Below, piece by piece: positions 1 to 63,747 of a stretch of DNA of 63,747 nt. Position 1 is the stretch's first letter; the number at the start of each line of letters is the position of its first letter. The notes beneath the pieces were generated by a model, which saw only the letters and a program-made list of their open reading frames with translations, made no database searches and was not told where the DNA came from. Source of the stretch: an uncultured Bacilli bacterium (GTDB lineage: Bacteria; Bacillota_I; Bacilli_A; RF39; UBA660); assembly GCA_947624515.1 (NCBI GenBank), contig CANQKN010000002.1:1-63747 (forward strand), in the 5' to 3' direction. The position numbers and the translations under genes were made by a program.

Positions 1-61
1 ATAAAAAAATATAAATAGAAAGGAATCAATCAATACGAAATTAATTAATATTTCTATAAGA

Positions 62-994
62 TTGATTATACGTGATTCTATGAAAAAAGTACTTTGCATG
101 ATAATCGTGATAATGATATTTGTCTTTTGTGCAACCAATAAAGAAAAAATTAATTCTTATTTAATTGTCCATTTTACAGATATAGAACAGAAGCCCACAA
201 CACTAGAAAATAATCAATATGCAAAATCAGAACAATTTTACTATGTACAATTAACCGATTCTTTTGTTCCTCAAAATCAAAAAGATATTATTAATATTTA
301 CTATACTGTATTAAATTCAGGTATGAATGATTTTACATTTTATTGCCCTGAATCCTATCAAAATTGTATTGAAGATGTGAAATATATTTCAAATAATCAA
401 ACTCTTTTATCCAACATAAATAATTTTGTCCCTGTTTACAATATTTTCCAAACTTTAGATACTGAATTTAATAATTTAGGAAAAGTAACGATTCATATCA
501 CACACACATATGAGCCAGAGCAAATTGAGTTATTAGAAACTACAGTTACTAATATCATAAATCAAGTAATTACTGAAAATATGAGTATAGAAGAACAAAT
601 CAAAGCAATCCATGATTATATTATTAATCACACAAAATATGATATCAACCGTAGTGATAATAAAGTAACTACTTATCATTCTGATACTGCTTATGGTACT
701 TTAATTGAACATTATGGTATCTGTGGAGGCTATGCAGACAGTATGAAATTATTTCTAGATTATTTAAAAATTCCAAATTATAAAATATCCAGTGAAAATC
801 ATGTATGGAATTTAGTTTATTTAAATGATCAATGGTATCATTTAGATCTAACTTGGGATGATCCTGTTACTTCTACGGGAGAAGATGTATTAGAATATGA
901 TTATTTTTTAATCACAAGTAAAGAATTACAGGAATTAGAAACTGATCAACATGTTTTTGATGTCAGTATCTATCAAGAAGCAAATAGTAACTAA
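62..994 (+). CDS. transglutaminase-like domain protein, N-terminally membrane-anchored
   Basis: 310-aa ORF with hydrophobic N-terminus. GICGGYADSMKLF ... HVWNLVYL ... YHLDLTWDD fits the Cys/His/Asp transglutaminase-like core. ATG at 80 is an alternative start. Confidence 0.7.
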   Translation: MIIRDSMKKVLCMIIVIMIFVFCATNKEKINSYLIVHFTDIEQKPTTLENNQYAKSEQFYYVQLTDSFVPQNQKDIINIYYTVLNSGMNDFTFYCPESYQNCIEDVKYISNNQTLLSNINNFVPVYNIFQTLDTEFNNLGKVTIHITHTYEPEQIELLETTVTNIINQVITENMSIEEQIKAIHDYIINHTKYDINRSDNKVTTYHSDTAYGTLIEHYGICGGYADSMKLFLDYLKIPNYKISSENHVWNLVYLNDQWYHLDLTWDDPVTSTGEDVLEYDYFLITSKELQELETDQHVFDVSIYQEANSN

Positions 995-999
995 TATAA

Positions 1000-1884
1000 T
1001 TAGTTACTATTTATATAAATATCAATATCATGAATAATAAGTTGAATTGTTTTAGAAAAACAATCATAATCTGTTTGATACCAATGAATATCTGAAAACT
1101 GATTGCGAAAAAAAGTATATTGTCTTTTGGCATAATGACGGGAATTTTTTTTAATCATCGCAATTGCCTCTTCTAAAGGAATATCTCCTTTAAAATATGG
1201 ATATAATTCTTTATAACCAATTCCTGTTTGAATAGCTTTAGTATCAATATTTTGACGATATAAAGATTCTACTTCTTTTAGTAATCCTTGCTGGAACATA
1301 GAATCTACTCTTTCGTTGATTTTTTGATATAAAGTAGTTCGATCTGTTGTTAAACCAATCATATAAAACTGATATAAAGGTTGATCTTTATTTTGAAAAG
1401 GAACAATATTTTGTTCATATTTATTTAGTAATCTAATTAATCGTTTTCGGTTATGAACATGAACATCGCAAGTGGAATCATATTTTTTGATAGCATCTAA
1501 AATTTCTTGATTAGATAAATGAGAATAAGTTTTTAAAGACTTTTCTTTTTCAAAACGATAATCATATAAAGCTGCTTTTATATAAAGACCTGTTCCTCCT
1601 ACAATAATAATATTTTTTTCTTGTTGCTGTAACTCTTCTATTTTTTTACGGCAATCTCTTTGATAATCGTAAACTGTATAAATATCTTCCATTTCAGCAA
1701 TATCAAACAAATGATGAGGAACCGCTTCTTTCTCATTTTCTTTTACTTTGGCAGTCCCAATATCCAATCCTTTATAAACTTGCATAGAATCAGCGTTAAT
1801 AATTTCTGCCTGATATTTTTTTGCAAGTTCAATACTCAATTTCGTTTTTCCAACTCCAGTTGGTCCAACAATAACCAAAATCAC
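1000..1884 (-). CDS. miaA: tRNA dimethylallyltransferase
   Basis: 294 aa; P-loop GPTGVGKT, INADSMQVYKGLDIGTAK, MiaA-like layout. GTG start overlaps the upstream stop (GTGA). Confidence 0.93.
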   Translation of the reverse strand: MILVIVGPTGVGKTKLSIELAKKYQAEIINADSMQVYKGLDIGTAKVKENEKEAVPHHLFDIAEMEDIYTVYDYQRDCRKKIEELQQQEKNIIIVGGTGLYIKAALYDYRFEKEKSLKTYSHLSNQEILDAIKKYDSTCDVHVHNRKRLIRLLNKYEQNIVPFQNKDQPLYQFYMIGLTTDRTTLYQKINERVDSMFQQGLLKEVESLYRQNIDTKAIQTGIGYKELYPYFKGDIPLEEAIAMIKKNSRHYAKRQYTFFRNQFSDIHWYQTDYDCFSKTIQLIIHDIDIYINSN

Positions 1885-2459
1885 AGACTATCACTCCTAT
1901 AGTATAAAATAGAAGCTTTATCACGATGGTTTTTATGCTGAAATTGTTTATATGGAATATGTCTCTTCCTTAAAATCTTTTCAAAATCATTCATTCGCTT
2001 TTCATTTTCTTTATAGAAAATGGAATCTGGATGATCACATACTCCCACTACAAAACTTCCATGTCCAACTAATTTTAAAGCAATTGTTTCTGTATCTCGA
2101 AAAAAGCCATTACTAATGTAACAAGTTGGACAAACCAAGGAATCTAAAAAGTCACAAGAACATTGAATCGTTCCATAACTAGTTTTAATTAAGGTAGTAT
2201 CTTTTGTATCTAAATAAAAAGAAACACTATTAATATCGTGACTAAAGACCGTTTCGATTAAATGATCTTTTGATTTGACTAAACGATATCTTTGAATTAA
2301 TTTTGCTAAATTTTGATTATTTTTCTCTTGTTTATGAAGAAATAAACGATAATTATCAAAATTGGGATACCAATTACCTTTTTCATATAGTTTGATCAAA
2401 TGTGAATCTTGCATAATCTCTAAAATATATCTAGTCATTAATACATCCATTTTTCTCAT
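1881..2459 (-). CDS. hypothetical Cys/His-containing protein between mutL and miaA
   Basis: 192-aa ORF. GGAGAA SD lies directly after the mutL stop, and the stop overlaps the miaA start. Motifs CSCDF-x6-CPTC and GVCDHPD; no family recognised. Confidence 0.55.
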   Translation of the reverse strand: MRKMDVLMTRYILEIMQDSHLIKLYEKGNWYPNFDNYRLFLHKQEKNNQNLAKLIQRYRLVKSKDHLIETVFSHDINSVSFYLDTKDTTLIKTSYGTIQCSCDFLDSLVCPTCYISNGFFRDTETIALKLVGHGSFVVGVCDHPDSIFYKENEKRMNDFEKILRKRHIPYKQFQHKNHRDKASILYYRSDSL

Positions 2460-2465
2460 TTCTCC

Positions 2466-4262
2466 TTAACTCATAGCTCGTTTAAATAATTTTTCCAAAT
2501 CATATTTGGAATAAGTAATAATTGTTGGTCTACCATGTGGACAAGTAAAGGGATTCTCACAAGATCTTAATCGATCCAGTAAGACTTCCATATCTGCTAG
2601 CATAATATGATCATTTGCTTTGATACTCGCCTTACAAGCAACAGTTGCTGCAATATGATCTAAGAATCGATCTAATTGAAAATCTTCTTTAGAAACAATA
2701 ATATCGATAATATGGCGAAGTGCCTGTTCCGTATTTGATTTGGTAAGCCAAATAGGAATACTACGAATTACTAAAGTCTGAAAGCCAAATTCTTCATAAC
2801 CAATTCCTAAATCATCCAGTAAATTAAAATTTTCTTTTAAAATAATATATTCATTACTTGGAAATTCTAAAGTAATGGGTACTAGTAAATCAATAATCTC
2901 AGGTTTAGGATTACTCATTTCCTTTAAATAATATTCATAATTAATTCTTTCATTAGCAGCATGTTGATCAATCAAGTACATTCCATCTTCATTTTCAGCA
3001 ACAATATAAGTTGCATGAACAAGTCCTACTGGATACATTTTTTTGATTCGTTCTTTCGTAGAATCTGTTGTTTCCACCATACTTGTAGAAGAGGTTTCTT
3101 TTTGATAGGGAATTTCTTTTTCTTTGACATCAAAATTTAAGGTCATTTTTTCAAATTCTTGGAATTCTTCAACTTTTTTGAACTCATTAAACTCTTCAAA
3201 TTTATTAGGAGTATATACAGTAGAAATTCTAGTTTTATTTTCATCCACTATGGTTTCTAAAGCAGCATCCGGTATTAATGTTAAAGTTTCTAATTTATCT
3301 GTAATAACTGTTGTTATTAAATCCTTTAAAGTATCGATTTTGGAAAACTTAACATTCATTTTAGTTGGATGTACATTAACATCAACCAAAATAGGATCCA
3401 CTTTAATTTTTAAGACAACAATTGGATATTTATCTTGTGGAATATAAGTATGGTAACTATCTGTAATATAACGAATAATATCCGTATTGTGAATTACTCT
3501 ACCATTTACTAAAAGAGTAATAGCATTTTTATTACTTTTTTGCAGTTCTGGATAAGAAATATATCCTTCTAATTGATAATCTTCATTTTCTCCCTTGATT
3601 TCAATCATCTTTTTTGTAACAGATAATCCATAGATATCATTAATAACTTTTAAAAGTCGATTACTACCATCCGTTTTTAAAAGTACCTTATCATTATTTG
3701 TTAATAAAAAACGAATATTGGGATAACTGAAAGCCATTTTATTGACATAATCTGTAATATAGGAAAGCTCAGTATATAGATTTTTTAAATATTTTAATCG
3801 TACTGGTGTATTATAAAATAAGTTTTTTACAGTAATGGTGGTTCCTTGGGTTAAATCACTGGAATTTACCGAAATTAATTTACCTCCATGAATTTCTACT
3901 TCAGTTCCTGTTTCTCCATTACAGGTTTTTAAAGTAACATTGGATACACTGGCAATGGAAGGTAAGGCTTCACCACGAAAACCTAAACTATGAATATGAA
4001 ATAAATCTTTTTCGTTAGTAAGTTTACTAGTCGCATGTCTGGAAAAGGCAAGAACAGCATCTTCTTTGTCCATTCCGATTCCATTATCCGTTACTTTTAT
4101 TTCTTTGACACCAGAATCCTGTAATCCTATTTTAATTTCGGTACTTTGAGCATCAATAGCATTTTCAACTAGTTCTTTTACTACATTCATGCATTTTTCA
4201 ACAACTTCGCCTGCTGCAATTTTATTAGCTAGTACCTCATCCATAATTTGAATTTTACTCAT
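2466..4262 (-). CDS. mutL: DNA mismatch repair protein MutL
   Basis: 598 aa; GHKL ATPase motifs ANKIAAGEVVE, ELVENAIDA, TDNGIGM, LGFRGEAL. C-terminal DQHAANERINYE and CPHGRP. Confidence 0.95.
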   Translation of the reverse strand: MSKIQIMDEVLANKIAAGEVVEKCMNVVKELVENAIDAQSTEIKIGLQDSGVKEIKVTDNGIGMDKEDAVLAFSRHATSKLTNEKDLFHIHSLGFRGEALPSIASVSNVTLKTCNGETGTEVEIHGGKLISVNSSDLTQGTTITVKNLFYNTPVRLKYLKNLYTELSYITDYVNKMAFSYPNIRFLLTNNDKVLLKTDGSNRLLKVINDIYGLSVTKKMIEIKGENEDYQLEGYISYPELQKSNKNAITLLVNGRVIHNTDIIRYITDSYHTYIPQDKYPIVVLKIKVDPILVDVNVHPTKMNVKFSKIDTLKDLITTVITDKLETLTLIPDAALETIVDENKTRISTVYTPNKFEEFNEFKKVEEFQEFEKMTLNFDVKEKEIPYQKETSSTSMVETTDSTKERIKKMYPVGLVHATYIVAENEDGMYLIDQHAANERINYEYYLKEMSNPKPEIIDLLVPITLEFPSNEYIILKENFNLLDDLGIGYEEFGFQTLVIRSIPIWLTKSNTEQALRHIIDIIVSKEDFQLDRFLDHIAATVACKASIKANDHIMLADMEVLLDRLRSCENPFTCPHGRPTIITYSKYDLEKLFKRAMS

Positions 4263-4321
4263 ACAACCACCTACTTACAATCTTATTATAAACTAAAAAT
4301 AGAATTTTGAATAGAATGAAT

Positions 4322-4348
4322 AATAAAAAAGACTTGTGAAAAAAGTCT
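4322..4348 (-). terminator. intrinsic terminator after the 116-aa ORF
   Basis: On minus strand AGACTT-TTTTCAC-AAGTCT followed by TTTTTATT; overlaps the stop codon. Confidence 0.5.
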
Positions 4349-4697
4349 AGTTTATCTTAAGTATTTTTTGAGATGAATGGGAAGAATTCTCTTTTTGAAT
4401 CCATTCAAAAAATTGATGTCCTGTAATTTCTTGCTCTCCTATCTCATCTTTTAACTCATGAACATTAATTAAAAAAGGAATTCCCTCGTCATTTTTAGTA
4501 ATCTCATAAGTTCCTACTAAAACTTTAAATTCACCAGGATAAGCAATATAAGAAGGTTGCTGAAAAAAATATTTTTTCTGTTCAATAACTCCATATCTAA
4601 TTTTAGAAATTCTTGCAACTCCTTCTTGTACTAAAAATAAATTTCCAAAACATATTTTAGAAGAAGAAATGGTTTCTATTTCTTTTTTCTTCATCAT
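4347..4697 (-). CDS. hypothetical protein
   Basis: 116-aa ORF in a gene-sized gap, same strand as neighbours; no motif recognised. Confidence 0.45.
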   Translation of the reverse strand: MMKKKEIETISSSKICFGNLFLVQEGVARISKIRYGVIEQKKYFFQQPSYIAYPGEFKVLVGTYEITKNDEGIPFLINVHELKDEIGEQEITGHQFFEWIQKENSSHSSQKILKIN

Positions 4698-4724
4698 ACA
4701 TCACTTCTTTTTTCGTTTATCATA

Positions 4725-6503
4725 CTACAAATTTTTTAGAAAGTCCATAAATTTTAAAGCAATATCATGAGTAAGTATCGTTTCTAATTCTTCCAAAGTT
4801 GCTTCTTTTAATTTTTTTAAGGAACCAAACTTTTTCAATAATTCTTTTCTTCTTACTTCCCCAATCCCAGGAGCCATATCTAGTAAAGATGCTAGAGTAC
4901 CTTTTTGTTTAATATTACGATGATAACTAATTGCGTAATGATGAACTTCATCTTGAATACGATTTAAAAATAAGAATAAATTACTATCTTTGGCCATAGG
5001 AATACTTTCTAAATTTTCATTTACTAGCATATTGGTTTGATGCTTATCGTTTTTCTTTAATCCACATATTGGAATCGATAAATTTAAACTATCAATCACT
5101 TCTTTGGCAACTGATATTTGTAATTCGCCACCATCTACTAAAATTAAATCTGGTGCTTTTACTTCTTCCATTAATACTTTATAATATCTACGATAAAGTA
5201 CTTCCTTCATAGCCGACAAATCATCTTTAACATCCGTTGAAATTTTAAATTTACGATATTCATTCTTGTTGGGTAAAAATTGATCAAAAACAACCATTCC
5301 TCCTACATAGAAAGTTCCAAATAAATGAGAATTATCAAAAGCTTCAATACGCTCTAATTTTTCTAAATGTAAGAGTTGTTTTAATTCTTCCTGAGCAGAT
5401 AAGCGATTTTCTTCATCTGTTTTGATCGTTTCATACTTTTCTTGTAATAAGATCTGGGCATTTTCACAAGCAAGAGTAATTAATTTTTTAATATCTCCCC
5501 TACTTGGTGAATGGACTTTGATATTTAAATATTTACTTAAGTTTTCTTTTTCAATAGTATCTGGCACAATAATTTCTTTTGGTAATAAATTATTCTTATC
5601 ATAAAATTCAATAATATAACGAACTAATTCTTCACTTGCATCTTCTACTGTTGTAAAGATATCACTATGTTTTCCAAAAAGTAGACCTTCCCTAATATAA
5701 AAAGTCACAATGGATAAATAATTATGATCTTGATAGAAACCAAATACATCAAAATTATAATTTTTATTTAGATCTATCTTTTGTTTCGTAAGAGTAATAT
5801 CAATATCTTTTAACATTTCTTTTAACTCTAATGCCTTTTCAAAGTTCAAATTATCACTTGCTTTTTGCATTTCTTCTTTTAATTTCAATACTACTTGCTC
5901 ACTATTTCCTTTTAAGAAAGAAATAATTTCTTCCATCATTTGACTCTGTTTTTCGAAATCAACTTCTTTTTGACAATAACCTAAACATTCACCAATGTGG
6001 TAATATAAACAAACTTCTTTTTTTAATGTTTCACATTTTCTAAGAGGATAAATACGATTAATCATATTAACTGTTTTTCTAGCAGCAGTAACATTTGGAT
6101 AAGGACCAAATAATCTACTCTTATGCTTTTTTCGATTAATATTACGAACAATTCTAAGTCTTGGATATTTTTCATTTGTAAGTTCAATATAAGGATAACT
6201 TTTATCATCTTTTAATAAAATATTATATTTAGGATTATATTTTTTAATCAGTGTAATTTCTAGTATTAAAGACTCTAATTCACTAGAAGTTACAATGTAT
6301 TCAAAGTCAGCAATATCATTTACTAGCATAGCCGTTTTACCAGAATGATTTCCTGTAAAATAACTTTTAACACGATTAAATAAATTTTTGGCTTTTCCAA
6401 CATAAATAATCACACCATCTTTATTTTTCATTTGATAGCTACCTGGTAATTTTGGTACTAATTTTAGTTTTTCTTTAATGTGATTTTTGATTTCTTGTGT
6501 CAT
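4725..6503 (-). CDS. uvrC: excinuclease ABC subunit C
   Basis: 592 aa; GIY-YIG N-terminus (GSYQMKNKDGVIIYVGKAKNLFNRVKSY), central UvrC domains, C-terminal helix-hairpin-helix region (GIGEVRRKELLKKFGS). Confidence 0.95.
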   Translation of the reverse strand: MTQEIKNHIKEKLKLVPKLPGSYQMKNKDGVIIYVGKAKNLFNRVKSYFTGNHSGKTAMLVNDIADFEYIVTSSELESLILEITLIKKYNPKYNILLKDDKSYPYIELTNEKYPRLRIVRNINRKKHKSRLFGPYPNVTAARKTVNMINRIYPLRKCETLKKEVCLYYHIGECLGYCQKEVDFEKQSQMMEEIISFLKGNSEQVVLKLKEEMQKASDNLNFEKALELKEMLKDIDITLTKQKIDLNKNYNFDVFGFYQDHNYLSIVTFYIREGLLFGKHSDIFTTVEDASEELVRYIIEFYDKNNLLPKEIIVPDTIEKENLSKYLNIKVHSPSRGDIKKLITLACENAQILLQEKYETIKTDEENRLSAQEELKQLLHLEKLERIEAFDNSHLFGTFYVGGMVVFDQFLPNKNEYRKFKISTDVKDDLSAMKEVLYRRYYKVLMEEVKAPDLILVDGGELQISVAKEVIDSLNLSIPICGLKKNDKHQTNMLVNENLESIPMAKDSNLFLFLNRIQDEVHHYAISYHRNIKQKGTLASLLDMAPGIGEVRRKELLKKFGSLKKLKEATLEELETILTHDIALKFMDFLKNL

Positions 6504-6515
6504 AATAACCCTCTT

Positions 6516-7496
6516 TTATATCTTTTTAAATTTTCTATGTTCCAAAGTATTAATCTGAACTTGTTTTCCAAATTTCAAAGTAGAAACAACTTCATCTATT
6601 TTTTCTGTAATTATTTGTGATGTATCATAATAAATTGAAGAAATTGATTCGATATTAATAATATCAATGTATTCTTTATCACTTAATAGACTAGATAAAG
6701 ACTCTATCACAAGTTGTTCTAATAAAAAGTAGTCAGTATCTGAATTGGAAGAAATACGATTCAGTAAAGAAGAAATATAATCTACAATAAAATTATCTAA
6801 TAGTTTCATATATTTTTCTACTGGAATTCCTAGTGTTTGAATAGAAATATTATCTACCAAGGAAATATTATCCATAGATGTAAAATCTGGTTGTAAATAA
6901 AAGAAACGATATTCTAAAGAAGAAGATAATAATAGTAAACAATATTTCCAATGAAGTAGTAATGCTTTGATTTCTATATATTTTTCTTGTTTGATTTTAT
7001 TTTCTAAAAAATAAAAAAATACATTTATAAAATCTTGGCTAATACAGTGATTAATGGAATTAGCATCAACCTCATTTTTTGTTTGATAAGAAGAATCGTC
7101 AAAAAGTACTTCTAAAATAGAGAGAATGTGATCAGATAAATTATTTTTAATCTTAGGACAAGTCGAAAATAACGGTTGATCATTAAAATCTAATATCATT
7201 CTTTTTAATATTAAATATTGACTAGGAACATTTAATAAGTGAATAAAAGAAATATTAGAAAATAAATTTGGATTTAGCGATTTTAAATTATCCAGAAATT
7301 CTTCTTTCATAGAAGTAGATAATAGACAATTCTTCTTATGAATATATTCACATGTCTTTTTATATAAACCAAAATAAGTAAAATATTCTTTACTTTGTAC
7401 CTGATCAGTTAATTCTAAATATTCCATTTTTTCTAATAAGTTATATTTGCTTTTTGTTAGTTCCAGTATAGATAATATTTCATTCATCACAATCAC
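6516..7496 (-). CDS. hypothetical protein
   Basis: 326-aa ORF immediately upstream of uvrC on the same strand; predicted helical, no motif recognised. Confidence 0.5.
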   Translation of the reverse strand: MIVMNEILSILELTKSKYNLLEKMEYLELTDQVQSKEYFTYFGLYKKTCEYIHKKNCLLSTSMKEEFLDNLKSLNPNLFSNISFIHLLNVPSQYLILKRMILDFNDQPLFSTCPKIKNNLSDHILSILEVLFDDSSYQTKNEVDANSINHCISQDFINVFFYFLENKIKQEKYIEIKALLLHWKYCLLLLSSSLEYRFFYLQPDFTSMDNISLVDNISIQTLGIPVEKYMKLLDNFIVDYISSLLNRISSNSDTDYFLLEQLVIESLSSLLSDKEYIDIINIESISSIYYDTSQIITEKIDEVVSTLKFGKQVQINTLEHRKFKKI

Positions 7497-7567
7497 CTTT
7501 TTAATATTGTCTATTATACCTCATTTCTTTTTCTTTTACAAATAGTTTTCCATATTATATAATAAAT

Positions 7568-8155
7568 ATGGTGAAATGTATGTACACGATTTTAAAAAAT
7601 TCTATTGATCAATATGAAATACAAAAATCAAAATTTATCACACTATTATATAAAGTAGATAATTTAGAAGAAATTAATGATTATCTTGAACAAGCAAAGA
7701 TATTATATAAAGATGCTACTCACTATTGTTTTGCTTATAAATTAGATGGAATACAAAAATTTAGTGATGATCAAGAACCAAGTGGAACAGCAGGGCTTCC
7801 AATGATGGAAATATTAAATAAGAAAGAATTAACTAATATTCTTTGTATTGTAGTAAGATATTTTGGAGGAATTAAATTAGGAACAGGTGGCCTAGCAAGA
7901 GCTTATTCAAAAGCTGTAAAAGATGCTTTGCAAAAAAATGAAATCATAGAATTAATAAAAGGTTATCGAGTAAGAATTGAAACTACTTATGAAAAACAAA
8001 AAGAATTGGATTATCTATTTTCAAATCAAATCAAGGAAAAGAAATTTTTAGAACATGTTATTTATCAAATAGATATTTTAGAAGAACAATTAAACTTAAT
8101 CAAAAATTACCATTATGAAATCATAGAAGAAAAAATGATTGAAAAAATCTCATAA
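7568..8155 (+). CDS. YigZ / IMPACT family protein
   Basis: 195 aa; HYCFAYKL, DDQEPSGTAGLPMMEIL, VVRYFGGIKLGTGGLARAYS are hallmark UPF0029/YigZ motifs. Confidence 0.85.
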   Translation: MVKCMYTILKNSIDQYEIQKSKFITLLYKVDNLEEINDYLEQAKILYKDATHYCFAYKLDGIQKFSDDQEPSGTAGLPMMEILNKKELTNILCIVVRYFGGIKLGTGGLARAYSKAVKDALQKNEIIELIKGYRVRIETTYEKQKELDYLFSNQIKEKKFLEHVIYQIDILEEQLNLIKNYHYEIIEEKMIEKIS

Positions 8156-8157
8156 AA

Positions 8158-8196
8158 ATATACAGCTTTTTTTAATATAAAGCTGTATATTTTTTA
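8158..8196. terminator. bidirectional intrinsic terminator
   Basis: 12-bp perfect stem ATATACAGCTTT / AAAGCTGTATAT with 9-nt loop, A-run before and T-run after; sits between convergent genes. Confidence 0.7.
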
Positions 8197-8208
8197 TAAA
8201 TAATAAAA

Positions 8209-9891
8209 TTATGATTCTGGTAATGTAATTAAATCTCCTTTTTGAAAATGAAAAGCCTTAGTAAATGAATCAATAGCTAATAATTGATCTAATATATCTT
8301 CCATTTCTTCTGTATAATTAATAGTAATCATAGAACCAGGTTCTGTTGCAGCACCAGCAATAATGTTCATCAAGGAACTTCTATCTAGAGAAATTACATT
8401 TAAAGTAGTAATTAAATTTTTACAGTTATAAAAAGGTGAACTAGTAGAAGAAGATATATTTGTATATTTTGGAAAATATAGTTGATCTATTGCCAAATTT
8501 CTCAAATTAGTACATCCACTAAACATTAAATTCATATTAGTAATTTGAGAAGTATTCCATCCATTTAGATCTAATGTTTCTAAACTAGTGCAATCTTGAA
8601 ACATTGAACCCGTAGTTGTTAAAGAAGTTGTATTCCAATCCCTAATCTTTAAATCATGAAGATTTGTACAATTCAGAAACATTTGTACTGTAAAAACTAA
8701 AGCAGAAGGTTTCCAATTATTTAAATCTAAGGTCTCTAAATTAGTACAATTTTCAAACATTTCCTGCATGGTTGTTACACTCGATACATCCCAATTATTT
8801 ATTTTTAAATCTGTTAAATTAGTACATCCACTAAACATTGCAGTCATATCAGTTACTTGAGACGTATCCCAACTATTTAAATCTAAGGTTGTTAAATTCT
8901 TACAGCTACTAAACATTCCTTTCATATTGGTTACTTGAGACGTATCAAAATTTTCAAGTCCTTCAATTGAAGTTAAATTGGAAAAACTAGAAAATAAGAC
9001 TGCACTATCACTATTAGCTACTACTTTACCATCTGCTTGTATATATAAAGTTTTATCAGTAGGATCATAATATTCTATAACCCCTCCTTGTTGTGTTTCT
9101 GATATATCCTTATATTCTAAACCATCTTTTGGATTTAATTGATCTTCAATCACGATTTTGGTAATATCCTGATTTGATACTATAAAGTCGCCAGCATTAA
9201 GCCCTCTTAATTTTTTTAACACATTATTAGGATTAATTTCTTTTGATCCTGTTTCTTCTGTTATGATTTCAGCATTGGCATAGACATTAACTGTTACTTT
9301 AAATGTTTGATTATTCATATCTCCATCTGAAAAATCTGTTTGATCATCAATCCACATTCTTAACCTGTAATTTTGTTCATATTGGGTAGAATTGGCTGGT
9401 ACTTCATCCGTATGTATTGTTTTTTCGGTATATTTTGTTTCGTCTATTTTCTTTGTTTGTTTTAATTCACTATATTTCTTTAAGATAACTTTTGTTTCAT
9501 TATTTCCGCCTTGATCTACTTTCGTTAAATATAGTTTTACTGCACTATCATCTTTTAAAGTAGAATCTTTACTTTTCCTAACTGTAATTTCATAAGGAAT
9601 ACTATTACTATTAGAAGTCGTAGAAGTAATCTTAAAGTTAAAAACTTTATCTTCTCCTGTTTGATCCATTCCTTTTGCATCACTCATTGGAAAAGCATCA
9701 GTAATACTAATTCCTTTTCCCACTTTATCTACTTCAGTATACAAGAAAGTAATACTTCCTGTCGTAATTGTATTATCTGTTGTACCTTGCTTATTATAAT
9801 TAAAGAAAGCAAAGGTAATTCCTGTTGTGATAAAGATAATACTAAATATTCCTATAATACTTAATGTCAATTCTCTTTTTTTCATATCCAT
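8209..9891 (-). CDS. BspA-type / DUF285 leucine-rich-repeat surface protein with TasA-like (SipW-type) signal peptide
   Basis: 560 aa. N-terminus has a TM then GITFAFFNY...TGSITF, resembling camelysin/TasA signals. C-terminal half has about 7 repeats of the form LxxWDTSxVTxMxxMFxxCxxLxxLD. Confidence 0.8.
   Translation of the reverse strand: MDMKKRELTLSIIGIFSIIFITTGITFAFFNYNKQGTTDNTITTGSITFLYTEVDKVGKGISITDAFPMSDAKGMDQTGEDKVFNFKITSTTSNSNSIPYEITVRKSKDSTLKDDSAVKLYLTKVDQGGNNETKVILKKYSELKQTKKIDETKYTEKTIHTDEVPANSTQYEQNYRLRMWIDDQTDFSDGDMNNQTFKVTVNVYANAEIITEETGSKEINPNNVLKKLRGLNAGDFIVSNQDITKIVIEDQLNPKDGLEYKDISETQQGGVIEYYDPTDKTLYIQADGKVVANSDSAVLFSSFSNLTSIEGLENFDTSQVTNMKGMFSSCKNLTTLDLNSWDTSQVTDMTAMFSGCTNLTDLKINNWDVSSVTTMQEMFENCTNLETLDLNNWKPSALVFTVQMFLNCTNLHDLKIRDWNTTSLTTTGSMFQDCTSLETLDLNGWNTSQITNMNLMFSGCTNLRNLAIDQLYFPKYTNISSSTSSPFYNCKNLITTLNVISLDRSSLMNIIAGAATEPGSMITINYTEEMEDILDQLLAIDSFTKAFHFQKGDLITLPES
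8454..8994 (-). repeat. tandem coding repeats (about 26-aa LRR units) inside the surface-protein gene
   Basis: Repeated NLT(S/T)L(D/K)LNxW(D/N)TSxVTxMxxMF units read in the translation. Coordinates estimated from residue numbers. Confidence 0.6.
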
Positions 9892-9943
9892 ACCTCTCTA
9901 TTTTATAAATTTATTTTATCTCGGTATCCTTTATTCTGTCAAT

Positions 9944-9987
9944 AAAAAAAGCAAGTTGTTTACGTTAAGTAAATAACTTGTTTTTTT
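9944..9987 (-). terminator. intrinsic terminator after glyQS (bidirectional shape)
   Basis: Minus strand CAAGTTATTTAC-TTAAC-GTAAACAACTTG followed by CTTTTTTT; A-run and T-run on both flanks. Confidence 0.7.
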
Positions 9988-9992
9988 CATTT

Positions 9993-11369
9993 TTAGAATT
10001 GAATCTTATCTTCAATATAATTCTCAATATCAGTAATTGGTAAAGTGATTTGTTTCATAGTATCACGATCACGAATTGTAACGGTACCATGATTTAAAGT
10101 TTCATCATCTACAGTAATACAAAAAGGTGTACCAATAACATCTTGCCTACGATAACGTTTGCCAATATTACCTGACTCATCGTAAGTAGTTGTAAATTTT
10201 TTAGATAGATTTCTATAAATTTCTGATGCTTTCTCAGTATGATATTTTTTTACAAGTGGTAATACTGCTACTTTATAAGGAGCTAAATAAGGATGAAAAT
10301 GCATAACTTCTCTAGTAGTACCATCTTCTAATGTTTCTTCATCATAACTATTATCTAAAATAGCTAATACCAAACGATCACAACCAACAGTAGATTCAAT
10401 AATATATGGAATATATTTTTCATTAGTTTCAGGATCTAAATATTCTTGTGAAACCGTTGAATATTCCTGATGACGACTTAAATCATAATTAGTACGATTG
10501 TGAGTTCCATTAATTTCACCCCAACCAAAATTAAATTGATATTCAATATCGCAAGCTTCTTTGGCATAATGAGCTAATTTTTCATGATCATGATAGCGAA
10601 GTTTTTCAGTTGGTAACCCTAAATCCATAAAATACTGTTTTGCATATTCCTTAAAGTATGCATATAGTTCGCTATCTGTTCCTTCCTTACAAAAAGTTTG
10701 ATATTCCATTTGCTCAAATTCAATCGTTCGAAAAGTAAAATTACCAGGTGTAATTTCATTACGAAATGCTTTTCCTACTTGACCGATACTAAATGGTAGC
10801 TTTGCTCTCATAGAACGCTGTACATTTAAAAAATTTACATATTCTCCTTGAGCATTTTCTGGTCTTAAATAAATTTTATTTTTACTATCATCAGTTACTC
10901 CACGATAAGTTTCAAACATTAAATTAAATTGACGAATTCCAGTAAAATTACTTTTCCCACATTTAGGGCAAGGAACTTGATGTTTTTCAATATAATCTAA
11001 CATTTCTTCTTGTGTCATTCCATCAGCATGAGCATTTTTATCAAAATCATCAATTAAATTATCTGCACGATGTCTAGTTTTACAATGTTTACAATCAATT
11101 AACGGATCAGAAAAACTAGAAACATGACCACTAGCCTCCCATACTCTTGGATGCATTAAAATGGCAGCATCTACTTCATAGGCATTTTCTCTTTCCTGAA
11201 TAAATCTTTTTCTCCAAGTATCTTTAATATTATTCTTTAATCTAGCTCCTAAAGGGCCATAATCCCAAGTATTAGCAAGTCCTCCATAGATTTCACTTCC
11301 TTGAAAGATAAATCCATATTGTTTACATAAGTTCACTAGTTTTTCCATTGTTAGTTTGTTTTCCTTCAT
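9993..11369 (-). CDS. glyQS: glycine--tRNA ligase (homodimeric class II type)
   Basis: 458 aa; N-terminus MEKLVNLCKQYGFIFQGSEIYGGLANTWDYGPLG and RPENAQG, FRNEITPGNFTFRTIEFEQME motifs. Confidence 0.95.
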   Translation of the reverse strand: MKENKLTMEKLVNLCKQYGFIFQGSEIYGGLANTWDYGPLGARLKNNIKDTWRKRFIQERENAYEVDAAILMHPRVWEASGHVSSFSDPLIDCKHCKTRHRADNLIDDFDKNAHADGMTQEEMLDYIEKHQVPCPKCGKSNFTGIRQFNLMFETYRGVTDDSKNKIYLRPENAQGEYVNFLNVQRSMRAKLPFSIGQVGKAFRNEITPGNFTFRTIEFEQMEYQTFCKEGTDSELYAYFKEYAKQYFMDLGLPTEKLRYHDHEKLAHYAKEACDIEYQFNFGWGEINGTHNRTNYDLSRHQEYSTVSQEYLDPETNEKYIPYIIESTVGCDRLVLAILDNSYDEETLEDGTTREVMHFHPYLAPYKVAVLPLVKKYHTEKASEIYRNLSKKFTTTYDESGNIGKRYRRQDVIGTPFCITVDDETLNHGTVTIRDRDTMKQITLPITDIENYIEDKIQF

Positions 11370-11923
11370 TTTCTTTTTCCTTCTTTCTTACTCATTATTT
11401 GAATTAAATTTTGTTCAAATTCCTCTTTATTATGGCACACTATCATAAAATCCATGATATGTTGATGAAACCCCTTCTGTTCTAAGTAAAATAACTGCTG
11501 TAATAAAAATTGATAATCGTTATTTTCATCATATATCATAATAGGAATTTGTTTATCATTACTTCTATTTTCTTCCATAAATGCTAATAGTTCAGACAAA
11601 GTTCCCATACCACCTGGTAATGCTACGATTAAATCAGAGTTTTCAAACATATCCTTCTTCATATCAAAAGTTGTCTTTTTGATATAGTGCATTGCTTTCG
11701 GTAAATTGACTATATCATCCGTATATTTTTCGGTTGTAAATGAATATATTTTTCGATTACATTTACTAAATTCATCATAACAGATTCCCATCATAGAAGT
11801 AGAGCACCCTCCAAATACTAAGTCAAAATCATTACATGCTAAATAGTGGGAAATACTTCTAGCAATACTACCATAATAAGGATCAATATTTTCAGAACTT
11901 GATGATAAAATAGCTACATTCAT
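11366..11923 (-). CDS. LOG family protein (TIGR00730-type nucleotide hydrolase)
   Basis: 185 aa; PGGMGTLSEL motif and Rossmann-like layout. Stop overlaps the glyQS start; AAGGAAGGA SD upstream. Confidence 0.85.
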   Translation of the reverse strand: MNVAILSSSSENIDPYYGSIARSISHYLACNDFDLVFGGCSTSMMGICYDEFSKCNRKIYSFTTEKYTDDIVNLPKAMHYIKKTTFDMKKDMFENSDLIVALPGGMGTLSELLAFMEENRSNDKQIPIMIYDENNDYQFLLQQLFYLEQKGFHQHIMDFMIVCHNKEEFEQNLIQIMSKKEGKRK

Positions 11924-11940
11924 AATTTATCCTTCCTTAA

Positions 11941-12065
11941 CAAAAATAAAAGAGTTCTTCTAGCAATAGGGACGAAATATTTTCCGCGGTTCCACCCTAC
12001 TTATTCTAAAGAAGAATCTCTTTTTGATACATTGCTCCGACTTTCCTTGTCATCATCACATTACA
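11941..12065 (-). promoter_or_regulatory. T-box leader (glycine-type), unusually compact
   Basis: Minus strand GTAGGGTGGAACCGCGG matches the conserved T-box sequence. The UGGA bulge fits a U73 discriminator as in tRNA-Gly. UGAUGA (GA motif) lies near the 5' end. AAAGAGATTCTTCT...AGAAGAACTCTTT helix plus TATTTTTG precedes the LOG-glyQS SD. Confidence 0.6.
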
Positions 12066-12071
12066 TCAATT

Positions 12072-12100
12072 ATTTTAATTCTTTTTCTAAATCTTGTCAA
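12072..12100 (-). promoter_or_regulatory. sigma-A-type promoter for the T-box/LOG/glyQS unit
   Basis: Minus strand TTGACA - 17 nt - TAAAAT directly after the yfhO stop. Confidence 0.4.
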
Positions 12101-12103
12101 TTC

Positions 12104-14779
12104 CTAACCAATAGAAATATTCATAAAATAAGAAATAATAAAACAAATTGTAAGTCCAACATAAACAAGTAAAATAATACCTAAATAGATAACCAAATAG
12201 AAAATATAAGCAATATTTTGTAACCAGGTAATATCTAATAATTTTTGATAACAGTTACTTTTTAAAAGAATAACAGTTAAAATCAATCCTATCATACTAA
12301 TAATAATACAAGGAACAAATCCTACTGGTAGATATGATAATTGAATCCTATTTTCTCCATCATGTAATGGAATTCCTATATAGTTTTCATATAATGGAAT
12401 AATTTCTACTATCTTTCCATCATTAGTTGCGGTATAACCTTTATTATAATTAATTGGTAAAAATAAGATTTTTCCTTGGGTACCATTTACTTTGGCAGTT
12501 ACCGTATTTCTATGATAAGAAATATTGGTATCAATATATTGAGTATCCATAAATTCTTCATACTTTTGATAATCCATAACTCCCAAAGTAATATGATCTA
12601 AATCGATACTCTTTCGAAACTGAATTTTAATATTAACAGTTTCATTCTCAAAAGTTCCTAAACACAAAGAACCATTATCATTTTCACTAAATGCATTCTG
12701 TTTATATAAATGGTCATTGATATAAATATTAAAATTTTCAAATAATAATAGATTTTTATTATTGATTAAAGAACGTAATATTTCTAAATATAAAACTTTC
12801 TTCCCTACAATCTGAATTTCTTTTTCTAAATAATTATTAGCATCAACATCAATGATACGATATAAGGTAGTATCATTACCTTCCACAATTTCAATATTAT
12901 TTGTATCAAATGTATCACTGATTTCAAAAATCGATTCCTGAGAACCTGTAATATTTTGATACCATGAATTAGAAATTTCAAAAGAATTTTCTTTATCGAA
13001 AATAGTATCATTGTGAGTGAGTAAATAACCATATGATGGTGTTTTTTTCAAAGCATAAAAATTTAAGTTCTGGTATTTTTTGATAAACTCATAGTATTCA
13101 CTATCCAACTCTTCTCTAGTAATTAGATATTTGTTAGCTAAAATACTATCTAAAAATAAATTACCACCTTTAGAGAATGTTTTTACCCACATGGAAGAAT
13201 ATCCCATTTGCTTTAAACTTTCAAGATTATTACGATCTGTTAACGAAGTAAAATGATCTAAAGTATGATATTTCATAACCATTCCACTATTCATAATCAT
13301 ATTAAAGGCTTCGTTTTTCACACGATAATAATTTCCTTCTGTATAATCTTTAGAAATATCAGCTAATTCTTGATATTCACTCATGAGAGTTTGTTGTTCT
13401 TGATCCATTCCAAGATAAACAGAAGTATTTACTAAAATATGAGTAAAGGTTATGGTACTAATTAAAATACAAGTAAAAGTATTGATTTTTTGATTCAATA
13501 AAAGAATACAACTGCATCCTAAAACAGCTAAAAGGGTTGTAAATAATAAAATTAATAATAATTTATGATCAATAGAAATGGTTAAGGTTTCAATAGCTAC
13601 TTGAAAATCATGATAATAATATTTCATAATCATAAAAATACTAACGGAAATAATAATAGTAATTAGAATAGAAAAAATTTGTGGTTTCTTTCCTAAATCT
13701 TTGTGGATAGGTTCATATTGATTAAAGTAATAACAACTACCGATAATCAATAAAAACATCATAATGAATCCAGCACGATATGGAAAAAATGCATAAGAAC
13801 CAAAGTGCCAAATCTTATTAATAGGTTCTATAAAAATAGGAATAAGCATAATTAGTAATACCGGAATATAAAAACTTAAGAAATTTTTATGTTTTTTCCA
13901 TTCCTTTAATAAGAAAAATAAACCCGTATATACAATTCCTCCAAATAAAAGCATAGATACTTTATCAGTAATAGGGCCTGTTTTTGAATTTAATAATACC
14001 GCCCAATCTAATCCTACCCTAGAAGAAATAGAAATTTGTAAGTAAGCAGGTACCACAATAAAGGAAGAACACGCTAAAGAAAGAATGGTAGAAAGCCCAA
14101 GTGATAAAATAGCTTTTTTGCGTAAAGTTTTTTCTTCTTGATAAACCAATAAATAAATAAAAGATGCTAGAAAAATAAAGATAATTACCATCATGGATAC
14201 ATAAAAACTAAATACCAAACTTAAAAATAAAGTAATAATATACAAGGTTGGCTTTTCTAAATCTAATACTTTCTTTAATCCAATCATAATAAGTGGAAAT
14301 AAATACATAGCATCAATCCAAGGAGTAATTTGATACATAATTAAACTATATCCAGAAAAGGCATAAATAATAGCTAAAAGAATACTTAAAAAGTAAGGGA
14401 TTTTTTTAAAATAAGTACGAATAAAATATAAGCAAGTAAGAGAGGATGTTAAAATTTTAAAAGCAATAATGACAGATACTACTAGATAAATATCTTCTCT
14501 TTTTACAAATAATACGAATAGGCTAAAAGGACTTAAAATATAATAAGCAAGGATTCCTAGAAAATTAATACCACTACTAGTAGAAAAATCAATTAGTAGG
14601 GATTGATTTTGATAAAAGCAATCATAAAAATGATAGTAAAAAGCTGTTATCTGATCATGCATATCACCCCAAATTAAAGAATGATTTCCAAAGGGATAAA
14701 TTCCTTTTATAAGAAAAATAAATGTTAGGATTCCAAAAACCAGTAAACTAGTTAAAAAATATGGTTTCAATTTTTTCAT
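12104..14779 (-). CDS. YfhO family membrane protein (putative glycosyltransferase)
   Basis: 891 aa; many N-terminal TM segments, YPFGNHSLIWGDMHDQITAFYYHFYD start typical of YfhO, large C-terminal extracytoplasmic domain and a final TM. Confidence 0.8.
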   Translation of the reverse strand: MKKLKPYFLTSLLVFGILTFIFLIKGIYPFGNHSLIWGDMHDQITAFYYHFYDCFYQNQSLLIDFSTSSGINFLGILAYYILSPFSLFVLFVKREDIYLVVSVIIAFKILTSSLTCLYFIRTYFKKIPYFLSILLAIIYAFSGYSLIMYQITPWIDAMYLFPLIMIGLKKVLDLEKPTLYIITLFLSLVFSFYVSMMVIIFIFLASFIYLLVYQEEKTLRKKAILSLGLSTILSLACSSFIVVPAYLQISISSRVGLDWAVLLNSKTGPITDKVSMLLFGGIVYTGLFFLLKEWKKHKNFLSFYIPVLLIMLIPIFIEPINKIWHFGSYAFFPYRAGFIMMFLLIIGSCYYFNQYEPIHKDLGKKPQIFSILITIIISVSIFMIMKYYYHDFQVAIETLTISIDHKLLLILLFTTLLAVLGCSCILLLNQKINTFTCILISTITFTHILVNTSVYLGMDQEQQTLMSEYQELADISKDYTEGNYYRVKNEAFNMIMNSGMVMKYHTLDHFTSLTDRNNLESLKQMGYSSMWVKTFSKGGNLFLDSILANKYLITREELDSEYYEFIKKYQNLNFYALKKTPSYGYLLTHNDTIFDKENSFEISNSWYQNITGSQESIFEISDTFDTNNIEIVEGNDTTLYRIIDVDANNYLEKEIQIVGKKVLYLEILRSLINNKNLLLFENFNIYINDHLYKQNAFSENDNGSLCLGTFENETVNIKIQFRKSIDLDHITLGVMDYQKYEEFMDTQYIDTNISYHRNTVTAKVNGTQGKILFLPINYNKGYTATNDGKIVEIIPLYENYIGIPLHDGENRIQLSYLPVGFVPCIIISMIGLILTVILLKSNCYQKLLDITWLQNIAYIFYLVIYLGIILLVYVGLTICFIISYFMNISIG

Positions 14780-14789
14780 GATAATACCT

Positions 14790-15527
14790 CTATCCTATTT
14801 TAGCTAAATTTTTAAGAAAATTTCTACTTTTTAAATAAAGTCCTGAATACATATCATAATATTCTGTAATAAATTCTGTTAATTCTTTTTTGATTTCTGG
14901 CTTGATATCAATTTTAGAAATCTGTGATATATCAACATAAATCAACATACGAAGTAATTGAACTGTTTTCTTATTATATATTTTACCATCATGATAGCAG
15001 TTTTGGCAAATATAACCCCCATCAGTAGTAGAAATTGTGACAATATTTTTAGTATTACCACAAATAGAACATCCATCAATCATAGGGCGAATTCCTAAAT
15101 AGTCTAACATTTTCAATTCATAAATGCACGTTAGAACGCCAACATCAAAACCTTGATTTATCTTCAAAATAGTAGCAATTAATAAATCATAAATACCAAT
15201 TTCCATCGAATGCTTATATACTTGTTCTGTTAGTTCTAATAAATAAGAAGCATAGGAGATTCTATCAATATTACTAAAAATATTTCGTAGAGTATCTTTA
15301 CAGTCTGCATTCATTAAAGTAGAAATTCCATTTTCCTTATAATAAATATAAAAATCAGCATAAGTCATTTTATTGCTAATACTTCGCAATTTACTTTTCA
15401 GATTACGACATCCCTTAGACATAATGCTAATAAGTCCATAATTTTTCGTTAAAACTCTTAATATTTTACTAGATTCACTATAATTAGTTTCCGCTAGCAC
15501 GATCCCTTCTGTTTTTACGATTTCCAT
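14790..15527 (-). CDS. recO: DNA repair protein RecO
   Basis: 245 aa; MEIVKTEGIVLAETNYSESSKIL OB-fold N-terminus, Cys4 zinc motif CSICG...CQNC. Conserved position after era. Confidence 0.9.
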   Translation of the reverse strand: MEIVKTEGIVLAETNYSESSKILRVLTKNYGLISIMSKGCRNLKSKLRSISNKMTYADFYIYYKENGISTLMNADCKDTLRNIFSNIDRISYASYLLELTEQVYKHSMEIGIYDLLIATILKINQGFDVGVLTCIYELKMLDYLGIRPMIDGCSICGNTKNIVTISTTDGGYICQNCYHDGKIYNKKTVQLLRMLIYVDISQISKIDIKPEIKKELTEFITEYYDMYSGLYLKSRNFLKNLAKIG

Positions 15528-15615
15528 AATTTCTACTTCTTTCCATTTTTCCTAATAAATTATAATATTTAATATTTCCTGTTTCTTTAAATAAATCCCA
15601 CAATCTTTTTTTCAT
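15484..15615 (-). CDS. YqzL-like small protein (not in the supplied ORF track)
   Basis: 43-codon ORF MKKRLWDLFKETGNIKYYNLLGKMERS... with SD TAGGTGA 5 nt upstream. It occupies the era-recO gap, where Bacillus has yqzL. The 3' end overlaps recO by 44 nt. Confidence 0.45.
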   Translation of the reverse strand: MKKRLWDLFKETGNIKYYNLLGKMERSRNYGNRKNRRDRASGN

Positions 15616-15668
15616 ATTATCACCTATTAACATAGTGGGAATTTTTGATCTATTTTATACAGATACTT

Positions 15669-16556
15669 TTATTTTTCTAAATCATCAAGTCCTAATTCAT
15701 TGAAGTACTTTTCACGATCACGCCAATTTTCAATTACTTTCACAAATAAATCTAAATAAACTTTTTTTCCAAAATATTCTTCTAAATCAACTCTAGCATC
15801 AATTCCAATACTTTTTAACATACTAGCATTTTTGCCAACAATGATTTTTTTAATAGATTCACGATCCACAATAATAGTTGCCTGAATGATCACTTTATCT
15901 TTTTGTTCAATCTTTTTTTCTACCAAACAAGTAACAGAATGAGGTACTTCTTGTCTAGTTTTACGAAGAACCTTTTCACGAATAATCTCACTAATATAAA
16001 AATTGGTAGAGATATTAGTAAAGGTATCATCTTCAAAAATTTTGCCTTCATTTGGTAAATAGTTTTTTATTGTGGTAATCAAAGCTTCCACATTATCATT
16101 TTTTAAAGCGGAAATAGGAAAAATTTCTTGAAAATGATAAAGATCTTTATACTTCATAATGACTTCTAATAACTTTTCTTTGGAAATTCGATCTACTTTA
16201 TTTAATACTAAAATGATTGGTAGTTTTTCTTTAGAAATTCGATCTAAAACAAATAAATCTCCCTTGCCAATTCCTGCTTCTACATCTACTAAAAATAGAA
16301 TCAAATCAACATTTTCTGTCATAGAATAAGCTTTTTGATTCAAAAGATTTCCTAATTTATTGATTGGTTTATGAATACCAGGAGTATCAACAAAAATAAT
16401 TTGACTATCGTTATCTTCATAAACTCCCTGAATAATATTTCTAGTAGTTCCTGCTTTATCAGAAGTAATCGCTAGTTTTGTTTCTAAAATAGTATTTAAT
16501 AAAGTACTTTTACCAACATTAGGCCTACCTACAATACTTACAAAACCACTTTTCAT
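15669..16556 (-). CDS. era: GTPase Era
   Basis: 295 aa; G1 GRPNVGKST, G3 DTPG, G4 NKVD, C-terminal KH domain. Confidence 0.95.
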   Translation of the reverse strand: MKSGFVSIVGRPNVGKSTLLNTILETKLAITSDKAGTTRNIIQGVYEDNDSQIIFVDTPGIHKPINKLGNLLNQKAYSMTENVDLILFLVDVEAGIGKGDLFVLDRISKEKLPIILVLNKVDRISKEKLLEVIMKYKDLYHFQEIFPISALKNDNVEALITTIKNYLPNEGKIFEDDTFTNISTNFYISEIIREKVLRKTRQEVPHSVTCLVEKKIEQKDKVIIQATIIVDRESIKKIIVGKNASMLKSIGIDARVDLEEYFGKKVYLDLFVKVIENWRDREKYFNELGLDDLEK

Positions 16557-16954
16557 TTTAAACTATCCTCTCCAAAAGCATCTTGACATAAATCTTTTAA
16601 ATAATAAGTTTTATGATCTCCTAAAATATTATAACTAATAATTTCTAAATCAGGTAAACAATAATCATTTAGAGCTTGTCTACAGATAAAGCATGGTGTA
16701 ATAATATTTTCAGTTTGATTTAAAATAAAAATTCTTTGAAACTGATCTTTTTGGTATCCATCTGCAATTGCTGAAAAAATAGCACATCTTTCTGCACAAA
16801 TTCCAGCTTGTGGAGAACTGGTTTCAATATTCACACCAGGATAACTCTTACCATCAGTACACTCTAAAATAGCAGCAACTGGATAATGATAGTATTTACT
16901 ACTAGAATTTTGAATCAGTTTGCTTAGTCGTTGAAATATTTTGTTTTCTTCCAT
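16553..16954 (-). CDS. cdd: cytidine deaminase
   Basis: 133 aa; zinc motifs CAERCAIF and PCFICRQ; stop overlaps the era start. Confidence 0.9.
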   Translation of the reverse strand: MEENKIFQRLSKLIQNSSSKYYHYPVAAILECTDGKSYPGVNIETSSPQAGICAERCAIFSAIADGYQKDQFQRIFILNQTENIITPCFICRQALNDYCLPDLEIISYNILGDHKTYYLKDLCQDAFGEDSLK

Positions 16955-16983
16955 ACTATTTTCCTTTCCTCCATGAATAATTT

Positions 16984-17379
16984 TTAAAATAAAGCTATGA
17001 TTTTAGGAATAAAAATAATTCCTGCTACAAATAAAGACATAATTGATAATATCAAACTTGCTCCACTAGCGCAATCTTTGGCAATTTTAGCAAGTTCATT
17101 TTCTTTAGTAGTTACTAAATCAACTGCTGCTTCAATACTACTATTGATCATTTCACAAGCAATTACACTTCCAATACAAATTACTACTACTGCTAATTCT
17201 AATTTAGAAATTTTTAATAAAAAACTAATAATAAAAGTAACAATGGTAGCAATCATCATAATTAAAAAATTCTGTTCTTTTTCAACGGCATAAATAAGTC
17301 CATCAACTGCATGTCTAAAACTTTTAGCATATCTAACTACTATATTTCCAGTATCTTTTCTTCTAACTACTTCTTTCAT
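16984..17379 (-). CDS. dgkA: diacylglycerol / undecaprenol kinase
   Basis: Three TM segments, DgkA-like AVDGLIYAVEKEQNF and SIEAAVDLV motifs. Start moved to the ATG at 17379, which has a GGAGAGAG SD; the track ORF starts at 17409. Confidence 0.85.
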   Translation of the reverse strand: MKEVVRRKDTGNIVVRYAKSFRHAVDGLIYAVEKEQNFLIMMIATIVTFIISFLLKISKLELAVVVICIGSVIACEMINSSIEAAVDLVTTKENELAKIAKDCASGASLILSIMSLFVAGIIFIPKIIALF

Positions 17380-17380
17380 A

Positions 17381-17833
17381 TTAACTCTCTCTCCTAATTC
17401 CAAATTCATTTAAAATATCTTCCTGCTTTTGAAACATAATTTTCTCTTCTTCCTCAGTCATATGATCATATCCTAGTAAATGCAATAAACCATGAATCGT
17501 TAAAAAGGATAATTCTCTTATAAACGAATGACCATATTCTTTAGCCTGTTCGAAAGCCTTGTCCACACAAATATAGATATCTCCTAGTAGGCGATGATCT
17601 AATTCGATTGTCTTATGATCTTCTAAAGCAAAACTAATCACATCGGTTACTCGATCTACATGACGATAAGTTTTATTCATTTCATGAATAGTTTCCTGAT
17701 CTACAAAAATTACATTAAATTCAACATTTTCCAATTTTTCTCTTTTTAGTGTAAATTCCAGGAGTTCATATAATTTCTTTGTTTCTTCCTCTAAATTGTT
17801 TTCCGTTTGATTAAATATTTCATATTGATTCAT
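17381..17833 (-). CDS. ybeY: rRNA maturation RNase YbeY
   Basis: HGLLHLLGYDH zinc motif. Start taken at ATG 17833 (MNQYEIF); the track ORF starts at 17848. Confidence 0.92.
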   Translation of the reverse strand: MNQYEIFNQTENNLEEETKKLYELLEFTLKREKLENVEFNVIFVDQETIHEMNKTYRHVDRVTDVISFALEDHKTIELDHRLLGDIYICVDKAFEQAKEYGHSFIRELSFLTIHGLLHLLGYDHMTEEEEKIMFQKQEDILNEFGIRRES

Positions 17834-18456
17834 CCTAACACCACCCAAATATATCCTATAAATAAACTAACTAACAAAATAGATAAAATATTTAAAAACC
17901 AATTACTTTTAAATATTTTTGGTAAAGAATCTCCTACATAATCAATCATACGATAAATTCCATATCCAATCAATCCACCAATGACATTTAAAATAATATC
18001 ATCAATATCAAAAACTCTTCCAATCATCAATTGTGTAATTTCTACAGTAACGGATGCAAATAAGATTAAACTAAGTGCATGAAATGGCTTGTCCAATTTT
18101 GCAAACAAAGAAGCAAAAATACCATAAGGAATAAACAACACAATATTACCAATTACATTCTTAATAAATAAACGACTACCAAACTGATATCTAGTAATTT
18201 CTTGAAATGGTACTAAATTATTACCCGAAATAGAAAGAGTCTGATCTTCAAAGGTAACAATTTGAAATAAACACAAGATATAAATTAAAAATAATAACAT
18301 AAAAATTTCTTTATACAATATAAAGGGTTTTTTATTTTTTATAATATCGGTTATCCGAATAGATGACAATGTTAAAATCGATATTAAAATCATAGGCCAA
18401 GTAAACTCCATAACCCCTCTAATTGTATGGTCTAATGGCGTAATCAAATTTATCAC
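17830..18456 (-). CDS. VanZ family membrane protein
   Basis: 208 aa, 5-6 TM; NVIGNIVLFIPYGIF and DIDDIILNVIGGLIGY motifs typical of VanZ-like proteins. Confidence 0.75.
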   Translation of the reverse strand: MINLITPLDHTIRGVMEFTWPMILISILTLSSIRITDIIKNKKPFILYKEIFMLLFLIYILCLFQIVTFEDQTLSISGNNLVPFQEITRYQFGSRLFIKNVIGNIVLFIPYGIFASLFAKLDKPFHALSLILFASVTVEITQLMIGRVFDIDDIILNVIGGLIGYGIYRMIDYVGDSLPKIFKSNWFLNILSILLVSLFIGYIWVVLG

Positions 18457-19631
18457 CTAGTTTCTTTTTCTTCTTCTTTAGGAACTTCTTCTACAATAAT
18501 ATCTTGGTATTCGGTAATATTTTCACTCACCTTATAAAATATCACTACTTCTATTTTACTATCTTCTTCAGTGATTTTCAAATTTTTTTCATATAATATT
18601 TTAATATTGTCTCCTAATTTTTCTTTTAAGCGTCGTCTAGCAATATCAGAAGCTTCTACGATAGCATGATCTTTGGTATATACTTGATCGGTAATTTTCA
18701 TTTCCTCTTCAAGAGCAAGAGAAATAGAAAGTGGTAAAATTGGATTTTTTAATTGATATAAATACTGAAGACTGCTATTTTCATATTTAGGATAGGAAAA
18801 GAAAGAAAAACCAGAATGGAGCCATTGAATATAGAGTATTTTTCGTGATTTACCAGTTTTTATCTCTTCTCGATAATGATATGGTAAAGATACCGTAACC
18901 GTATACCAAGTTTCAGCAATCACTTCTCCTTCTGCTCTTACATATCCTACTACTTCTTCTTTATTATGGATTGTACCACCAATTAAAATATCTCCTTTTT
19001 TAACATATTGATCTTTTTTAGTTAAAATCTCTCCACTTGAAGAAGTAATTTTCTGAATGATTCCATTCTTTTTAGCAACAATATTTTTAGGAGTAAGATC
19101 TATTTGATCATGATTTTTCTTTCGCTCTTCTACTTTAATTTCATATTTGGTTCCTTGTCTTTCTATTTCTAACCATTCAATTTGATCCTTATATTTTTTT
19201 AAAATATAATCCTTAATTTTTTCTTTTTGATCAAAAGATACCACAAAATGATACTTTTGAATTCCTTGATTAGCTAATTCTTCCAATAATAAATCTCTAA
19301 TTTGTTTATCATTATGTACGACCTCTACTTCAAAAATAATATTGGTAAGACCCAAAAAGAAAAGAAAACCAAAACTTAAGACAATTAAAAACAAGCGATA
19401 TTTTCGTAAAAAATTTTTAAAAGAGGCAATACCATATAATTTCACAACTTCAATTTCATAAACAGTTTTCATACTGACAATTTTTTGATAATCTTCTTCA
19501 TTTACTTTAACAATTACACTTTTTTTATCAAATTCAATATTTTGAAATTCAATATGCATTTTATATAAATTATGGATAAATCTTTTAATATCTTTTCCTG
19601 AAATCTTAATATCGTAAAAACTCATAATCAA
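18453..19631 (-). CDS. yqfD: sporulation protein YqfD
   Basis: 392 aa, single TM near residue 85, YqfD-like layout. Directly follows yqfC with an overlapping stop/start. Confidence 0.85.
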   Translation of the reverse strand: MIMSFYDIKISGKDIKRFIHNLYKMHIEFQNIEFDKKSVIVKVNEEDYQKIVSMKTVYEIEVVKLYGIASFKNFLRKYRLFLIVLSFGFLFFLGLTNIIFEVEVVHNDKQIRDLLLEELANQGIQKYHFVVSFDQKEKIKDYILKKYKDQIEWLEIERQGTKYEIKVEERKKNHDQIDLTPKNIVAKKNGIIQKITSSSGEILTKKDQYVKKGDILIGGTIHNKEEVVGYVRAEGEVIAETWYTVTVSLPYHYREEIKTGKSRKILYIQWLHSGFSFFSYPKYENSSLQYLYQLKNPILPLSISLALEEEMKITDQVYTKDHAIVEASDIARRRLKEKLGDNIKILYEKNLKITEEDSKIEVVIFYKVSENITEYQDIIVEEVPKEEEKETR

Positions 19632-19873
19632 TTCCTAAACTCAATAGCAGTAAATTGTCCAACAATCATAATTTCATTATCCAATAATTTTTTAATTCGT
19701 AAATTATTACCAGAAACTACTACCGTAGTTTCCTGATAAGTAAGAGATATCTTACTATCTTCCATATAATTAATTTTTTCATAATTAATAATATTTAATT
19801 GATGATTAATATACACGATTTGAAAATCGGTATCATTAATATAATGCATTAAATGAAACATAGGATCACCCAA
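19628..19873 (-). CDS. yqfC: sporulation protein YqfC
   Basis: 81 aa; VVVSGNNLRIKKLLDNEIMIVGQFTAIEFRN resembles the YqfC C-terminus. ATG at 19861 may be the real start. Confidence 0.8.
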   Translation of the reverse strand: MGDPMFHLMHYINDTDFQIVYINHQLNIINYEKINYMEDSKISLTYQETTVVVSGNNLRIKKLLDNEIMIVGQFTAIEFRN

Positions 19874-19883
19874 TTAAATGTAT

Positions 19884-19913
19884 GAAAAAAAAGACTTTAT
19901 TATTAGTCTTTTT
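19884..19913. terminator. intrinsic terminator after trxB
   Basis: AAAAGACT-TTATTATT-AGTCTTTT hairpin flanked by A- and T-runs. Confidence 0.6.
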
Positions 19914-19950
19914 CAGAAAAGATGAAAGAATATATCTTTTTAAAATATCA

Positions 19951-20850
19951 TTACTGATTGTCTTTCATTTCTTTAATAGCAATAGTTGCAGCAATAGAGC
20001 CATCACCAACAGCGGTTGTTAATTGTCTTAATTCTTTTACTCTTGTATCCCCCGCAACATAAATACCAGGAATTTTGGTATGAACCCCATCTATTGATTC
20101 AATATATCCTTTTTCGTTAATATCAGCCACATTAGAAAAAATAGTATTTTTAGGATCTTGTCCAATCGCAATAAACAATCCATCAACTTTTAATTCTTGT
20201 CTTTCTTGATTTTGATTTTCTACCGTAATGCTTTCTAATTGATCTTTTCCATTTAAAGCAACAATATTAGAATTTAAAATCATCTCTACATTTTCTTTCT
20301 GGTGTAGTTCTTTGGTATAAACCATTTCTCCTCGAAATTCATCACGGCGATGAATTAAATAAACTTTACAGGCAATATTAGATAAATAAAGGGCATCTTC
20401 TAAAGCCGTATTACCACCGCCATTAACAGCAACCACTTTATTTTTATAAAAATTACCATCACAGGCAGCACAATAGGAGATTCCCTTTCCTAAAAATTTT
20501 TGTTCTTCAGGAATATTTAATTTTCTATTTTGTGCACCCGTTGCGATAATCACTGCTTTGGCATGATACTCTCCCTTATTTGTAGTTACCGTTTTATCAG
20601 TTTCTACATGAAGTACCGTTTCGTATTTAATTTCCAATCCTAATTTCTGAACTTGATTATATAAATTAGTAGCAAAATCAAAACCTGTAATCGATTCAAT
20701 TGCTGGATAATTTTCTACTTGATGAGCATTTAAGATTTGTCCACCATAACTTTTTGCTTCTAACACTAACACTTTTTTATTAGCCCTTAAAGCATAAAGA
20801 GCACTGGTTAATCCTGCAGGTCCTGCTCCTACAATAATAATATCATACAT
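19951..20850 (-). CDS. trxB: thioredoxin-disulfide reductase
   Basis: 299 aa; FAD motif IIVGAGPAGLT, redox centre CAACDG, NADPH motif VNGGGNTALEDA. Confidence 0.93.
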   Translation of the reverse strand: MYDIIIVGAGPAGLTSALYALRANKKVLVLEAKSYGGQILNAHQVENYPAIESITGFDFATNLYNQVQKLGLEIKYETVLHVETDKTVTTNKGEYHAKAVIIATGAQNRKLNIPEEQKFLGKGISYCAACDGNFYKNKVVAVNGGGNTALEDALYLSNIACKVYLIHRRDEFRGEMVYTKELHQKENVEMILNSNIVALNGKDQLESITVENQNQERQELKVDGLFIAIGQDPKNTIFSNVADINEKGYIESIDGVHTKIPGIYVAGDTRVKELRQLTTAVGDGSIAATIAIKEMKDNQ

Positions 20851-20980
20851 ATTTGTTACCTTCCTTATCTTTATAATTCCATAGTATATAATTTCATTTG
20901 TCTTGTCAATTCTATTTTAAAAATATCATAAAATTTTAAAAATACCTTCATACTAATAATGAAAGAAGTATGGTGATTCG

Positions 20981-21862
20981 ATGCAAAAACAAACAAACAA
21001 TTCTAAAAAACATGTAAACAAAATAGCTACTTGCAAATATCGCTATTGTTTTCGACTAAAAAGAAAATATCGTTTTTTACTTTATGGTTCTTCTCTTATT
21101 TTAATAGCATTTAGTATCTTTCATATTTCTTTATGGCTTATAAGTCATTATCAAACGATAAAATTAAGTAAGCAACTCCAAAATCAAGCAACAGTTGCAG
21201 AAAACGAAAATAGTTTAGATAGTTCTTTTATCAATCCACCAGAAGATAAAAACGATAGTTATTGGAATGATATTAATCTAAATTTTTTACAAGTAGATTT
21301 TTCTTCTTTACTTAAAGAAAATCAAGATACTGTTGCCTGGATTGAAGTCTTAGGAACAAACATTAATTATCCAGTTGTTCAAACTGATAATAATGATTAT
21401 TATCTTACCCATTCTTTTGATAATAGTAAAAACGAGGCTGGATGGATTTTTGCTGATTATCGGAATCACTTTGACACGCTGAATGATAATAGTATTATTT
21501 ATGGCCATGGTAGATGGGATGGTACCATGTTTGGTAGTTTAAAACAAGTACTAGAAGAAGACTGGTTTCTAAATCGTCAAAATCATATTATTCGCTTATC
21601 AACCCTTCAGGCCAATATGATCTTTCAAATTTTTAGTGTTTATACAATTTATAAGGAAAGCTATTATATGATCCCTAATTTTAGTAGTCAACTTTCCTAT
21701 CAAGATTTCTTAAATACAATTCAAAAAAGAAGTAAATTTTCTTTCGCAACAACTGTAAATACAAACGATAAAATTCTAACATTATCTACTTGTCAAGATA
21801 ACGAAGGAAATCGAATCGTAGTTCATGCTAAATTAATTAGAAAAGGAATTCCTAATTATTAG
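20981..21862 (+). CDS. srtB: class B sortase
   Basis: 293 aa; N-terminal TM, NINYPVVQTDNNDYYLTHSF, IIYGHGRWDGTMFGSL, catalytic TLSTCQD and downstream Arg (NRIVVHAKL). Confidence 0.88.
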   Translation: MQKQTNNSKKHVNKIATCKYRYCFRLKRKYRFLLYGSSLILIAFSIFHISLWLISHYQTIKLSKQLQNQATVAENENSLDSSFINPPEDKNDSYWNDINLNFLQVDFSSLLKENQDTVAWIEVLGTNINYPVVQTDNNDYYLTHSFDNSKNEAGWIFADYRNHFDTLNDNSIIYGHGRWDGTMFGSLKQVLEEDWFLNRQNHIIRLSTLQANMIFQIFSVYTIYKESYYMIPNFSSQLSYQDFLNTIQKRSKFSFATTVNTNDKILTLSTCQDNEGNRIVVHAKLIRKGIPNY

Positions 21863-22626
21863 AATTCCTTGATAGTTTTTGATTGAAAAGTAACTAGAAA
21901 TAAAATAATTCCTGCTAATCCCAAACCAATATAGAGATTTATCAAATCTCCTGTTTTAGGATTTTCAGGTTGTAAGTCTTCTAGAATTTCTTCTACTTCT
22001 GCTAATTGTAACTCATCACCAGATGCAATAGTAGCAGTCTTACCATTCATTTCAATGATAGCTGGATCAGAATCACTTGGTACCCAAAGGGTTGGTTTAT
22101 TTTTTCCATCTGTTGTATTGACTAATTTACTATCATCTGCAAAAACAATTTTAGCAGTTTCAGTAACATCTTTTCCTTGGCTTAATTCAATTCCACCAAA
22201 TCCGTTTCCAGAAACATCGATTTTTCCTTCTAATCTAACTGTAGAACCATTTGCTAAAACAGCTGCATTTCCTCCTGTTAATTTAATATCTCTTAGAGTT
22301 AATGTTGTTTTATAAGCTTGAAGTAAATAAATACTTCCCCATACGGTATTATCCTTACTATTATCTTTTCCAAAAGTTCCAACATATTTCATAGTATGAC
22401 CATTTCCATCGATCGTTACTGGTCTGGTTGTCGTAATTTTTTCTGTTGTTTCAATATCGTTAGCTAATTTAATTACACTAATACTTTTATCAGCAATGGC
22501 ATCCTTTAATTCTTGTTGGTTTTTAACAGTCTTTTCAGTAGCAGCATGAACATTAGTGCTTGGAATCATCGTAATTACTAATAATACAGCAGTTAAGATT
22601 ACCCACATTTTCTTCAAATTTTTCAT
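21859..22626 (-). CDS. cell-wall-anchored surface protein with NPKTG sorting signal (pectate-lyase-like beta-helix suspected)
   Basis: 255 aa; signal peptide ending VHAATEK. C-terminal NPKTG plus hydrophobic stretch plus charged tail (SKTIKEF). 4-nt convergent overlap with srtB. Confidence 0.8.
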   Translation of the reverse strand: MKNLKKMWVILTAVLLVITMIPSTNVHAATEKTVKNQQELKDAIADKSISVIKLANDIETTEKITTTRPVTIDGNGHTMKYVGTFGKDNSKDNTVWGSIYLLQAYKTTLTLRDIKLTGGNAAVLANGSTVRLEGKIDVSGNGFGGIELSQGKDVTETAKIVFADDSKLVNTTDGKNKPTLWVPSDSDPAIIEMNGKTATIASGDELQLAEVEEILEDLQPENPKTGDLINLYIGLGLAGIILFLVTFQSKTIKEF

Positions 22627-22777
22627 CCTCCCTTCTATTTATTAGTCTATCTTTTTCCTCTTATTTCATACAAAAATTTTGTCGAATTTGAAAAAAAATT
22701 TAAAAAATAAATCAAAAAAAGGTATGAATTTAGAAAAAACTGGTAAAAATAAAATAAATCGTATTTTTTAGCCTAAC

Positions 22778-23107
22778 TTATCCTAAGCGATCTCCATTTT
22801 CTACTGGTTGATCTGGTGTTACTAAAATGACACCATCTTTACTATAAGTTCCTAACACTAACACTTCAGATAGAAAGTTAGCAATTTGCTTAGGTGGAAA
22901 ATTGACGACTGCTAAAATCTGCTTTCCAATTAAGTCTTCTATTTGATACTGTTTTGTTATCTGTGCAGAAGATTTTTTAATCCCTATTTCTTTACCAAAA
23001 TCTATTTCTAATTGATAAGCTGGTTTTTTAGCTTTTTCAAAATAAGTTGCTTTGATAATAGTACCAACTCTAATATCTAATTTTAAAAAATCTGTAAAAT
23101 CTACCAT
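22778..23107 (-). CDS. csaA: tRNA-binding protein CsaA/YgjH type
   Basis: 109 aa; [11 protein letters not shown] ... [21 protein letters not shown], typical OB-fold tRNA-binding domain. Confidence 0.85.
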
Positions 23108-23135
23108 AATTCACCTCAAATTTTCAATAAATCTA

Positions 23136-23729
23136 TTATACTCTTTTTCCCATAACGAATCTATTCTTTTTCAATAGATAATTGATGATAAAACTACTAA
23201 TTAAAATAATAATGACAGAATAAAGACCATTTCGAATACCAAAAAAGAAAGATCCTAGCAGGATGATAATTGTATTAATCAAGAAATTGGAAACTGCTAC
23301 TTTTATTTTGAAATATTTATTGACTAATAGATTAATCGTATTGATTCCACCAGAAGAAAAACCTAATTGATAAATATATCCACCTGTAAAACCACAAACA
23401 ATTCCTGCAACAATAGAAAATAATAGGAAATATTTGGTAACCACAGAAAAAAGAGGAATGATACTTGTGATCTTTACAAATAATGGATATGCAAAAGATG
23501 CTATAATCGTACCATAAGTAACTGTTTTTGATAGTGTAAAGTAACTGATGATTAAAGTAATGATATTAATAAGAAAAATGAGAAGAGCTGGGCTTAATTT
23601 TGAAATATGATTAAGTAAAAGAGCAATTCCTTGTGTTCCACCCGTTACTAACTGCAATGGTTTTAAAACGATATTAAAATTTAAGGCTGCAAAAAATAAA
23701 GCCAATAATAACAATAAATATCTTTTCAT
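23136..23729 (-). CDS. YitT family membrane protein
   Basis: 197 aa, 5-6 TM; FNIVLKPLQLVTGGTQGIALLL N-terminus typical of YitT/DUF161. Confidence 0.7.
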   Translation of the reverse strand: MKRYLLLLLALFFAALNFNIVLKPLQLVTGGTQGIALLLNHISKLSPALLIFLINIITLIISYFTLSKTVTYGTIIASFAYPLFVKITSIIPLFSVVTKYFLLFSIVAGIVCGFTGGYIYQLGFSSGGINTINLLVNKYFKIKVAVSNFLINTIIILLGSFFFGIRNGLYSVIIILISSFIINYLLKKNRFVMGKRV

Positions 23730-23800
23730 TTTTTAGCCTCCATACCTATTAGTATGGTCATTTTTCCGCAAATTATTTTAAATAAGAAAAAACAAAAAAA

Positions 23801-24316
23801 TTACTGATTTCGTTGAATCCATTCTTCTACTTTATTCTTAGAATATTTTACAGAAGAACCTTGAATAGCTAATCCTTCTTTTATTTCTGCACCAACGCAA
23901 ATTTTTTCAATAGCAGATACACAATGACCTAATCCACTACCTTCGTGGGTGGTAAATGGCATTACAATTTTACCTTGCCAATTTAATTTTTCTAATTGCG
24001 TATACATAGGCATAGGAGGATATCCCCACCAAACAGGCTGACCAATATAAATCACTTCATAATTATCCAAATTATTTAAAACATGAACAAGTTCTGGACG
24101 ATCGTTTCTATTTAATTCTTCTAAAGCTTCTTCCGTACAGGTTTGATAATCTTTCGCATATGGTTTTTTTCTTTCTACTTGAAATAAAGAAGCATTTGTG
24201 ATTTCATGAATATACTCTGCAATTACTTCAGTATTTCCTTTGTCTAAATATCCTACAGCATAATTTTCATCTTTTCTACTAAAATAAATAACTAAACTTT
24301 TTTTATCTTTTAACAT
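23801..24316 (-). CDS. flavodoxin family protein
   Basis: KSLVIYFSRKDENY start and FTTHEGSGLG motif. Start placed at ATG 24316 or 24322, because the track start at 24358 would overlap the upstream gene by 56 nt. Confidence 0.75.
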   Translation of the reverse strand: MLKDKKSLVIYFSRKDENYAVGYLDKGNTEVIAEYIHEITNASLFQVERKKPYAKDYQTCTEEALEELNRNDRPELVHVLNNLDNYEVIYIGQPVWWGYPPMPMYTQLEKLNWQGKIVMPFTTHEGSGLGHCVSAIEKICVGAEIKEGLAIQGSSVKYSKNKVEEWIQRNQ

Positions 24317-24995
24317 TTTCATTTTCCTTTCTAACCGTATATGAATAACTTTTATCAAGCAAATCGATAATAATTGAATCGGATACTGTATTATTCAAAA
24401 GAATAGTAATCCAATTCTTTTTGTTCATGTGATAAGCAGGATAAAAGCCATTTTGCTTTAATAATTTTTGAATTTCATTGGGATCTAATTTCATGTCAAT
24501 AATTTCAACTTCTCCTGATTCTTTTTTATTCAATTTACTCTTATCAATATTCATAATAATGGCATACCATTTATGATTATCTGGATTTCGAAAAGTTGCA
24601 TAACCAGGAAATTTGTCCCATTCAAATTGAGGTTCATCCCCATATTTTTCTTGAATACTTCTAGCAATTCTATTAGATTGTTCAAATAGAAAAGGTTCTT
24701 TCATAAAACACTTATTTTTGATATCATTTAAAATTCTTTCAAATTCTTCTCTTACTTTTCCAATAAAAGATCCTCCATCATCTCGGCGAAAATTAAGATA
24801 TTCTTCTTGAAATGATAAATCATATATTTCTCCTTTTACTTTTCCATTAAGATCAATTTGAATTGTGATTTTAAAAGTATCATTCATAATATTGGTAGAA
24901 TACTGGTATAAATCATTTACTTTTTGAAAGCCATATTTTTCTATTTGCGCAAAATCTATTTTTGTTTTTTGAAAAATTTCTTCCTCAATTGTCAT
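24303..24995 (-). CDS. MmcQ/YjbR family DNA-binding protein
   Basis: 230 aa; C-terminal PGYATFRNPDNHKWYAIIMNI ... GFYPAYHMNKKNWITILLN is YjbR-like. Confidence 0.75.
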   Translation of the reverse strand: MTIEEEIFQKTKIDFAQIEKYGFQKVNDLYQYSTNIMNDTFKITIQIDLNGKVKGEIYDLSFQEEYLNFRRDDGGSFIGKVREEFERILNDIKNKCFMKEPFLFEQSNRIARSIQEKYGDEPQFEWDKFPGYATFRNPDNHKWYAIIMNIDKSKLNKKESGEVEIIDMKLDPNEIQKLLKQNGFYPAYHMNKKNWITILLNNTVSDSIIIDLLDKSYSYTVRKENENVKR

Positions 24996-25079
24996 TACTA
25001 TCTCTCCTATAACATGCTATTTCGTAACTTCATTATATCATATAGAAAAAATAAATCTCAGCAAGATTTATTTTTTACA

Positions 25080-27788
25080 TCACTTATTTAAAATAGCATC
25101 AATTGGTTTCATTTTTGCTATCTTTCCTACTGTAAGTAAAGAAGATAAAAAGATAATAGTAATGACACTTCCTACTATAATCAAAATATTTTTCACTGTG
25201 AATTCAATTAATTCAATTTCAAAAAATAAATGATCAGAAATATAATAATTCATAAAACATACCATAATAAATAAGAAAATAAGTGATATTACAGTTGAAA
25301 ATATGCCAATCAGTAAACCTTCATTGAAAAATATCTTAAATACATCCATTTTTCTGGCACCAAGTCCTCTTAAAATACCAATAGTCTTTTTACTATAATA
25401 AATAGAGTTAACAATAAAATTAGTTAATAGTATAAAGGCAAAAATTCCAAAAACAACACTTGCATAGAAAGCAAAAACACTAATATTTTCTAAAGTTTCA
25501 CTAATTTGATATATAGTATTACTATAAATAGTCTCACTATAATATTTACTATTTGCATTTGGAAAAGAAGTAAATAATTGTGTTAATTTCTTTAAGTCAT
25601 TACTCTTTAAAACAACTGCTTTAATATTATGATTATCTTGCATTAAATCCTCTGCAACATTATCAGCCATATAGACTACATCTTCATCCGTAAATTGAAT
25701 ACCCTTAATCACAATATTATCATAATTAAAAGTTTCATTAGTCTGATTATTATAGAATTTTAAATTCACAATAGAATTAATAATTTGATTTTCCTTTATA
25801 TAATTTTTCGCAAATTCTTCCATTAATTCAGATTCGCTTTTATAAGGAATTTTTTTTAACTCCTTCAAAGTTGGAAATTCACTCTCAATAGATTGTTCCA
25901 ATTTTTGATTATATTCACTTAATAGTTGTTGATTTTCCTGTTCAATTATTTTATTCTCATTTTCCAATTCTTTAACTTTATCATTATAGTTCTGAATGTA
26001 CTGTTCTTTTAATTTGCTATAATTATTTGCGGAAATTTTATCCAGTACAGTTTCATTTATAATGATTTCATTTTTATTTAATTGATCTAAACTATAAACT
26101 TTATCACCATCTAGTACTGAAATCTTTTTATCAAGAAATTGATAACGATTTCCTAAAGAATAATCATGATTATTATAAGCAATGACACCACGATAAATAT
26201 TATCATCTATTACTGTATTTGGATTTAATTCGATATGATCTATAAATCCTTTCATAACATAAATATCGCGTGCATATTTAAATATCATTTGACTAAATTT
26301 ATAATAATTATGATGATCAGTAGGAAGTCCCATCCACATTTCATCACTAAGTACTTGATCAGATGTTAAGTTTTTTAAATTTTCAAATTCACGAGTATTA
26401 TCTAAAATAATTCCACTAATTTTAACTTTAGTACTTCCTAATTTTAAATAGATATTACTATTAACTAATTCTTCATAACTATCAGGTTTATAATATTCTT
26501 TCTTATAAATATTAGAATTCTCATAGTAAGGCAAAATTCCATAGTACATGATACAATCTGCTAAATAACTATGAATCATGACTTCATCATAATTAGTAGG
26601 ATAAGTTCCTATTATTTCTTGATTTAAAAAGCTACTATCTGCTTCTATAAAATTAAGAGTTGAGTTAAGTATTAGATAATATGTAGGAGTTGTTTTAGGA
26701 TTATAAGAACTTCTAAAATCAATATCAAAACCAATATCATTATTATTCTCATTTAATCGATATTGAAACACAGAATTGATATCTGTTAACTTATGAATAT
26801 TAGAAATATCTTCTAATGTAAGATAAATATTATCTTGGTTATTAGACCAAGTATCATTATAAGCATTATAAAAACCTTTCTGAATCACAACAGTTTCTTC
26901 TTTAGTATTTACCATGGTTTTTGCATGACTATGTTCTATATGAAATTCTGATAAAATCATCGAAATACCAAAAAAGGTTAATGACATAAATACTAATAAT
27001 ATCGTAAAAAATAGTTTTAATTTTTTCATTCCAAGGTTTAAAAAGGCAAATTTTAAACTAGACAAAAATGGCAATTTAGATTTTTTTGATTTAAAGATTT
27101 GAGTATTCTTTTCTTCTGTTGGTATAGTATTAGAAATAATTTTTCCATCTTGAATTTCTAGGATCCCATCTGCATAAGTAGTAGCAGAATCCATATCATG
27201 TGATACAATAATCACCAATTTATCTCGACTAATTTCTTTCAATAAAGAAAAAATCTGCTTTCCTGTTTCTGCATCTAAGGAACCAGTTGGTTCATCGGCT
27301 AAGATGATTTCTGGATTTTTTATTAACGCTCTAGCAATGGCTACTCTTTGTTTTTGTCCTCCAGATAGTTCATTTATCTTTCTTTTTCCTAAGCCACTAA
27401 TCCCTACTCGAGTTAATAATTCATCTACCTTAGCAAGATCTATTTTTTCTTTTTGTAATTTGATGCTTAACAAAATATTATCATAGACATTGTACTCTTC
27501 TAACAAATTAAATTCTTGAAAGATAAATCCAATGTAAGTATTTCGATAATAATCAAAATCTCTACTTTTAAATTTTTTAGTATTTTTACCACTTACAATC
27601 AATTCTCCTTGATCGTATTTATCTAATCCACCAATGATATTTAATAAAGTAGACTTTCCACTACCACTCTTTCCCAAAATAAAAAATAACCCTTTTTCTG
27701 GTAAAGAAAAAGATAGATGATCTAATGCTTGTGTCTTTACTCCTTTTTTAGTTTTATAAATCTTACTAATTTCCTTTAACTCGATCAT
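25080..27788 (-). CDS. fused ABC transporter ATP-binding protein / FtsX-type permease (MacB-like)
   Basis: 902 aa; Walker A GKSGSGKST, signature LSGGQKQR, Walker B ILADEPT. One TM, a roughly 480-aa extracytoplasmic region with a coiled-coil stretch, and a C-terminal FtsX-like 3-TM bundle. Confidence 0.9.
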   Translation of the reverse strand: MIELKEISKIYKTKKGVKTQALDHLSFSLPEKGLFFILGKSGSGKSTLLNIIGGLDKYDQGELIVSGKNTKKFKSRDFDYYRNTYIGFIFQEFNLLEEYNVYDNILLSIKLQKEKIDLAKVDELLTRVGISGLGKRKINELSGGQKQRVAIARALIKNPEIILADEPTGSLDAETGKQIFSLLKEISRDKLVIIVSHDMDSATTYADGILEIQDGKIISNTIPTEEKNTQIFKSKKSKLPFLSSLKFAFLNLGMKKLKLFFTILLVFMSLTFFGISMILSEFHIEHSHAKTMVNTKEETVVIQKGFYNAYNDTWSNNQDNIYLTLEDISNIHKLTDINSVFQYRLNENNNDIGFDIDFRSSYNPKTTPTYYLILNSTLNFIEADSSFLNQEIIGTYPTNYDEVMIHSYLADCIMYYGILPYYENSNIYKKEYYKPDSYEELVNSNIYLKLGSTKVKISGIILDNTREFENLKNLTSDQVLSDEMWMGLPTDHHNYYKFSQMIFKYARDIYVMKGFIDHIELNPNTVIDDNIYRGVIAYNNHDYSLGNRYQFLDKKISVLDGDKVYSLDQLNKNEIIINETVLDKISANNYSKLKEQYIQNYNDKVKELENENKIIEQENQQLLSEYNQKLEQSIESEFPTLKELKKIPYKSESELMEEFAKNYIKENQIINSIVNLKFYNNQTNETFNYDNIVIKGIQFTDEDVVYMADNVAEDLMQDNHNIKAVVLKSNDLKKLTQLFTSFPNANSKYYSETIYSNTIYQISETLENISVFAFYASVVFGIFAFILLTNFIVNSIYYSKKTIGILRGLGARKMDVFKIFFNEGLLIGIFSTVISLIFLFIMVCFMNYYISDHLFFEIELIEFTVKNILIIVGSVITIIFLSSLLTVGKIAKMKPIDAILNK

Positions 27789-27920
27789 ATCACACCACCT
27801 ATTATTGCCTTAATTATATCATATACTAAGTAAAACACAATGATTTGTTTAAAGTTTGTGATCATTATCTTTTAGAATTTAGTTTTCGCATTTGATGAAT
27901 AGATAGTTTTTGCTTATCAT

Positions 27921-27946
27921 AAAAAAACAAATCCTAAAATAGGATT
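27921..27946 (-). terminator. intrinsic terminator after the DUF362 gene
   Basis: Minus strand AATCCT-ATTTT-AGGATT followed by TGTTTTTTT. Confidence 0.55.
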
Positions 27947-27952
27947 CGTAAT

Positions 27953-28831
27953 TTATTCTACTTCAATTAATTCATATTCTTTGGTGCCATAACCTAATTC
28001 TGCCGCAGCATCAATCGTATGAGTTCCTTGTCTTGAATTGATTCTTTCCAATAAATGATCACGCCCTGGATCATTAGAATTTTTTACTAAATCAATACAA
28101 GCTTGATCAATCGCAATAGGATCTAAAGATGCTAAAATTCCAATATCTTTCATGCAAGGATCTTCGGCTACATTACAGCAATCACAGTCAACAGACATAT
28201 TACACATTACATTAATGTATGCTATATTACCATGAAAATATTCAACTACTGAAGAAGCAGCATCGGCCATGGCTTCTAGAAATTTTTCTTGTTCAGTATG
28301 AAACATATCCTCATAGGAAGCATTTTCTTGTCCTGCACAATGAATATATCTTTTCCCTTTTCCTGATGCAACACCAATCGATAATTGTTTTAAGGCTCCA
28401 CCATAACCTCCCATAGGATGACCTTTAAAGTGAGATAGTACTAACATAGAATCGTAATTTTGAATATTTTTTCCTACATAGTTCTTGTGAATTACTTTTC
28501 CATTAGGAATATCTAATACGATATCTTCCTCGCTATCCATAATATCTACCGTAAAATATTTACTCCATTCATGTTCTTCCATTAATTTCATATGTTTTTC
28601 TGTTGTATCTCTTGCTCCATCATAAGCTGTATTACATTCAACAACAGTACCATTTACATATTCAATCATTGGTTTCATAAATTCTGGTTTTAAGTAATTT
28701 TGATTTCCTCTTTCTCCAGAATGAACCTTTACTGCAACTTTACCTGGTAATTCTTTATTTAATTTTTGAAATACTTTTACAACTGCATCAGGTGTTAATT
28801 CTTTAGTGAAGTATACTTTAGCTTTTTCCAT
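27953..28831 (-). CDS. DUF362 domain protein
   Basis: 292 aa; N-terminus KVYFTKELTPDAV...VKVHSGERGN and HFKGHPMGGYGGALKQLSIG resemble DUF362; Cys cluster CNMSVDCDCC. Confidence 0.7.
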   Translation of the reverse strand: MEKAKVYFTKELTPDAVVKVFQKLNKELPGKVAVKVHSGERGNQNYLKPEFMKPMIEYVNGTVVECNTAYDGARDTTEKHMKLMEEHEWSKYFTVDIMDSEEDIVLDIPNGKVIHKNYVGKNIQNYDSMLVLSHFKGHPMGGYGGALKQLSIGVASGKGKRYIHCAGQENASYEDMFHTEQEKFLEAMADAASSVVEYFHGNIAYINVMCNMSVDCDCCNVAEDPCMKDIGILASLDPIAIDQACIDLVKNSNDPGRDHLLERINSRQGTHTIDAAAELGYGTKEYELIEVE

Positions 28832-28890
28832 CTTATCATTCCTTTCTATTATTATTCTATCATATTATGGGTAATTTTAAAATTTTTTAT

Positions 28891-30039
28891 TTAAAATTCA
28901 TCCCATATGCGGTCCATTTTCTTATTATTATGATAGGAAATAATTGCTACCACCACTATGATTACTACTATAACTGACAATCCAATGATTCCCATTATGA
29001 TGTATTTTTTATCTATTTTAAAATTTTCTTTTTCATTGGCCTCTATTTTATCACCTGAATCTACTACTTCATCATATTCATTTATTTTCACATTAATAGT
29101 GTAAGTATTTTTATCACCACTTTCTGAAGTGACTTCAATTAGTACTTTATAATCATTTTCTAATAAATTATCAGCACCAATTATGTTATAAGTAGCTTTG
29201 GAATCTTCTAATTCAATCTCTAAATTCAGCTTATTGATATTGGGATTGATGGTAATCTCATAATTATTCTGATTTTTATTAAAATTGATATGATCATTAT
29301 TGATTTTGATACTTTTTAAATAATTATTTGTTGACTTACTATATTCATTTTTCTCAGGAAAAGAAGGGTTATTTTGATCGATATTAGGTGTATTTTTTTC
29401 TTCTATAATTGGTGCATTATTATTTGAATTGTTGTTTGTATTTGGAGTAGATTTATTATCTTCTTCTATGGTTGATGAAGAATTTTCCGAATTAACTTCT
29501 TGTTGTTCTTCATCGTTATTATTATCAGAAGTCCATTTCATAAAAAATTTTGAAAACTGATAAGTTTTACTTGAAGAGGAAATCGTGATGGGATTTCCAT
29601 TAATGTCCTTTGCATTTTTAAAGAAAACTTCTATTGTTGTAGTTCCACTTTCACGTGTTTGACTTTTAGACATGAAAGTAACAGTATAAAAATTATATTT
29701 ATTAAATTTTTCTATATAGACATTTTGGTACTCATATGGATATATTACCATATGATCATCTGTTCTTTGACAAAAACCTGCAATATAATTTAAAAAACTA
29801 CAAGTACACATATCAATTAATTCAGTATCATATTTTACATACATATCAAACGATCCAATATTATACATATTTGAAATATTAATATATAAATCCCTTGTGT
29901 TGAAACGATCCATTGGAGTACTTGATGGAGAAAATATATATTCATTACCTGATAATTCTGAAATATACTCTAATGCTTTTACATTGAATGGCACTATTAA
30001 ACTCATTAATAATAATATAAACGAAATCTTTTTTTTCAT
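28891..30039 (-). CDS. surface protein with cohesin-like N-domain, Asn-rich linker, cadherin-like beta-sandwich and C-terminal TM anchor
   Basis: 382 aa. Contains a signal peptide, an N/S/E low-complexity region, and NNYLKSIKINN...YNIIGADNL...YKVLIEVTSESGDKNTYTINV typical of the cadherin-like beta-sandwich domain, plus a C-terminal TM. Confidence 0.65.
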   Translation of the reverse strand: MKKKISFILLLMSLIVPFNVKALEYISELSGNEYIFSPSSTPMDRFNTRDLYINISNMYNIGSFDMYVKYDTELIDMCTCSFLNYIAGFCQRTDDHMVIYPYEYQNVYIEKFNKYNFYTVTFMSKSQTRESGTTTIEVFFKNAKDINGNPITISSSSKTYQFSKFFMKWTSDNNNDEEQQEVNSENSSSTIEEDNKSTPNTNNNSNNNAPIIEEKNTPNIDQNNPSFPEKNEYSKSTNNYLKSIKINNDHINFNKNQNNYEITINPNINKLNLEIELEDSKATYNIIGADNLLENDYKVLIEVTSESGDKNTYTINVKINEYDEVVDSGDKIEANEKENFKIDKKYIIMGIIGLSVIVVIIVVVAIISYHNNKKMDRIWDEF

Positions 30040-30113
30040 AAAAACACCCTTTATAAACTTAGCTTATTTTATAAGAATATCATAGCATTTCCATTATCAA
30101 ATTTCAATATAGT

Positions 30114-30193
30114 TATAACACAAACTAATCATATAAAAATCTATATTATATTGATTTTCTTTCAAATATTTTCTATAACACAAAAAACTAATC
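30114..30193. repeat. direct repeat pair TATAACACAAA(AAA)CTAATC, 60 nt apart
   Basis: 30114-30130 TATAACACAAACTAATC and 30174-30193 TATAACACAAAAAACTAATC; the second copy merges into the tRNA-Met terminator hairpin. Confidence 0.4.
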
Positions 30194-30211
30194 CATTTCT
30201 GAATTAGTTTT
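30181..30211 (-). terminator. intrinsic terminator after tRNA-Met
   Basis: Minus strand AAACTAAT-(10 nt)-ATTAGTTT followed by TTTG. Confidence 0.45.
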
Positions 30212-30251
30212 GGTCAAACTCAAACATAAACATTTGAGCAAAATTTCTTTT

Positions 30252-30328
30252 TGGTAGCGAGAGGGGGGATCGAACCCTCGACCCCACGGGTATGAACCGT
30301 GTGCTCTAGCCAGCTGAGCTACCTCGCC
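30252..30328 (-). tRNA. tRNA with CAT anticodon (elongator Met, or Ile2 if lysidinylated)
   Basis: 77-nt cloverleaf read by hand. Arms: GGCGAGG/TA/GCTC-AGCTGGCTA-GAGC/A/CACGG-TTCATAC-CCGTG/GGGTC/GAGGG-TTCGATC-CCCCC/TCTCGCT/A/CCA. The anticodon stem lacks the three G-C pairs of initiators. One A:C mismatch in the T stem. Confidence 0.85.
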
Positions 30329-30377
30329 ATAAACAAACCTATTGTATCAAAGATACATTTCCTTTGCAAGACTTTTT

Positions 30378-30665
30378 TTAACTTTTTTGTTGTTTTAATT
30401 CATTTAACTCTTTTTGAATTGCTTTCATCATCTTTTCCATCATAATAATAGTTTCTTCAGTATTAGGAGTTTTATTCATATTAGTTTCACTTCGTTCCAT
30501 CTGTACTTGTTTGTAATAAGCATTTGTACATAATACTTGTGCTGTTAGCATGAGCCAGTTACCTAGGGCATTTTGTTCATTTGCTGTTAAGTCATCTATT
30601 AGTAAATACCCTACTACAACTGCACTAAAAGAAAATGCTTTTGCAGGAATATTTGGTAAATGCAT
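30378..30665 (-). CDS. hypothetical protein
   Basis: 95-aa ORF with a hydrophobic N-half and charged helical C-half; no motif recognised. Confidence 0.45.
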   Translation of the reverse strand: MHLPNIPAKAFSFSAVVVGYLLIDDLTANEQNALGNWLMLTAQVLCTNAYYKQVQMERSETNMNKTPNTEETIIMMEKMMKAIQKELNELKQQKS

Positions 30666-30729
30666 AAGACCACAACCTTAATAAAGTTTATGATTGCTAA
30701 TACCAATTTATTTTCAAGAAAAAAAGTAC

Positions 30730-32046
30730 TTACTTCGTACTTTCTTCTAATAATTGTTCATATTTATCTTTTAAATGACTAATACTTGCACAACTCATGA
30801 AGCAGATAACTGCATTTTGGTATTCTAATAATTTCTCTACAGTATCTTCATTGATAATTTCTCCACTTGGAATATTTTCTAATACTAAATGGGAAGTAAT
30901 TCCTGGATAATCCTCCTGTTTTTCCCGATTACTATCAATTTCTGTCATATAGACTTTATCAGCTACTTTTAAGGCTTCTGCAAATTCTTTGGTAAAAGCT
31001 TGTGTTCTTGAATATGTATTTGGTTTAAATACGGCAACTAATGTTTTTTCTGGATATTTCTGTTTAGCAGCTTCTAAAGTTACTCTAATTTCAGTAGGAT
31101 GATGTGCATAATCATCAATCGTTACGATATTGCCAATTTCTCGTTCTGCAAATCTTCTTTCGGCATTATGAAAATGAGCAAAACAATCATTCATCGTTTC
31201 TTTAGAAATGCCTAAATAATCACAAACAATAATAGCTGCTAAAGTATTTAATACCATATGTTTTCCAAATAAAGGAATCAGAAAATGACCATAAAATTCA
31301 TTCTTTTGATAAACATCAAAACTACTACCTTCTTTGTTAATAATTACATTTTTTAAAACAAAATCATTATCTTCTTGAAATCCATAAAAAATAACTTTTT
31401 TATCAAAATGAATTTTCCTAATATTCTCATTATCTCCACAAACTACTAATAAATCTTTTGTCTGATAAGAAAACTGTTCAAAAGTATGAACAATATCTTC
31501 AAGATCAGAATAACACTCTGTATGTTCTAATTCGATATTGGTAATAACAGAAATTGTTGGATGATAAGCTAAAAAATGACGATTAAATTCATCGGATTCT
31601 ATAACAAACAGTTGATTTTTAGGACTAGCATGGCCCCTACCATCCCCAATAAAATAATTGCATCCCAATTTTTCATTTAGAACATAACTAATAATGGAAG
31701 AAGTGGTAGTTTTTCCATGAGTACCACTAACAGAAATCGTCTGAAATTGTTCTGTTAATTCTCCAATAATTTGATTATAGGCTTTCACCTGTAATCCCAT
31801 TTCTTTTACTCTTTTTAATTCTTTATGATCCTCACTAAGAGCCTTAGAGCAAGTAACAATCGTATCTGGATCCAATTCATGATTTTGATCATAATAAACA
31901 GGTATTTTTCTTTCATCTAATCCCTTTTGTGTAAATTTCCAATCACGAATATCATCATAACCAGATACTTGATTTCCTAAATCATAAAGTAAGCAAGCAA
32001 GAGTAGCCATTCCAGAACCTTTGATTCCCAAGCAATAATATTTCAT
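30730..32046 (-). CDS. murC: UDP-N-acetylmuramate--L-alanine ligase
   Basis: MKYYCLGIKGSGMATLA N-terminus, GTHGKTTTSS P-loop, DDYAHHPTEI. Start taken at ATG 32046; the track start at 32073 is TTG. Confidence 0.93.
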   Translation of the reverse strand: MKYYCLGIKGSGMATLACLLYDLGNQVSGYDDIRDWKFTQKGLDERKIPVYYDQNHELDPDTIVTCSKALSEDHKELKRVKEMGLQVKAYNQIIGELTEQFQTISVSGTHGKTTTSSIISYVLNEKLGCNYFIGDGRGHASPKNQLFVIESDEFNRHFLAYHPTISVITNIELEHTECYSDLEDIVHTFEQFSYQTKDLLVVCGDNENIRKIHFDKKVIFYGFQEDNDFVLKNVIINKEGSSFDVYQKNEFYGHFLIPLFGKHMVLNTLAAIIVCDYLGISKETMNDCFAHFHNAERRFAEREIGNIVTIDDYAHHPTEIRVTLEAAKQKYPEKTLVAVFKPNTYSRTQAFTKEFAEALKVADKVYMTEIDSNREKQEDYPGITSHLVLENIPSGEIINEDTVEKLLEYQNAVICFMSCASISHLKDKYEQLLEESTK

Positions 32047-32145
32047 AACATCACATCCTATTCTATTATACAAATTAAAAAAGTGATTTACAACTAAATC
32101 ATTTTAAATTTTGATAATAATCCGTATTTTTTATATAATAGTATT

Positions 32146-33057
32146 GTGATGTTTATGAAAGAAATATTAAAAAACTGTAACTTATGTCCAAGAAATTGTT
32201 ACACAAATAGAGAAAAAAAGACCGGTTTTTGTGGTATGAAAAATAAAATGGTCATTGCTAGAGCTAGCATACATCAATGGGAAGAACCTTGTATCTCAGG
32301 AAAAAATGGTTCTGGTACAATATTCTTTAGTGGTTGTAACTTAAAATGTATTTTTTGTCAGAATTATCAAATTAGTACAAAACAAATTGGTCAAGAAGTA
32401 TCAATAGAAGAATTTGCTACTATTTGTTTAAATCTTCAAAAACAAGGAGCTCATAATATTAATTTAGTAACCCCTACTCACTTCGTACCACTCATAATAG
32501 AAGGAATCAAATTAGCCAAGAAAAAAGGATTAAAAATTCCAATTGTTTACAATACTAGTGGTTATGAAAAAAAAGAAACCATTCAAATGCTCAATGGGAT
32601 AATTGATATCTATTTACCAGATTTTAAATACTATGATGATAAATATGCACTACACTATTCCCATGCCAAAGACTATTCTCAATATGGAAAAGAAGCATTA
32701 CAAGAAATGGTAAAACAAGTAGGAAATCCTGTATTTGATGATCAAGGAATGATGATCAAGGGTGTTATTGTAAGACACTTAATGCTACCTGGTCTCAAAG
32801 AAGATACTAAAAAGATTTTAAAATATTTATATCATACTTACCATCATAAGATCTATATTAGTATTATGAATCAATATACACCAATTAAAAATTTTCAAAT
32901 AAATAAAAATTTAAATCAAACAATATTAGAATCTGACTATGATGAAGTAATTAACTATGCCTTAGATTTAGGAATAAAAAAAGCCTTCATACAAGAAGGC
33001 GGTACACAAGATAAAAGTTTTATCCCTGATTTTTTAAATCAGAAACTTCCTCTTTAG
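32146..33057 (+). CDS. radical SAM protein (PflA-like activase family)
   Basis: 303 aa; CNLKCIFCQNY CxxxCxxC cluster plus an N-terminal CNLCPRNC motif. Confidence 0.85.
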   Translation: MMFMKEILKNCNLCPRNCYTNREKKTGFCGMKNKMVIARASIHQWEEPCISGKNGSGTIFFSGCNLKCIFCQNYQISTKQIGQEVSIEEFATICLNLQKQGAHNINLVTPTHFVPLIIEGIKLAKKKGLKIPIVYNTSGYEKKETIQMLNGIIDIYLPDFKYYDDKYALHYSHAKDYSQYGKEALQEMVKQVGNPVFDDQGMMIKGVIVRHLMLPGLKEDTKKILKYLYHTYHHKIYISIMNQYTPIKNFQINKNLNQTILESDYDEVINYALDLGIKKAFIQEGGTQDKSFIPDFLNQKLPL

Positions 33058-33265
33058 GATCTAATTGATTACGATAACGAGAAAGAATAACTTCAATGAG
33101 AAAAGATACAACAGCATATAATGGACTACATTTAGTTACTAAAGAATAAATAGAAAGAAATACTGTTAAAAGCCCAAAGAAAAGAATAAATCCTTTTAAT
33201 ACTTTTCTTTTTTTTATTCTTTTTATTTTTTCATCATTAGTAAGTTTCTCATGAGAAGGTTTCAT
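33020..33265 (-). CDS. small membrane protein
   Basis: 81 aa, two TM. The start overlaps the stop of the upstream DUF308 gene (ATGA); the 3' end overlaps the convergent radical SAM gene by 38 nt. Confidence 0.5.
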   Translation of the reverse strand: MKPSHEKLTNDEKIKRIKKRKVLKGFILFFGLLTVFLSIYSLVTKCSPLYAVVSFLIEVILSRYRNQLDPKEEVSDLKNQG

Positions 33266-33849
33266 TTTTTCTCCTTTACTTCTGCTTCAATTACTATATC
33301 TTTCATATTTTGTTCAGCTTCACGAAATTCTCTTTTTAAAATAATAGAATTACATAAATCTAATGCAGAATAAAGAATCATAAAAATACCCATTACTTTA
33401 GTAATTACTAATGCTCCTTCAAAAGGATTAATAATAAATAAAATTCCACATAAGATAATTAAAATTGAAAAAACTAATGAAGTTGTATAAGGAATATTTT
33501 GTTTCTTTAAACTAAGTGCATATTGTAGACGATTGATACCATTAACAACAAAATAAATTCCTAAAATAAAAGGCAAAATACTAGCTACTAATTTAGTATT
33601 AATAATTAAAATAAGACCAATGATAATAGTTACGATACCTGTAATTAAACTAGGTTGGTATTTATTTCTAAAGTAATCCATTAATGTAGTAATACCAGGT
33701 ATTAAAATAATTCCTCCTAAAATAATAGAAATCATATGAACAATCATATCTGGCTGAATAAATAGAAAAATTCCTAATACTAAAATGACCACAGATGATA
33801 CAATCGAAGCATTAAATATTTTATTCATTCCTTTTTTTATTTCTTCCAT
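33262..33849 (-). CDS. HdeD/DUF308 family membrane protein
   Basis: 195 aa, 6 TM with repeated G-x-x-x-I/L-x-x-G spacing typical of DUF308. Confidence 0.7.
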   Translation of the reverse strand: MEEIKKGMNKIFNASIVSSVVILVLGIFLFIQPDMIVHMISIILGGIILIPGITTLMDYFRNKYQPSLITGIVTIIIGLILIINTKLVASILPFILGIYFVVNGINRLQYALSLKKQNIPYTTSLVFSILIILCGILFIINPFEGALVITKVMGIFMILYSALDLCNSIILKREFREAEQNMKDIVIEAEVKEKK

Positions 33850-33913
33850 AATAACTCACTCCTTATATTACTATCCCTATTATATCTTAATTTTTTCTTT
33901 TTGTTAAGTACCT

Positions 33914-34750
33914 TTATAAATTTCTCATAAATTCCCTAGGAATACGAATTTCAAAAGATAGTATTTGATTCGTTTTAGGATTTTTAATATCTAAACGATT
34001 TGCACATAATAGTAACCTTTTTTCTTTCCTATTACCATATTTTTTATCTCCAATAATAGGATGTCCTAGTTCATTCAATTGTACACGAATTTGATTTTTT
34101 CTTTCTGTTTCAATAGTAATTTTTAATAAGCTATTTTGATTTTCTTTCACAACTTCATAATTCGTAATAGCTTGCTTACCCTCTTTTGATTTAGAAACAT
34201 ATACAATGTTTTCTCTATTTTCTTTGAGATAAGAGCATAATCTAGCTTTCTTTTTTTCTAAAATACCAGAAACAACAGCTGTATATTCTCTTGTTACAGC
34301 AATAGTTTCCCAATGTTGTTGAATACTATCACGAAGATCTTCATTCTTACAGAATAAAACCAAACCACTTGTTTCCCGATCTAAGCGATGAACAATAAAT
34401 ATTTTTTCATGTTTGTTTTTACTATGAATATATTCTCTCACCATATGATATAATGTTCTATTTTTTTCTTTTTCTGTAGAAATAGTTAACATACCACTTG
34501 GCTTATTAACTACTAAGTAATATTGATCCTCATAAATAATATCGATATTATGAATCTTAGTAGTTCTTTTTTCTTTAGAGATTTCTACTACTTGTCCAAC
34601 CTTTAAAAGAAGATCAAACGATAAAGGTATTTTTCCATTCACAGTAATATTTTTATATTTAAATAAACTTTTTAATTTTGTTTTTGTATAATTGGTATGA
34701 TTTAATAAAAAATCCATCAATTTGGTATCTTCTTTAACAATGATTTTCAT
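33914..34750 (-). CDS. RluA family pseudouridine synthase
   Basis: 278 aa; S4-like N-terminus, catalytic HRLDRETSGLVLF, KNQIRVQL motif. Confidence 0.9.
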   Translation of the reverse strand: MKIIVKEDTKLMDFLLNHTNYTKTKLKSLFKYKNITVNGKIPLSFDLLLKVGQVVEISKEKRTTKIHNIDIIYEDQYYLVVNKPSGMLTISTEKEKNRTLYHMVREYIHSKNKHEKIFIVHRLDRETSGLVLFCKNEDLRDSIQQHWETIAVTREYTAVVSGILEKKKARLCSYLKENRENIVYVSKSKEGKQAITNYEVVKENQNSLLKITIETERKNQIRVQLNELGHPIIGDKKYGNRKEKRLLLCANRLDIKNPKTNQILSFEIRIPREFMRNL

Positions 34751-35246
34751 ATGTTTCTCCTTTAATTACTTGATATTCCTGTAATAAATCATCAATTTTA
34801 AAAGTAGCATTAGCAGGGCTTGTAGAAGGTAAGAAAATAGCATCTAGTCCAATTTTAGGATAAACATATTTCTGATATAGTAAATATGCTTTTTTTCCTA
34901 CTGTATAAATTTTTTCTATTTTAGTTTTATTTAGTAAACTAGGAATATCATTAACAGTTACATTACTAATAGAAGCATCACTACTTTTTACCATATCACA
35001 ACTTTGGATGACATCCCATAAAGCAATCTGATGCTTTTTCAAAAAAATTTTTTTGGCATCTATCGTATTTGGTAAAGGTTCTTGATAAATCATACTTAAA
35101 ACTTCCCAAAAACGATTTTTAGGATGCATATAATAAAAACCCATTTCTCGTGATTTAATAGATGGCATAGTACCTAAAATCAAAATTTTAGAATCAGATT
35201 GATAATAAGGTTTTAGAGGATGTGTAACTGTACTTTTAATCATCAA
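34734..35246 (-). CDS. DNA-deoxyinosine (hypoxanthine) glycosylase, UDG superfamily
   Basis: 170 aa; ILILGTMPS...YYMHPKNRFW and LPSTSPAN motifs. Confidence 0.8.
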   Translation of the reverse strand: MMIKSTVTHPLKPYYQSDSKILILGTMPSIKSREMGFYYMHPKNRFWEVLSMIYQEPLPNTIDAKKIFLKKHQIALWDVIQSCDMVKSSDASISNVTVNDIPSLLNKTKIEKIYTVGKKAYLLYQKYVYPKIGLDAIFLPSTSPANATFKIDDLLQEYQVIKGETYENHC

Positions 35247-35856
35247 GCACTCTCATATTGGTAATGATTGGTTGATTTTCTTTTAAAACGGTTTCTCCAT
35301 CTTCCTCTACAATGGTATTTTCTACTATTTTATCAATGATATCCATTCCCTCAATTACTTTTCCAAAAGCTGCATAATCTCCATCTAAACTAGGATTATC
35401 TTGTAACATAATGAAAAATTGACTGGAAGCAGAATTTTTAGAATAAGAATTTCTTGCCATCGAAATAACTCCCCTTTTATGAGAAATATTATTTTCTATT
35501 CCATTACTAGAAAATTCTCCCTGAATAGTTTGACTACTACCACCAGTTCCATTACCCTTAGGATCTCCACCTTGAATCACAAATCCACTAACAATACGAT
35601 GAAAAGTTAAACCATCATAAAATTGATCTTTTACTAATTGAATAAAATTAGTAACAGTAATAGGAGCAATATCCGCATCTAATTCTAGTTGAATAGTACC
35701 ATAATCTTGAACTGTCATTTCTACATAGTGTTTTCCAGTTAATAGCTGTACATCTGATTTTTGATTCAGAAAAAAATTAAGAATTAAGATAAAACCTAAT
35801 ACTATAATACTACATCCAATAAAAAGCATATTCATAGATAATTTTATTTTTTTCAT
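35236..35856 (-). CDS. ppiB: cyclophilin-type peptidyl-prolyl isomerase, membrane-anchored
   Basis: FHRIVSGFVIQGGDP, SMARN, QFFI motifs. Start at ATG 35856, 5 nt after a GGAGG SD; the track start at 35868 is a TTG inside the SD. Confidence 0.92.
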   Translation of the reverse strand: MKKIKLSMNMLFIGCSIIVLGFILILNFFLNQKSDVQLLTGKHYVEMTVQDYGTIQLELDADIAPITVTNFIQLVKDQFYDGLTFHRIVSGFVIQGGDPKGNGTGGSSQTIQGEFSSNGIENNISHKRGVISMARNSYSKNSASSQFFIMLQDNPSLDGDYAAFGKVIEGMDIIDKIVENTIVEEDGETVLKENQPIITNMRVLDD

Positions 35857-35937
35857 AGAGTCCTCCAATCTTTTTTATTATATAAAAATTCTTTTAAAAA
35901 AACAACCTTTCTGTTATAATGCCAATGAGGTGTTTTT

Positions 35938-36600
35938 ATGATTATAGGAATTATTGGAGCAATGGAAAAAGAAATAAAAAAATATCAGGAATTATTTTCC
36001 TTTCAATTCATAGATAAAAATTTTTCTATTTATGAAGCAAACGATCAAAATAAAAAAATATTATTATGTCAATGTGGAATTGGAAAAGTAAATGCAGCAA
36101 TTTTAACGGAATATTTAATTGAACATTATCATGTGGATATGATTATTAATTCAGGTTGTTGTGGAAGTTTAACCGAAAAAGGAAAAGTATTAGATACTAT
36201 CATCATAGATTATGCAACTTATCATGATTTTTCTCCTACTCGTATCATGGAAGAATGTGTACCTGATCAAGGTAAAATTAAAACAGATCCAAAATTAACA
36301 ATATTAGCAGAAAATATTTGTAAAGAACACAACATTTCTTATAGAATTGGTGGAATTGCAAGTGGAGATTGTTTTGTAACCGATTATAAAATAAGAGATC
36401 AAATTGCCAGTAAGACTCAATGTATAGCAGTAGATATGGAAAGTGCTAGTATTGCTCATGTAGCAAAACTTAATCAAGTACCATTCATGATTATACGCAC
36501 TATTTCTGATTTCGCAGATGGTATCGATGAGCAGGAAGAACAAGCTGCAAACATTTCAGCACAAATAGTAAAGGAAATCATTTCTAAAATAAAATATTAA
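35938..36600 (+). CDS. mtnN: 5'-methylthioadenosine/S-adenosylhomocysteine nucleosidase
   Basis: 220 aa; IGIIGAMEKEI, GIGKVNAA, VDMESASIAHVA, RTISD motifs. Confidence 0.9.
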   Translation: MIIGIIGAMEKEIKKYQELFSFQFIDKNFSIYEANDQNKKILLCQCGIGKVNAAILTEYLIEHYHVDMIINSGCCGSLTEKGKVLDTIIIDYATYHDFSPTRIMEECVPDQGKIKTDPKLTILAENICKEHNISYRIGGIASGDCFVTDYKIRDQIASKTQCIAVDMESASIAHVAKLNQVPFMIIRTISDFADGIDEQEEQAANISAQIVKEIISKIKY

Positions 36601-37850
36601 TATTTCCTACTTAAAAACACAACACACTCTACATGATAAGTATTAGGAAACATATCAACAGGATGAACTTCTAAAATTTGATAACTATCTTTTAATAATT
36701 TTAAATCTCTGGCTAATGTAGCAGGATCACAAGAAATATAAGTGATAGCTTCAGGAGCTAGTTTTAAAATACAAGAAATCGTATGAGAATCTAGACCACT
36801 TCTTGGTGGATCAACAATAACGATATCTATATTAGAAAATTGATCGATGACCATTTCTACTTTGCCATGAATAAAGTCAATGTTATTTACATGATTTTTC
36901 TTTTTACATTGATTAGCAGAAATAATAGATTCTTCTTCAGATTCAACACCAATTACTTTTTCTACATAAGGAGATACTAACATTCCTATCGTACCAGTAC
37001 CACAATATAAATCAAGTACTGTTTTCCAATTTTTATTTTTATGAAAATCAATTACTAATTGATATAATTCTAACATCATAGAATAATTAACTTGAAAAAA
37101 AGAATCTGGATAAATTTCAAATTTCATACCAAAAATATTTTCAGTAATACTTTCTTTCCCTTTTACTAGTTTTTGATTACTATAAACTGTTGTAACTTCT
37201 TCTAAATATGGAAGAAACTCTTGTAAATTAATTTTACCTTCCAATACAACCATAGATTCTTTCAAGGAAGTAGTTCGAATCATAAGTTTCTGAATAGTAT
37301 TATTGGGATTTTTTCTTAAAAATAGTAAAATTTTCTTATAAATCTGATTGATTTGATCATTCGCAATAACACAAGTATCTATTTCTGTAATTTGATTGGT
37401 CTTTTCTTGATAAATTCCTAATTTTTGATGATTTCCATGAAAAGTAACTTTATTTCGATAAGCAAATGGTTCTTTAGAAAGAATAGGAAATATTGGAATA
37501 TTATCTAATCCCGTAAATTTTTCTAATAATTCTTTTATCTTTTGTTCCTTAAACTGTAATTGGTGTAAATAATCTTCATGCATAATTTGACATCCACCAC
37601 AATCATGGTAATAAGGACATTTTGCATGAACTCGATAGGGAGAAACAGTTATCATATCAATAATCGAAGCAGTTGCATAATTCTTTTTTTGTTGAAAAAG
37701 TTTGATTTTGCAATCTTCATTTGGTAATCCCCCAGATACAAAAACAAGCATATCTCCTATTTTGGCAATTCCTTGTCCAAAATGATCTTGTTTTAAAATA
37801 GAAACATCATATATTTGATCTAACGATTTTTGCATACAATCACATCCCAC
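36597..37850 (-). CDS. 23S rRNA (uracil-5-)-methyltransferase RlmD/RumA family
   Basis: TRAM-like N-terminus, Fe-S cysteines CPYYHDCGGCQ, SAM motif DLYCGTGTIG, C-terminal ISCDPATLARD. ATG at 37835 is an alternative start. Confidence 0.88.
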   Translation of the reverse strand: MGCDCMQKSLDQIYDVSILKQDHFGQGIAKIGDMLVFVSGGLPNEDCKIKLFQQKKNYATASIIDMITVSPYRVHAKCPYYHDCGGCQIMHEDYLHQLQFKEQKIKELLEKFTGLDNIPIFPILSKEPFAYRNKVTFHGNHQKLGIYQEKTNQITEIDTCVIANDQINQIYKKILLFLRKNPNNTIQKLMIRTTSLKESMVVLEGKINLQEFLPYLEEVTTVYSNQKLVKGKESITENIFGMKFEIYPDSFFQVNYSMMLELYQLVIDFHKNKNWKTVLDLYCGTGTIGMLVSPYVEKVIGVESEEESIISANQCKKKNHVNNIDFIHGKVEMVIDQFSNIDIVIVDPPRSGLDSHTISCILKLAPEAITYISCDPATLARDLKLLKDSYQILEVHPVDMFPNTYHVECVVFLSRKY

Positions 37851-37867
37851 GATATCAATTAATAAAA

Positions 37868-37892
37868 TGAAAAAAAAGATTATTAATCTTTT
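37868..37892 (-). terminator. intrinsic terminator after the pilin-like operon
   Basis: AAAGAT-TATTA-ATCTTT hairpin with a T-run on the minus strand; abuts the stop of the 154-aa ORF. Confidence 0.5.
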
Positions 37893-38357
37893 TTATTCAT
37901 TACAAGTAAACCCATTATTGATTAAAGATTGAATGAAATCTTTATACCATAAATGGATTTCTACTCCATCACTATTTACCATTTTATCTACAACCTGATT
38001 AAGAATCACTTGACGGTTAACATCATTAAATTGTAGATTTTCATCTGTTGCTGAATTTTTAGCACTTTCATAATCTTCTTTCGTATTAAATGTAGTAGTA
38101 TATTGATCCGTATAATTTACTACTTCTCCCTTAGAATCAACATGAATAATATATTTTTCTGATCCAGTATATTTTTCTTGGGTATCTGTTGGTTTTGTAC
38201 ATTCCACTGTCATATCTGTTTTATTTTCCTTTTCGCTAGTAGAAGTCTCCTCTTTATCTTTATTTGTCGTTAACATCATAAATAAAGCTAATAATAAAAT
38301 CAATACTGTAATAATTAAAATGATAATAGTACTTACATATAATTTTTCTTTTTTCAT
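37893..38357 (-). CDS. membrane-anchored hypothetical protein (paralogue of 44118..44699)
   Basis: 154 aa; N-terminal TM, then VECT...EKYTGSEKYIIHVDSKGEVVNYT ... NNGFTCNE. Lies 21 nt downstream of the pilin-like gene. Confidence 0.6.
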   Translation of the reverse strand: MKKEKLYVSTIIILIITVLILLLALFMMLTTNKDKEETSTSEKENKTDMTVECTKPTDTQEKYTGSEKYIIHVDSKGEVVNYTDQYTTTFNTKEDYESAKNSATDENLQFNDVNRQVILNQVVDKMVNSDGVEIHLWYKDFIQSLINNGFTCNE

Positions 38358-38378
38358 AAATATCCTTCCTTTCTTTTA

Positions 38379-40577
38379 TTAAAAACTACATGTTGGAATG
38401 GTAGTACAACTAGAATCATCACATACTTTACTACCTAAAGTAGGAGTTAAACTTTGACCTGTATTACCATTAACACCATTTGTTGGACAAGAATAACTTA
38501 AATAAGAGGTTTTGGTACAAGAATTATCAGTAGTATATTGACAACCGTTCCAAACCTGATCACAACCATATTGACAAGTATTTTGTCTAGAAGCACATCC
38601 ATCGTACTTAGTTCCATAAGCATTACAAGTTTTAGAGTTAGCATTTGCACATTGACTTAAAGTATTTTCAACAATATTCTCAGTTCCGCAGCCACTTTGA
38701 CGTTTATTAGGTCCATCATAGCACCATTCACCACCACCTTGTGAATAACAAGCACTACCCCCATTTTCTCTCATGCATCTTTGTTGATCAGCCATACAAA
38801 CAGGTAAACGACATGATTTAAATAAGACACAAGACCACTGCGTACAATTATCATAATCTGTTACAATACCACCTACACATTCTTGTGGATCTCCAGTATG
38901 ACAACTACTACAATTTGTATTATCAAAACCTCCATGACAAGTAGTTCCACAAACACTAGCATTGGAAGTAAAGCTGCATGCATTATTATTGACTAAAGTT
39001 CCATTACTACAACGACCAGTTGCTGTATAGGAATGTTTAAATGTTGTAGAAGCACTACTAACTTTACCATTATTTCCACTTGTCGTACAAGTAACCGTAT
39101 TCACACCTAACTGTAAATTGTTCGTATTCGTAACAACCTTATCACCAACTTTACATTCTGTACTTCCTCCAGAAACACCAAAAGTAATATTAAAATAATC
39201 AGTAATGGCTTTATCTGTACTTTGGGTAATAGAGTTATCAGAAGATTTTGCGGATATCGTTGGTGTTTTCGCATCTTTCGTAATGGTAATTGTACAAGTA
39301 CCTGTTCTACCTACACCATCTGTTACAGTACCTGTAATTTTTTGATTGACAATATCATTTGTTAAGGTTGGAACATCGATTTCTCGCTTAGCAATACCAC
39401 TTCCCTCAAATCCTTCACTTTCTATGTCAGCAGCAGTTTCAAAAGTAATATTAACATTAGAAGTATAAACTCCACGATAATCTGTTCCAGAAGCTGCTAA
39501 AGTACAAGTTGGAGGTTTGGTATCAACTTTGACAATAAATTCATTGCTCTTTTTATTTTTATTAACACCATTAGTTACTTCTACTTGATAAGTTCCTTGT
39601 CCTTGTACAGTTAAAGTATTAGAAGTAGTTGGTTCCCCAAGCTTAGTACCATTCAAATACCATTGATATGTATAACCACTAGTAGAAGTAGCCGGATTGA
39701 CATTAGCTGTTAAAGTAACTTGTTCCATTGCCCATTTATTACTTTCTACTTTACTACCACTTTTTGTTTTTCCGGTAATTGTTACACTATTAATATTCGC
39801 TTTATCTATTTTAACATTAGCACCACAACTAACAAGTGTTCCCTTGCCATTCATTCCATCATAAGCTTGTACTTGATATTTCTTATTTCCAACATTTTGA
39901 TCAAGAGTCAATGATGCTGTATTAGTAGTTCGATTTGCTGCAATACTGGTAAAACTTTTACTATCTGTTGTATATCGATATTCATTGATACCGTAACGAT
40001 AATTGCCACTAGCCCCAAAGCTTAAATAAACAGTTCGATCTGTCCAATTTCCATCATAAGCTTGGCCACCTACTTGATCATAATAAGCATTACAAGTAGT
40101 ATCAAAAGTGGAATAATCAATATCATCATCTAAACAGTTTTTACTTTTATGATCACCACAAATTAAACAAGAAAGATAAACAACATCACTATTATTATTT
40201 TCACTAGTATTATTCTTACTGCTAACATATACATAAGATCGATCTATATCACAAAACTGTTCCGTATTATAAGGATTCTTAATAGGATCAATATATTGAT
40301 CTTCAATCAATTCATTTAAATAAATAAGTTCATATGTATACTTCGTATTCAATTCGGGATGATTCTTACAAAAGTTATTATTGGGATGGTTGCTAACACA
40401 ATCTGTATAAGCATCTTGAGCTGCCGTAGCCATACTTTTTTCTTCAATTGAAAAAGTTTTTGATCTAGTATGATTTAAATAAATAGTGTAAGAACTAATT
40501 GCTAAAGTTAATAAAATACCTAAAATAATAATAACTCCTAGCATTTCTATCAAGGTGAACCCTTTTTTCTTTTTCAT
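38379..40577 (-). CDS. prepilin-type N-terminal cleavage/methylation domain protein, large, with Ig-like repeats and Cys-rich C-terminus
   Basis: 732 aa; MKKKKG|FTLIEMLGVIIILGIL class III signal. Central beta-rich region with a YTYQWYLNGTKLG Ig-like motif. The last approximately 215 aa contain 26 Cys. Confidence 0.85.
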   Translation of the reverse strand: MKKKKGFTLIEMLGVIIILGILLTLAISSYTIYLNHTRSKTFSIEEKSMATAAQDAYTDCVSNHPNNNFCKNHPELNTKYTYELIYLNELIEDQYIDPIKNPYNTEQFCDIDRSYVYVSSKNNTSENNNSDVVYLSCLICGDHKSKNCLDDDIDYSTFDTTCNAYYDQVGGQAYDGNWTDRTVYLSFGASGNYRYGINEYRYTTDSKSFTSIAANRTTNTASLTLDQNVGNKKYQVQAYDGMNGKGTLVSCGANVKIDKANINSVTITGKTKSGSKVESNKWAMEQVTLTANVNPATSTSGYTYQWYLNGTKLGEPTTSNTLTVQGQGTYQVEVTNGVNKNKKSNEFIVKVDTKPPTCTLAASGTDYRGVYTSNVNITFETAADIESEGFEGSGIAKREIDVPTLTNDIVNQKITGTVTDGVGRTGTCTITITKDAKTPTISAKSSDNSITQSTDKAITDYFNITFGVSGGSTECKVGDKVVTNTNNLQLGVNTVTCTTSGNNGKVSSASTTFKHSYTATGRCSNGTLVNNNACSFTSNASVCGTTCHGGFDNTNCSSCHTGDPQECVGGIVTDYDNCTQWSCVLFKSCRLPVCMADQQRCMRENGGSACYSQGGGEWCYDGPNKRQSGCGTENIVENTLSQCANANSKTCNAYGTKYDGCASRQNTCQYGCDQVWNGCQYTTDNSCTKTSYLSYSCPTNGVNGNTGQSLTPTLGSKVCDDSSCTTIPTCSF

Positions 40578-40603
40578 TTTCGCACCTACTTTATTTTAAT
40601 AAC

Positions 40604-40632
40604 AGTATACACTAAATTTATATAATAGTCAA
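40604..40632 (-). promoter_or_regulatory. sigma-A-type promoter of the pilin-like operon
   Basis: Minus strand TTGACT - 17 nt - TATACT with TG at the extended -10 position; AGGTG SD before the ATG. Confidence 0.5.
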
Positions 40633-40641
40633 AGTTATTCT

Positions 40642-40670
40642 GTATCAATTTTTAAAATTTTTCCATACTA
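40642..40670 (+). promoter_or_regulatory. possible forespore (sigma-G/F-like) promoter of the ger operon
   Basis: GTATC - 17 nt - CATACTA, close to the GHATR / CATNNTA consensus. Confidence 0.3.
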
Positions 40671-40688
40671 AAAGTGAGGTGCAATATC

Positions 40689-42113
40689 ATGATAGAAAAA
40701 CTAAAAAAAGATACCAACCAAGTAAGTGATATTATCGATAAAAAAATAGAAATTAACCATCAAACAATTCACATTCTATATTCCGAAGTATTAGCTAGTA
40801 GTGAAGATATTACTAATATTATTTTGAAAAACATCAGTTACATTGTAGAGGAAAATTTATTAAAGGACGAAGATTTATTTACCTATCTATATAATAATAT
40901 TCCTGGTCATAATCGAGTAAGAATCAAAGATTATTCAGACTTTTTAAAAAAAATTTGGAATGGTTACACCATTATTTACATAAATGATCAAGAAATATTT
41001 GCATTTGAAACCAAAGCCCAACTTGATCGTGGAATTAACACAGTAGATAGTGAACTATCAATTCGTGGACCAAAAGACAGTTTTACAGAAAATTTTAATA
41101 AAAATTTTGGACTCATACGAAGAAGAATTAAGAGTAATCATTTATGGCTTACTGACTTAGAAATAGGAAAAGAAACTAAGACAAAAGTTGGAATTCTATA
41201 TATGCAAAATATTGTAGAAGATACTCTAGTAGAAGAAATTGTTTCCAATTTAAAAAAAATTAATATTGATGGCATTATTGATAGTGGTTATTTAAAAAAA
41301 TATTTAGTGAAAAAAAATAGTGTTTTTCCAACCATTATTACTACAGAAAGACCTGATTTAGTCAGTATGGCTTTATTAGAAGGAAAATGTTGTATTTTAG
41401 TAGATAATAGTCCTTATGCACTCATTATGCCATGTTTTTTTATCGACTTTTTTCATACCCCAGATGATTATTATCAAAAGGCAGTCAGTATAACTTTTAT
41501 TCGTTTTATTCGCGTACTTGCCTTTTTAATTGCAATCTTTATTCCTGCCTATTATATTGCTATTACAACACATAATCACGATTCGGTTACTACAGATCTG
41601 TTACTTAACTTTTTATCACAGAGAAGATCTGTTCCCTTTCCGGCTTTAGTAGAAGGATTAATTATGACAATATCTTTTGAAATTTTAAGAGAAAGTGATA
41701 TGCGAATGGCATCTACTATGGGAACAGCAGTATCCATTTTGGGTGGCCTTGTTTTAGGAGATGCTGCTGTTCAAGCAGGAATTATCTCTCCTATTATGAT
41801 TATTGTAGTTGCAATTAGTGCTATTTCTGGTCTTGCTTTCACTTCGATTGAATTAACATCTGCTATTCGTTTTTGGCGAATTTTACTCATGATTTTAGCA
41901 GCAATGTTAGGTATTTATGGAATCTTCCTAGGACTCATTTTACTAGTAACTAAACTTGCTAGTATTACCTCTTTCCAACAACCATACTTAGCTCCTTTTT
42001 CTCCTTTTATTAAAGTAGAACAGAAAGATGCAATCCTAAAAATTAATAATGGAAATCATATTAAAAAACGAAACCCATTACTAACCACTAAAAATAGAGT
42101 ACGAGGTCGATAA
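40689..42113 (+). CDS. spore germination protein, GerA family A subunit
   Basis: GerAA-like motifs FPTIITTERPD, ALLEGKCCILVDNSPYALIMP and C-terminal TM bundle. Start at ATG 40689, 8 nt after a GTGAGGTG SD. Confidence 0.9.
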   Translation: MIEKLKKDTNQVSDIIDKKIEINHQTIHILYSEVLASSEDITNIILKNISYIVEENLLKDEDLFTYLYNNIPGHNRVRIKDYSDFLKKIWNGYTIIYINDQEIFAFETKAQLDRGINTVDSELSIRGPKDSFTENFNKNFGLIRRRIKSNHLWLTDLEIGKETKTKVGILYMQNIVEDTLVEEIVSNLKKINIDGIIDSGYLKKYLVKKNSVFPTIITTERPDLVSMALLEGKCCILVDNSPYALIMPCFFIDFFHTPDDYYQKAVSITFIRFIRVLAFLIAIFIPAYYIAITTHNHDSVTTDLLLNFLSQRRSVPFPALVEGLIMTISFEILRESDMRMASTMGTAVSILGGLVLGDAAVQAGIISPIMIIVVAISAISGLAFTSIELTSAIRFWRILLMILAAMLGIYGIFLGLILLVTKLASITSFQQPYLAPFSPFIKVEQKDAILKINNGNHIKKRNPLLTTKNRVRGR

Positions 42114-42114
42114 A

Positions 42115-43107
42115 ATGAAAAGATGGCTATTTATATGTATAAGTATTTTTCTACTAACAGGATGTACATCTTATACAGAATTAAATGAATTAAGTATTGT
42201 AAACACTTTAGGAATTGATTATCAAGAAAACAAATATCAATTAACAGTCAATGTAATGGATGGAAATTTAGATGATGGTAAAATTGAAGAAAAGATTACA
42301 ACTTATACTAGTCAAGGAACAACTTTAGAAGAAGCTTTTCAAATGATTTATCGAAAAAGCGAAAAAAGAATTTATTTATCACATATTGATTTACTTATTT
42401 TAACAGAAGATGCCATTAATAATCATTTAATCGATATTATTGAAAACTTCTTACAAAATAATGAATATCGTAATAATTTTAATGTTGTCTTACTAAAAGA
42501 TATTTCCTTAAAAGACTTTATGGAAAAGAAATTAGTAGCAGAACAAATAAATAATTTATTAAACACGAATTATAAAGAAACGGCTATGACAAAACCACAA
42601 GATTTAGAAACGATGATGCAAGAACTATTAATGGATAAAAATACCTATCTACCAACAATTACCGATCAAAATGATGAAATCTTTTTAAGAGGATTAACTC
42701 TTATTAAAAATAATCAAATTCTAGAAGAACTAACCATAGAAGATACCATTCTTTTTAATCTACTGAAAAACACTCTACATAAAACTACTATCTCTCCCTA
42801 TATGATTTCGGAAAATCAGACTTTAGTGACAACGAAAAAGAATGAGATTTATTTTCATTTTCATACCATAGTAAATCAAAAGGATGATTTCGAAAAACAA
42901 ATGAAATCGAAATTACTATCTTTTCTAACAAAATATCAACAAAAAGATTATGATATTTTAAAACTAACCCAAAAAATTTATCAAAATGATTATCACTACT
43001 ATCAACAAACGCCAAATTTATTATCAAAATTAAATTTTCATTTTTCATTTGAAATAAAGGAAAAAGAAAACTATTTACAAGGAGAATTATTTTATGAAAC
43101 TAGATAA
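42115..43107 (+). CDS. Ger(x)C family spore germination lipoprotein
   Basis: 330 aa; lipobox LLTGC, ELNELSIVNTLGIDY start typical of GerAC-type proteins. Confidence 0.88.
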   Translation: MKRWLFICISIFLLTGCTSYTELNELSIVNTLGIDYQENKYQLTVNVMDGNLDDGKIEEKITTYTSQGTTLEEAFQMIYRKSEKRIYLSHIDLLILTEDAINNHLIDIIENFLQNNEYRNNFNVVLLKDISLKDFMEKKLVAEQINNLLNTNYKETAMTKPQDLETMMQELLMDKNTYLPTITDQNDEIFLRGLTLIKNNQILEELTIEDTILFNLLKNTLHKTTISPYMISENQTLVTTKKNEIYFHFHTIVNQKDDFEKQMKSKLLSFLTKYQQKDYDILKLTQKIYQNDYHYYQQTPNLLSKLNFHFSFEIKEKENYLQGELFYETR

Positions 43108-44158
43108 AATTACCTCTTACCAATATGCAACACTTACTTTTTTTCTATTAAATTCTTTTAGTATGAATGTTGGCTATTATACATTAACGAATCAAACTGG
43201 AAATGATTGTATCTTTTCCATTTTATTAGGTGGCATTTTAATTTTAATATTAGCAAGTTTGATTTTTTATCTCCATGAGAAATACCCAGATGGCATCATA
43301 GAAACCTTAAGAAAAAAATTTCCTATATTTCTACAAATTCTATTTTATCCTTGTTTCTTTTTATTAATAGCAGCTAGTAGTATTTATTCGTTCTCACTCC
43401 TAATTTCATTTCTTCACTATTATGTATTAAAAGAAGTAGGATTATTAACTATTTCTTTTAGTCTCATGATTACAGTATTATATATTGTAAAGAAAGGCAT
43501 AAAAACAATTAGTAAAATTAGCGAAATCTTTTTCTATTTTTCTATCTTTATCTTTTTCTTTGGTGCAATTGGTCTTATCAAATATCTGAATTTATCGAAT
43601 TTAAAGCCTTTACTTACAACTACCATTCAAAAAAATATATCGAGTTCCCTTACTTACTTTTTATCATCAATTATTCCTTTTTTCTTATTATTTTCTATTC
43701 CCAAAAAAGAAATGGAACCTACCAAAAATTTTAAAAAATTACCTTATCTTTTGACTCTTTTATCAATTATTTTAACATTTATACAGTTGGTAATTATTCT
43801 TTCCGTATTAGGAATTCATCTAACAAATATCTATCAAAATCCAGACATGATCATTTATAAAAAGATATCTTTTTTAAATATTTTAGAACGCGTAGAAGTA
43901 TTTTTAGCTTTTAATAATATTTTAAATAGTTTATTTATAATTATATTAGGAATTCACTTTATGAATCAAATGATAAATAGTCTACTAAAAAAGAAAAAAG
44001 AGCATATTTCTTTAGCTCTTATTGGTCTATTTTTTATAATGGTAACAACTCTATTTACTTTTCCACTTTCTTTGTACTTAAAAACTAGTATTTTAATATT
44101 TTTACTATTTGGTATTTTTATTCTATGCTGTCTGAAGTACAAGTATAACCATCATTAG
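43094..44158 (+). CDS. spore germination permease, GerAB type
   Basis: 354 aa, about 10 TM; ITSYQYATLTFFLLNSF N-terminus typical of spore permeases. Confidence 0.85.
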   Translation: MKLDKITSYQYATLTFFLLNSFSMNVGYYTLTNQTGNDCIFSILLGGILILILASLIFYLHEKYPDGIIETLRKKFPIFLQILFYPCFFLLIAASSIYSFSLLISFLHYYVLKEVGLLTISFSLMITVLYIVKKGIKTISKISEIFFYFSIFIFFFGAIGLIKYLNLSNLKPLLTTTIQKNISSSLTYFLSSIIPFFLLFSIPKKEMEPTKNFKKLPYLLTLLSIILTFIQLVIILSVLGIHLTNIYQNPDMIIYKKISFLNILERVEVFLAFNNILNSLFIIILGIHFMNQMINSLLKKKKEHISLALIGLFFIMVTTLFTFPLSLYLKTSILIFLLFGIFILCCLKYKYNHH

Positions 44159-44699
44159 TTAGTTCCTGCGTAATAGTGGGAATAGAATCTTTTAATTGAT
44201 ATTTTGATTGAATAACAGTTGGTTCACTATCTCCAGGAACAACAAGCATACTTTCTTGAAATTGTCCTAAATGATAAATCTCATCGATTTCTAATACTAA
44301 AGTATCATCGTGTGGACTAACAGAATAAGTATATCCATCTAAAATAGTAAACGCATTTGCTAAAACACCATGGCGTTGTTTTTCTGATTCATAAATCGTA
44401 GGATCAAGATAAGTTCTTAGAACACTTCTAGTATAGTCCTCAAGTTCTGTACCACGATGTTCGAAAATAATAGTTTCTTGCTCTGTATAATTTTCTGCTA
44501 CTCTATTTTGAATAGTACAAGTAGTCGTTGTGATAGGAATAATAGGTTCCGTTGTTGGTGGAATAACTTCTTCTTCTTTAAATACCACCCGAAATACTGG
44601 TGGTAAAATAATTAATAAACTCAATATCAAAATACCTAATATAGATAAAACCCAATTGGTTACAGTAAGGCCTACTTTTTGATTGTTCATATTGTTCAT
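44118..44699 (-). CDS. membrane-anchored hypothetical protein (paralogue of 37893..38357)
   Basis: 193 aa; TM, Pro/Thr linker, TTCT...ENYTEQETIIFEHRGTELEDYT ... NDGYTCTSD. 41-nt convergent overlap with the ger permease gene. Confidence 0.6.
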   Translation of the reverse strand: MNNMNNQKVGLTVTNWVLSILGILILSLLIILPPVFRVVFKEEEVIPPTTEPIIPITTTTCTIQNRVAENYTEQETIIFEHRGTELEDYTRSVLRTYLDPTIYESEKQRHGVLANAFTILDGYTYSVSPHDDTLVLEIDEIYHLGQFQESMLVVPGDSEPTVIQSKYQLKDSIPTITQELTNDGYTCTSDSIE

Positions 44700-44771
44700 G
44701 ATATCCCCTCTATTCTATTATTAGTTTACCATGTTTTAGAGAAAATGAAAATAAAAATATAATTTTTGTTG

Positions 44772-44798
44772 AAAAAACTGATAGCAATCTCTATCAGC
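44772..44798 (-). terminator. intrinsic terminator
   Basis: Minus strand CTGATAG-AGATTG-CTATCAG followed by TTTTTTC. Confidence 0.6.
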
Positions 44799-44858
44799 TT
44801 TCTCTCTTGTTCTATTATTAATGCTATATCAAATACCATATAGTATATGATATCTATT

Positions 44859-45500
44859 TTACTTTTTCACTAATTTCTTTTGTCCATTTGGTGTATATTC
44901 ATCTAGTTTCCACAATTCTGAAAATAGTATCATTTTTCTCTCTAAATTAGCATCTTTTTCTCTTCGAATCTTTATTTTTTCTTGATTTTCTAAAGATAGT
45001 TTGCTGTTAGAAACATATGATAAAAAACCACAATGTGGACACATTTGATAATAATTTCCATTTTCTGCAAGAAAACAATCTTCCATATTAATACGAAAGG
45101 CTTTTCCACAAGGAGTAGTAATCTCTGGTCTAGTCAATACTGGAATATCTTTTATATTTTCCATATGGTATATCATTAGAGGACTTTTTTCAAAGCAATA
45201 TTCACTTATCATACTTTCGATTACAGGATCAATTGGATATCGTTTTAACAATTCATCTAAATTGTCTGGATTCTTTAAATAAACACGATCATCTAAATCA
45301 AAATCTAAATCTGAAATCAAAGAAACTGTGTATTCAAATCCTGGCAAACTAACATCATAACAAATATGATAATTTTTTAATATTTCTTTTTCAGATAATT
45401 TCTTCCATAAAAAGCCAAGAAACTCATTAAAAAATTCATATTCCATAACTTTTTTTTTTACTGTGTTTAAATAAGTGATAGATAAATGTTTGATTGTCAA
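44859..45500 (-). CDS. hypothetical zinc-ribbon protein; 5' end apparently disrupted at an A10 tract
   Basis: The track ORF starts at a TTG without an SD. A strong AAGGAG SD plus ATG at 45513 is in another frame, and the two frames are joined only if the A10 run (45450-45459) were A9. Body contains TPCG...CPHCG. Confidence 0.55.
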   Translation of the reverse strand: MTIKHLSITYLNTVKKKVMEYEFFNEFLGFLWKKLSEKEILKNYHICYDVSLPGFEYTVSLISDLDFDLDDRVYLKNPDNLDELLKRYPIDPVIESMISEYCFEKSPLMIYHMENIKDIPVLTRPEITTPCGKAFRINMEDCFLAENGNYYQMCPHCGFLSYVSNSKLSLENQEKIKIRREKDANLERKMILFSELWKLDEYTPNGQKKLVKK

Positions 45501-45589
45501 TTATTGTTTTCATAACTGTTAACTCCTTCATCAAAGTAATCATTTTTTCTATAGATTTATGATAAAATTAATTACTAAAATTGTCAACT

Positions 45590-45620
45590 AAAAAAAGTTC
45601 ACAATATGAGTGTGAACTTT
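45590..45620 (-). terminator. intrinsic terminator
   Basis: Minus strand AAAGTTCACA-CTCATAT-TGTGAACTTT followed by a T-run. Confidence 0.55.
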
Positions 45621-46054
45621 TATAAAAATTGTTTTAATTTTTCAACTGCTTCTTCTTGCATCGTAACATATTCCTGTAGTAACTTATGTACTTGCTCTTC
45701 CGTATCTTTATGATTTAATAATTTTCTTCCTTCAATAATACCCATATTGGTTCCTTGTAATAAGATTTCTGCTATTTTAGAAGTACTTTTATCCATCATA
45801 GTTTTCATTTCAATTCCATACCAAGTCATAGCTTTATTCATAGAATTCGTTTCATGAGGATGTTTTTTACTATACTCTGGGTATAACTCGCAAATCTTAT
45901 TCGAAATAGCTTGATAATGCTCATATTGGTGATTTAATTCTTGACGAAGATTTTCATCTTCTACTTTATCTAAGATAAAATGAATTGCATCCATTCCCAT
46001 ACAAGCACCCTTATTTAATTCATCTAAAACATTTACTTCATTTTCTGTTTCCAT
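45620..46054 (-). CDS. four-helix-bundle protein (DUF2383-like, tentative)
   Basis: 144 aa; NKGACMGMDAIHFILDKVED...MTWYGIEMKT...GTNMGIIEGRKLL resembles a ferritin-like helical family recalled from clostridia. Assignment is from memory only. Confidence 0.5.
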   Translation of the reverse strand: METENEVNVLDELNKGACMGMDAIHFILDKVEDENLRQELNHQYEHYQAISNKICELYPEYSKKHPHETNSMNKAMTWYGIEMKTMMDKSTSKIAEILLQGTNMGIIEGRKLLNHKDTEEQVHKLLQEYVTMQEEAVEKLKQFL

Positions 46055-46100
46055 AATAGCCTCCCTTTATAAGATGAATCAAAAAATAAAAATTATACTT

Positions 46101-47039
46101 TTATTTTAAATAAAGACTTTTTCCTGCTTCTAAATATATAATATATTTTCCAGTTTTATTACAGTGAAAAATTAATCTTGGATACTGTTTTTGCAGTTTT
46201 TCTAATTCTTCTTGGCATGGTGTAATTGTTTCTTCTTTTGGATAATATTTGGTCCAATTTTCATTCATGGCAATCCAATAAGATTCTACTTTTACCCAAA
46301 CGTAATCTGTTTGTTTCTTTTCTTCTAAAACTTGATAAATTCCTTTTTGAATGTAACCATTACTAGAAGAAGTAGTACTAGGATCACTTCTAGCATACAA
46401 ATCATCTACTAATACTTCTACTTGATTCATAGAAGGATCTCGACTAATAGGAGTTCCTACGATTTTTTTTTCGTCTTTTGGTAACTCTTTCCAAATTAAG
46501 GATCCACCCCAAATTTCATTGGTAAAACTTCGATCAAGATAAAATACATCTTCTGGCTTTAAGGATGTTCCTGGTGTCATAATCCAAGCTCCATTTGAAT
46601 TTTGTTTCCAATTATCACAGTATCCACGCCCACAAGACATATGAATATGATTAGCAGTAGCGCCATCTACTCCTTCATAACAAATGATTTCGCCTCTTTT
46701 AAAAGTATCCCCTACTTTGATATTTTTTAAGTCAGAATCATTAGAATGTGTAAGAGCAATATAAGCAATATCGGTAAATGTTGGTGTAACAACTGGAGAA
46801 GTAGATACTAACCAAATGGTATTCGTGTAACCGTTTCCTACTCCCTGCACATTCGTAACTTTCATTTCGTCACAACAACAGTAAATAGGATCTCTTCCCG
46901 TATCCTTACCAGCATCATCAATTGGATAATCTACCAAACCATCTGTAACATTAATACAATGATTACGATGGCTTCCTTCATCATATCGACAAGTAATACG
47001 CATATTTTTTAAAGGATAAGTCATATAATTTTTAGTCAT
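46101..47039 (-). CDS. M23-family peptidoglycan hydrolase (phage endolysin type) with SH3-like C-domain
   Basis: RITCRYDEGSH...DDAGKDTGRDPIY...TIWLVS...HSNDSDL..VGD...EGVDGATANHIHM matches the M23 lysin pattern (H/D then HxH). The C-terminus (YVWVKVESYWIAMNENW) is SH3b-like. Start at ATG 47039 after an AGGAGA SD, overlapping the holin stop (ATGACTAA). Confidence 0.8.
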   Translation of the reverse strand: MTKNYMTYPLKNMRITCRYDEGSHRNHCINVTDGLVDYPIDDAGKDTGRDPIYCCCDEMKVTNVQGVGNGYTNTIWLVSTSPVVTPTFTDIAYIALTHSNDSDLKNIKVGDTFKRGEIICYEGVDGATANHIHMSCGRGYCDNWKQNSNGAWIMTPGTSLKPEDVFYLDRSFTNEIWGGSLIWKELPKDEKKIVGTPISRDPSMNQVEVLVDDLYARSDPSTTSSSNGYIQKGIYQVLEEKKQTDYVWVKVESYWIAMNENWTKYYPKEETITPCQEELEKLQKQYPRLIFHCNKTGKYIIYLEAGKSLYLK

Positions 47040-47400
47040 AATCAATCTCTCCTATAATATCATGATCTTGAGAATCAGGGCTAATTTCTGATGGTAGATT
47101 TGTATCATCTTTTTTACCTACTAAATCAGTATAACTAGAAAGTTTACCTTCTAAGCTCTTATAGATACTATCAGCTCCTAAAAAACTAAATAATCCAACC
47201 CACAAACTATGAATGAAATTGGCATTTGTGAAAGTTTGACAAAAGAAGAACCCTAATATCATATTAGTAAGAAAACCTTGTATAATAATACATTTACTAT
47301 TTCGACAAAACTTCTTTGTCTTCTGAATAAAAATCACCGTAATACTACTACATGCAATAGCGATAACTAATAAGTTTTGAAGTAAGCTCCAATTTAACAT
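47032..47400 (-). CDS. putative holin
   Basis: 122 aa from ATG 47400 (AAGGAAGGG SD). Three TM segments and a charged C-terminal tail; translationally coupled to the lysin gene. Confidence 0.6.
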   Translation of the reverse strand: MLNWSLLQNLLVIAIACSSITVIFIQKTKKFCRNSKCIIIQGFLTNMILGFFFCQTFTNANFIHSLWVGLFSFLGADSIYKSLEGKLSSYTDLVGKKDDTNLPSEISPDSQDHDIIGEIDYD

Positions 47401-47524
47401 ATTATCCCTTCCTTTCATCATATTATATGAAGGAAAGAAGAGGATGCCTGTTAGTTTAACACAGGAAAAAAGGAAAAAAGGACTTGCATCTCATACTAAT
47501 TTATATTAAACTATAAGAGTAATT

Positions 47525-47598
47525 GCCGATTTAGTTTAGCGGTAAAACAGGCCCTTGGTAAGGGTCAGAGGACATTTCGACTATGTCATTCGGCACCA
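47525..47598 (+). tRNA. tRNA-Thr (GGT anticodon), atypical
   Basis: 74-nt cloverleaf. Arms: GCCGATT/TA/GTTT-AGCGGTA-AAAC/A/GGCCC-TTGGTAA-GGGTC/AGAG/GACAT-TTCGACT-ATGTC/ATTCGGC/A/CCA. It has a U6:U67 mismatch and U53-A61 instead of the near-universal G53-C61. Confidence 0.75.
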
Positions 47599-47617
47599 GA
47601 TAGATACCAAACTCGGA
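47592..47617 (+). repeat. att-like direct repeat, copy 1 (tRNA-Thr 3' end plus flank)
   Basis: GGCACCAGATAGATACCAAACTCGGA; compare 48517..48541. Confidence 0.6.
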
Positions 47618-47636
47618 CTATTATAGTTCGGGTTTT
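47612..47636 (+). terminator. intrinsic terminator after tRNA-Thr
   Basis: CTCGGACT-ATTAT-AGTTCGGG (8 bp including 2 G:U) followed by TTTT. Confidence 0.55.
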
Positions 47637-47714
47637 AAAATGTTTGAAAATATGATACAATATTTTTAGATTTAAATTGATATATTTGTCAATTTAGAAA
47701 AACATACTTGCGTA

Positions 47715-47742
47715 TTGACAACCAATGCGTGTGTATTATAAT
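47715..47742 (+). promoter_or_regulatory. consensus sigma-A promoter
   Basis: TTGACA - 16 nt - TATAAT. Confidence 0.6.
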
Positions 47743-47828
47743 ACTACAAATAGGAGAAATAGTCTGAAAAATAATTATTTTCATGACTATGTGTGTCTTC
47801 AACGAAGTGAAAGGAATGTGTGGTTAAT

Positions 47829-48443
47829 ATGAGTTTGAATAGAATTATGGCTAATATGATGGCCGGTAGTAATGCAAAAATAATTTCTGGAGAAATTAGT
47901 GGAAATGTTGATCCATATATTGAATGGATAAAATGGTTATCATATCTACCAGAATTTCAAAAAGCGAGAATACAGGAATTAAATTCTAAAATAGTAGAAG
48001 AATTGAGTTTAGAAGAATTAGATGAGATAAGAGCTTATAAAAGTCAAATTAGAATGTTAGATCTATTTAAAATATATGGTACAAGTGAGATTTCTAAAAA
48101 AGAATATATGGAAGTTTCTGATTTTATGGTAAATCAATCTATAGAAGAATTAATGCTTAGCAAGTTGTCTTCGGGAGAACTTAGATATGCAAAAGACCAA
48201 ATACAATACTTTAGTCAAATTCCAAGTGAAGAATTAAGAAAAAAAGTAAATGAAGAACAAAAAGCCAATAATTATGAAGAATTGTCTATGGTGGACTCTT
48301 ATGTTTTACATATTGTATCAAGGGTTGATTTTGCAAGAAATATGGCAAGACTTAATAGTGAAATAGAAGCTCAACTTAGAGAAAATGATGCTATGAGACA
48401 AAGAAGTTTATATTTTGCTGCTAATCCTTATATAAAAAGATAA
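47829..48443 (+). CDS. hypothetical helical acidic protein (sole gene of the islet)
   Basis: 204-aa ORF from ATG 47829; the track uses GTG at 47820. No TM and no recognisable motif. A strong terminator follows. Confidence 0.6.
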   Translation: MSLNRIMANMMAGSNAKIISGEISGNVDPYIEWIKWLSYLPEFQKARIQELNSKIVEELSLEELDEIRAYKSQIRMLDLFKIYGTSEISKKEYMEVSDFMVNQSIEELMLSKLSSGELRYAKDQIQYFSQIPSEELRKKVNEEQKANNYEELSMVDSYVLHIVSRVDFARNMARLNSEIEAQLRENDAMRQRSLYFAANPYIKR

Positions 48444-48448
48444 TTTAT

Positions 48449-48490
48449 AAATAGTTAGTTAATGATTTATTACTAACTATTTCTTTGTTC
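48449..48490 (+). terminator. intrinsic terminator
   Basis: 11-bp perfect stem AAATAGTTAGT / ACTAACTATTT followed by TCTTTGTT. Confidence 0.7.
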
Positions 48491-48516
48491 AAAAATTGTT
48501 GTACTCCTTCCTTTAG

Positions 48517-48541
48517 GGCACCAGATTGATAGTTACTCGGA
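48517..48541 (+). repeat. att-like direct repeat, copy 2
   Basis: GGCACCAGATTGATAGTTACTCGGA. The first 15 nt differ from copy 1 at one position, ACTCGGA is shared, and a TACTCG-GAAAATT-CGAGTA hairpin follows. Confidence 0.6.
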
Positions 48542-48567
48542 AAATTCGAGTAAAAATAGAACACGAC

Positions 48568-48595
48568 TTGTAAAAGTACGTTTTTATGTTATTAT
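48568..48595 (+). promoter_or_regulatory. sigma-A-type promoter with extended -10
   Basis: TTGTAA - 16 nt - TATTAT preceded by TGT (TGnTATTAT). Confidence 0.4.
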
Positions 48596-48601
48596 GTATT
48601 T

Positions 48602-48712
48602 GTCAAGGAAACTTGCATAAAGTAATAAGGGAAGACTTAACTTTGCCGAGTTGAGTACTTGCCCTTAAGTGGTAAGCACTTAATCTATGCTAGATTGAGT
48701 GCTATTTCTTTA
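48602..48712 (+). ncRNA. candidate small RNA (about 105 nt), promoter-to-terminator unit without a credible ORF
   Basis: Bounded by the promoter above and a 13-bp hairpin AGCACTTAATCTA-TGC-TAGATTGAGTGCT (48675-48703) plus ATTTCTTTAT. An internal TAAGGG...CCCTTA helix is possible. The only ORF is 22 codons with no SD. Confidence 0.3.
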
Positions 48713-48930
48713 TACATAGAATCATTACAGAGACTATTAATAAAATGTTTACTTTTTTTAAATAATAATTGTCTTCCAGATACCGTATATAAATTTATAA
48801 TATCACGATCATCAATAGTATTAAACTTGACTTTTTGAAATCCTAATCTTTCCAAATCCAATACATAATTGAAAGTTGCTAAATTTAGATTAATACAATG
48901 AAAAATTGAAAAATAAAAAAGAAGTAGCTA

Positions 48931-49608
48931 TCAAAGCATCTTCTTCATTTGTTTTTCTTTATTTTTTAATGTCTCCTGTTGATAATCAGCAGAATAATCC
49001 ATTTCTTTTTTATGTTTATACTTCATAAACTCTTCTATATGATTTTCTATAAAAGCAACTAATTCAAAAGGAAGTCCTACTTTTCTTACCATATTTTTTC
49101 TAGTCGTTTCTGATAATGAACTCTCTTTTTCTCCAAAAATAATCAACTCATCAATATTAGCATCTTCAAAAGCAGCATCATTTTTAAAATCTAAAATATC
49201 CTCTTCTCTATTTACAAAAGACCACTGTAGACATAGCTGTTTTTCATCATCATTTTTTAATGTATAAAATAAAGTTGGTTCACCAAATTTTTCTTTGAGT
49301 ATCTCATAAAAATCACTTAATACTGCCAATTTATGTCCTTCCGTTTGTGGATAAACTTCATCTTGTATAACCAATCTTAAAAATTGATCATGGCAGTACT
49401 TAATTCCAAAAGTAATGCAATCACGATCTCTATTACAGATATTATAATCATAATAATCATATGAAAAAGAATAATACCTTCCTACAATAATATTAGAATA
49501 ACAACAATCAAAATCAATTTTATTCCAATTAAGACCTTGATTTATTTTTTCAACCAAGAATTTTTTAAGTTCCCGACAATCATTAGCATTCGACATAATA
49601 TTTTTCAT
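48931..49608 (-). CDS. hypothetical protein
   Basis: 225-aa ORF, Cys/Tyr-rich N-half (DFDCCY...YDYYDYNICNRDRDC), charged C-terminus; no family recognised. Confidence 0.55.
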   Translation of the reverse strand: MKNIMSNANDCRELKKFLVEKINQGLNWNKIDFDCCYSNIIVGRYYSFSYDYYDYNICNRDRDCITFGIKYCHDQFLRLVIQDEVYPQTEGHKLAVLSDFYEILKEKFGEPTLFYTLKNDDEKQLCLQWSFVNREEDILDFKNDAAFEDANIDELIIFGEKESSLSETTRKNMVRKVGLPFELVAFIENHIEEFMKYKHKKEMDYSADYQQETLKNKEKQMKKML

Positions 49609-49675
49609 ACCAAAACCTCCACTACAATACTATTTTAGCATACTTTTAAAAAAAGAAAAATAAATATGGGTTCTT

Positions 49676-51022
49676 TTACCTAGAAAAGCCCTTAAAAATT
49701 TCCTGAATTGTCTTTTTATCTACATTTCTTTGATTATAAATTTTTCGACTAACTACCATACTATTTTTTTTCTGAAATTCACGATTTAAATATTCATAAT
49801 AAGCACCCGGTGTAATAATACCATTCATTTTTAATAAATCAATTCCACTTTTTCCAATAATATTATCTGCCAATTTACAACAATTAGTTCCTAACACAAA
49901 ATATTTTTTGAATCGTCCTTCTTTAAATTTATAGAATTTAGCATTGGTAATCTGATATAGACGGCTTGCATAATCTTTATATTTATTTTTGCTGATTTTC
50001 TTTTTCTGTAACAAAGCTTCTAAATACGGAGGTCTCCATTCATATAAATTATCAAATGTTTTTTGAAGGATTTTATCAATATTTTTTTTCTGAGTTTCTG
50101 TTAATTTTAATCCAAAAACAAATAATGTTTTTTTACTATGTTCAATGCAAAAAGGAATATATTTTTCTCTTTCTGTTGTAAATAATACCCCATCTCCAAT
50201 CATAGTAAAAAAATGAATAGATTGTCCATCATAATTACCATAAGAAATAACTTTTCCTTTATAATATAGATCAACATGACCAATTCGATTAAATCCAAAA
50301 CTAGAAGTATGAACAAAAACCTCTAGATCAGGAACAACATCTTCTTTTTTTTCTTCAAATACAAATGATTTATCATAATTTTCTTTATCTAATAAATAAT
50401 TAATTTCATTTAAAACTGTATAAGGAATTAAAGCTTCAATAAAAACAGGCAAACTAATTCTAAATCTTCTTCTCATTTTCTTTTTAACAGTATTTGGAAT
50501 CAAGAAAAAAACAAAATCTAAAATATAATTAGTTCCTAATAAAGTAAGATAAAGCCCAATCAAAATTAAAACAATATTTAAATTTTTAAGAGGAGAAAAA
50601 ATGATAGGAACAGCAATGAAAAGATAGATAAATCCCGATATAAATTCCGTTAGTTTTCCATGAGCACCATTTTTATATAAAATAAGACCACTAATAAATT
50701 TAATAATGGCATTTAGTAATAAATAAAAGCCAAAAATAATAGGCAAAATAGATAAAGGAATATCACGGAATAAAGAAAGGATCAAACAAAACAACAAATA
50801 AATAAAACTTTTCGTAAAATTAAGTTGCTGATCTTTCTTTTTACCAATAAAATAATTAATAAATTGTTTAATAGATAAAACGAAAATAGCAATTAAAAAC
50901 ACATTAATAAAATTAATATATAACCAGTCTTTTCCTATAATCATTATGATTCCAATGAATACCAATACAATTCCAATAATCAAAGAATTAGTAGCACTAA
51001 ATAACTTATCACTTTTTATCAT
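49676..51022 (-). CDS. membrane protein: DUF308-like multi-TM N-domain fused to a soluble C-domain of unknown function
   Basis: 448 aa; about 6 TM in the first 190 aa. The C-domain has conserved-looking RIGHVDLYYKGKVISYGNYDG and GTNCCKLADNIIGKSG. Confidence 0.6.
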   Translation of the reverse strand: MIKSDKLFSATNSLIIGIVLVFIGIIMIIGKDWLYINFINVFLIAIFVLSIKQFINYFIGKKKDQQLNFTKSFIYLLFCLILSLFRDIPLSILPIIFGFYLLLNAIIKFISGLILYKNGAHGKLTEFISGFIYLFIAVPIIFSPLKNLNIVLILIGLYLTLLGTNYILDFVFFLIPNTVKKKMRRRFRISLPVFIEALIPYTVLNEINYLLDKENYDKSFVFEEKKEDVVPDLEVFVHTSSFGFNRIGHVDLYYKGKVISYGNYDGQSIHFFTMIGDGVLFTTEREKYIPFCIEHSKKTLFVFGLKLTETQKKNIDKILQKTFDNLYEWRPPYLEALLQKKKISKNKYKDYASRLYQITNAKFYKFKEGRFKKYFVLGTNCCKLADNIIGKSGIDLLKMNGIITPGAYYEYLNREFQKKNSMVVSRKIYNQRNVDKKTIQEIFKGFSR

Positions 51023-51036
51023 ATTCTACACCATCA

Positions 51037-51621
51037 CTAATACATATGAGATACAAAATGTTCCGTTCTTTCCAACAAATCTTTCATTTTATGGTAAATA
51101 TTCTCTTTCGAAAAATCAATACCAATATATCTTGGTAATGATTTAGGATTTTTAAAAATTTCTAAAGAAACATATTTATCTGCTATACTAATTATCCATC
51201 CTTCAATATATTTAGGTGGTAGAAAAGTTAAAGGAAACATATGTCGACAAATTGCATTTTCTATTCTCTCATTCATCAAAGTTGGAAAAAATTGATAAGA
51301 ATTTATAGAAGCTAATTTGCCATGAATAAAACCATGTTTTTTCCAAAGAACAGGATTTTTATATTGTCTCCATGGTATTAAATAAAAATCATGTAAAAGT
51401 GCACTTACTATTACATTTTGAATATCTATTTTTCTATATTTTTGAATATATTTTGCCATTTGATAGCTATACCAAGCAACTCTTAATGAATGATCATATA
51501 CTGAATCATTATGATGTAAAAATTCTCTACGACGCTGAAATTCACTATTTCTTAAAATAGGTTCTGCGATAGAATAAAATTCTTTTTCTTGATAAATTTT
51601 ATTGTACATAACTATCACCAA
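51037..51621 (-). CDS. HD domain phosphohydrolase
   Basis: HHNDSVYDHSLRVAWYS ... ALLHDF ... H/D residues typical of the HD superfamily. ATG at 51609 is an alternative start. Confidence 0.8.
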   Translation of the reverse strand: MVIVMYNKIYQEKEFYSIAEPILRNSEFQRRREFLHHNDSVYDHSLRVAWYSYQMAKYIQKYRKIDIQNVIVSALLHDFYLIPWRQYKNPVLWKKHGFIHGKLASINSYQFFPTLMNERIENAICRHMFPLTFLPPKYIEGWIISIADKYVSLEIFKNPKSLPRYIGIDFSKENIYHKMKDLLERTEHFVSHMY

Positions 51622-51676
51622 ACACCATTATACACTAAAAAAGAACAGACGACAATGTTTTAACGAAACAATATAA

Positions 51677-51817
51677 TTAGTAAAAGAAAAAAAGCAAAAA
51701 TAAACTAATAAAAACAAGAATCTTATTCCTCTGGGTTGAAAAATTATGATTTTGTTCTAATTTAGCTTCTTGGATTACTTCACCTTTTCTTCTTTTGATA
51801 ATATCTTTTTTTATCAT
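51677..51817 (-). CDS. small tail-anchored membrane peptide (not in the supplied ORF track)
   Basis: 46 codons, MIKKDIIKRRKGEVIQEAKLEQNHNFSTQRNKILVFISLFLLFFFY, with a GGAAGGAG SD 6 nt upstream of the ATG. Confidence 0.35.
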   Translation of the reverse strand: MIKKDIIKRRKGEVIQEAKLEQNHNFSTQRNKILVFISLFLLFFFY

Positions 51818-51890
51818 AATATTCTCCTTCCTATTCATTTTTCATTTCTATTTCATTATATCGAAAATTAAAAAAGATATACATTTTTTT

Positions 51891-51921
51891 GTCAAAATAA
51901 AAAATAGAGAATAAACTCTAT
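51891..51921 (-). terminator. intrinsic terminator closing the NAD operon
   Basis: Minus strand ATAGAG-TTTATT-CTCTAT followed by TTTTTATTTT; overlaps the nrtR stop codon. Confidence 0.6.
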
Positions 51922-52748
51922 TTTTTTGGTTGATATTGAAATAATACTGATGGTCTATGTCCCCCACCTGTTTGTACTTTTTCGGTTTTCTTTACTTTAG
52001 TTTGAATCATTCTACGGAATGCAGGATCTAACAGTTCTTTTCCAAGAATCACTTCATAGACTTGTTGTAATTCTCCTAGAGTAAAATATTTTGGCATCAT
52101 ATTAAATACTATATCCGTATATGCAATCTTATTTTTTAATCTAGCAATTCCGCAAACAATAACTTTAGCATGATCAAATGCTAATTGAGTATTTTTTTTA
52201 ACTACATATTCATAACGGTCACTCGTTGGATTCTTTAACTTTTTTTCAATCACAATTGAAAAATTTTCATAATGATTATCAAAAGTAACTTGAATTTCTT
52301 TATCATCTTCTAAAATATTCATTTCAAACCAACTAGCATTCTTACTCAAGTGATCTTTGAGACGATTTTTATCCACCAAAGCAATATAAGATACCGAAAC
52401 GATTCTCATCCTAGGATCACGATTGATATCTCCAAAAGTATATAACTGTTCCATATAGATATCTTGTAAGTTTGTTTCCGTTTTTAGAATTCGTTTTGCA
52501 GCAGCATCAATCGTTTCCTCAATTCCTACAAATCCACCAGGTAAACACCACTTATCTTTAAATGGATAGTTATCTCTTTTAACCAATAAAACGCTAAACT
52601 TTTTTTCTGAAAGTTTACGATAATTTCCCGTTTCTTCACTTGCTACACTAAAAATTAAAGTATCTGCTGTCATCGATAATTTTTCAAATTGGTTAGAATC
52701 ATAATCTTTTAAAAATTCTTCTTCTGATTTGTATATTTTATTATCCAT
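51918..52748 (-). CDS. nrtR: NrtR-type Nudix-related transcriptional regulator
   Basis: Nudix-like N-domain (LPGGFVGIEETIDAAAKRILKTETN) plus a C-terminal winged-helix signature (LAFDHAKVI...RLKNKIAYTDIVFNMMPKYFTLGELQQVYEVILGKELLDPAFRRMI). Start at ATG 52748 after a GAGGTG SD. Embedded in NAD genes. Confidence 0.8.
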   Translation of the reverse strand: MDNKIYKSEEEFLKDYDSNQFEKLSMTADTLIFSVASEETGNYRKLSEKKFSVLLVKRDNYPFKDKWCLPGGFVGIEETIDAAAKRILKTETNLQDIYMEQLYTFGDINRDPRMRIVSVSYIALVDKNRLKDHLSKNASWFEMNILEDDKEIQVTFDNHYENFSIVIEKKLKNPTSDRYEYVVKKNTQLAFDHAKVIVCGIARLKNKIAYTDIVFNMMPKYFTLGELQQVYEVILGKELLDPAFRRMIQTKVKKTEKVQTGGGHRPSVLFQYQPKK

Positions 52749-52804
52749 ATCTACACCTCTATCCAAAATTATAATTTTATTATAGCATAATGAGTCTTTT
52801 TTTT

Positions 52805-53287
52805 CTATTTTTCTTCTAGCCGTAAAAGCATATCAACTACTTTTGTGATAACTTCTTCTTTATTTTGGATTCGATCTTGATGAAAAACTTCCACACTATC
52901 ATGATAAAAAGCATTGTGTTCTCTATCATAAATACTAATATAAACCAAATTGGGATTTTTAGAAGGATTATTGGGATCTATAGCATTTAACATACCAGTA
53001 ATTCCTATGCCATAACTACTATTTGCAAAAGAAGCAATGGCTTTACTCATTTCCTTAGCTGTTTCCATACTATAAACAGTATAAGTATCAATTACTTTTT
53101 TGGATACTCCCATCTTGATTTTAAATTCATTCGAATAAGTAACAGCTGCATAATGAATAATATCACTGGCTCCTTCAATATTCGTAATGGCATTAGCTAC
53201 TCCTCCACCCGTACAAGATTCCATAGTGGAAATTGTCTTCTGATTTTGGTCTAACAATCTTACTAATTTTTCTATTTTTTCCAACAT
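52805..53287 (-). CDS. pncC: nicotinamide-nucleotide amidohydrolase (CinA C-terminal domain type)
   Basis: 160 aa; ISTMESCTGGGVANAITNIEGASD hallmark. Confidence 0.85.
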   Translation of the reverse strand: MLEKIEKLVRLLDQNQKTISTMESCTGGGVANAITNIEGASDIIHYAAVTYSNEFKIKMGVSKKVIDTYTVYSMETAKEMSKAIASFANSSYGIGITGMLNAIDPNNPSKNPNLVYISIYDREHNAFYHDSVEVFHQDRIQNKEEVITKVVDMLLRLEEK

Positions 53288-53321
53288 TCTCTTTCTCCTT
53301 TTTCTAGAATTTATAATATGT

Positions 53322-53903
53322 CTATTTTTGATATAATTTTTTTTCCTGAATATACGCTAATACTTTTGGATGAATAAATTTTTCTACCTTTTCATAATCT
53401 TGATTTTTTAAATATTCTCTAACTAGAGTAGAAGATAAAAAATTATTTTCTAAAGGTACTATCTGAATATGACTTCGATACTTTTGATACTTCGCTAATA
53501 ACTTTTTAATATTTTCTTTTCTTGGAATCACAATCACTCTATAATTTTTTAAAATTTCTTGATAGCATTTCCAAGTATCGAACTGTTCTAGATTATCGCT
53601 ACCACAAATAAAATAAATATCATTCTTAGGATACTGTTTCTGAAAATACTCTAAAGTTTCATACGTATAAGTTCTTCTTCCAAATTCATAGTTAGATACT
53701 GAAAAGTGTTTTTCCTCTTCTACTATTAAATTTAACATTTCATATCTTTCATAATCATTAATGAGTCCTGCTTTCGGATAATCATTACTAGTAGGAACGA
53801 AAATGATAAAATCTAATAACTTTTTTTCCAGTAACTGTTTACCAATACTTTCATGCATCTTATGTGGAGGATTAAAACTTCCGCCATAAATTCCTATTTT
53901 CAT
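53322..53903 (-). CDS. nadD: nicotinate-nucleotide adenylyltransferase
   Basis: IGIYGGSFNPPHKMH (HxGH-type), SSTLVR motif. Start at ATG 53903, overlapping the nadE stop. Confidence 0.92.
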   Translation of the reverse strand: MKIGIYGGSFNPPHKMHESIGKQLLEKKLLDFIIFVPTSNDYPKAGLINDYERYEMLNLIVEEEKHFSVSNYEFGRRTYTYETLEYFQKQYPKNDIYFICGSDNLEQFDTWKCYQEILKNYRVIVIPRKENIKKLLAKYQKYRSHIQIVPLENNFLSSTLVREYLKNQDYEKVEKFIHPKVLAYIQEKKLYQK

Positions 53904-55813
53904 GATAACTTCTTTACCCATTCTTGGTAACTTGCATCACTTGGCATCCTTAAATCTCCTCTAGGAGATAAACTAACTGTACCTACTTTAGGACCATCTG
54001 GTAGAGCATTTCTCTTAAATTGTTGAGTGAAAAATCTTTTTAAGAAAACTTCCAACCATTTTAAAATTTCTTTTTCTGTATAGACTCCTACAAAAGTATG
54101 TTTTGCTAACATTAATAATTTATCCGGATCTGCTCCATAGCGAAAGAAGTGATATAAGAAGAAGTCATGTAATTCATAAGGTCCTATTTTTTCTTCGGTT
54201 TTCTGTTCGATCTTACCATCTGTAGAAGGAGGTAATAATTCAGGGGAAATTGGGGTATCTAGAATATCATATAAAATGGATTTTACTTTTAAATTGGTAT
54301 CAGCAACATAACGAACCAAATATTTGACTAAAGTTTTAGGAATCGAAGTATTGACACTATACATACTCATATGATCTCCATTATAAGTACACCAACCTAA
54401 AGCAAGTTCTGATAAGTCACCAGTTCCTACGACAATTCCACCAATTTTATTCGCAATATCCATTAAAATTTGAGTTCGCTCTCTTGCTTGTACATTCTCA
54501 TAAGTAACATCATGAATGCTAGGATCATGATCAATATCCTTCATATGTAATAGACTCGCTTCTACAATCGGAATTTCCTTTAATTCTACCTGATAAGCTT
54601 GCATTAACTTTTTGGCATTTTCTAGTGTTCTAGAAGTCGTTCCAAAACCAGGCATCGTAATTGCTGTAATATTTTTAGTATCCAATCCTAACTTTTGATA
54701 AGCTTCAACAATGACTAAAAAAGCTAAAGTAGAATCGAGTCCACCACTAATTCCAATCACCGTTTTATCTGTTCCAATATGCTGTAATCGTTTGGCAAGG
54801 CCACAAGCTTGAATTTCCAAAATCTCCTGACATCTTTTTTCTCTTTGGGTAGAATCATTTGGTACAAAAGGATTTTTCTCATATGTTCTATGAAGTGATT
54901 TACTATCTCTTATTCTAACAGGAATTTCTCTTACCGGTGTTGTTGGTCTTATTTCCATATAACTAATATCTTTCATTCTTAAATTATTGAGTTTTTGAAC
55001 ATCAATATCTTGAATAATTAGTTCACTATCAAATTGAAACCGTTTACTTTCTTCTAAAATGGCACCATTTTCAGCTATCATAGCATGACCAGAAAAGACA
55101 ACATCACAAGTAGATTCTAATACTCCACTAGATGTGTAAACATAACCGCAGATCAATTTACTAGATTGACTCTTTACTAAATTCTTTCGATATTCGTACT
55201 TTCCAATCAATTCATTACTACTAGAAAGATTAAAGATTAAGTTAGCACCATTTAATGCTAATGAATTACTTGGTGGGACAATACTCCATAAATCTTCACA
55301 AATCTCAATACCAAAATTTATATTTTCTTCTTGAACATCTTTAAAAAGTAAATCCGTTCCAATAGGTACTACTTGATCACAATAAGTAACTTCTGTTTTT
55401 AATAAATCGAGACTAGTTGCAAACCAACGTTTTTCATAAAATTCATTATAATTGGGAATATAAGTTTTAGGGACAATTCCTAAAATTTTTCCTTTTTGAA
55501 CTACAACACTACAATTAAATAATTGATTATGAATACCAATGGGAACACCAATAATAGAAATTAATTCTAACTCTTTGGTTTCCTGTAAAATTTTTTGGAC
55601 TCCTTCTTTACTACTTTTTAAAAGTTGTTCCTGAAAAAATAAATCACCACAAGTATAACCAGTTATACTTAATTCAGGAAAAACTAAAATTGCTACTTCT
55701 TCTATTTCAGCTTTTTTCATTAGAGAAATGATTTCCTCTACATTATAAGATACATCTGCTACTTTTAATTTGGGAACACAAGCTCCGACTTTAACATAAC
55801 CATATTCTTTCAT
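53900..55813 (-). CDS. nadE: glutamine-dependent NAD+ synthetase
   Basis: 637 aa; N-terminal CN-hydrolase domain (FPELSITGY, EICEDLW) and C-terminal synthetase with SGGLDS PP-loop. Confidence 0.95.
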   Translation of the reverse strand: MKEYGYVKVGACVPKLKVADVSYNVEEIISLMKKAEIEEVAILVFPELSITGYTCGDLFFQEQLLKSSKEGVQKILQETKELELISIIGVPIGIHNQLFNCSVVVQKGKILGIVPKTYIPNYNEFYEKRWFATSLDLLKTEVTYCDQVVPIGTDLLFKDVQEENINFGIEICEDLWSIVPPSNSLALNGANLIFNLSSSNELIGKYEYRKNLVKSQSSKLICGYVYTSSGVLESTCDVVFSGHAMIAENGAILEESKRFQFDSELIIQDIDVQKLNNLRMKDISYMEIRPTTPVREIPVRIRDSKSLHRTYEKNPFVPNDSTQREKRCQEILEIQACGLAKRLQHIGTDKTVIGISGGLDSTLAFLVIVEAYQKLGLDTKNITAITMPGFGTTSRTLENAKKLMQAYQVELKEIPIVEASLLHMKDIDHDPSIHDVTYENVQARERTQILMDIANKIGGIVVGTGDLSELALGWCTYNGDHMSMYSVNTSIPKTLVKYLVRYVADTNLKVKSILYDILDTPISPELLPPSTDGKIEQKTEEKIGPYELHDFFLYHFFRYGADPDKLLMLAKHTFVGVYTEKEILKWLEVFLKRFFTQQFKRNALPDGPKVGTVSLSPRGDLRMPSDASYQEWVKKLS

Positions 55814-55858
55814 ACAATACCTCCTACTGTTAGTTTACCCTCATATCTTTATCTTACT

Positions 55859-56449
55859 CTATTTCCAAATATTTTGCATCTTTAATAATGCATATTTAGA
55901 ATTTACCCCTTGAATCCATCCTTCATTTAATAATTCATAAGCTTCTTTTTGACTACATAAAAAGTAGTGAATAAATTCTCCTTCATCTAACATTTGCTTA
56001 CTAATCTGTATACAACCAGTTGCTAACACTATTGTGTTATAACTACTAGAACATCCTTCATCTTGATAAAAACCATCGATTACTTCTAAAGTTTCTGCTT
56101 GATAACCTGTTTCTTCTTGTAGTTCTCTTTTAGCTGCTAAAATTGGAGATTCCCCTTTTTCAATATAGCCAGCAGGAAACCCAATCCCAACTTGCTCTTT
56201 CGTATGAACCCTAGGTTCCATAATCATAATCCATTCTTGATCTTTTGTAATTGGAACAATGATAACAGCATCTCCATCTTTTTTATTTTTTAAAATCTTT
56301 TCTCTTGTGATTACTTTACCATTATTAAGTTCATAATCTTTTACTTCAACTGTTAAAAAGTGATTAGATACATTCTCTTTTTCCATGATTCGTCTTGTTT
56401 TAAATTTTTTGATATATTCTTCTAATTCTATTTTCTTATCTTTACGCAT
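55859..56449 (-). CDS. NUDIX hydrolase, ADP-ribose pyrophosphatase type
   Basis: Nudix box GYIEKGESPILAAKRELQEETGY. ATG at 56386 is an alternative start. Confidence 0.85.
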   Translation of the reverse strand: MRKDKKIELEEYIKKFKTRRIMEKENVSNHFLTVEVKDYELNNGKVITREKILKNKKDGDAVIIVPITKDQEWIMIMEPRVHTKEQVGIGFPAGYIEKGESPILAAKRELQEETGYQAETLEVIDGFYQDEGCSSSYNTIVLATGCIQISKQMLDEGEFIHYFLCSQKEAYELLNEGWIQGVNSKYALLKMQNIWK

Positions 56450-58211
56450 GATATTTTCCTAGTTTCTTTTGATATTCTTTTTTTCTATTTTCTACTTTAT
56501 CTAGTTCATCATGTAACATTTTTTCTTTTTGAGTTCTTAACTTATCACTTAAATCAACATAATAAGTATGTGGATTATAAATATCAGTAATACGATCCGT
56601 TAAAGTTTGATATTCCTGTTCACAATATTCTCTACTTAATTTTAAACTTGGCACTTCATAAATTAATTTTCCTTGCTCAAAAATAGGTACTTGCAATTCT
56701 CTTACACGATAATTAGAAATTTCTGTTTTTTTCCAAGGGTTTTTATCATCGACTAAAGTATAGTGTTTAGAATCGATTTCTTCATCATATACGGTAATCA
56801 CATCTCCTAATACTTGATCGGTATCTTGATTATAGAATCGATAAATCTTTTTATACCCAGGATTTAAGGTCTTAATACTATCAGCACTTACTTTAATACA
56901 TGGTATTGGTTGATTTTCTTTTTCTACTGCTACTAATTTATAAACATAATTTGCCCTATCTTTATTAGCAACAATATTATCTCCAATACCAAACGTATCA
57001 ATTTCACTACCATTTTTTAATAAGGTATCGACTTGTTTAGCATCTAATCCATTAGATACACATATCTGTACATCAGCCATTCCTGCTTCCTGAAACATTT
57101 TACGAGCCATTTTTGTAAGATAAGTTAAATCTCCGCTATCAATGCGAATTCCTTTTAAATGATAACCAAGTGGATCTAAATATTCTTTTTGAAGACGAAT
57201 CGCATTCATGATTCCGCATTCTACATCATAAGTATCGACTAATAATACTAATTCATTTTTATTAGGAGCAGCTTTGGCATAAGACAAAAAGGCATTGTAT
57301 TCACTTTCTGGATGTGATTGTACCAAAGCATGAGCAATGGTTCCTGTAATGGGAATATCATATTTTTTGCCGGCTAATGTATTACTAGTAGCACTACATC
57401 CACCAAGATAAGCAGCTTTACTTTCTAAAAGAGTGGCATCAATTCCTCCACGTACACGTCTTGCACCAAATTCTGCTACAGGCCTATTTTTGGCTGCTTT
57501 GGTGATTTGTTTGGCTGCCGTTGCTGTTAAACTACCGGTATTAAAACAAGTTAATAAAGCTGTTTCTAAAATTTGAGCTTCAATAATAGGAGCTTTAATT
57601 GTCATTACTGGTTCGTTAGGAAAAACTACTGTTCCATCAGGTACCGCCCAAATATCTCCAGTAAATTTCAAATCTTGTAAATAATTTAAAAATTCTTCAG
57701 ATAATTTTTTTGTAGATCTTAAATACCTAATATCAGATTCTTCAAAACGGAAATTTTGAATATAATCAATTGCTTCTTCTAATCCACAAGCAATTTGATA
57801 ACCACTACCTACAACATTAGAGCGATAAAAGACATCAAAGTAGGCAATTTCTTCTTTTCTTCCTTCCTGATAGTAAACATCACTCATAGTAAGCTCATAT
57901 AAATCTGTCATTAAAGTTTTATTTTCTTTAGGATTCACAATTTCTAAAATACGATGATATAATTCTAAATTATTACGACAATAATTGGCAATATAGTAAA
58001 TTACCATATCTTCTTCTTCAAAATGGCAAATGTTAGATTGATGTCCGCGATCAAGAATAAATACACAATAACTATTGTCTAAAACTTGAATAATGATTTC
58101 ACCAATTCCATAACGAATCTCTTCTTTTTGATAACAGAAACGAAAATTGCTTCTTTCCTCATATTGATTTAAAATTTCTTCTACTTTTTTTATTTTTTGA
58201 ATCTCCATCAT
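56442..58211 (-). CDS. pncB: nicotinate phosphoribosyltransferase with about 97-aa N-terminal extension
   Basis: 589 aa. The canonical PncB body starts at LMTDLYELTMSDVYY (about residue 100) and includes AEFGARR, GTIAHALV, IRIDSGD. The preceding about 97 aa are not part of PncB as I know it. Confidence 0.9.
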   Translation of the reverse strand: MMEIQKIKKVEEILNQYEERSNFRFCYQKEEIRYGIGEIIIQVLDNSYCVFILDRGHQSNICHFEEEDMVIYYIANYCRNNLELYHRILEIVNPKENKTLMTDLYELTMSDVYYQEGRKEEIAYFDVFYRSNVVGSGYQIACGLEEAIDYIQNFRFEESDIRYLRSTKKLSEEFLNYLQDLKFTGDIWAVPDGTVVFPNEPVMTIKAPIIEAQILETALLTCFNTGSLTATAAKQITKAAKNRPVAEFGARRVRGGIDATLLESKAAYLGGCSATSNTLAGKKYDIPITGTIAHALVQSHPESEYNAFLSYAKAAPNKNELVLLVDTYDVECGIMNAIRLQKEYLDPLGYHLKGIRIDSGDLTYLTKMARKMFQEAGMADVQICVSNGLDAKQVDTLLKNGSEIDTFGIGDNIVANKDRANYVYKLVAVEKENQPIPCIKVSADSIKTLNPGYKKIYRFYNQDTDQVLGDVITVYDEEIDSKHYTLVDDKNPWKKTEISNYRVRELQVPIFEQGKLIYEVPSLKLSREYCEQEYQTLTDRITDIYNPHTYYVDLSDKLRTQKEKMLHDELDKVENRKKEYQKKLGKYHA

Positions 58212-58212
58212 A

Positions 58213-58818
58213 TTAATTTCCTCCTCTTAACTTTTTCACTTTTTTGGCACCTTGCTGTTCTAATAGTAAATAAGCAGCATCCGTATATTGTTTACGATCA
58301 TGAATACCAGGAATCTCATAAGTTTCAATGGCATCTTCATGAACTCTAACTTCTACTTTTCGATTCACTTGATCAAAATAGTTCATCATAGAAATGACTC
58401 CATTTACGATACAAATATCGCTACAGCATCCAACGATATCAAATTCAGAAATATTACTTGCTTGGTCCATGGTTTCAATAAAACCAGGTGCTTCACGAAA
58501 ACTAGTACAGTTTTTTTCAAATGATAACGTATTTTCTTGATGTTCAAAATCTTTAAATTCATCAATTAATTCAGCTTCTTTGGTACCTCTTAAACAATGT
58601 CTAATATCACCAAACCGTTGATGTTCTACCGAATCTAATTCATGACAATCTTTAATAAAGACAATCAATTCTTCTTCTTTCTGATAATCATTAATTAATT
58701 CTAATTGTCGGCAAATGGTATGCTCAATATAGGGATCTGCTAAACCTCCTTCTCTTACAAAACCATTTACCATATCTACTATAATTAAGCACTTTTTATA
58801 AACTTTTAAATTCTTCAT
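58213..58818 (-). CDS. pncA: nicotinamidase (isochorismatase family)
   Basis: 201 aa; LIIVDMVNGF (Asp), RHCLRGTKEAEL, FEKN (Lys), GCCSDICI (Cys). Start overlaps the upstream stop (TAATG). Confidence 0.85.
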   Translation of the reverse strand: MKNLKVYKKCLIIVDMVNGFVREGGLADPYIEHTICRQLELINDYQKEEELIVFIKDCHELDSVEHQRFGDIRHCLRGTKEAELIDEFKDFEHQENTLSFEKNCTSFREAPGFIETMDQASNISEFDIVGCCSDICIVNGVISMMNYFDQVNRKVEVRVHEDAIETYEIPGIHDRKQYTDAAYLLLEQQGAKKVKKLRGGN

Positions 58819-59234
58819 TATGCCATTACTCCTTTTCTTTTTTTTTTATTTTTTGATTGAACAATTAAGTCCACACCATAAAAATTTGCTTTTTCGTTCA
58901 AGTGTTCAGCCATTCCATAGCCAGTCCAACGAGATTTTATTTCTGTACAATATTTCATCTCTTCTACCGTTAAGTTTTCCTGATCTAATACATATGTAAA
59001 TGCTTCTTTGACCATTGGTTCCGTTATCATGATTTCGGAACTTATTTTTTCTCCTAAAATTTCACGCGTATGTTGGAATACATTTTTCACAACAACTTTC
59101 TTATAAGGATTCCTGTTATATCCTGTTTCAATGATTTTAATAGTAGTGATTACTTCACCTTCCATACCTAGACATTCTTTGAAATAGAGTGTTAAAATTT
59201 TTTTCATTTGTTCTTCTGTAAAATTTATTTTCAT
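58818..59234 (-). CDS. hypothetical protein, first gene of the NAD salvage operon
   Basis: 138 aa from ATG 59234 (AGAAAGAGGGA SD). The track start at 59342 would run through the promoter. No motif recognised; Lys-rich tail. Confidence 0.6.
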   Translation of the reverse strand: MKINFTEEQMKKILTLYFKECLGMEGEVITTIKIIETGYNRNPYKKVVVKNVFQHTREILGEKISSEIMITEPMVKEAFTYVLDQENLTVEEMKYCTEIKSRWTGYGMAEHLNEKANFYGVDLIVQSKNKKKRKGVMA

Positions 59235-59300
59235 ATTATCCCTCTTTCTTTTTAACATTTTGTTAAAAACATTAAATATTTTTTTACAGATTTTTTCATC

Positions 59301-59339
59301 TGTTATTAACATTATATTAATAACAAAAACATTTGTCAA
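59301..59339 (-). promoter_or_regulatory. promoter of the NAD operon with overlapping 9-bp perfect inverted repeat (candidate NrtR operator)
   Basis: Minus strand TTGACA (59339-59334) - 17 nt - TATAAT (59316-59311). TGTTATTAA (59301-59309) and TTAATAACA (59317-59325) flank and cover the -10. Confidence 0.55.
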
Positions 59340-59395
59340 CACTTTTTTTAAAATTTTATAAAAAAAAAGATTTCAAACTAGCTAATTGAAATCTT

Positions 59396-61222
59396 TTACA
59401 ATTTTTTGATTCGAATGATAAAGGTATGAACAATTGATAATAAGGTAACACCAACATCTGCTAAAATAGCCATCCAAATAGAGGAAAATCCTAATAGTGC
59501 TAATAACAAAACTATAATTTTGATTGTTAAAGCAAAGAAAATATTATAGCTAACAACTTTCTTAGTAAATTTAGAAATCTGAATTGCTTTAGGTATCATG
59601 GATATATCGTCTTTCATCAATACAATATCACTTGCTTCAATAGTAATATCACTACCAATACCACCCATAGCAACTCCTAAAGTTGCAACTTTCATAGTAG
59701 GAGCATCATTCATACCATCACCTACAAAAATTACTCGATGATCTTTTGAAAGCACTTTTACCTTTTCTAATTTATCTTGAGGTAACAAAGAGGCAGAATA
59801 ATTAGTAATACCTACTTTTTTCGCAATATTTGCTACAATTTCTTCACGATCTCCTGATAGTATCAGTAAATTGGAAATTCCCATTTTTCGTAATTGAGTA
59901 ATTGTCAATTTGGCATTTTCTTTTACTTTATCACTAATCACAATATAGCCTAAATATTTTTCTTTAGTAGCAATATATACAATGGTTCCTACTTTATTTA
60001 CTGGAGAAAAAGAAATTTGATTTTCATTTAAAAATTTTTCATTACCTAAATAATAGATTTGATCTTGATAATTGGCTTTCATTCCTTTTCCACTTTCTTC
60101 TTTTAAAACCTGAACCTTTTTGCTATCTATTTTTTGTTTGTAAGCAGCAACAATGGATTTCGCAATAGGATGATTACTAAATGATTCACAAGAAGCTGCA
60201 ATTTTTAATAGATTAGTTTCTTTGGAAACAGGGCAAACTTCTGTTACTTGAAAATTTCCTTCTGTAATTGTTCCTGTTTTATCAAAAACAATAGTATCAA
60301 TAGTAGATAAGATATCTAGTTCATTGGAACCTTTTATTAAAATTCCTTCTTTACTACATCTTCCAATTCCTTGGAAAAAGCCAAGTGGTACAGAAATGAC
60401 TAAAGCACAAGGACAACTCATTACTAAAAATACTAAAGCATGATAGAAATTATGGGAAAAAGAAGAACCAAAGAAAAAGGGAATGAAAGTAATCAAAATA
60501 GCAAGTATTACTACAATAGGAGTATAAATTTTAGAAAACTTAGTAATAAATTTTTCTGTTTGTGTTTTTTTGTCATTAGAATGTTCCATTAAATTCACTA
60601 TTTTACTAGCCGTACTTGTTTCATAAGTAGAAGTTGCTTCGACTGTTAAAACACCTGTTAAATTTAACATTCCACTAAGTACTGAATCTCCACTTTTTTT
60701 ATAACAAGGAATAGATTCACCTGTCAAACTAGAAGTATCTAAGTTACTTTCACCATCCTGAATCATTCCATCCAAAGGAATGCGTTCTCCAGGTTTCACT
60801 TGAAATAAATCATGAATTTTAGCTTTTTCGGTTCCCACTGTGTGAATCTGATTTTTTTGAAGTAAGTGAATCGTATCACTTCGTAAATCCATTAACTTGG
60901 TAATACTATTTTTAGTATGATCTACTGCCATATCAGATAAATATTCACCAATTTGAAACAATAAGATAACAACTACTGCTTCAACATATTCTCCAATAAA
61001 AAAGGCTCCAATCGTAGCTAATATCATTAAAATATTTTCATCAAAAAATTCCCCTTCTTTTAGATTATGCAATGCATGAACATATATCTCAAAAGATACA
61101 ATAAGATAACTGAATAATAAAGTAATCAAATAAAGAAAAGAATATTTTTGTAATAAAAAAGAAAGCAAAAAGAAAAAAGTACTAATTATAATTTTTACGA
61201 AATCACTATTTAATTTTTTCAC
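59396..61222 (-). CDS. cadA: heavy-metal translocating P-type ATPase (Cd/Zn/Co type, no N-terminal HMA domain)
   Basis: 608 aa; CPC in SCPCALVISVP, DKTGTIT, GDGMNDAP, TGES. Confidence 0.92.
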   Translation of the reverse strand: MKKLNSDFVKIIISTFFFLLSFLLQKYSFLYLITLLFSYLIVSFEIYVHALHNLKEGEFFDENILMILATIGAFFIGEYVEAVVVILLFQIGEYLSDMAVDHTKNSITKLMDLRSDTIHLLQKNQIHTVGTEKAKIHDLFQVKPGERIPLDGMIQDGESNLDTSSLTGESIPCYKKSGDSVLSGMLNLTGVLTVEATSTYETSTASKIVNLMEHSNDKKTQTEKFITKFSKIYTPIVVILAILITFIPFFFGSSFSHNFYHALVFLVMSCPCALVISVPLGFFQGIGRCSKEGILIKGSNELDILSTIDTIVFDKTGTITEGNFQVTEVCPVSKETNLLKIAASCESFSNHPIAKSIVAAYKQKIDSKKVQVLKEESGKGMKANYQDQIYYLGNEKFLNENQISFSPVNKVGTIVYIATKEKYLGYIVISDKVKENAKLTITQLRKMGISNLLILSGDREEIVANIAKKVGITNYSASLLPQDKLEKVKVLSKDHRVIFVGDGMNDAPTMKVATLGVAMGGIGSDITIEASDIVLMKDDISMIPKAIQISKFTKKVVSYNIFFALTIKIIVLLLALLGFSSIWMAILADVGVTLLSIVHTFIIRIKKL

Positions 61223-61511
61223 CTTTTTCCTCCTTAATATGTTCTAATCCGTATTTTATAATAATTCGAATATGATCATCTGCCAAACGATAAGTAACTG
61301 TTTGACCATTTTTTTCTGTACTAACAACATTAGACATCCTTAGCATTTTTAATTGATGCGATATGGCAGATTGACTTACATTCAAAATATTAGATATTTC
61401 ACTAACACATTTTTCTTGATCCATCAGTAGTTCTAGAATGCGAATTCTAGTAGGATCTGCAAATATCTTAAAAAAATCACCTAATTTCGTTAACAACTCT
61501 TTACTCTCCAT
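61206..61511 (-). CDS. ArsR/SmtB family metalloregulator
   Basis: 101 aa; FKIFADPTRIRILELL, CVSEISNILNVSQSAISHQLKMLR wHTH. Confidence 0.9.
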   Translation of the reverse strand: MESKELLTKLGDFFKIFADPTRIRILELLMDQEKCVSEISNILNVSQSAISHQLKMLRMSNVVSTEKNGQTVTYRLADDHIRIIIKYGLEHIKEEKGEKIK

Positions 61512-61535
61512 TTATTTTATTCCTTTCTTATTATT

Positions 61536-61555
61536 ATATGAATAATTGTTCATAT
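61536..61555. promoter_or_regulatory. candidate ArsR/SmtB operator
   Basis: ATATGAATAA|TTGTTCATAT is a 20-bp palindrome with one mismatch, 25 nt upstream of the regulator start. Confidence 0.5.
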
Positions 61556-61571
61556 ATTCATGATATAACAA

Positions 61572-61596
61572 AAAGAAAAAGAAGTCAACTACTTCT
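61572..61596 (-). terminator. intrinsic terminator after the licD-like gene
   Basis: Minus strand AGAAGT-AGTTG-ACTTCT followed by TTTTCTTTTT; overlaps the stop codon. Confidence 0.55.
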
Positions 61597-62476
61597 TTGG
61601 ATTTTCCCCCTTTAAATTTAAATCACGAGTATGTTTAGGAACTCTTTTCGAAACAGGAAGTGTTTCTTCCCATTCTTTCCCATTCCATTTTTTTAAACAG
61701 TTAGGTCCATACCATTCTTTCATTACTTTTTCGATATTATTATAAGAATAAAATTGATTGTTTTCAAATTCATACTCTTTTACAGGATAAACATCTTTTC
61801 TTTCAAAAATAGGTTCATGTAAAAATTTTTCCCATGGATAAGATAAAGATTGAGAGATTAATTTACTATTTTTATGCCATTTCATACACTTTTTCGAAAA
61901 CCAATAAACAAAACTTTTAAATGGAATAGGATTAATATGTAAATTATCCAAAAGAACAATAAATAGCATATTAATTCTAACAACGATTCGTTCTAATTCA
62001 TCAATCCATTTATTTTCACAAACTCCACCATAAGGAATAATATCTACAAAAACCCCATCACCTTGCTTGCATCTATTTTTTAATAGAAAATTAACTTCTT
62101 CAATATAGGTTCCTCTTTTTCTTACTTTTACCCATGGACCAGCAATTGTGTTATAGCGTTTATCCGTTTCATAACAATCAAAGTAAAAATCTTTTTGTAA
62201 ATCGTTCTGTAATGCTTTAATCAATCTAGAATAATCTTCGATATCTACTGCAATATCCATATCATCATCCCATGGAATAAAGCCACCATAATTACAAATA
62301 CCTAAACTACTTCCTGCAATCAAAAAATATTTAATATCGTTTTTTCTACAAACACGATCGATTTCTTTCATAATACTTAATACTTCTTGTTGTAAGTCTT
62401 TAACAGGTATTTTATCTTTGCTTTTGGTTTCAATAAAATATTCATCTGTTTTTTTAATATATCCTTCTTTTTTCAT
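61589..62476 (-). CDS. LicD family phosphotransferase
   Basis: 295 aa; YFLIAGSSLG...GGFIPWDDDMDIAV motif. Confidence 0.85.
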   Translation of the reverse strand: MKKEGYIKKTDEYFIETKSKDKIPVKDLQQEVLSIMKEIDRVCRKNDIKYFLIAGSSLGICNYGGFIPWDDDMDIAVDIEDYSRLIKALQNDLQKDFYFDCYETDKRYNTIAGPWVKVRKRGTYIEEVNFLLKNRCKQGDGVFVDIIPYGGVCENKWIDELERIVVRINMLFIVLLDNLHINPIPFKSFVYWFSKKCMKWHKNSKLISQSLSYPWEKFLHEPIFERKDVYPVKEYEFENNQFYSYNNIEKVMKEWYGPNCLKKWNGKEWEETLPVSKRVPKHTRDLNLKGENPKK

Positions 62477-62485
62477 ATATTTCTC

Positions 62486-63553
62486 CTACTTCATTTCTTC
62501 TATTAAATCTTTAAAGCAAGTTAATAACATACTTTTTGTTTCTTTATCCATATTTCTGGTTTCTTGAATAATTTTAATGGTACTATTTAATTTTGATTTT
62601 TTAAATTCAGTAAAGTCATAAATATCTGCTTTTGCAAAAATTTGAAATAATGTATCTACAAACATTTTTCTTTTCTTATCATCGAGTTTATTTAACCAGT
62701 GAAAAACAGCTTGCTCAATTTTCTTACTAAAAGGACTGAGAGTAGTTCTTTTAAAATGATCATTTTCTACTTTCCAAGATAAAGCATCATGCTGTAGTAG
62801 TTTTTTATAAGTACTATCTACCACAATATAATTATCCGAATGTCTTAGAAGCATTCCAATAAAACATTCTTTTGGAACAAAACTCTTTAATTTAGGTAAC
62901 ACTTTTTGGTATTCCTTGCTTTCAAATTCTCTTTTTCGTAAACCCGGGCCATCATTATTAAAAATAGTTTTAATTTTATGACGAATGTGAGATTTGCAGA
63001 ACATTGCACTTACCAGAGCTAAATTTCCACCTTTGGAATGTCCACCAACATAAACTTTATGGCTAAAAAAGCCAATTACTTGATTCAAATAACGAATAGC
63101 TTCTAGTTGGGCATATGTAGGAAATTGATAACTAAACATAAAATCCTCTTTCCAACCGCTCACATAACCATCCGTTCCTTCATAGGAAACATAAATACTT
63201 CGATCAGGAAGTAAGATACATAAGGCCCCAAACTGCATATCAAAAGTAACTTTATATTCATAATTATAAAGATATAAATTTTGAAATCTTTTAGTCTCAG
63301 ATAATTCACGAAGTAAATAGCAGGAATTTTTGACGGACCAAATATTACGATCGATTTCTGCTTTAGAGTATTTTTGAAAAAATAAACTACTTGCTTCTTG
63401 AAGGGTAATTTTTCCTTGCTTTCTTTTAGGAACAATGCCATCTAAATCAACATAAGAAATCAAAGATAAAATGACATTATCGACTTCATTAAATTCTCTT
63501 TCTAAAAAAGTATAATTCCCATAATCTTTTAAATAGGTATGGATGGTTTGCAT
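62486..63553 (-). CDS. Mbeg1-like / DUF2974 alpha/beta-hydrolase protein
   Basis: 355 aa; YVSYEGTDGYVSGWKEDF and nucleophile elbow GGHSKGGNLA. Confidence 0.8.
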   Translation of the reverse strand: MQTIHTYLKDYGNYTFLEREFNEVDNVILSLISYVDLDGIVPKRKQGKITLQEASSLFFQKYSKAEIDRNIWSVKNSCYLLRELSETKRFQNLYLYNYEYKVTFDMQFGALCILLPDRSIYVSYEGTDGYVSGWKEDFMFSYQFPTYAQLEAIRYLNQVIGFFSHKVYVGGHSKGGNLALVSAMFCKSHIRHKIKTIFNNDGPGLRKREFESKEYQKVLPKLKSFVPKECFIGMLLRHSDNYIVVDSTYKKLLQHDALSWKVENDHFKRTTLSPFSKKIEQAVFHWLNKLDDKKRKMFVDTLFQIFAKADIYDFTEFKKSKLNSTIKIIQETRNMDKETKSMLLTCFKDLIEEMK

Positions 63554-63627
63554 GATATCAACTCCATATTTTATATTATACTATAAAATCTATATTTTCA
63601 AACAAAAAAGAATAAACTCTTCTTATT

Positions 63628-63747
63628 TTATAATTCTTTTTGAATCCAAGTCATAATAACTGCTACAATATAATCAATTTCTTTTGAAGTGAGTTCACGA
63701 TTAGGAGGAATTTTATGCCATTGATATAAGCAATTTCTACAACAGGT
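63628..63747 (-). CDS. partial CDS (C-terminal 39 codons), function unknown
   Basis: Open frame to the window edge, ...TCCRNCLYQWHKIPPNRELTSKEIDYIVAVIMTWIQKEL*; truncated by the window. Confidence 0.4.
   Translation of the reverse strand, partial: TCCRNCLYQWHKIPPNRELTSKEIDYIVAVIMTWIQKEL

What the first reader, a model, noticed from the sequence alone, without database searches (positions are those of the whole stretch)
47525..48546. About 0.9-kb single-gene islet bracketed by a duplicated tRNA-Thr 3' end, with no integrase
The 3' end of the tRNA-Thr gene plus its flank (47592-47617, GGCACCAGATAGATACCAAACTCGGA) recurs at 48517-48541 (GGCACCAGATTGATAGTTACTCGGA). The first 10 nt are identical, 14 of the first 15 match, and the shared ACTCGGA opens a hairpin in both copies. 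Similarity stops exactly at the GGCACCA acceptor end, which is the classical footprint of site-specific integration into a tRNA 3' end. The bracketed DNA has no recombinase. It holds a consensus TTGACA-16-TATAAT promoter, a leader of roughly 80 nt with a long AT-rich hairpin, and one 204-aa helical acidic ORF with no motif I recognise. An 11-bp perfect-stem terminator closes the unit. It could be the last remnant of a decayed island, or a minimal cassette mobilised in trans by an integrase encoded elsewhere. Strongly expressed single-gene cargo at tRNA hotspots is often involved in phage-host conflict. That functional suggestion is pure inference.
Basis: partly seen in the sequence, partly recalled or inferred. 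Interest (0 to 1): 0.7.

Follow-up and report, generated by a model that had tools for sequence, protein, structure and literature searches.

The report
Integrase-less mini mobile element at tRNA-Thr
The 0.9-kb islet is a stripped-down, recombinase-less relative of small mobile elements that insert exactly at the CCA end of tRNA genes in uncultured gut Bacilli; it keeps both element ends and carries one conserved gene of unknown function, so it is a new variant of a known kind of element.

Summary
GGCACCAGAT occurs only at 47592 and 48517, and each copy is followed by an ACTCGGA hairpin.

Comparative data support the integration reading. The bracketed 925 bp (47599-48523) carry a left end (H1 hairpin box) and a right end (hairpin, A box, pseudo-acceptor end GGCACCA). 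Both are homologous to the ends of 4.4-5.7-kb integrative mobilizable elements. Those elements encode a large serine recombinase and a Mob_Pre relaxase, and they sit directly after the CCA of tRNA-Leu, tRNA-Thr and tRNA-Arg genes in gut metagenomes.

The islet has neither enzyme. It fits the definition of a CIME, a cis-mobilizable remnant that keeps attL and attR. The second repeat copy is the left end of a neighbouring decayed cassette, a type I toxin-antitoxin-like sRNA module.

The 204-aa gene is under purifying selection and occurs in at least 37 species. It lies same-strand downstream of nine different tRNA or tmRNA genes (14 of 37 loci against about 1 expected), and no flanking gene is conserved with it. 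A 96.7%-identical copy (L014) has different flanks on both sides, and its homology ends exactly at GGCACCA. A sister cassette is present or absent at a tmRNA CCA end within one species.

The protein's function remains unknown: no family, fold, phage or plasmid match was found.

The parts
47525..47598 (+). tRNA-Thr (anticodon GGT) with encoded CCA. Its last 7 nt, GGCACCA (47592-47598), are the attL-side core.
   Evidence: ARAGORN; Rfam tRNA at 53.7 bits; sequence.
47599..47645 (+). Left end of the cassette (H1a): GATAGATACC, then the hairpin AAACTCGGAC..GTTCGGGTTT (47609-47635) and a T-run. It also serves as the tRNA's terminator.
   Evidence: Fold -12.6 kcal/mol, z -3.3. The same box follows unrelated tRNAs and the left ends of LSR elements.
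47715..47742 (+). Consensus sigma-70-type promoter TTGACA-16-TATAAT for the cargo gene. An 8-bp inverted repeat, TTGTCAAT (47686-47693) and ATTGACAA (47714-47721), overlaps the -35 hexamer.
   Evidence: 12 of 12 match; conserved in L014, L015 and L005; inverted repeat read from the sequence.
47743..47828 (+). 5' untranslated leader of about 80 nt. The AT-rich hairpin at 47759-47790 is not significant and not conserved.
   Evidence: z -0.38. Window 47768-47824 has no counterpart in L015.
47829..48443 (+). Cargo gene: a 204-aa all-alpha cytoplasmic protein of an unnamed family. No domain or fold match.
   Evidence: 151 homologs at 94-50% identity, all about 204-207 aa. 274 representative clusters, none listed longer than about 212 aa, so no sign of domain fusions. 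dN/dS 0.22-0.49. AlphaFold2 pLDDT 84. No Pfam, PHROG, PADLOC, NCBIfam, PDB or BFVD match.
48449..48523 (+). Right end of the cassette: hairpin 48449-48482, A box 48490-48516, and the pseudo-acceptor end GGCACCA 48517-48523 (attR-side core). The family's conserved AGTT reads AATT here (48494-48497).
   Evidence: Alignment A2 shows 45 invariant columns shared with the right ends of LSR-bearing elements L123, L067 and L028. A-box copies listed. Homology to L014, L005 and L008 stops at 48516-48523. Family consensus.
48524..48556 (+). H1b: the second repeat copy. It is the left end of the next (older or later) cassette, with its hairpin at 48533-48553.
   Evidence: The same H1-to-B arrangement at fixed spacing directly follows true tRNAs in 6 metagenome loci and in L022.
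48568..48713 (+). Element B: promoter 48568-48595 plus a roughly 115-nt structured small RNA with a terminator at 48675-48703. It is probably the antitoxin RNA of a decayed type I toxin-antitoxin module belonging to the neighbouring cassette.
   Evidence: Promoter and terminator scan. Fold -41.2 kcal/mol, z -4.8. Conserved in many loci. No Rfam family.
48701..48757 (-). Remnant of the small hydrophobic toxin ORF (..KKVNILLIVSVMILCIKK*), convergent with the small RNA. Its start is lost in the window.
   Evidence: Translation. Intact 25-36-aa peptides such as MKKKDLLISFLILIIILLIVSLMILCIKK occur in 16 of 26 B modules elsewhere.

Best explanation
Window 47599-48523 is a 925-bp non-autonomous element. 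It derives from a family of integrative mobilizable elements (IMEs) that encode a large serine recombinase (LSR) and a Mob_Pre (MobV-type) relaxase, and that integrate exactly at the (G)CACCA 3' end of tRNA and tmRNA genes in uncultured gut Bacilli.

Shown:
- The islet keeps the family's left end (H1 box) and right end (hairpin, A box, GGCACCA).
- It has lost the recombinase and relaxase.
- It carries one promoter-equipped cargo gene.
- It sits in tandem with a second decayed cassette (H1b plus a type I toxin-antitoxin-like sRNA), which supplies the second repeat copy.

Inferred mechanism:
- A cognate LSR made elsewhere in the cell binds the joined ends of the circular form. That site is A box + GCACCA + H box, a rough palindrome AAAGTT-N21-CA-N21-AACTTT.
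- It also binds a tRNA 3' end, and exchanges strands at a dinucleotide inside CACCA.
- The tRNA stays intact, and the element's left hairpin becomes the tRNA's terminator.
- The element's right end mimics an acceptor end and becomes the next landing site, so cassettes stack in arrays.

The mini-element can therefore be excised, moved or co-mobilised only in trans or in cis with neighbours, which makes it CIME-like. The cargo protein acts alone, since no partner gene is conserved with it. Its biochemical role is unknown.
For: Ends:
- The right-end block 48449-48523 aligns with the right ends of LSR-bearing elements (45 invariant columns).
- The left end aligns with the H1 boxes after tRNAs and at LSR-element left ends.

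Autonomous relatives:
- L123 reads tRNA-Leu(CAA), then H1, an 88-aa ORF, the LSR (Resolvase + Recombinase + Zn_ribbon_recom), Mob_Pre, a 275-aa ORF, and hairpin + A + GGCACCA followed by another H1.
- LSR genes or fragments start 360-580 nt after the CCA at 19 junctions.
- These elements are 4.4-5.7 kb and end in AGTT-N19-20-GCACCA.
- The same 4.6-kb IME (LSR 97.5-99.8% identical) sits at tRNA-Leu in L123 and L126, and at a pseudo-end in L059.

Link to the cargo gene:
- An LSR pseudogene lies directly upstream of the 204-aa gene in L028.
- An LSR fragment abuts a truncated copy of the gene after tRNA-Thr(CGT) in L049.

Mobility:
- L014 is 96.7% identical over 47604-48523 only, with both flanks different.
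- The gene follows nine different tRNA or tmRNA genes. 14 of 37 loci have one against 1.0 expected, P 6e-12, and none is on the opposite strand.
- No flanking gene family is shared.
- L011 has an empty tmRNA site (..CTCCACCA|ATAAGAAAAT). L013 is 99% identical in the flanks but carries a 2.85-kb integrase-less insert bounded by an H2 box and ..GGCACCA.
- The 'empty' configuration, tRNA followed by H1 and B at +79 to +85, occurs after true tRNAs.

Site structure: of 126 GCACCA|GATTGAT junctions in metagenomes, 68 follow true tRNAs and about 50 follow pseudo-ends. Dyad symmetry of the attP-like junctions peaks at the CA of GCACCA (weak).
Against: - No LSR was found in the 63.7-kb window, and the rest of this genome is unseen.
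- No empty tRNA-Thr site was found for this species.
- Only 74 nt of L014's left flank are available, and they show no recognisable CCA end.
- The window's A box reads AATT where the family has the highly conserved AGTT, so this copy may be crippled.
- The 204-aa family is absent from the 80 junction loci (L057-L136) that were screened with its profile.
- The crossover position and the enzyme-site pairing are inferred from synteny, not shown.
- Textbook LSRs recombine attP with attB, not with the hybrid sites that tandem accretion implies.
Confidence: 0.75

Rival explanations
1. Inert fossil. The origin is the same (a decayed LSR element at tRNA-Thr), but this copy no longer moves. The gene persists because it is useful, and the different contexts in other species come from independent decay of full elements or from composite transfers.
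For: No LSR in the window. AGTT reads AATT in the A box. L015 and L016 share the same composite gene-A-H1b-B, which suggests inheritance or movement as a larger block. The neighbouring toxin gene has decayed.
Against: The same internally deleted mini-structure (H1a, promoter, gene, A) is present at 96.7% identity in L014 with other flanks. Independent decay would not give identical internal boundaries. Integrase-less sister cassettes are polymorphic within one species.
Confidence: 0.3
2. Shuffling by homologous recombination. H and A boxes are dispersed repeats, and cassettes are swapped by general recombination between them (as with Neisseria minimal mobile elements), without a site-specific enzyme.
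For: The H1, H2, A and B boxes recur in many combinations and orders. Boundaries at tRNA ends could partly reflect selection on the tRNA.
Against: The boxes are short (30-50 nt) and only about 60-80% identical, which is poor substrate for homologous recombination. Insert boundaries fall on CACCA in the tmRNA example, whose native trailer has no H box. LSR genes sit at a fixed distance from the junction.
Confidence: 0.08
3. The 204-aa protein is itself the mobility factor, for example a recombination directionality factor or a new recombinase, which would make the cassette semi-autonomous.
For: It is the only gene that travels with the ends. It lies directly next to LSR genes in L028 and L049. 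It has many invariant Lys, Tyr, Trp and His residues and no known fold.
Against: There is no similarity to any recombinase or known directionality factor. There are only one or two copies per genome, and divergence is gradual. It is absent from the LSR elements found in metagenomes. It occupies the variable cargo slot that holds a different gene in L123.
Confidence: 0.07
4. A chance repeat next to a vertically inherited core gene.
For: Shuffling gives only P of about 0.04-0.1 if 5-15 kb are allowed.
Against: The homology breakpoints coincide with the repeat. The gene has a different tRNA neighbour in each species. The ends are homologous to those of mobile elements.
Confidence: 0.02

Closest known systems
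CIMEs (cis-mobilizable elements) left by decay of ICEs or IMEs, e.g. the ICESt1/ICESt3 family in Streptococcus thermophilus and the tRNA-Lys islands of S. agalactiae (definition in PMC5704250)
   Same: [quoted passage not shown] It lies in tandem with another element at the 3' end of a tRNA gene. Accretion of cassettes occurs at the same site.
   Different: The described CIMEs derive from tyrosine-integrase elements with one specific target. Here the parents use a large serine recombinase, the shared core is only (G)CACCA, and many different tRNA and tmRNA genes are used. The unit is a single gene of under 1 kb and is found in at least 37 species.
Tn4451/Tn4453 family of Clostridia (IMEs with the large serine recombinase TnpX and the MobV relaxase TnpZ; PMC5704250)
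   Same: The autonomous relatives (L123 type) have the same two-enzyme make-up (LSR plus Mob_Pre), a small size (4.4-5.7 kb) and presumably a 2-bp crossover. TnpX needs no directionality factor, which would make trans-excision of a mini-element simple.
   Different: Tn4451 inserts with low specificity. The LSR here is only about 33% identical to the best-matching plasmid-borne LSRs in PLSDB and targets tRNA CCA ends. The window element has neither enzyme.
Tycheposons of Prochlorococcus (bioRxiv 10.1101/2020.12.28.424599)
   Same: Elements stack at tRNA genes, pushing older ones inward and leaving degenerate elements and partial tRNA copies in islands.
   Different: As described in the text read here, tycheposons carry integrase genes (a tyrosine recombinase is labelled in the figure legend) and leave partial tRNAs as their attachment-site repeats. 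The host phylum is different.
Integron gene cassettes and integrase-less attC clusters (CALINs) (own knowledge)
   Same: Arrays of small, mostly single-gene units, each ending in a recombination site, moved by a recombinase encoded elsewhere.
   Different: There is no IntI and no folded attC site. Cassettes here bring their own promoters, and the anchor is a tRNA gene end.

Membership tests
CIME (cis-mobilizable element) | Flanked by attL and attR sites of the kind used by an autonomous integrative element | tested here: met
   The left and right ends align with the ends of LSR + Mob_Pre elements.
CIME (cis-mobilizable element) | Lacks integration and transfer genes | tested here: met
   The only ORF is the 204-aa protein with no recombinase or relaxase domain. 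tblastn with the LSR and the Mob protein found nothing in the window.
CIME (cis-mobilizable element) | Derived from an ICE or IME by deletion | tested here: inconclusive
   L028 (LSR pseudogene, then gene, TA module and A end) and L049 (LSR fragment abutting a truncated copy of the gene) look like intermediates. No direct ancestor of the window copy was found.
CIME (cis-mobilizable element) | Can be excised or transferred together with, or by, a resident autonomous element | not testable with these tools
   Only indirect evidence: an identical mini-structure in another context (L014), and a strain-level presence/absence of a sister cassette.
Integrative mobilizable element with large serine recombinase (Tn4451-like) | Encodes its own serine recombinase | tested here: not met
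   None in 47599-48523, and no homolog of the related elements' LSR anywhere in the window. Pfam scans of 30 ORFs between 33.9 and 63.6 kb found no recombinase.
Integrative mobilizable element with large serine recombinase (Tn4451-like) | Encodes a relaxase or oriT | tested here: not met
   No Mob_Pre homolog. oriT was not assessable.
Classical tRNA-integrated island (tyrosine integrase type) | Tyrosine integrase gene next to the tRNA | tested here: not met
   None in the window region. The relatives that have a recombinase have a serine recombinase.
Classical tRNA-integrated island (tyrosine integrase type) | Direct repeat made of a sizeable 3' segment of the tRNA at the distal end | tested here: inconclusive
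   Only 7 nt of the tRNA (GGCACCA) recur. Other members' right ends resemble a decayed tRNA-Thr 3' part, CATTCG(G)CACCA after a small hairpin.
Integron cassette | attC site and IntI-type integrase platform | tested here: not met
   No such integrase. The ends are H and A boxes, and cassettes carry their own promoters.
IS200/IS605-type (PATE-like) element | Subterminal hairpins recognised by a Y1 transposase, with insertion 3' of a short target | tested here: not met
   The GTAG/CTAC hairpin near the right end is absent in the window-type A box. The enzyme found at a fixed distance from the ends is a serine recombinase.

The most novel reading that the evidence does not exclude
In these gut Bacilli, the CCA ends of tRNA and tmRNA genes work as integron-like platforms. 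One clade of large serine recombinases recognises the generic (G)CACCA acceptor end and the mimic of it at each element's right end. Promoter-bearing, often single-gene cassettes are thereby stacked, shuffled and exchanged in trans. The 204-aa gene is the most widespread such cassette, possibly because its product helps excision or transfer (directionality-factor-like) or protects its carrier.
Probability: 0.2. Interest if true: 0.75.

Novelty: new variant of a known kind. Interest (0 to 1): 0.5.

Why it matters
Integrase-less remnants at tRNA genes are well known, so the islet itself is not a new principle. Three points go beyond routine.

1. The parent elements pair a large serine recombinase with tRNA 3' ends. 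The IME review read here describes serine-recombinase IMEs as integrating inside protein-coding genes, and tRNA ends as targets of tyrosine recombinases (PMC5704250).

2. The shared core is only the near-universal (G)CACCA, and each element's right end copies it. This explains how many different tRNAs are used and how cassette arrays build up.

3. A single unnamed 204-aa gene with no recognisable fold travels on this system through at least 37 uncultured species.

An LSR that lands on a conserved tRNA end without breaking the tRNA could interest people who develop integration tools. The cargo gene is a clean candidate for functional study.

Tried and rejected
- Rfam, at gathering thresholds and in permissive mode, found only the tRNAs.
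- The A box was tested as a displaced tmRNA 3' end. The tmRNA ends ..CTCCACCA with an ordinary T-arm and is unrelated.
- A short peptide or ribosome-binding site on the reverse strand of the A box is not conserved between copies (read).
- An IS200/IS605-like single-strand transposition model was considered, because of the short target and the end hairpins. It was dropped once LSR genes were found at a fixed distance from the left end, and because the right-end hairpin is not conserved in the window-type A box.
- The A-box motif in IMG/VR gave 6 hits, all of them chance matches in coding DNA.
- The protein family has no match in IMG/VR, PLSDB plasmids or GenBank phages.
- The function searches gave nothing significant: Pfam, PHROGs, PADLOC, NCBIfam, PDB by sequence (best hit Rrp5 HAT repeats, E 0.15), and Foldseek against PDB and BFVD (best TM about 0.2).
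- Exact-protein look-ups of the gene and its flanks, aimed at finding an empty site, gave only short contigs with the same arrangement, or nothing.
- The recombinase search covered 30 ORFs between 33.9 and 63.6 kb with Pfam, plus tblastn of the related elements' LSR against the whole window. Both were negative; the ORFs below 33.9 kb were not scanned with Pfam.
- Clustering of flanking ORFs in 41 loci found no partner gene.
- L014's left junction could not be resolved, because only 74 nt of flank are available.
Full report
**1. The observation.**

The window is AT-rich (about 27% GC). It encodes ordinary chromosomal functions around the locus: a GerA-type spore germination operon, NAD salvage genes and tRNA modification enzymes.

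- tRNA-Thr(GGT) lies at 47525-47598 with an encoded CCA.
- GGCACCAGAT occurs only at 47592 and 48517 in the whole window, and ACTCGGA only at 47611 and 48535.
- Both ACTCGGA motifs open hairpins.
- Also present as described: a 12-of-12 consensus promoter (47715-47742), a 204-aa ORF (47829-48443) and a perfect-stem hairpin after it (48449-48482).
- The leader hairpin is no better than shuffled sequence (z -0.4) and is missing in a close relative.
- By itself the repeat is borderline. An equal alignment score appears in 1 of 300 shuffles of the next 1 kb, but in 13 of 300 for 5 kb.

**2. The gene is conserved and has no fixed address.**

- The protein has 151 homologs from 94% down to about 50% identity, nearly all 204-207 aa and unnamed.
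- An exhaustive profile search found 274 clusters. The listed hits are all about 200 aa or shorter, so there is no sign of domain fusions.
- dN/dS against ten relatives is 0.22-0.49.
- One genome per species: 37 species carry it, all of them uncultured gut 'Bacilli', 'Firmicutes' or 'Tenericutes' MAGs from rabbit, human, mouse and chicken.
- In 14 of 37 loci a tRNA or tmRNA gene ends within 1.4 kb upstream on the same strand, against about 1.0 expected (P 6e-12). None is on the opposite strand.
- The RNA genes differ between loci: Thr-GGT, Thr-CGT, Leu-CAA, Leu-TAG, Met-CAT, Glu-CTC and Arg-ACG tRNAs and tmRNA. Val-CAC also occurs, just beyond that limit in L035.
- Clustering all flanking ORFs found no gene family that travels with it.

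This rules out a core gene always adjacent to this tRNA.

**3. The repeat marks real breakpoints.**

- L014 carries a 98%-identical protein. It matches the window at 96.7% over 47604-48523 only. Homology ends exactly at GGCACCA, and both flanks are different DNA.
- Homology to L005 and to L008 also stops at 48516-48523.
- In L008/L022 the sequence to the right of the window's second copy (48520-48628) lies directly after the CCA of tRNA-Glu, upstream of the gene.

**4. Recurrent end modules.**

Unrelated tRNAs in different species are followed by one of two conserved trailers:
- H1: CCA|GATTGAT..AAACTCGRAC hairpin.
- H2: CCA|TTGACGAATCTGTTCGAACTATTCGAAC.

The same trailers also follow a non-tRNA box, 'A' (..AAAGTTGTTGTACTCCTTCCTTTAGG-GCACCA), which ends like an acceptor stem.

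An empty versus occupied pair exists within one species:
- L011 reads tmRNA ..CTCCACCA|ATAAGAAAATAACC.
- L013 is 99% identical in the flanks. It reads ..CTCCACCA|TAGGGAAATCTGCTCGAACTATTCGAAC (an H2 box), then 2.85 kb without any recombinase, then ..GTCGTCGGCACCA|ATATGAAAATAACC.

So inserts begin with an H box and end with ..GCACCA. The only sequence they share with the target is CACCA.

**5. The enzyme.**

- Of 126 junctions, 68 follow true tRNAs: Leu-CAA 20, Thr-CGT 15, Thr-GGT 14, Leu-TAG 11, Arg 6, other Leu 2. About 50 follow A-type pseudo-ends.
- Clustering the neighbouring ORFs found a protein of about 620-640 aa starting a few hundred nt after the junction on the same strand. tblastn with it places full genes or fragments 360-580 nt after the CCA at 19 junctions.
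- Pfam identifies it as a large serine recombinase (Resolvase + Recombinase + Zn_ribbon_recom). A Mob_Pre relaxase follows it.
- L123 is a complete example: tRNA-Leu(CAA), H1, an 88-aa ORF, the LSR, Mob_Pre, a 275-aa ORF on the minus strand, then hairpin + A box + GGCACCA followed by the next H1.
- These elements are 4.4-5.7 kb and end in AGTT-N19-20-GCACCA.
- The same 4.6-kb element (LSR 97.5-99.8% identical) sits at tRNA-Leu in two contigs and at a pseudo-end in a third. Pseudo-ends are therefore real landing sites, which explains the tandem arrays seen in L090, L083, L172, L005 and L021.
- The joined-ends site has its best dyad symmetry centred on the CA of GCACCA. This is weak evidence, but it fits a serine-recombinase site with a central dinucleotide.

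**6. Placing the window islet.**

- Its left end (47599-47645) is an H1 box.
- The LSR and Mob genes are absent from the islet and from the whole window.
- Probable intermediates exist. In L028 an LSR pseudogene lies directly upstream of the 204-aa gene, followed by the toxin-antitoxin-like module and the A end. In L049 an LSR fragment abuts a truncated copy of the gene just after tRNA-Thr(CGT)|H1.
- The gene thus occupies the variable cargo slot next to the right end, which holds a different gene in L123.
- The second repeat copy (48524-48556) is the H1 box of a different cassette, 'B'. Elsewhere that cassette abuts true tRNAs at the same spacing, with B at +79 to +85 (L022).
- The layout is therefore tRNA-Thr | mini-element | decayed B cassette.

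[quoted passage not shown] The islet meets the two structural criteria. Its derivation and mobilisation remain inferred.

**7. Shown and inferred.**

Shown:
- The end homologies.
- The association of these ends with LSR + Mob elements.
- tRNA-end targeting across many tRNAs.
- Context changes of the mini-element.
- The strain-level polymorphism of a sister cassette.

Inferred:
- That the LSR is the enzyme acting on these ends.
- That crossover lies inside CACCA.
- That the window copy can still move.

Caveats:
- No LSR is seen in this genome fragment.
- No empty tRNA-Thr site was found.
- L014's left junction is unresolved.
- The window's A box has AATT where the family has a highly conserved AGTT.
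- Accretion requires the LSR to accept hybrid sites, which textbook LSRs do not (own knowledge).

**8. The cargo protein.**

- The AlphaFold2 model is confident (pLDDT 84, pTM 0.80) and all-helical.
- It has no structural neighbour in PDB or BFVD (best TM about 0.2).
- It has no significant family match. By sequence against PDB, only an E 0.15 resemblance to HAT repeats appears.
- It is absent from IMG/VR, PLSDB and GenBank phages.
- Acidity is not conserved (pI 5.2-9.2).
- It needs no conserved partner.

I can commit only to this: it is a self-sufficient cytoplasmic cargo protein of mobile cassettes. A role in element maintenance or conflict is a guess. A directionality-factor-like role is suggested only by its adjacency to LSR genes in two loci.

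**9. Comparison and novelty.**

- CIMEs, tandem accretion and decayed arrays at tRNA genes are established (PMC5704250; PMC12084326; tycheposons).
- LSR + MobV elements are known from the Tn4451 family, where the LSR alone excises and integrates through a 2-bp crossover.
- The review read here describes serine-recombinase IMEs as integrating within protein-coding genes, and tRNA 3' ends as tyrosine-recombinase targets. A literature search did not turn up an LSR family aimed at tRNA CCA ends, though that search is limited.
- The LSR is only about 33% identical to the best-matching plasmid-borne LSRs in PLSDB.

I therefore rate the finding a new variant of a known kind, of moderate interest.

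Noticed in passing
window 48568-48757 (also L011 8640-8990, L028 4480-4700): This is a conserved promoter plus a roughly 115-nt structured small RNA (z -4.8), convergent with a 25-36-aa hydrophobic peptide gene (e.g. MKKKDLLISFLILIIILLIVSLMILCIKK). It looks like a type I toxin-antitoxin module with no Rfam family. The peptide is intact in 16 of 26 copies elsewhere, but in the window only its 3' part remains.
   Followed up: partly
window 46101-47421 (minus strand): Two overlapping genes lie just left of the tRNA, with weak PHROG hits to a holin (E 0.003) and a lysis amidase (E 2e-5). They could be a lysis cassette remnant or a sporulation-related pair.
   Followed up: no
window 48931-49608 (minus strand); L028 744-1445: The 225-aa ORF to the right of the B module has a 44%-identical homolog immediately upstream of the LSR pseudogene in L028. 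It may also be former cargo of the same element family, so the decayed island may extend to about 49.6 kb.
   Followed up: partly
window 30252-30328 (minus strand) and its trailer: The trailer of the window's tRNA-Met(CAT), AAAAGAAATTTTGCTCAAA.., resembles the start of the H2-type trailer after tRNA-Met in L020. This could be a second, more decayed landing site.
   Followed up: no
L011, L012, L013 (tmRNA at 3392-3781, 755-1144 and 529-919): Within one species, whose 207-aa protein is identical across the contigs, the tmRNA CCA end is empty in L011. In L013 it carries a 2.85-kb cassette with a 572-aa nucleotidyltransferase-like protein. In L012 it carries a different array with LSR and Mob fragments.
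   Followed up: partly
L059, L123, L126: The same 4.6-kb LSR + Mob_Pre element (LSR 97.5-99.8% identical) is integrated at tRNA-Leu(CAA) in two contigs and at a non-tRNA pseudo-acceptor end in a third. More distant LSRs (57-60% identical to L123's), which were not compared with one another, sit at Thr-CGT, Leu-CAA and Leu-TAG.
   Followed up: partly
window 47686-47693 and 47714-47721: A perfect 8-bp inverted repeat, TTGTCAAT ... ATTGACAA, has its second arm overlapping the -35 hexamer of the cargo promoter. It may be an operator. L005 has a different palindrome (ATTGACTCGTCAAT) at the same place.
   Followed up: no
L011 7690-7960; L028 3490-3760: In the 59%-identity clade, the gene is preceded by a roughly 500-nt region with several TCATCCTAT / ATAGGATGA repeats, which look like a regulator's binding sites.
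   Followed up: no
window 48494-48497: The most conserved motif of the family's right arm, AGTT, reads AATT in the window copy. L014, L015, L005 and the LSR elements all have AGTT. This may have disabled the site.
   Followed up: partly
window 40674-44158: A GerA / GerAC / spore-permease operon shows the organism is a spore former, although related MAGs are labelled 'uncultured Tenericutes' or 'Bacilli'.
   Followed up: no
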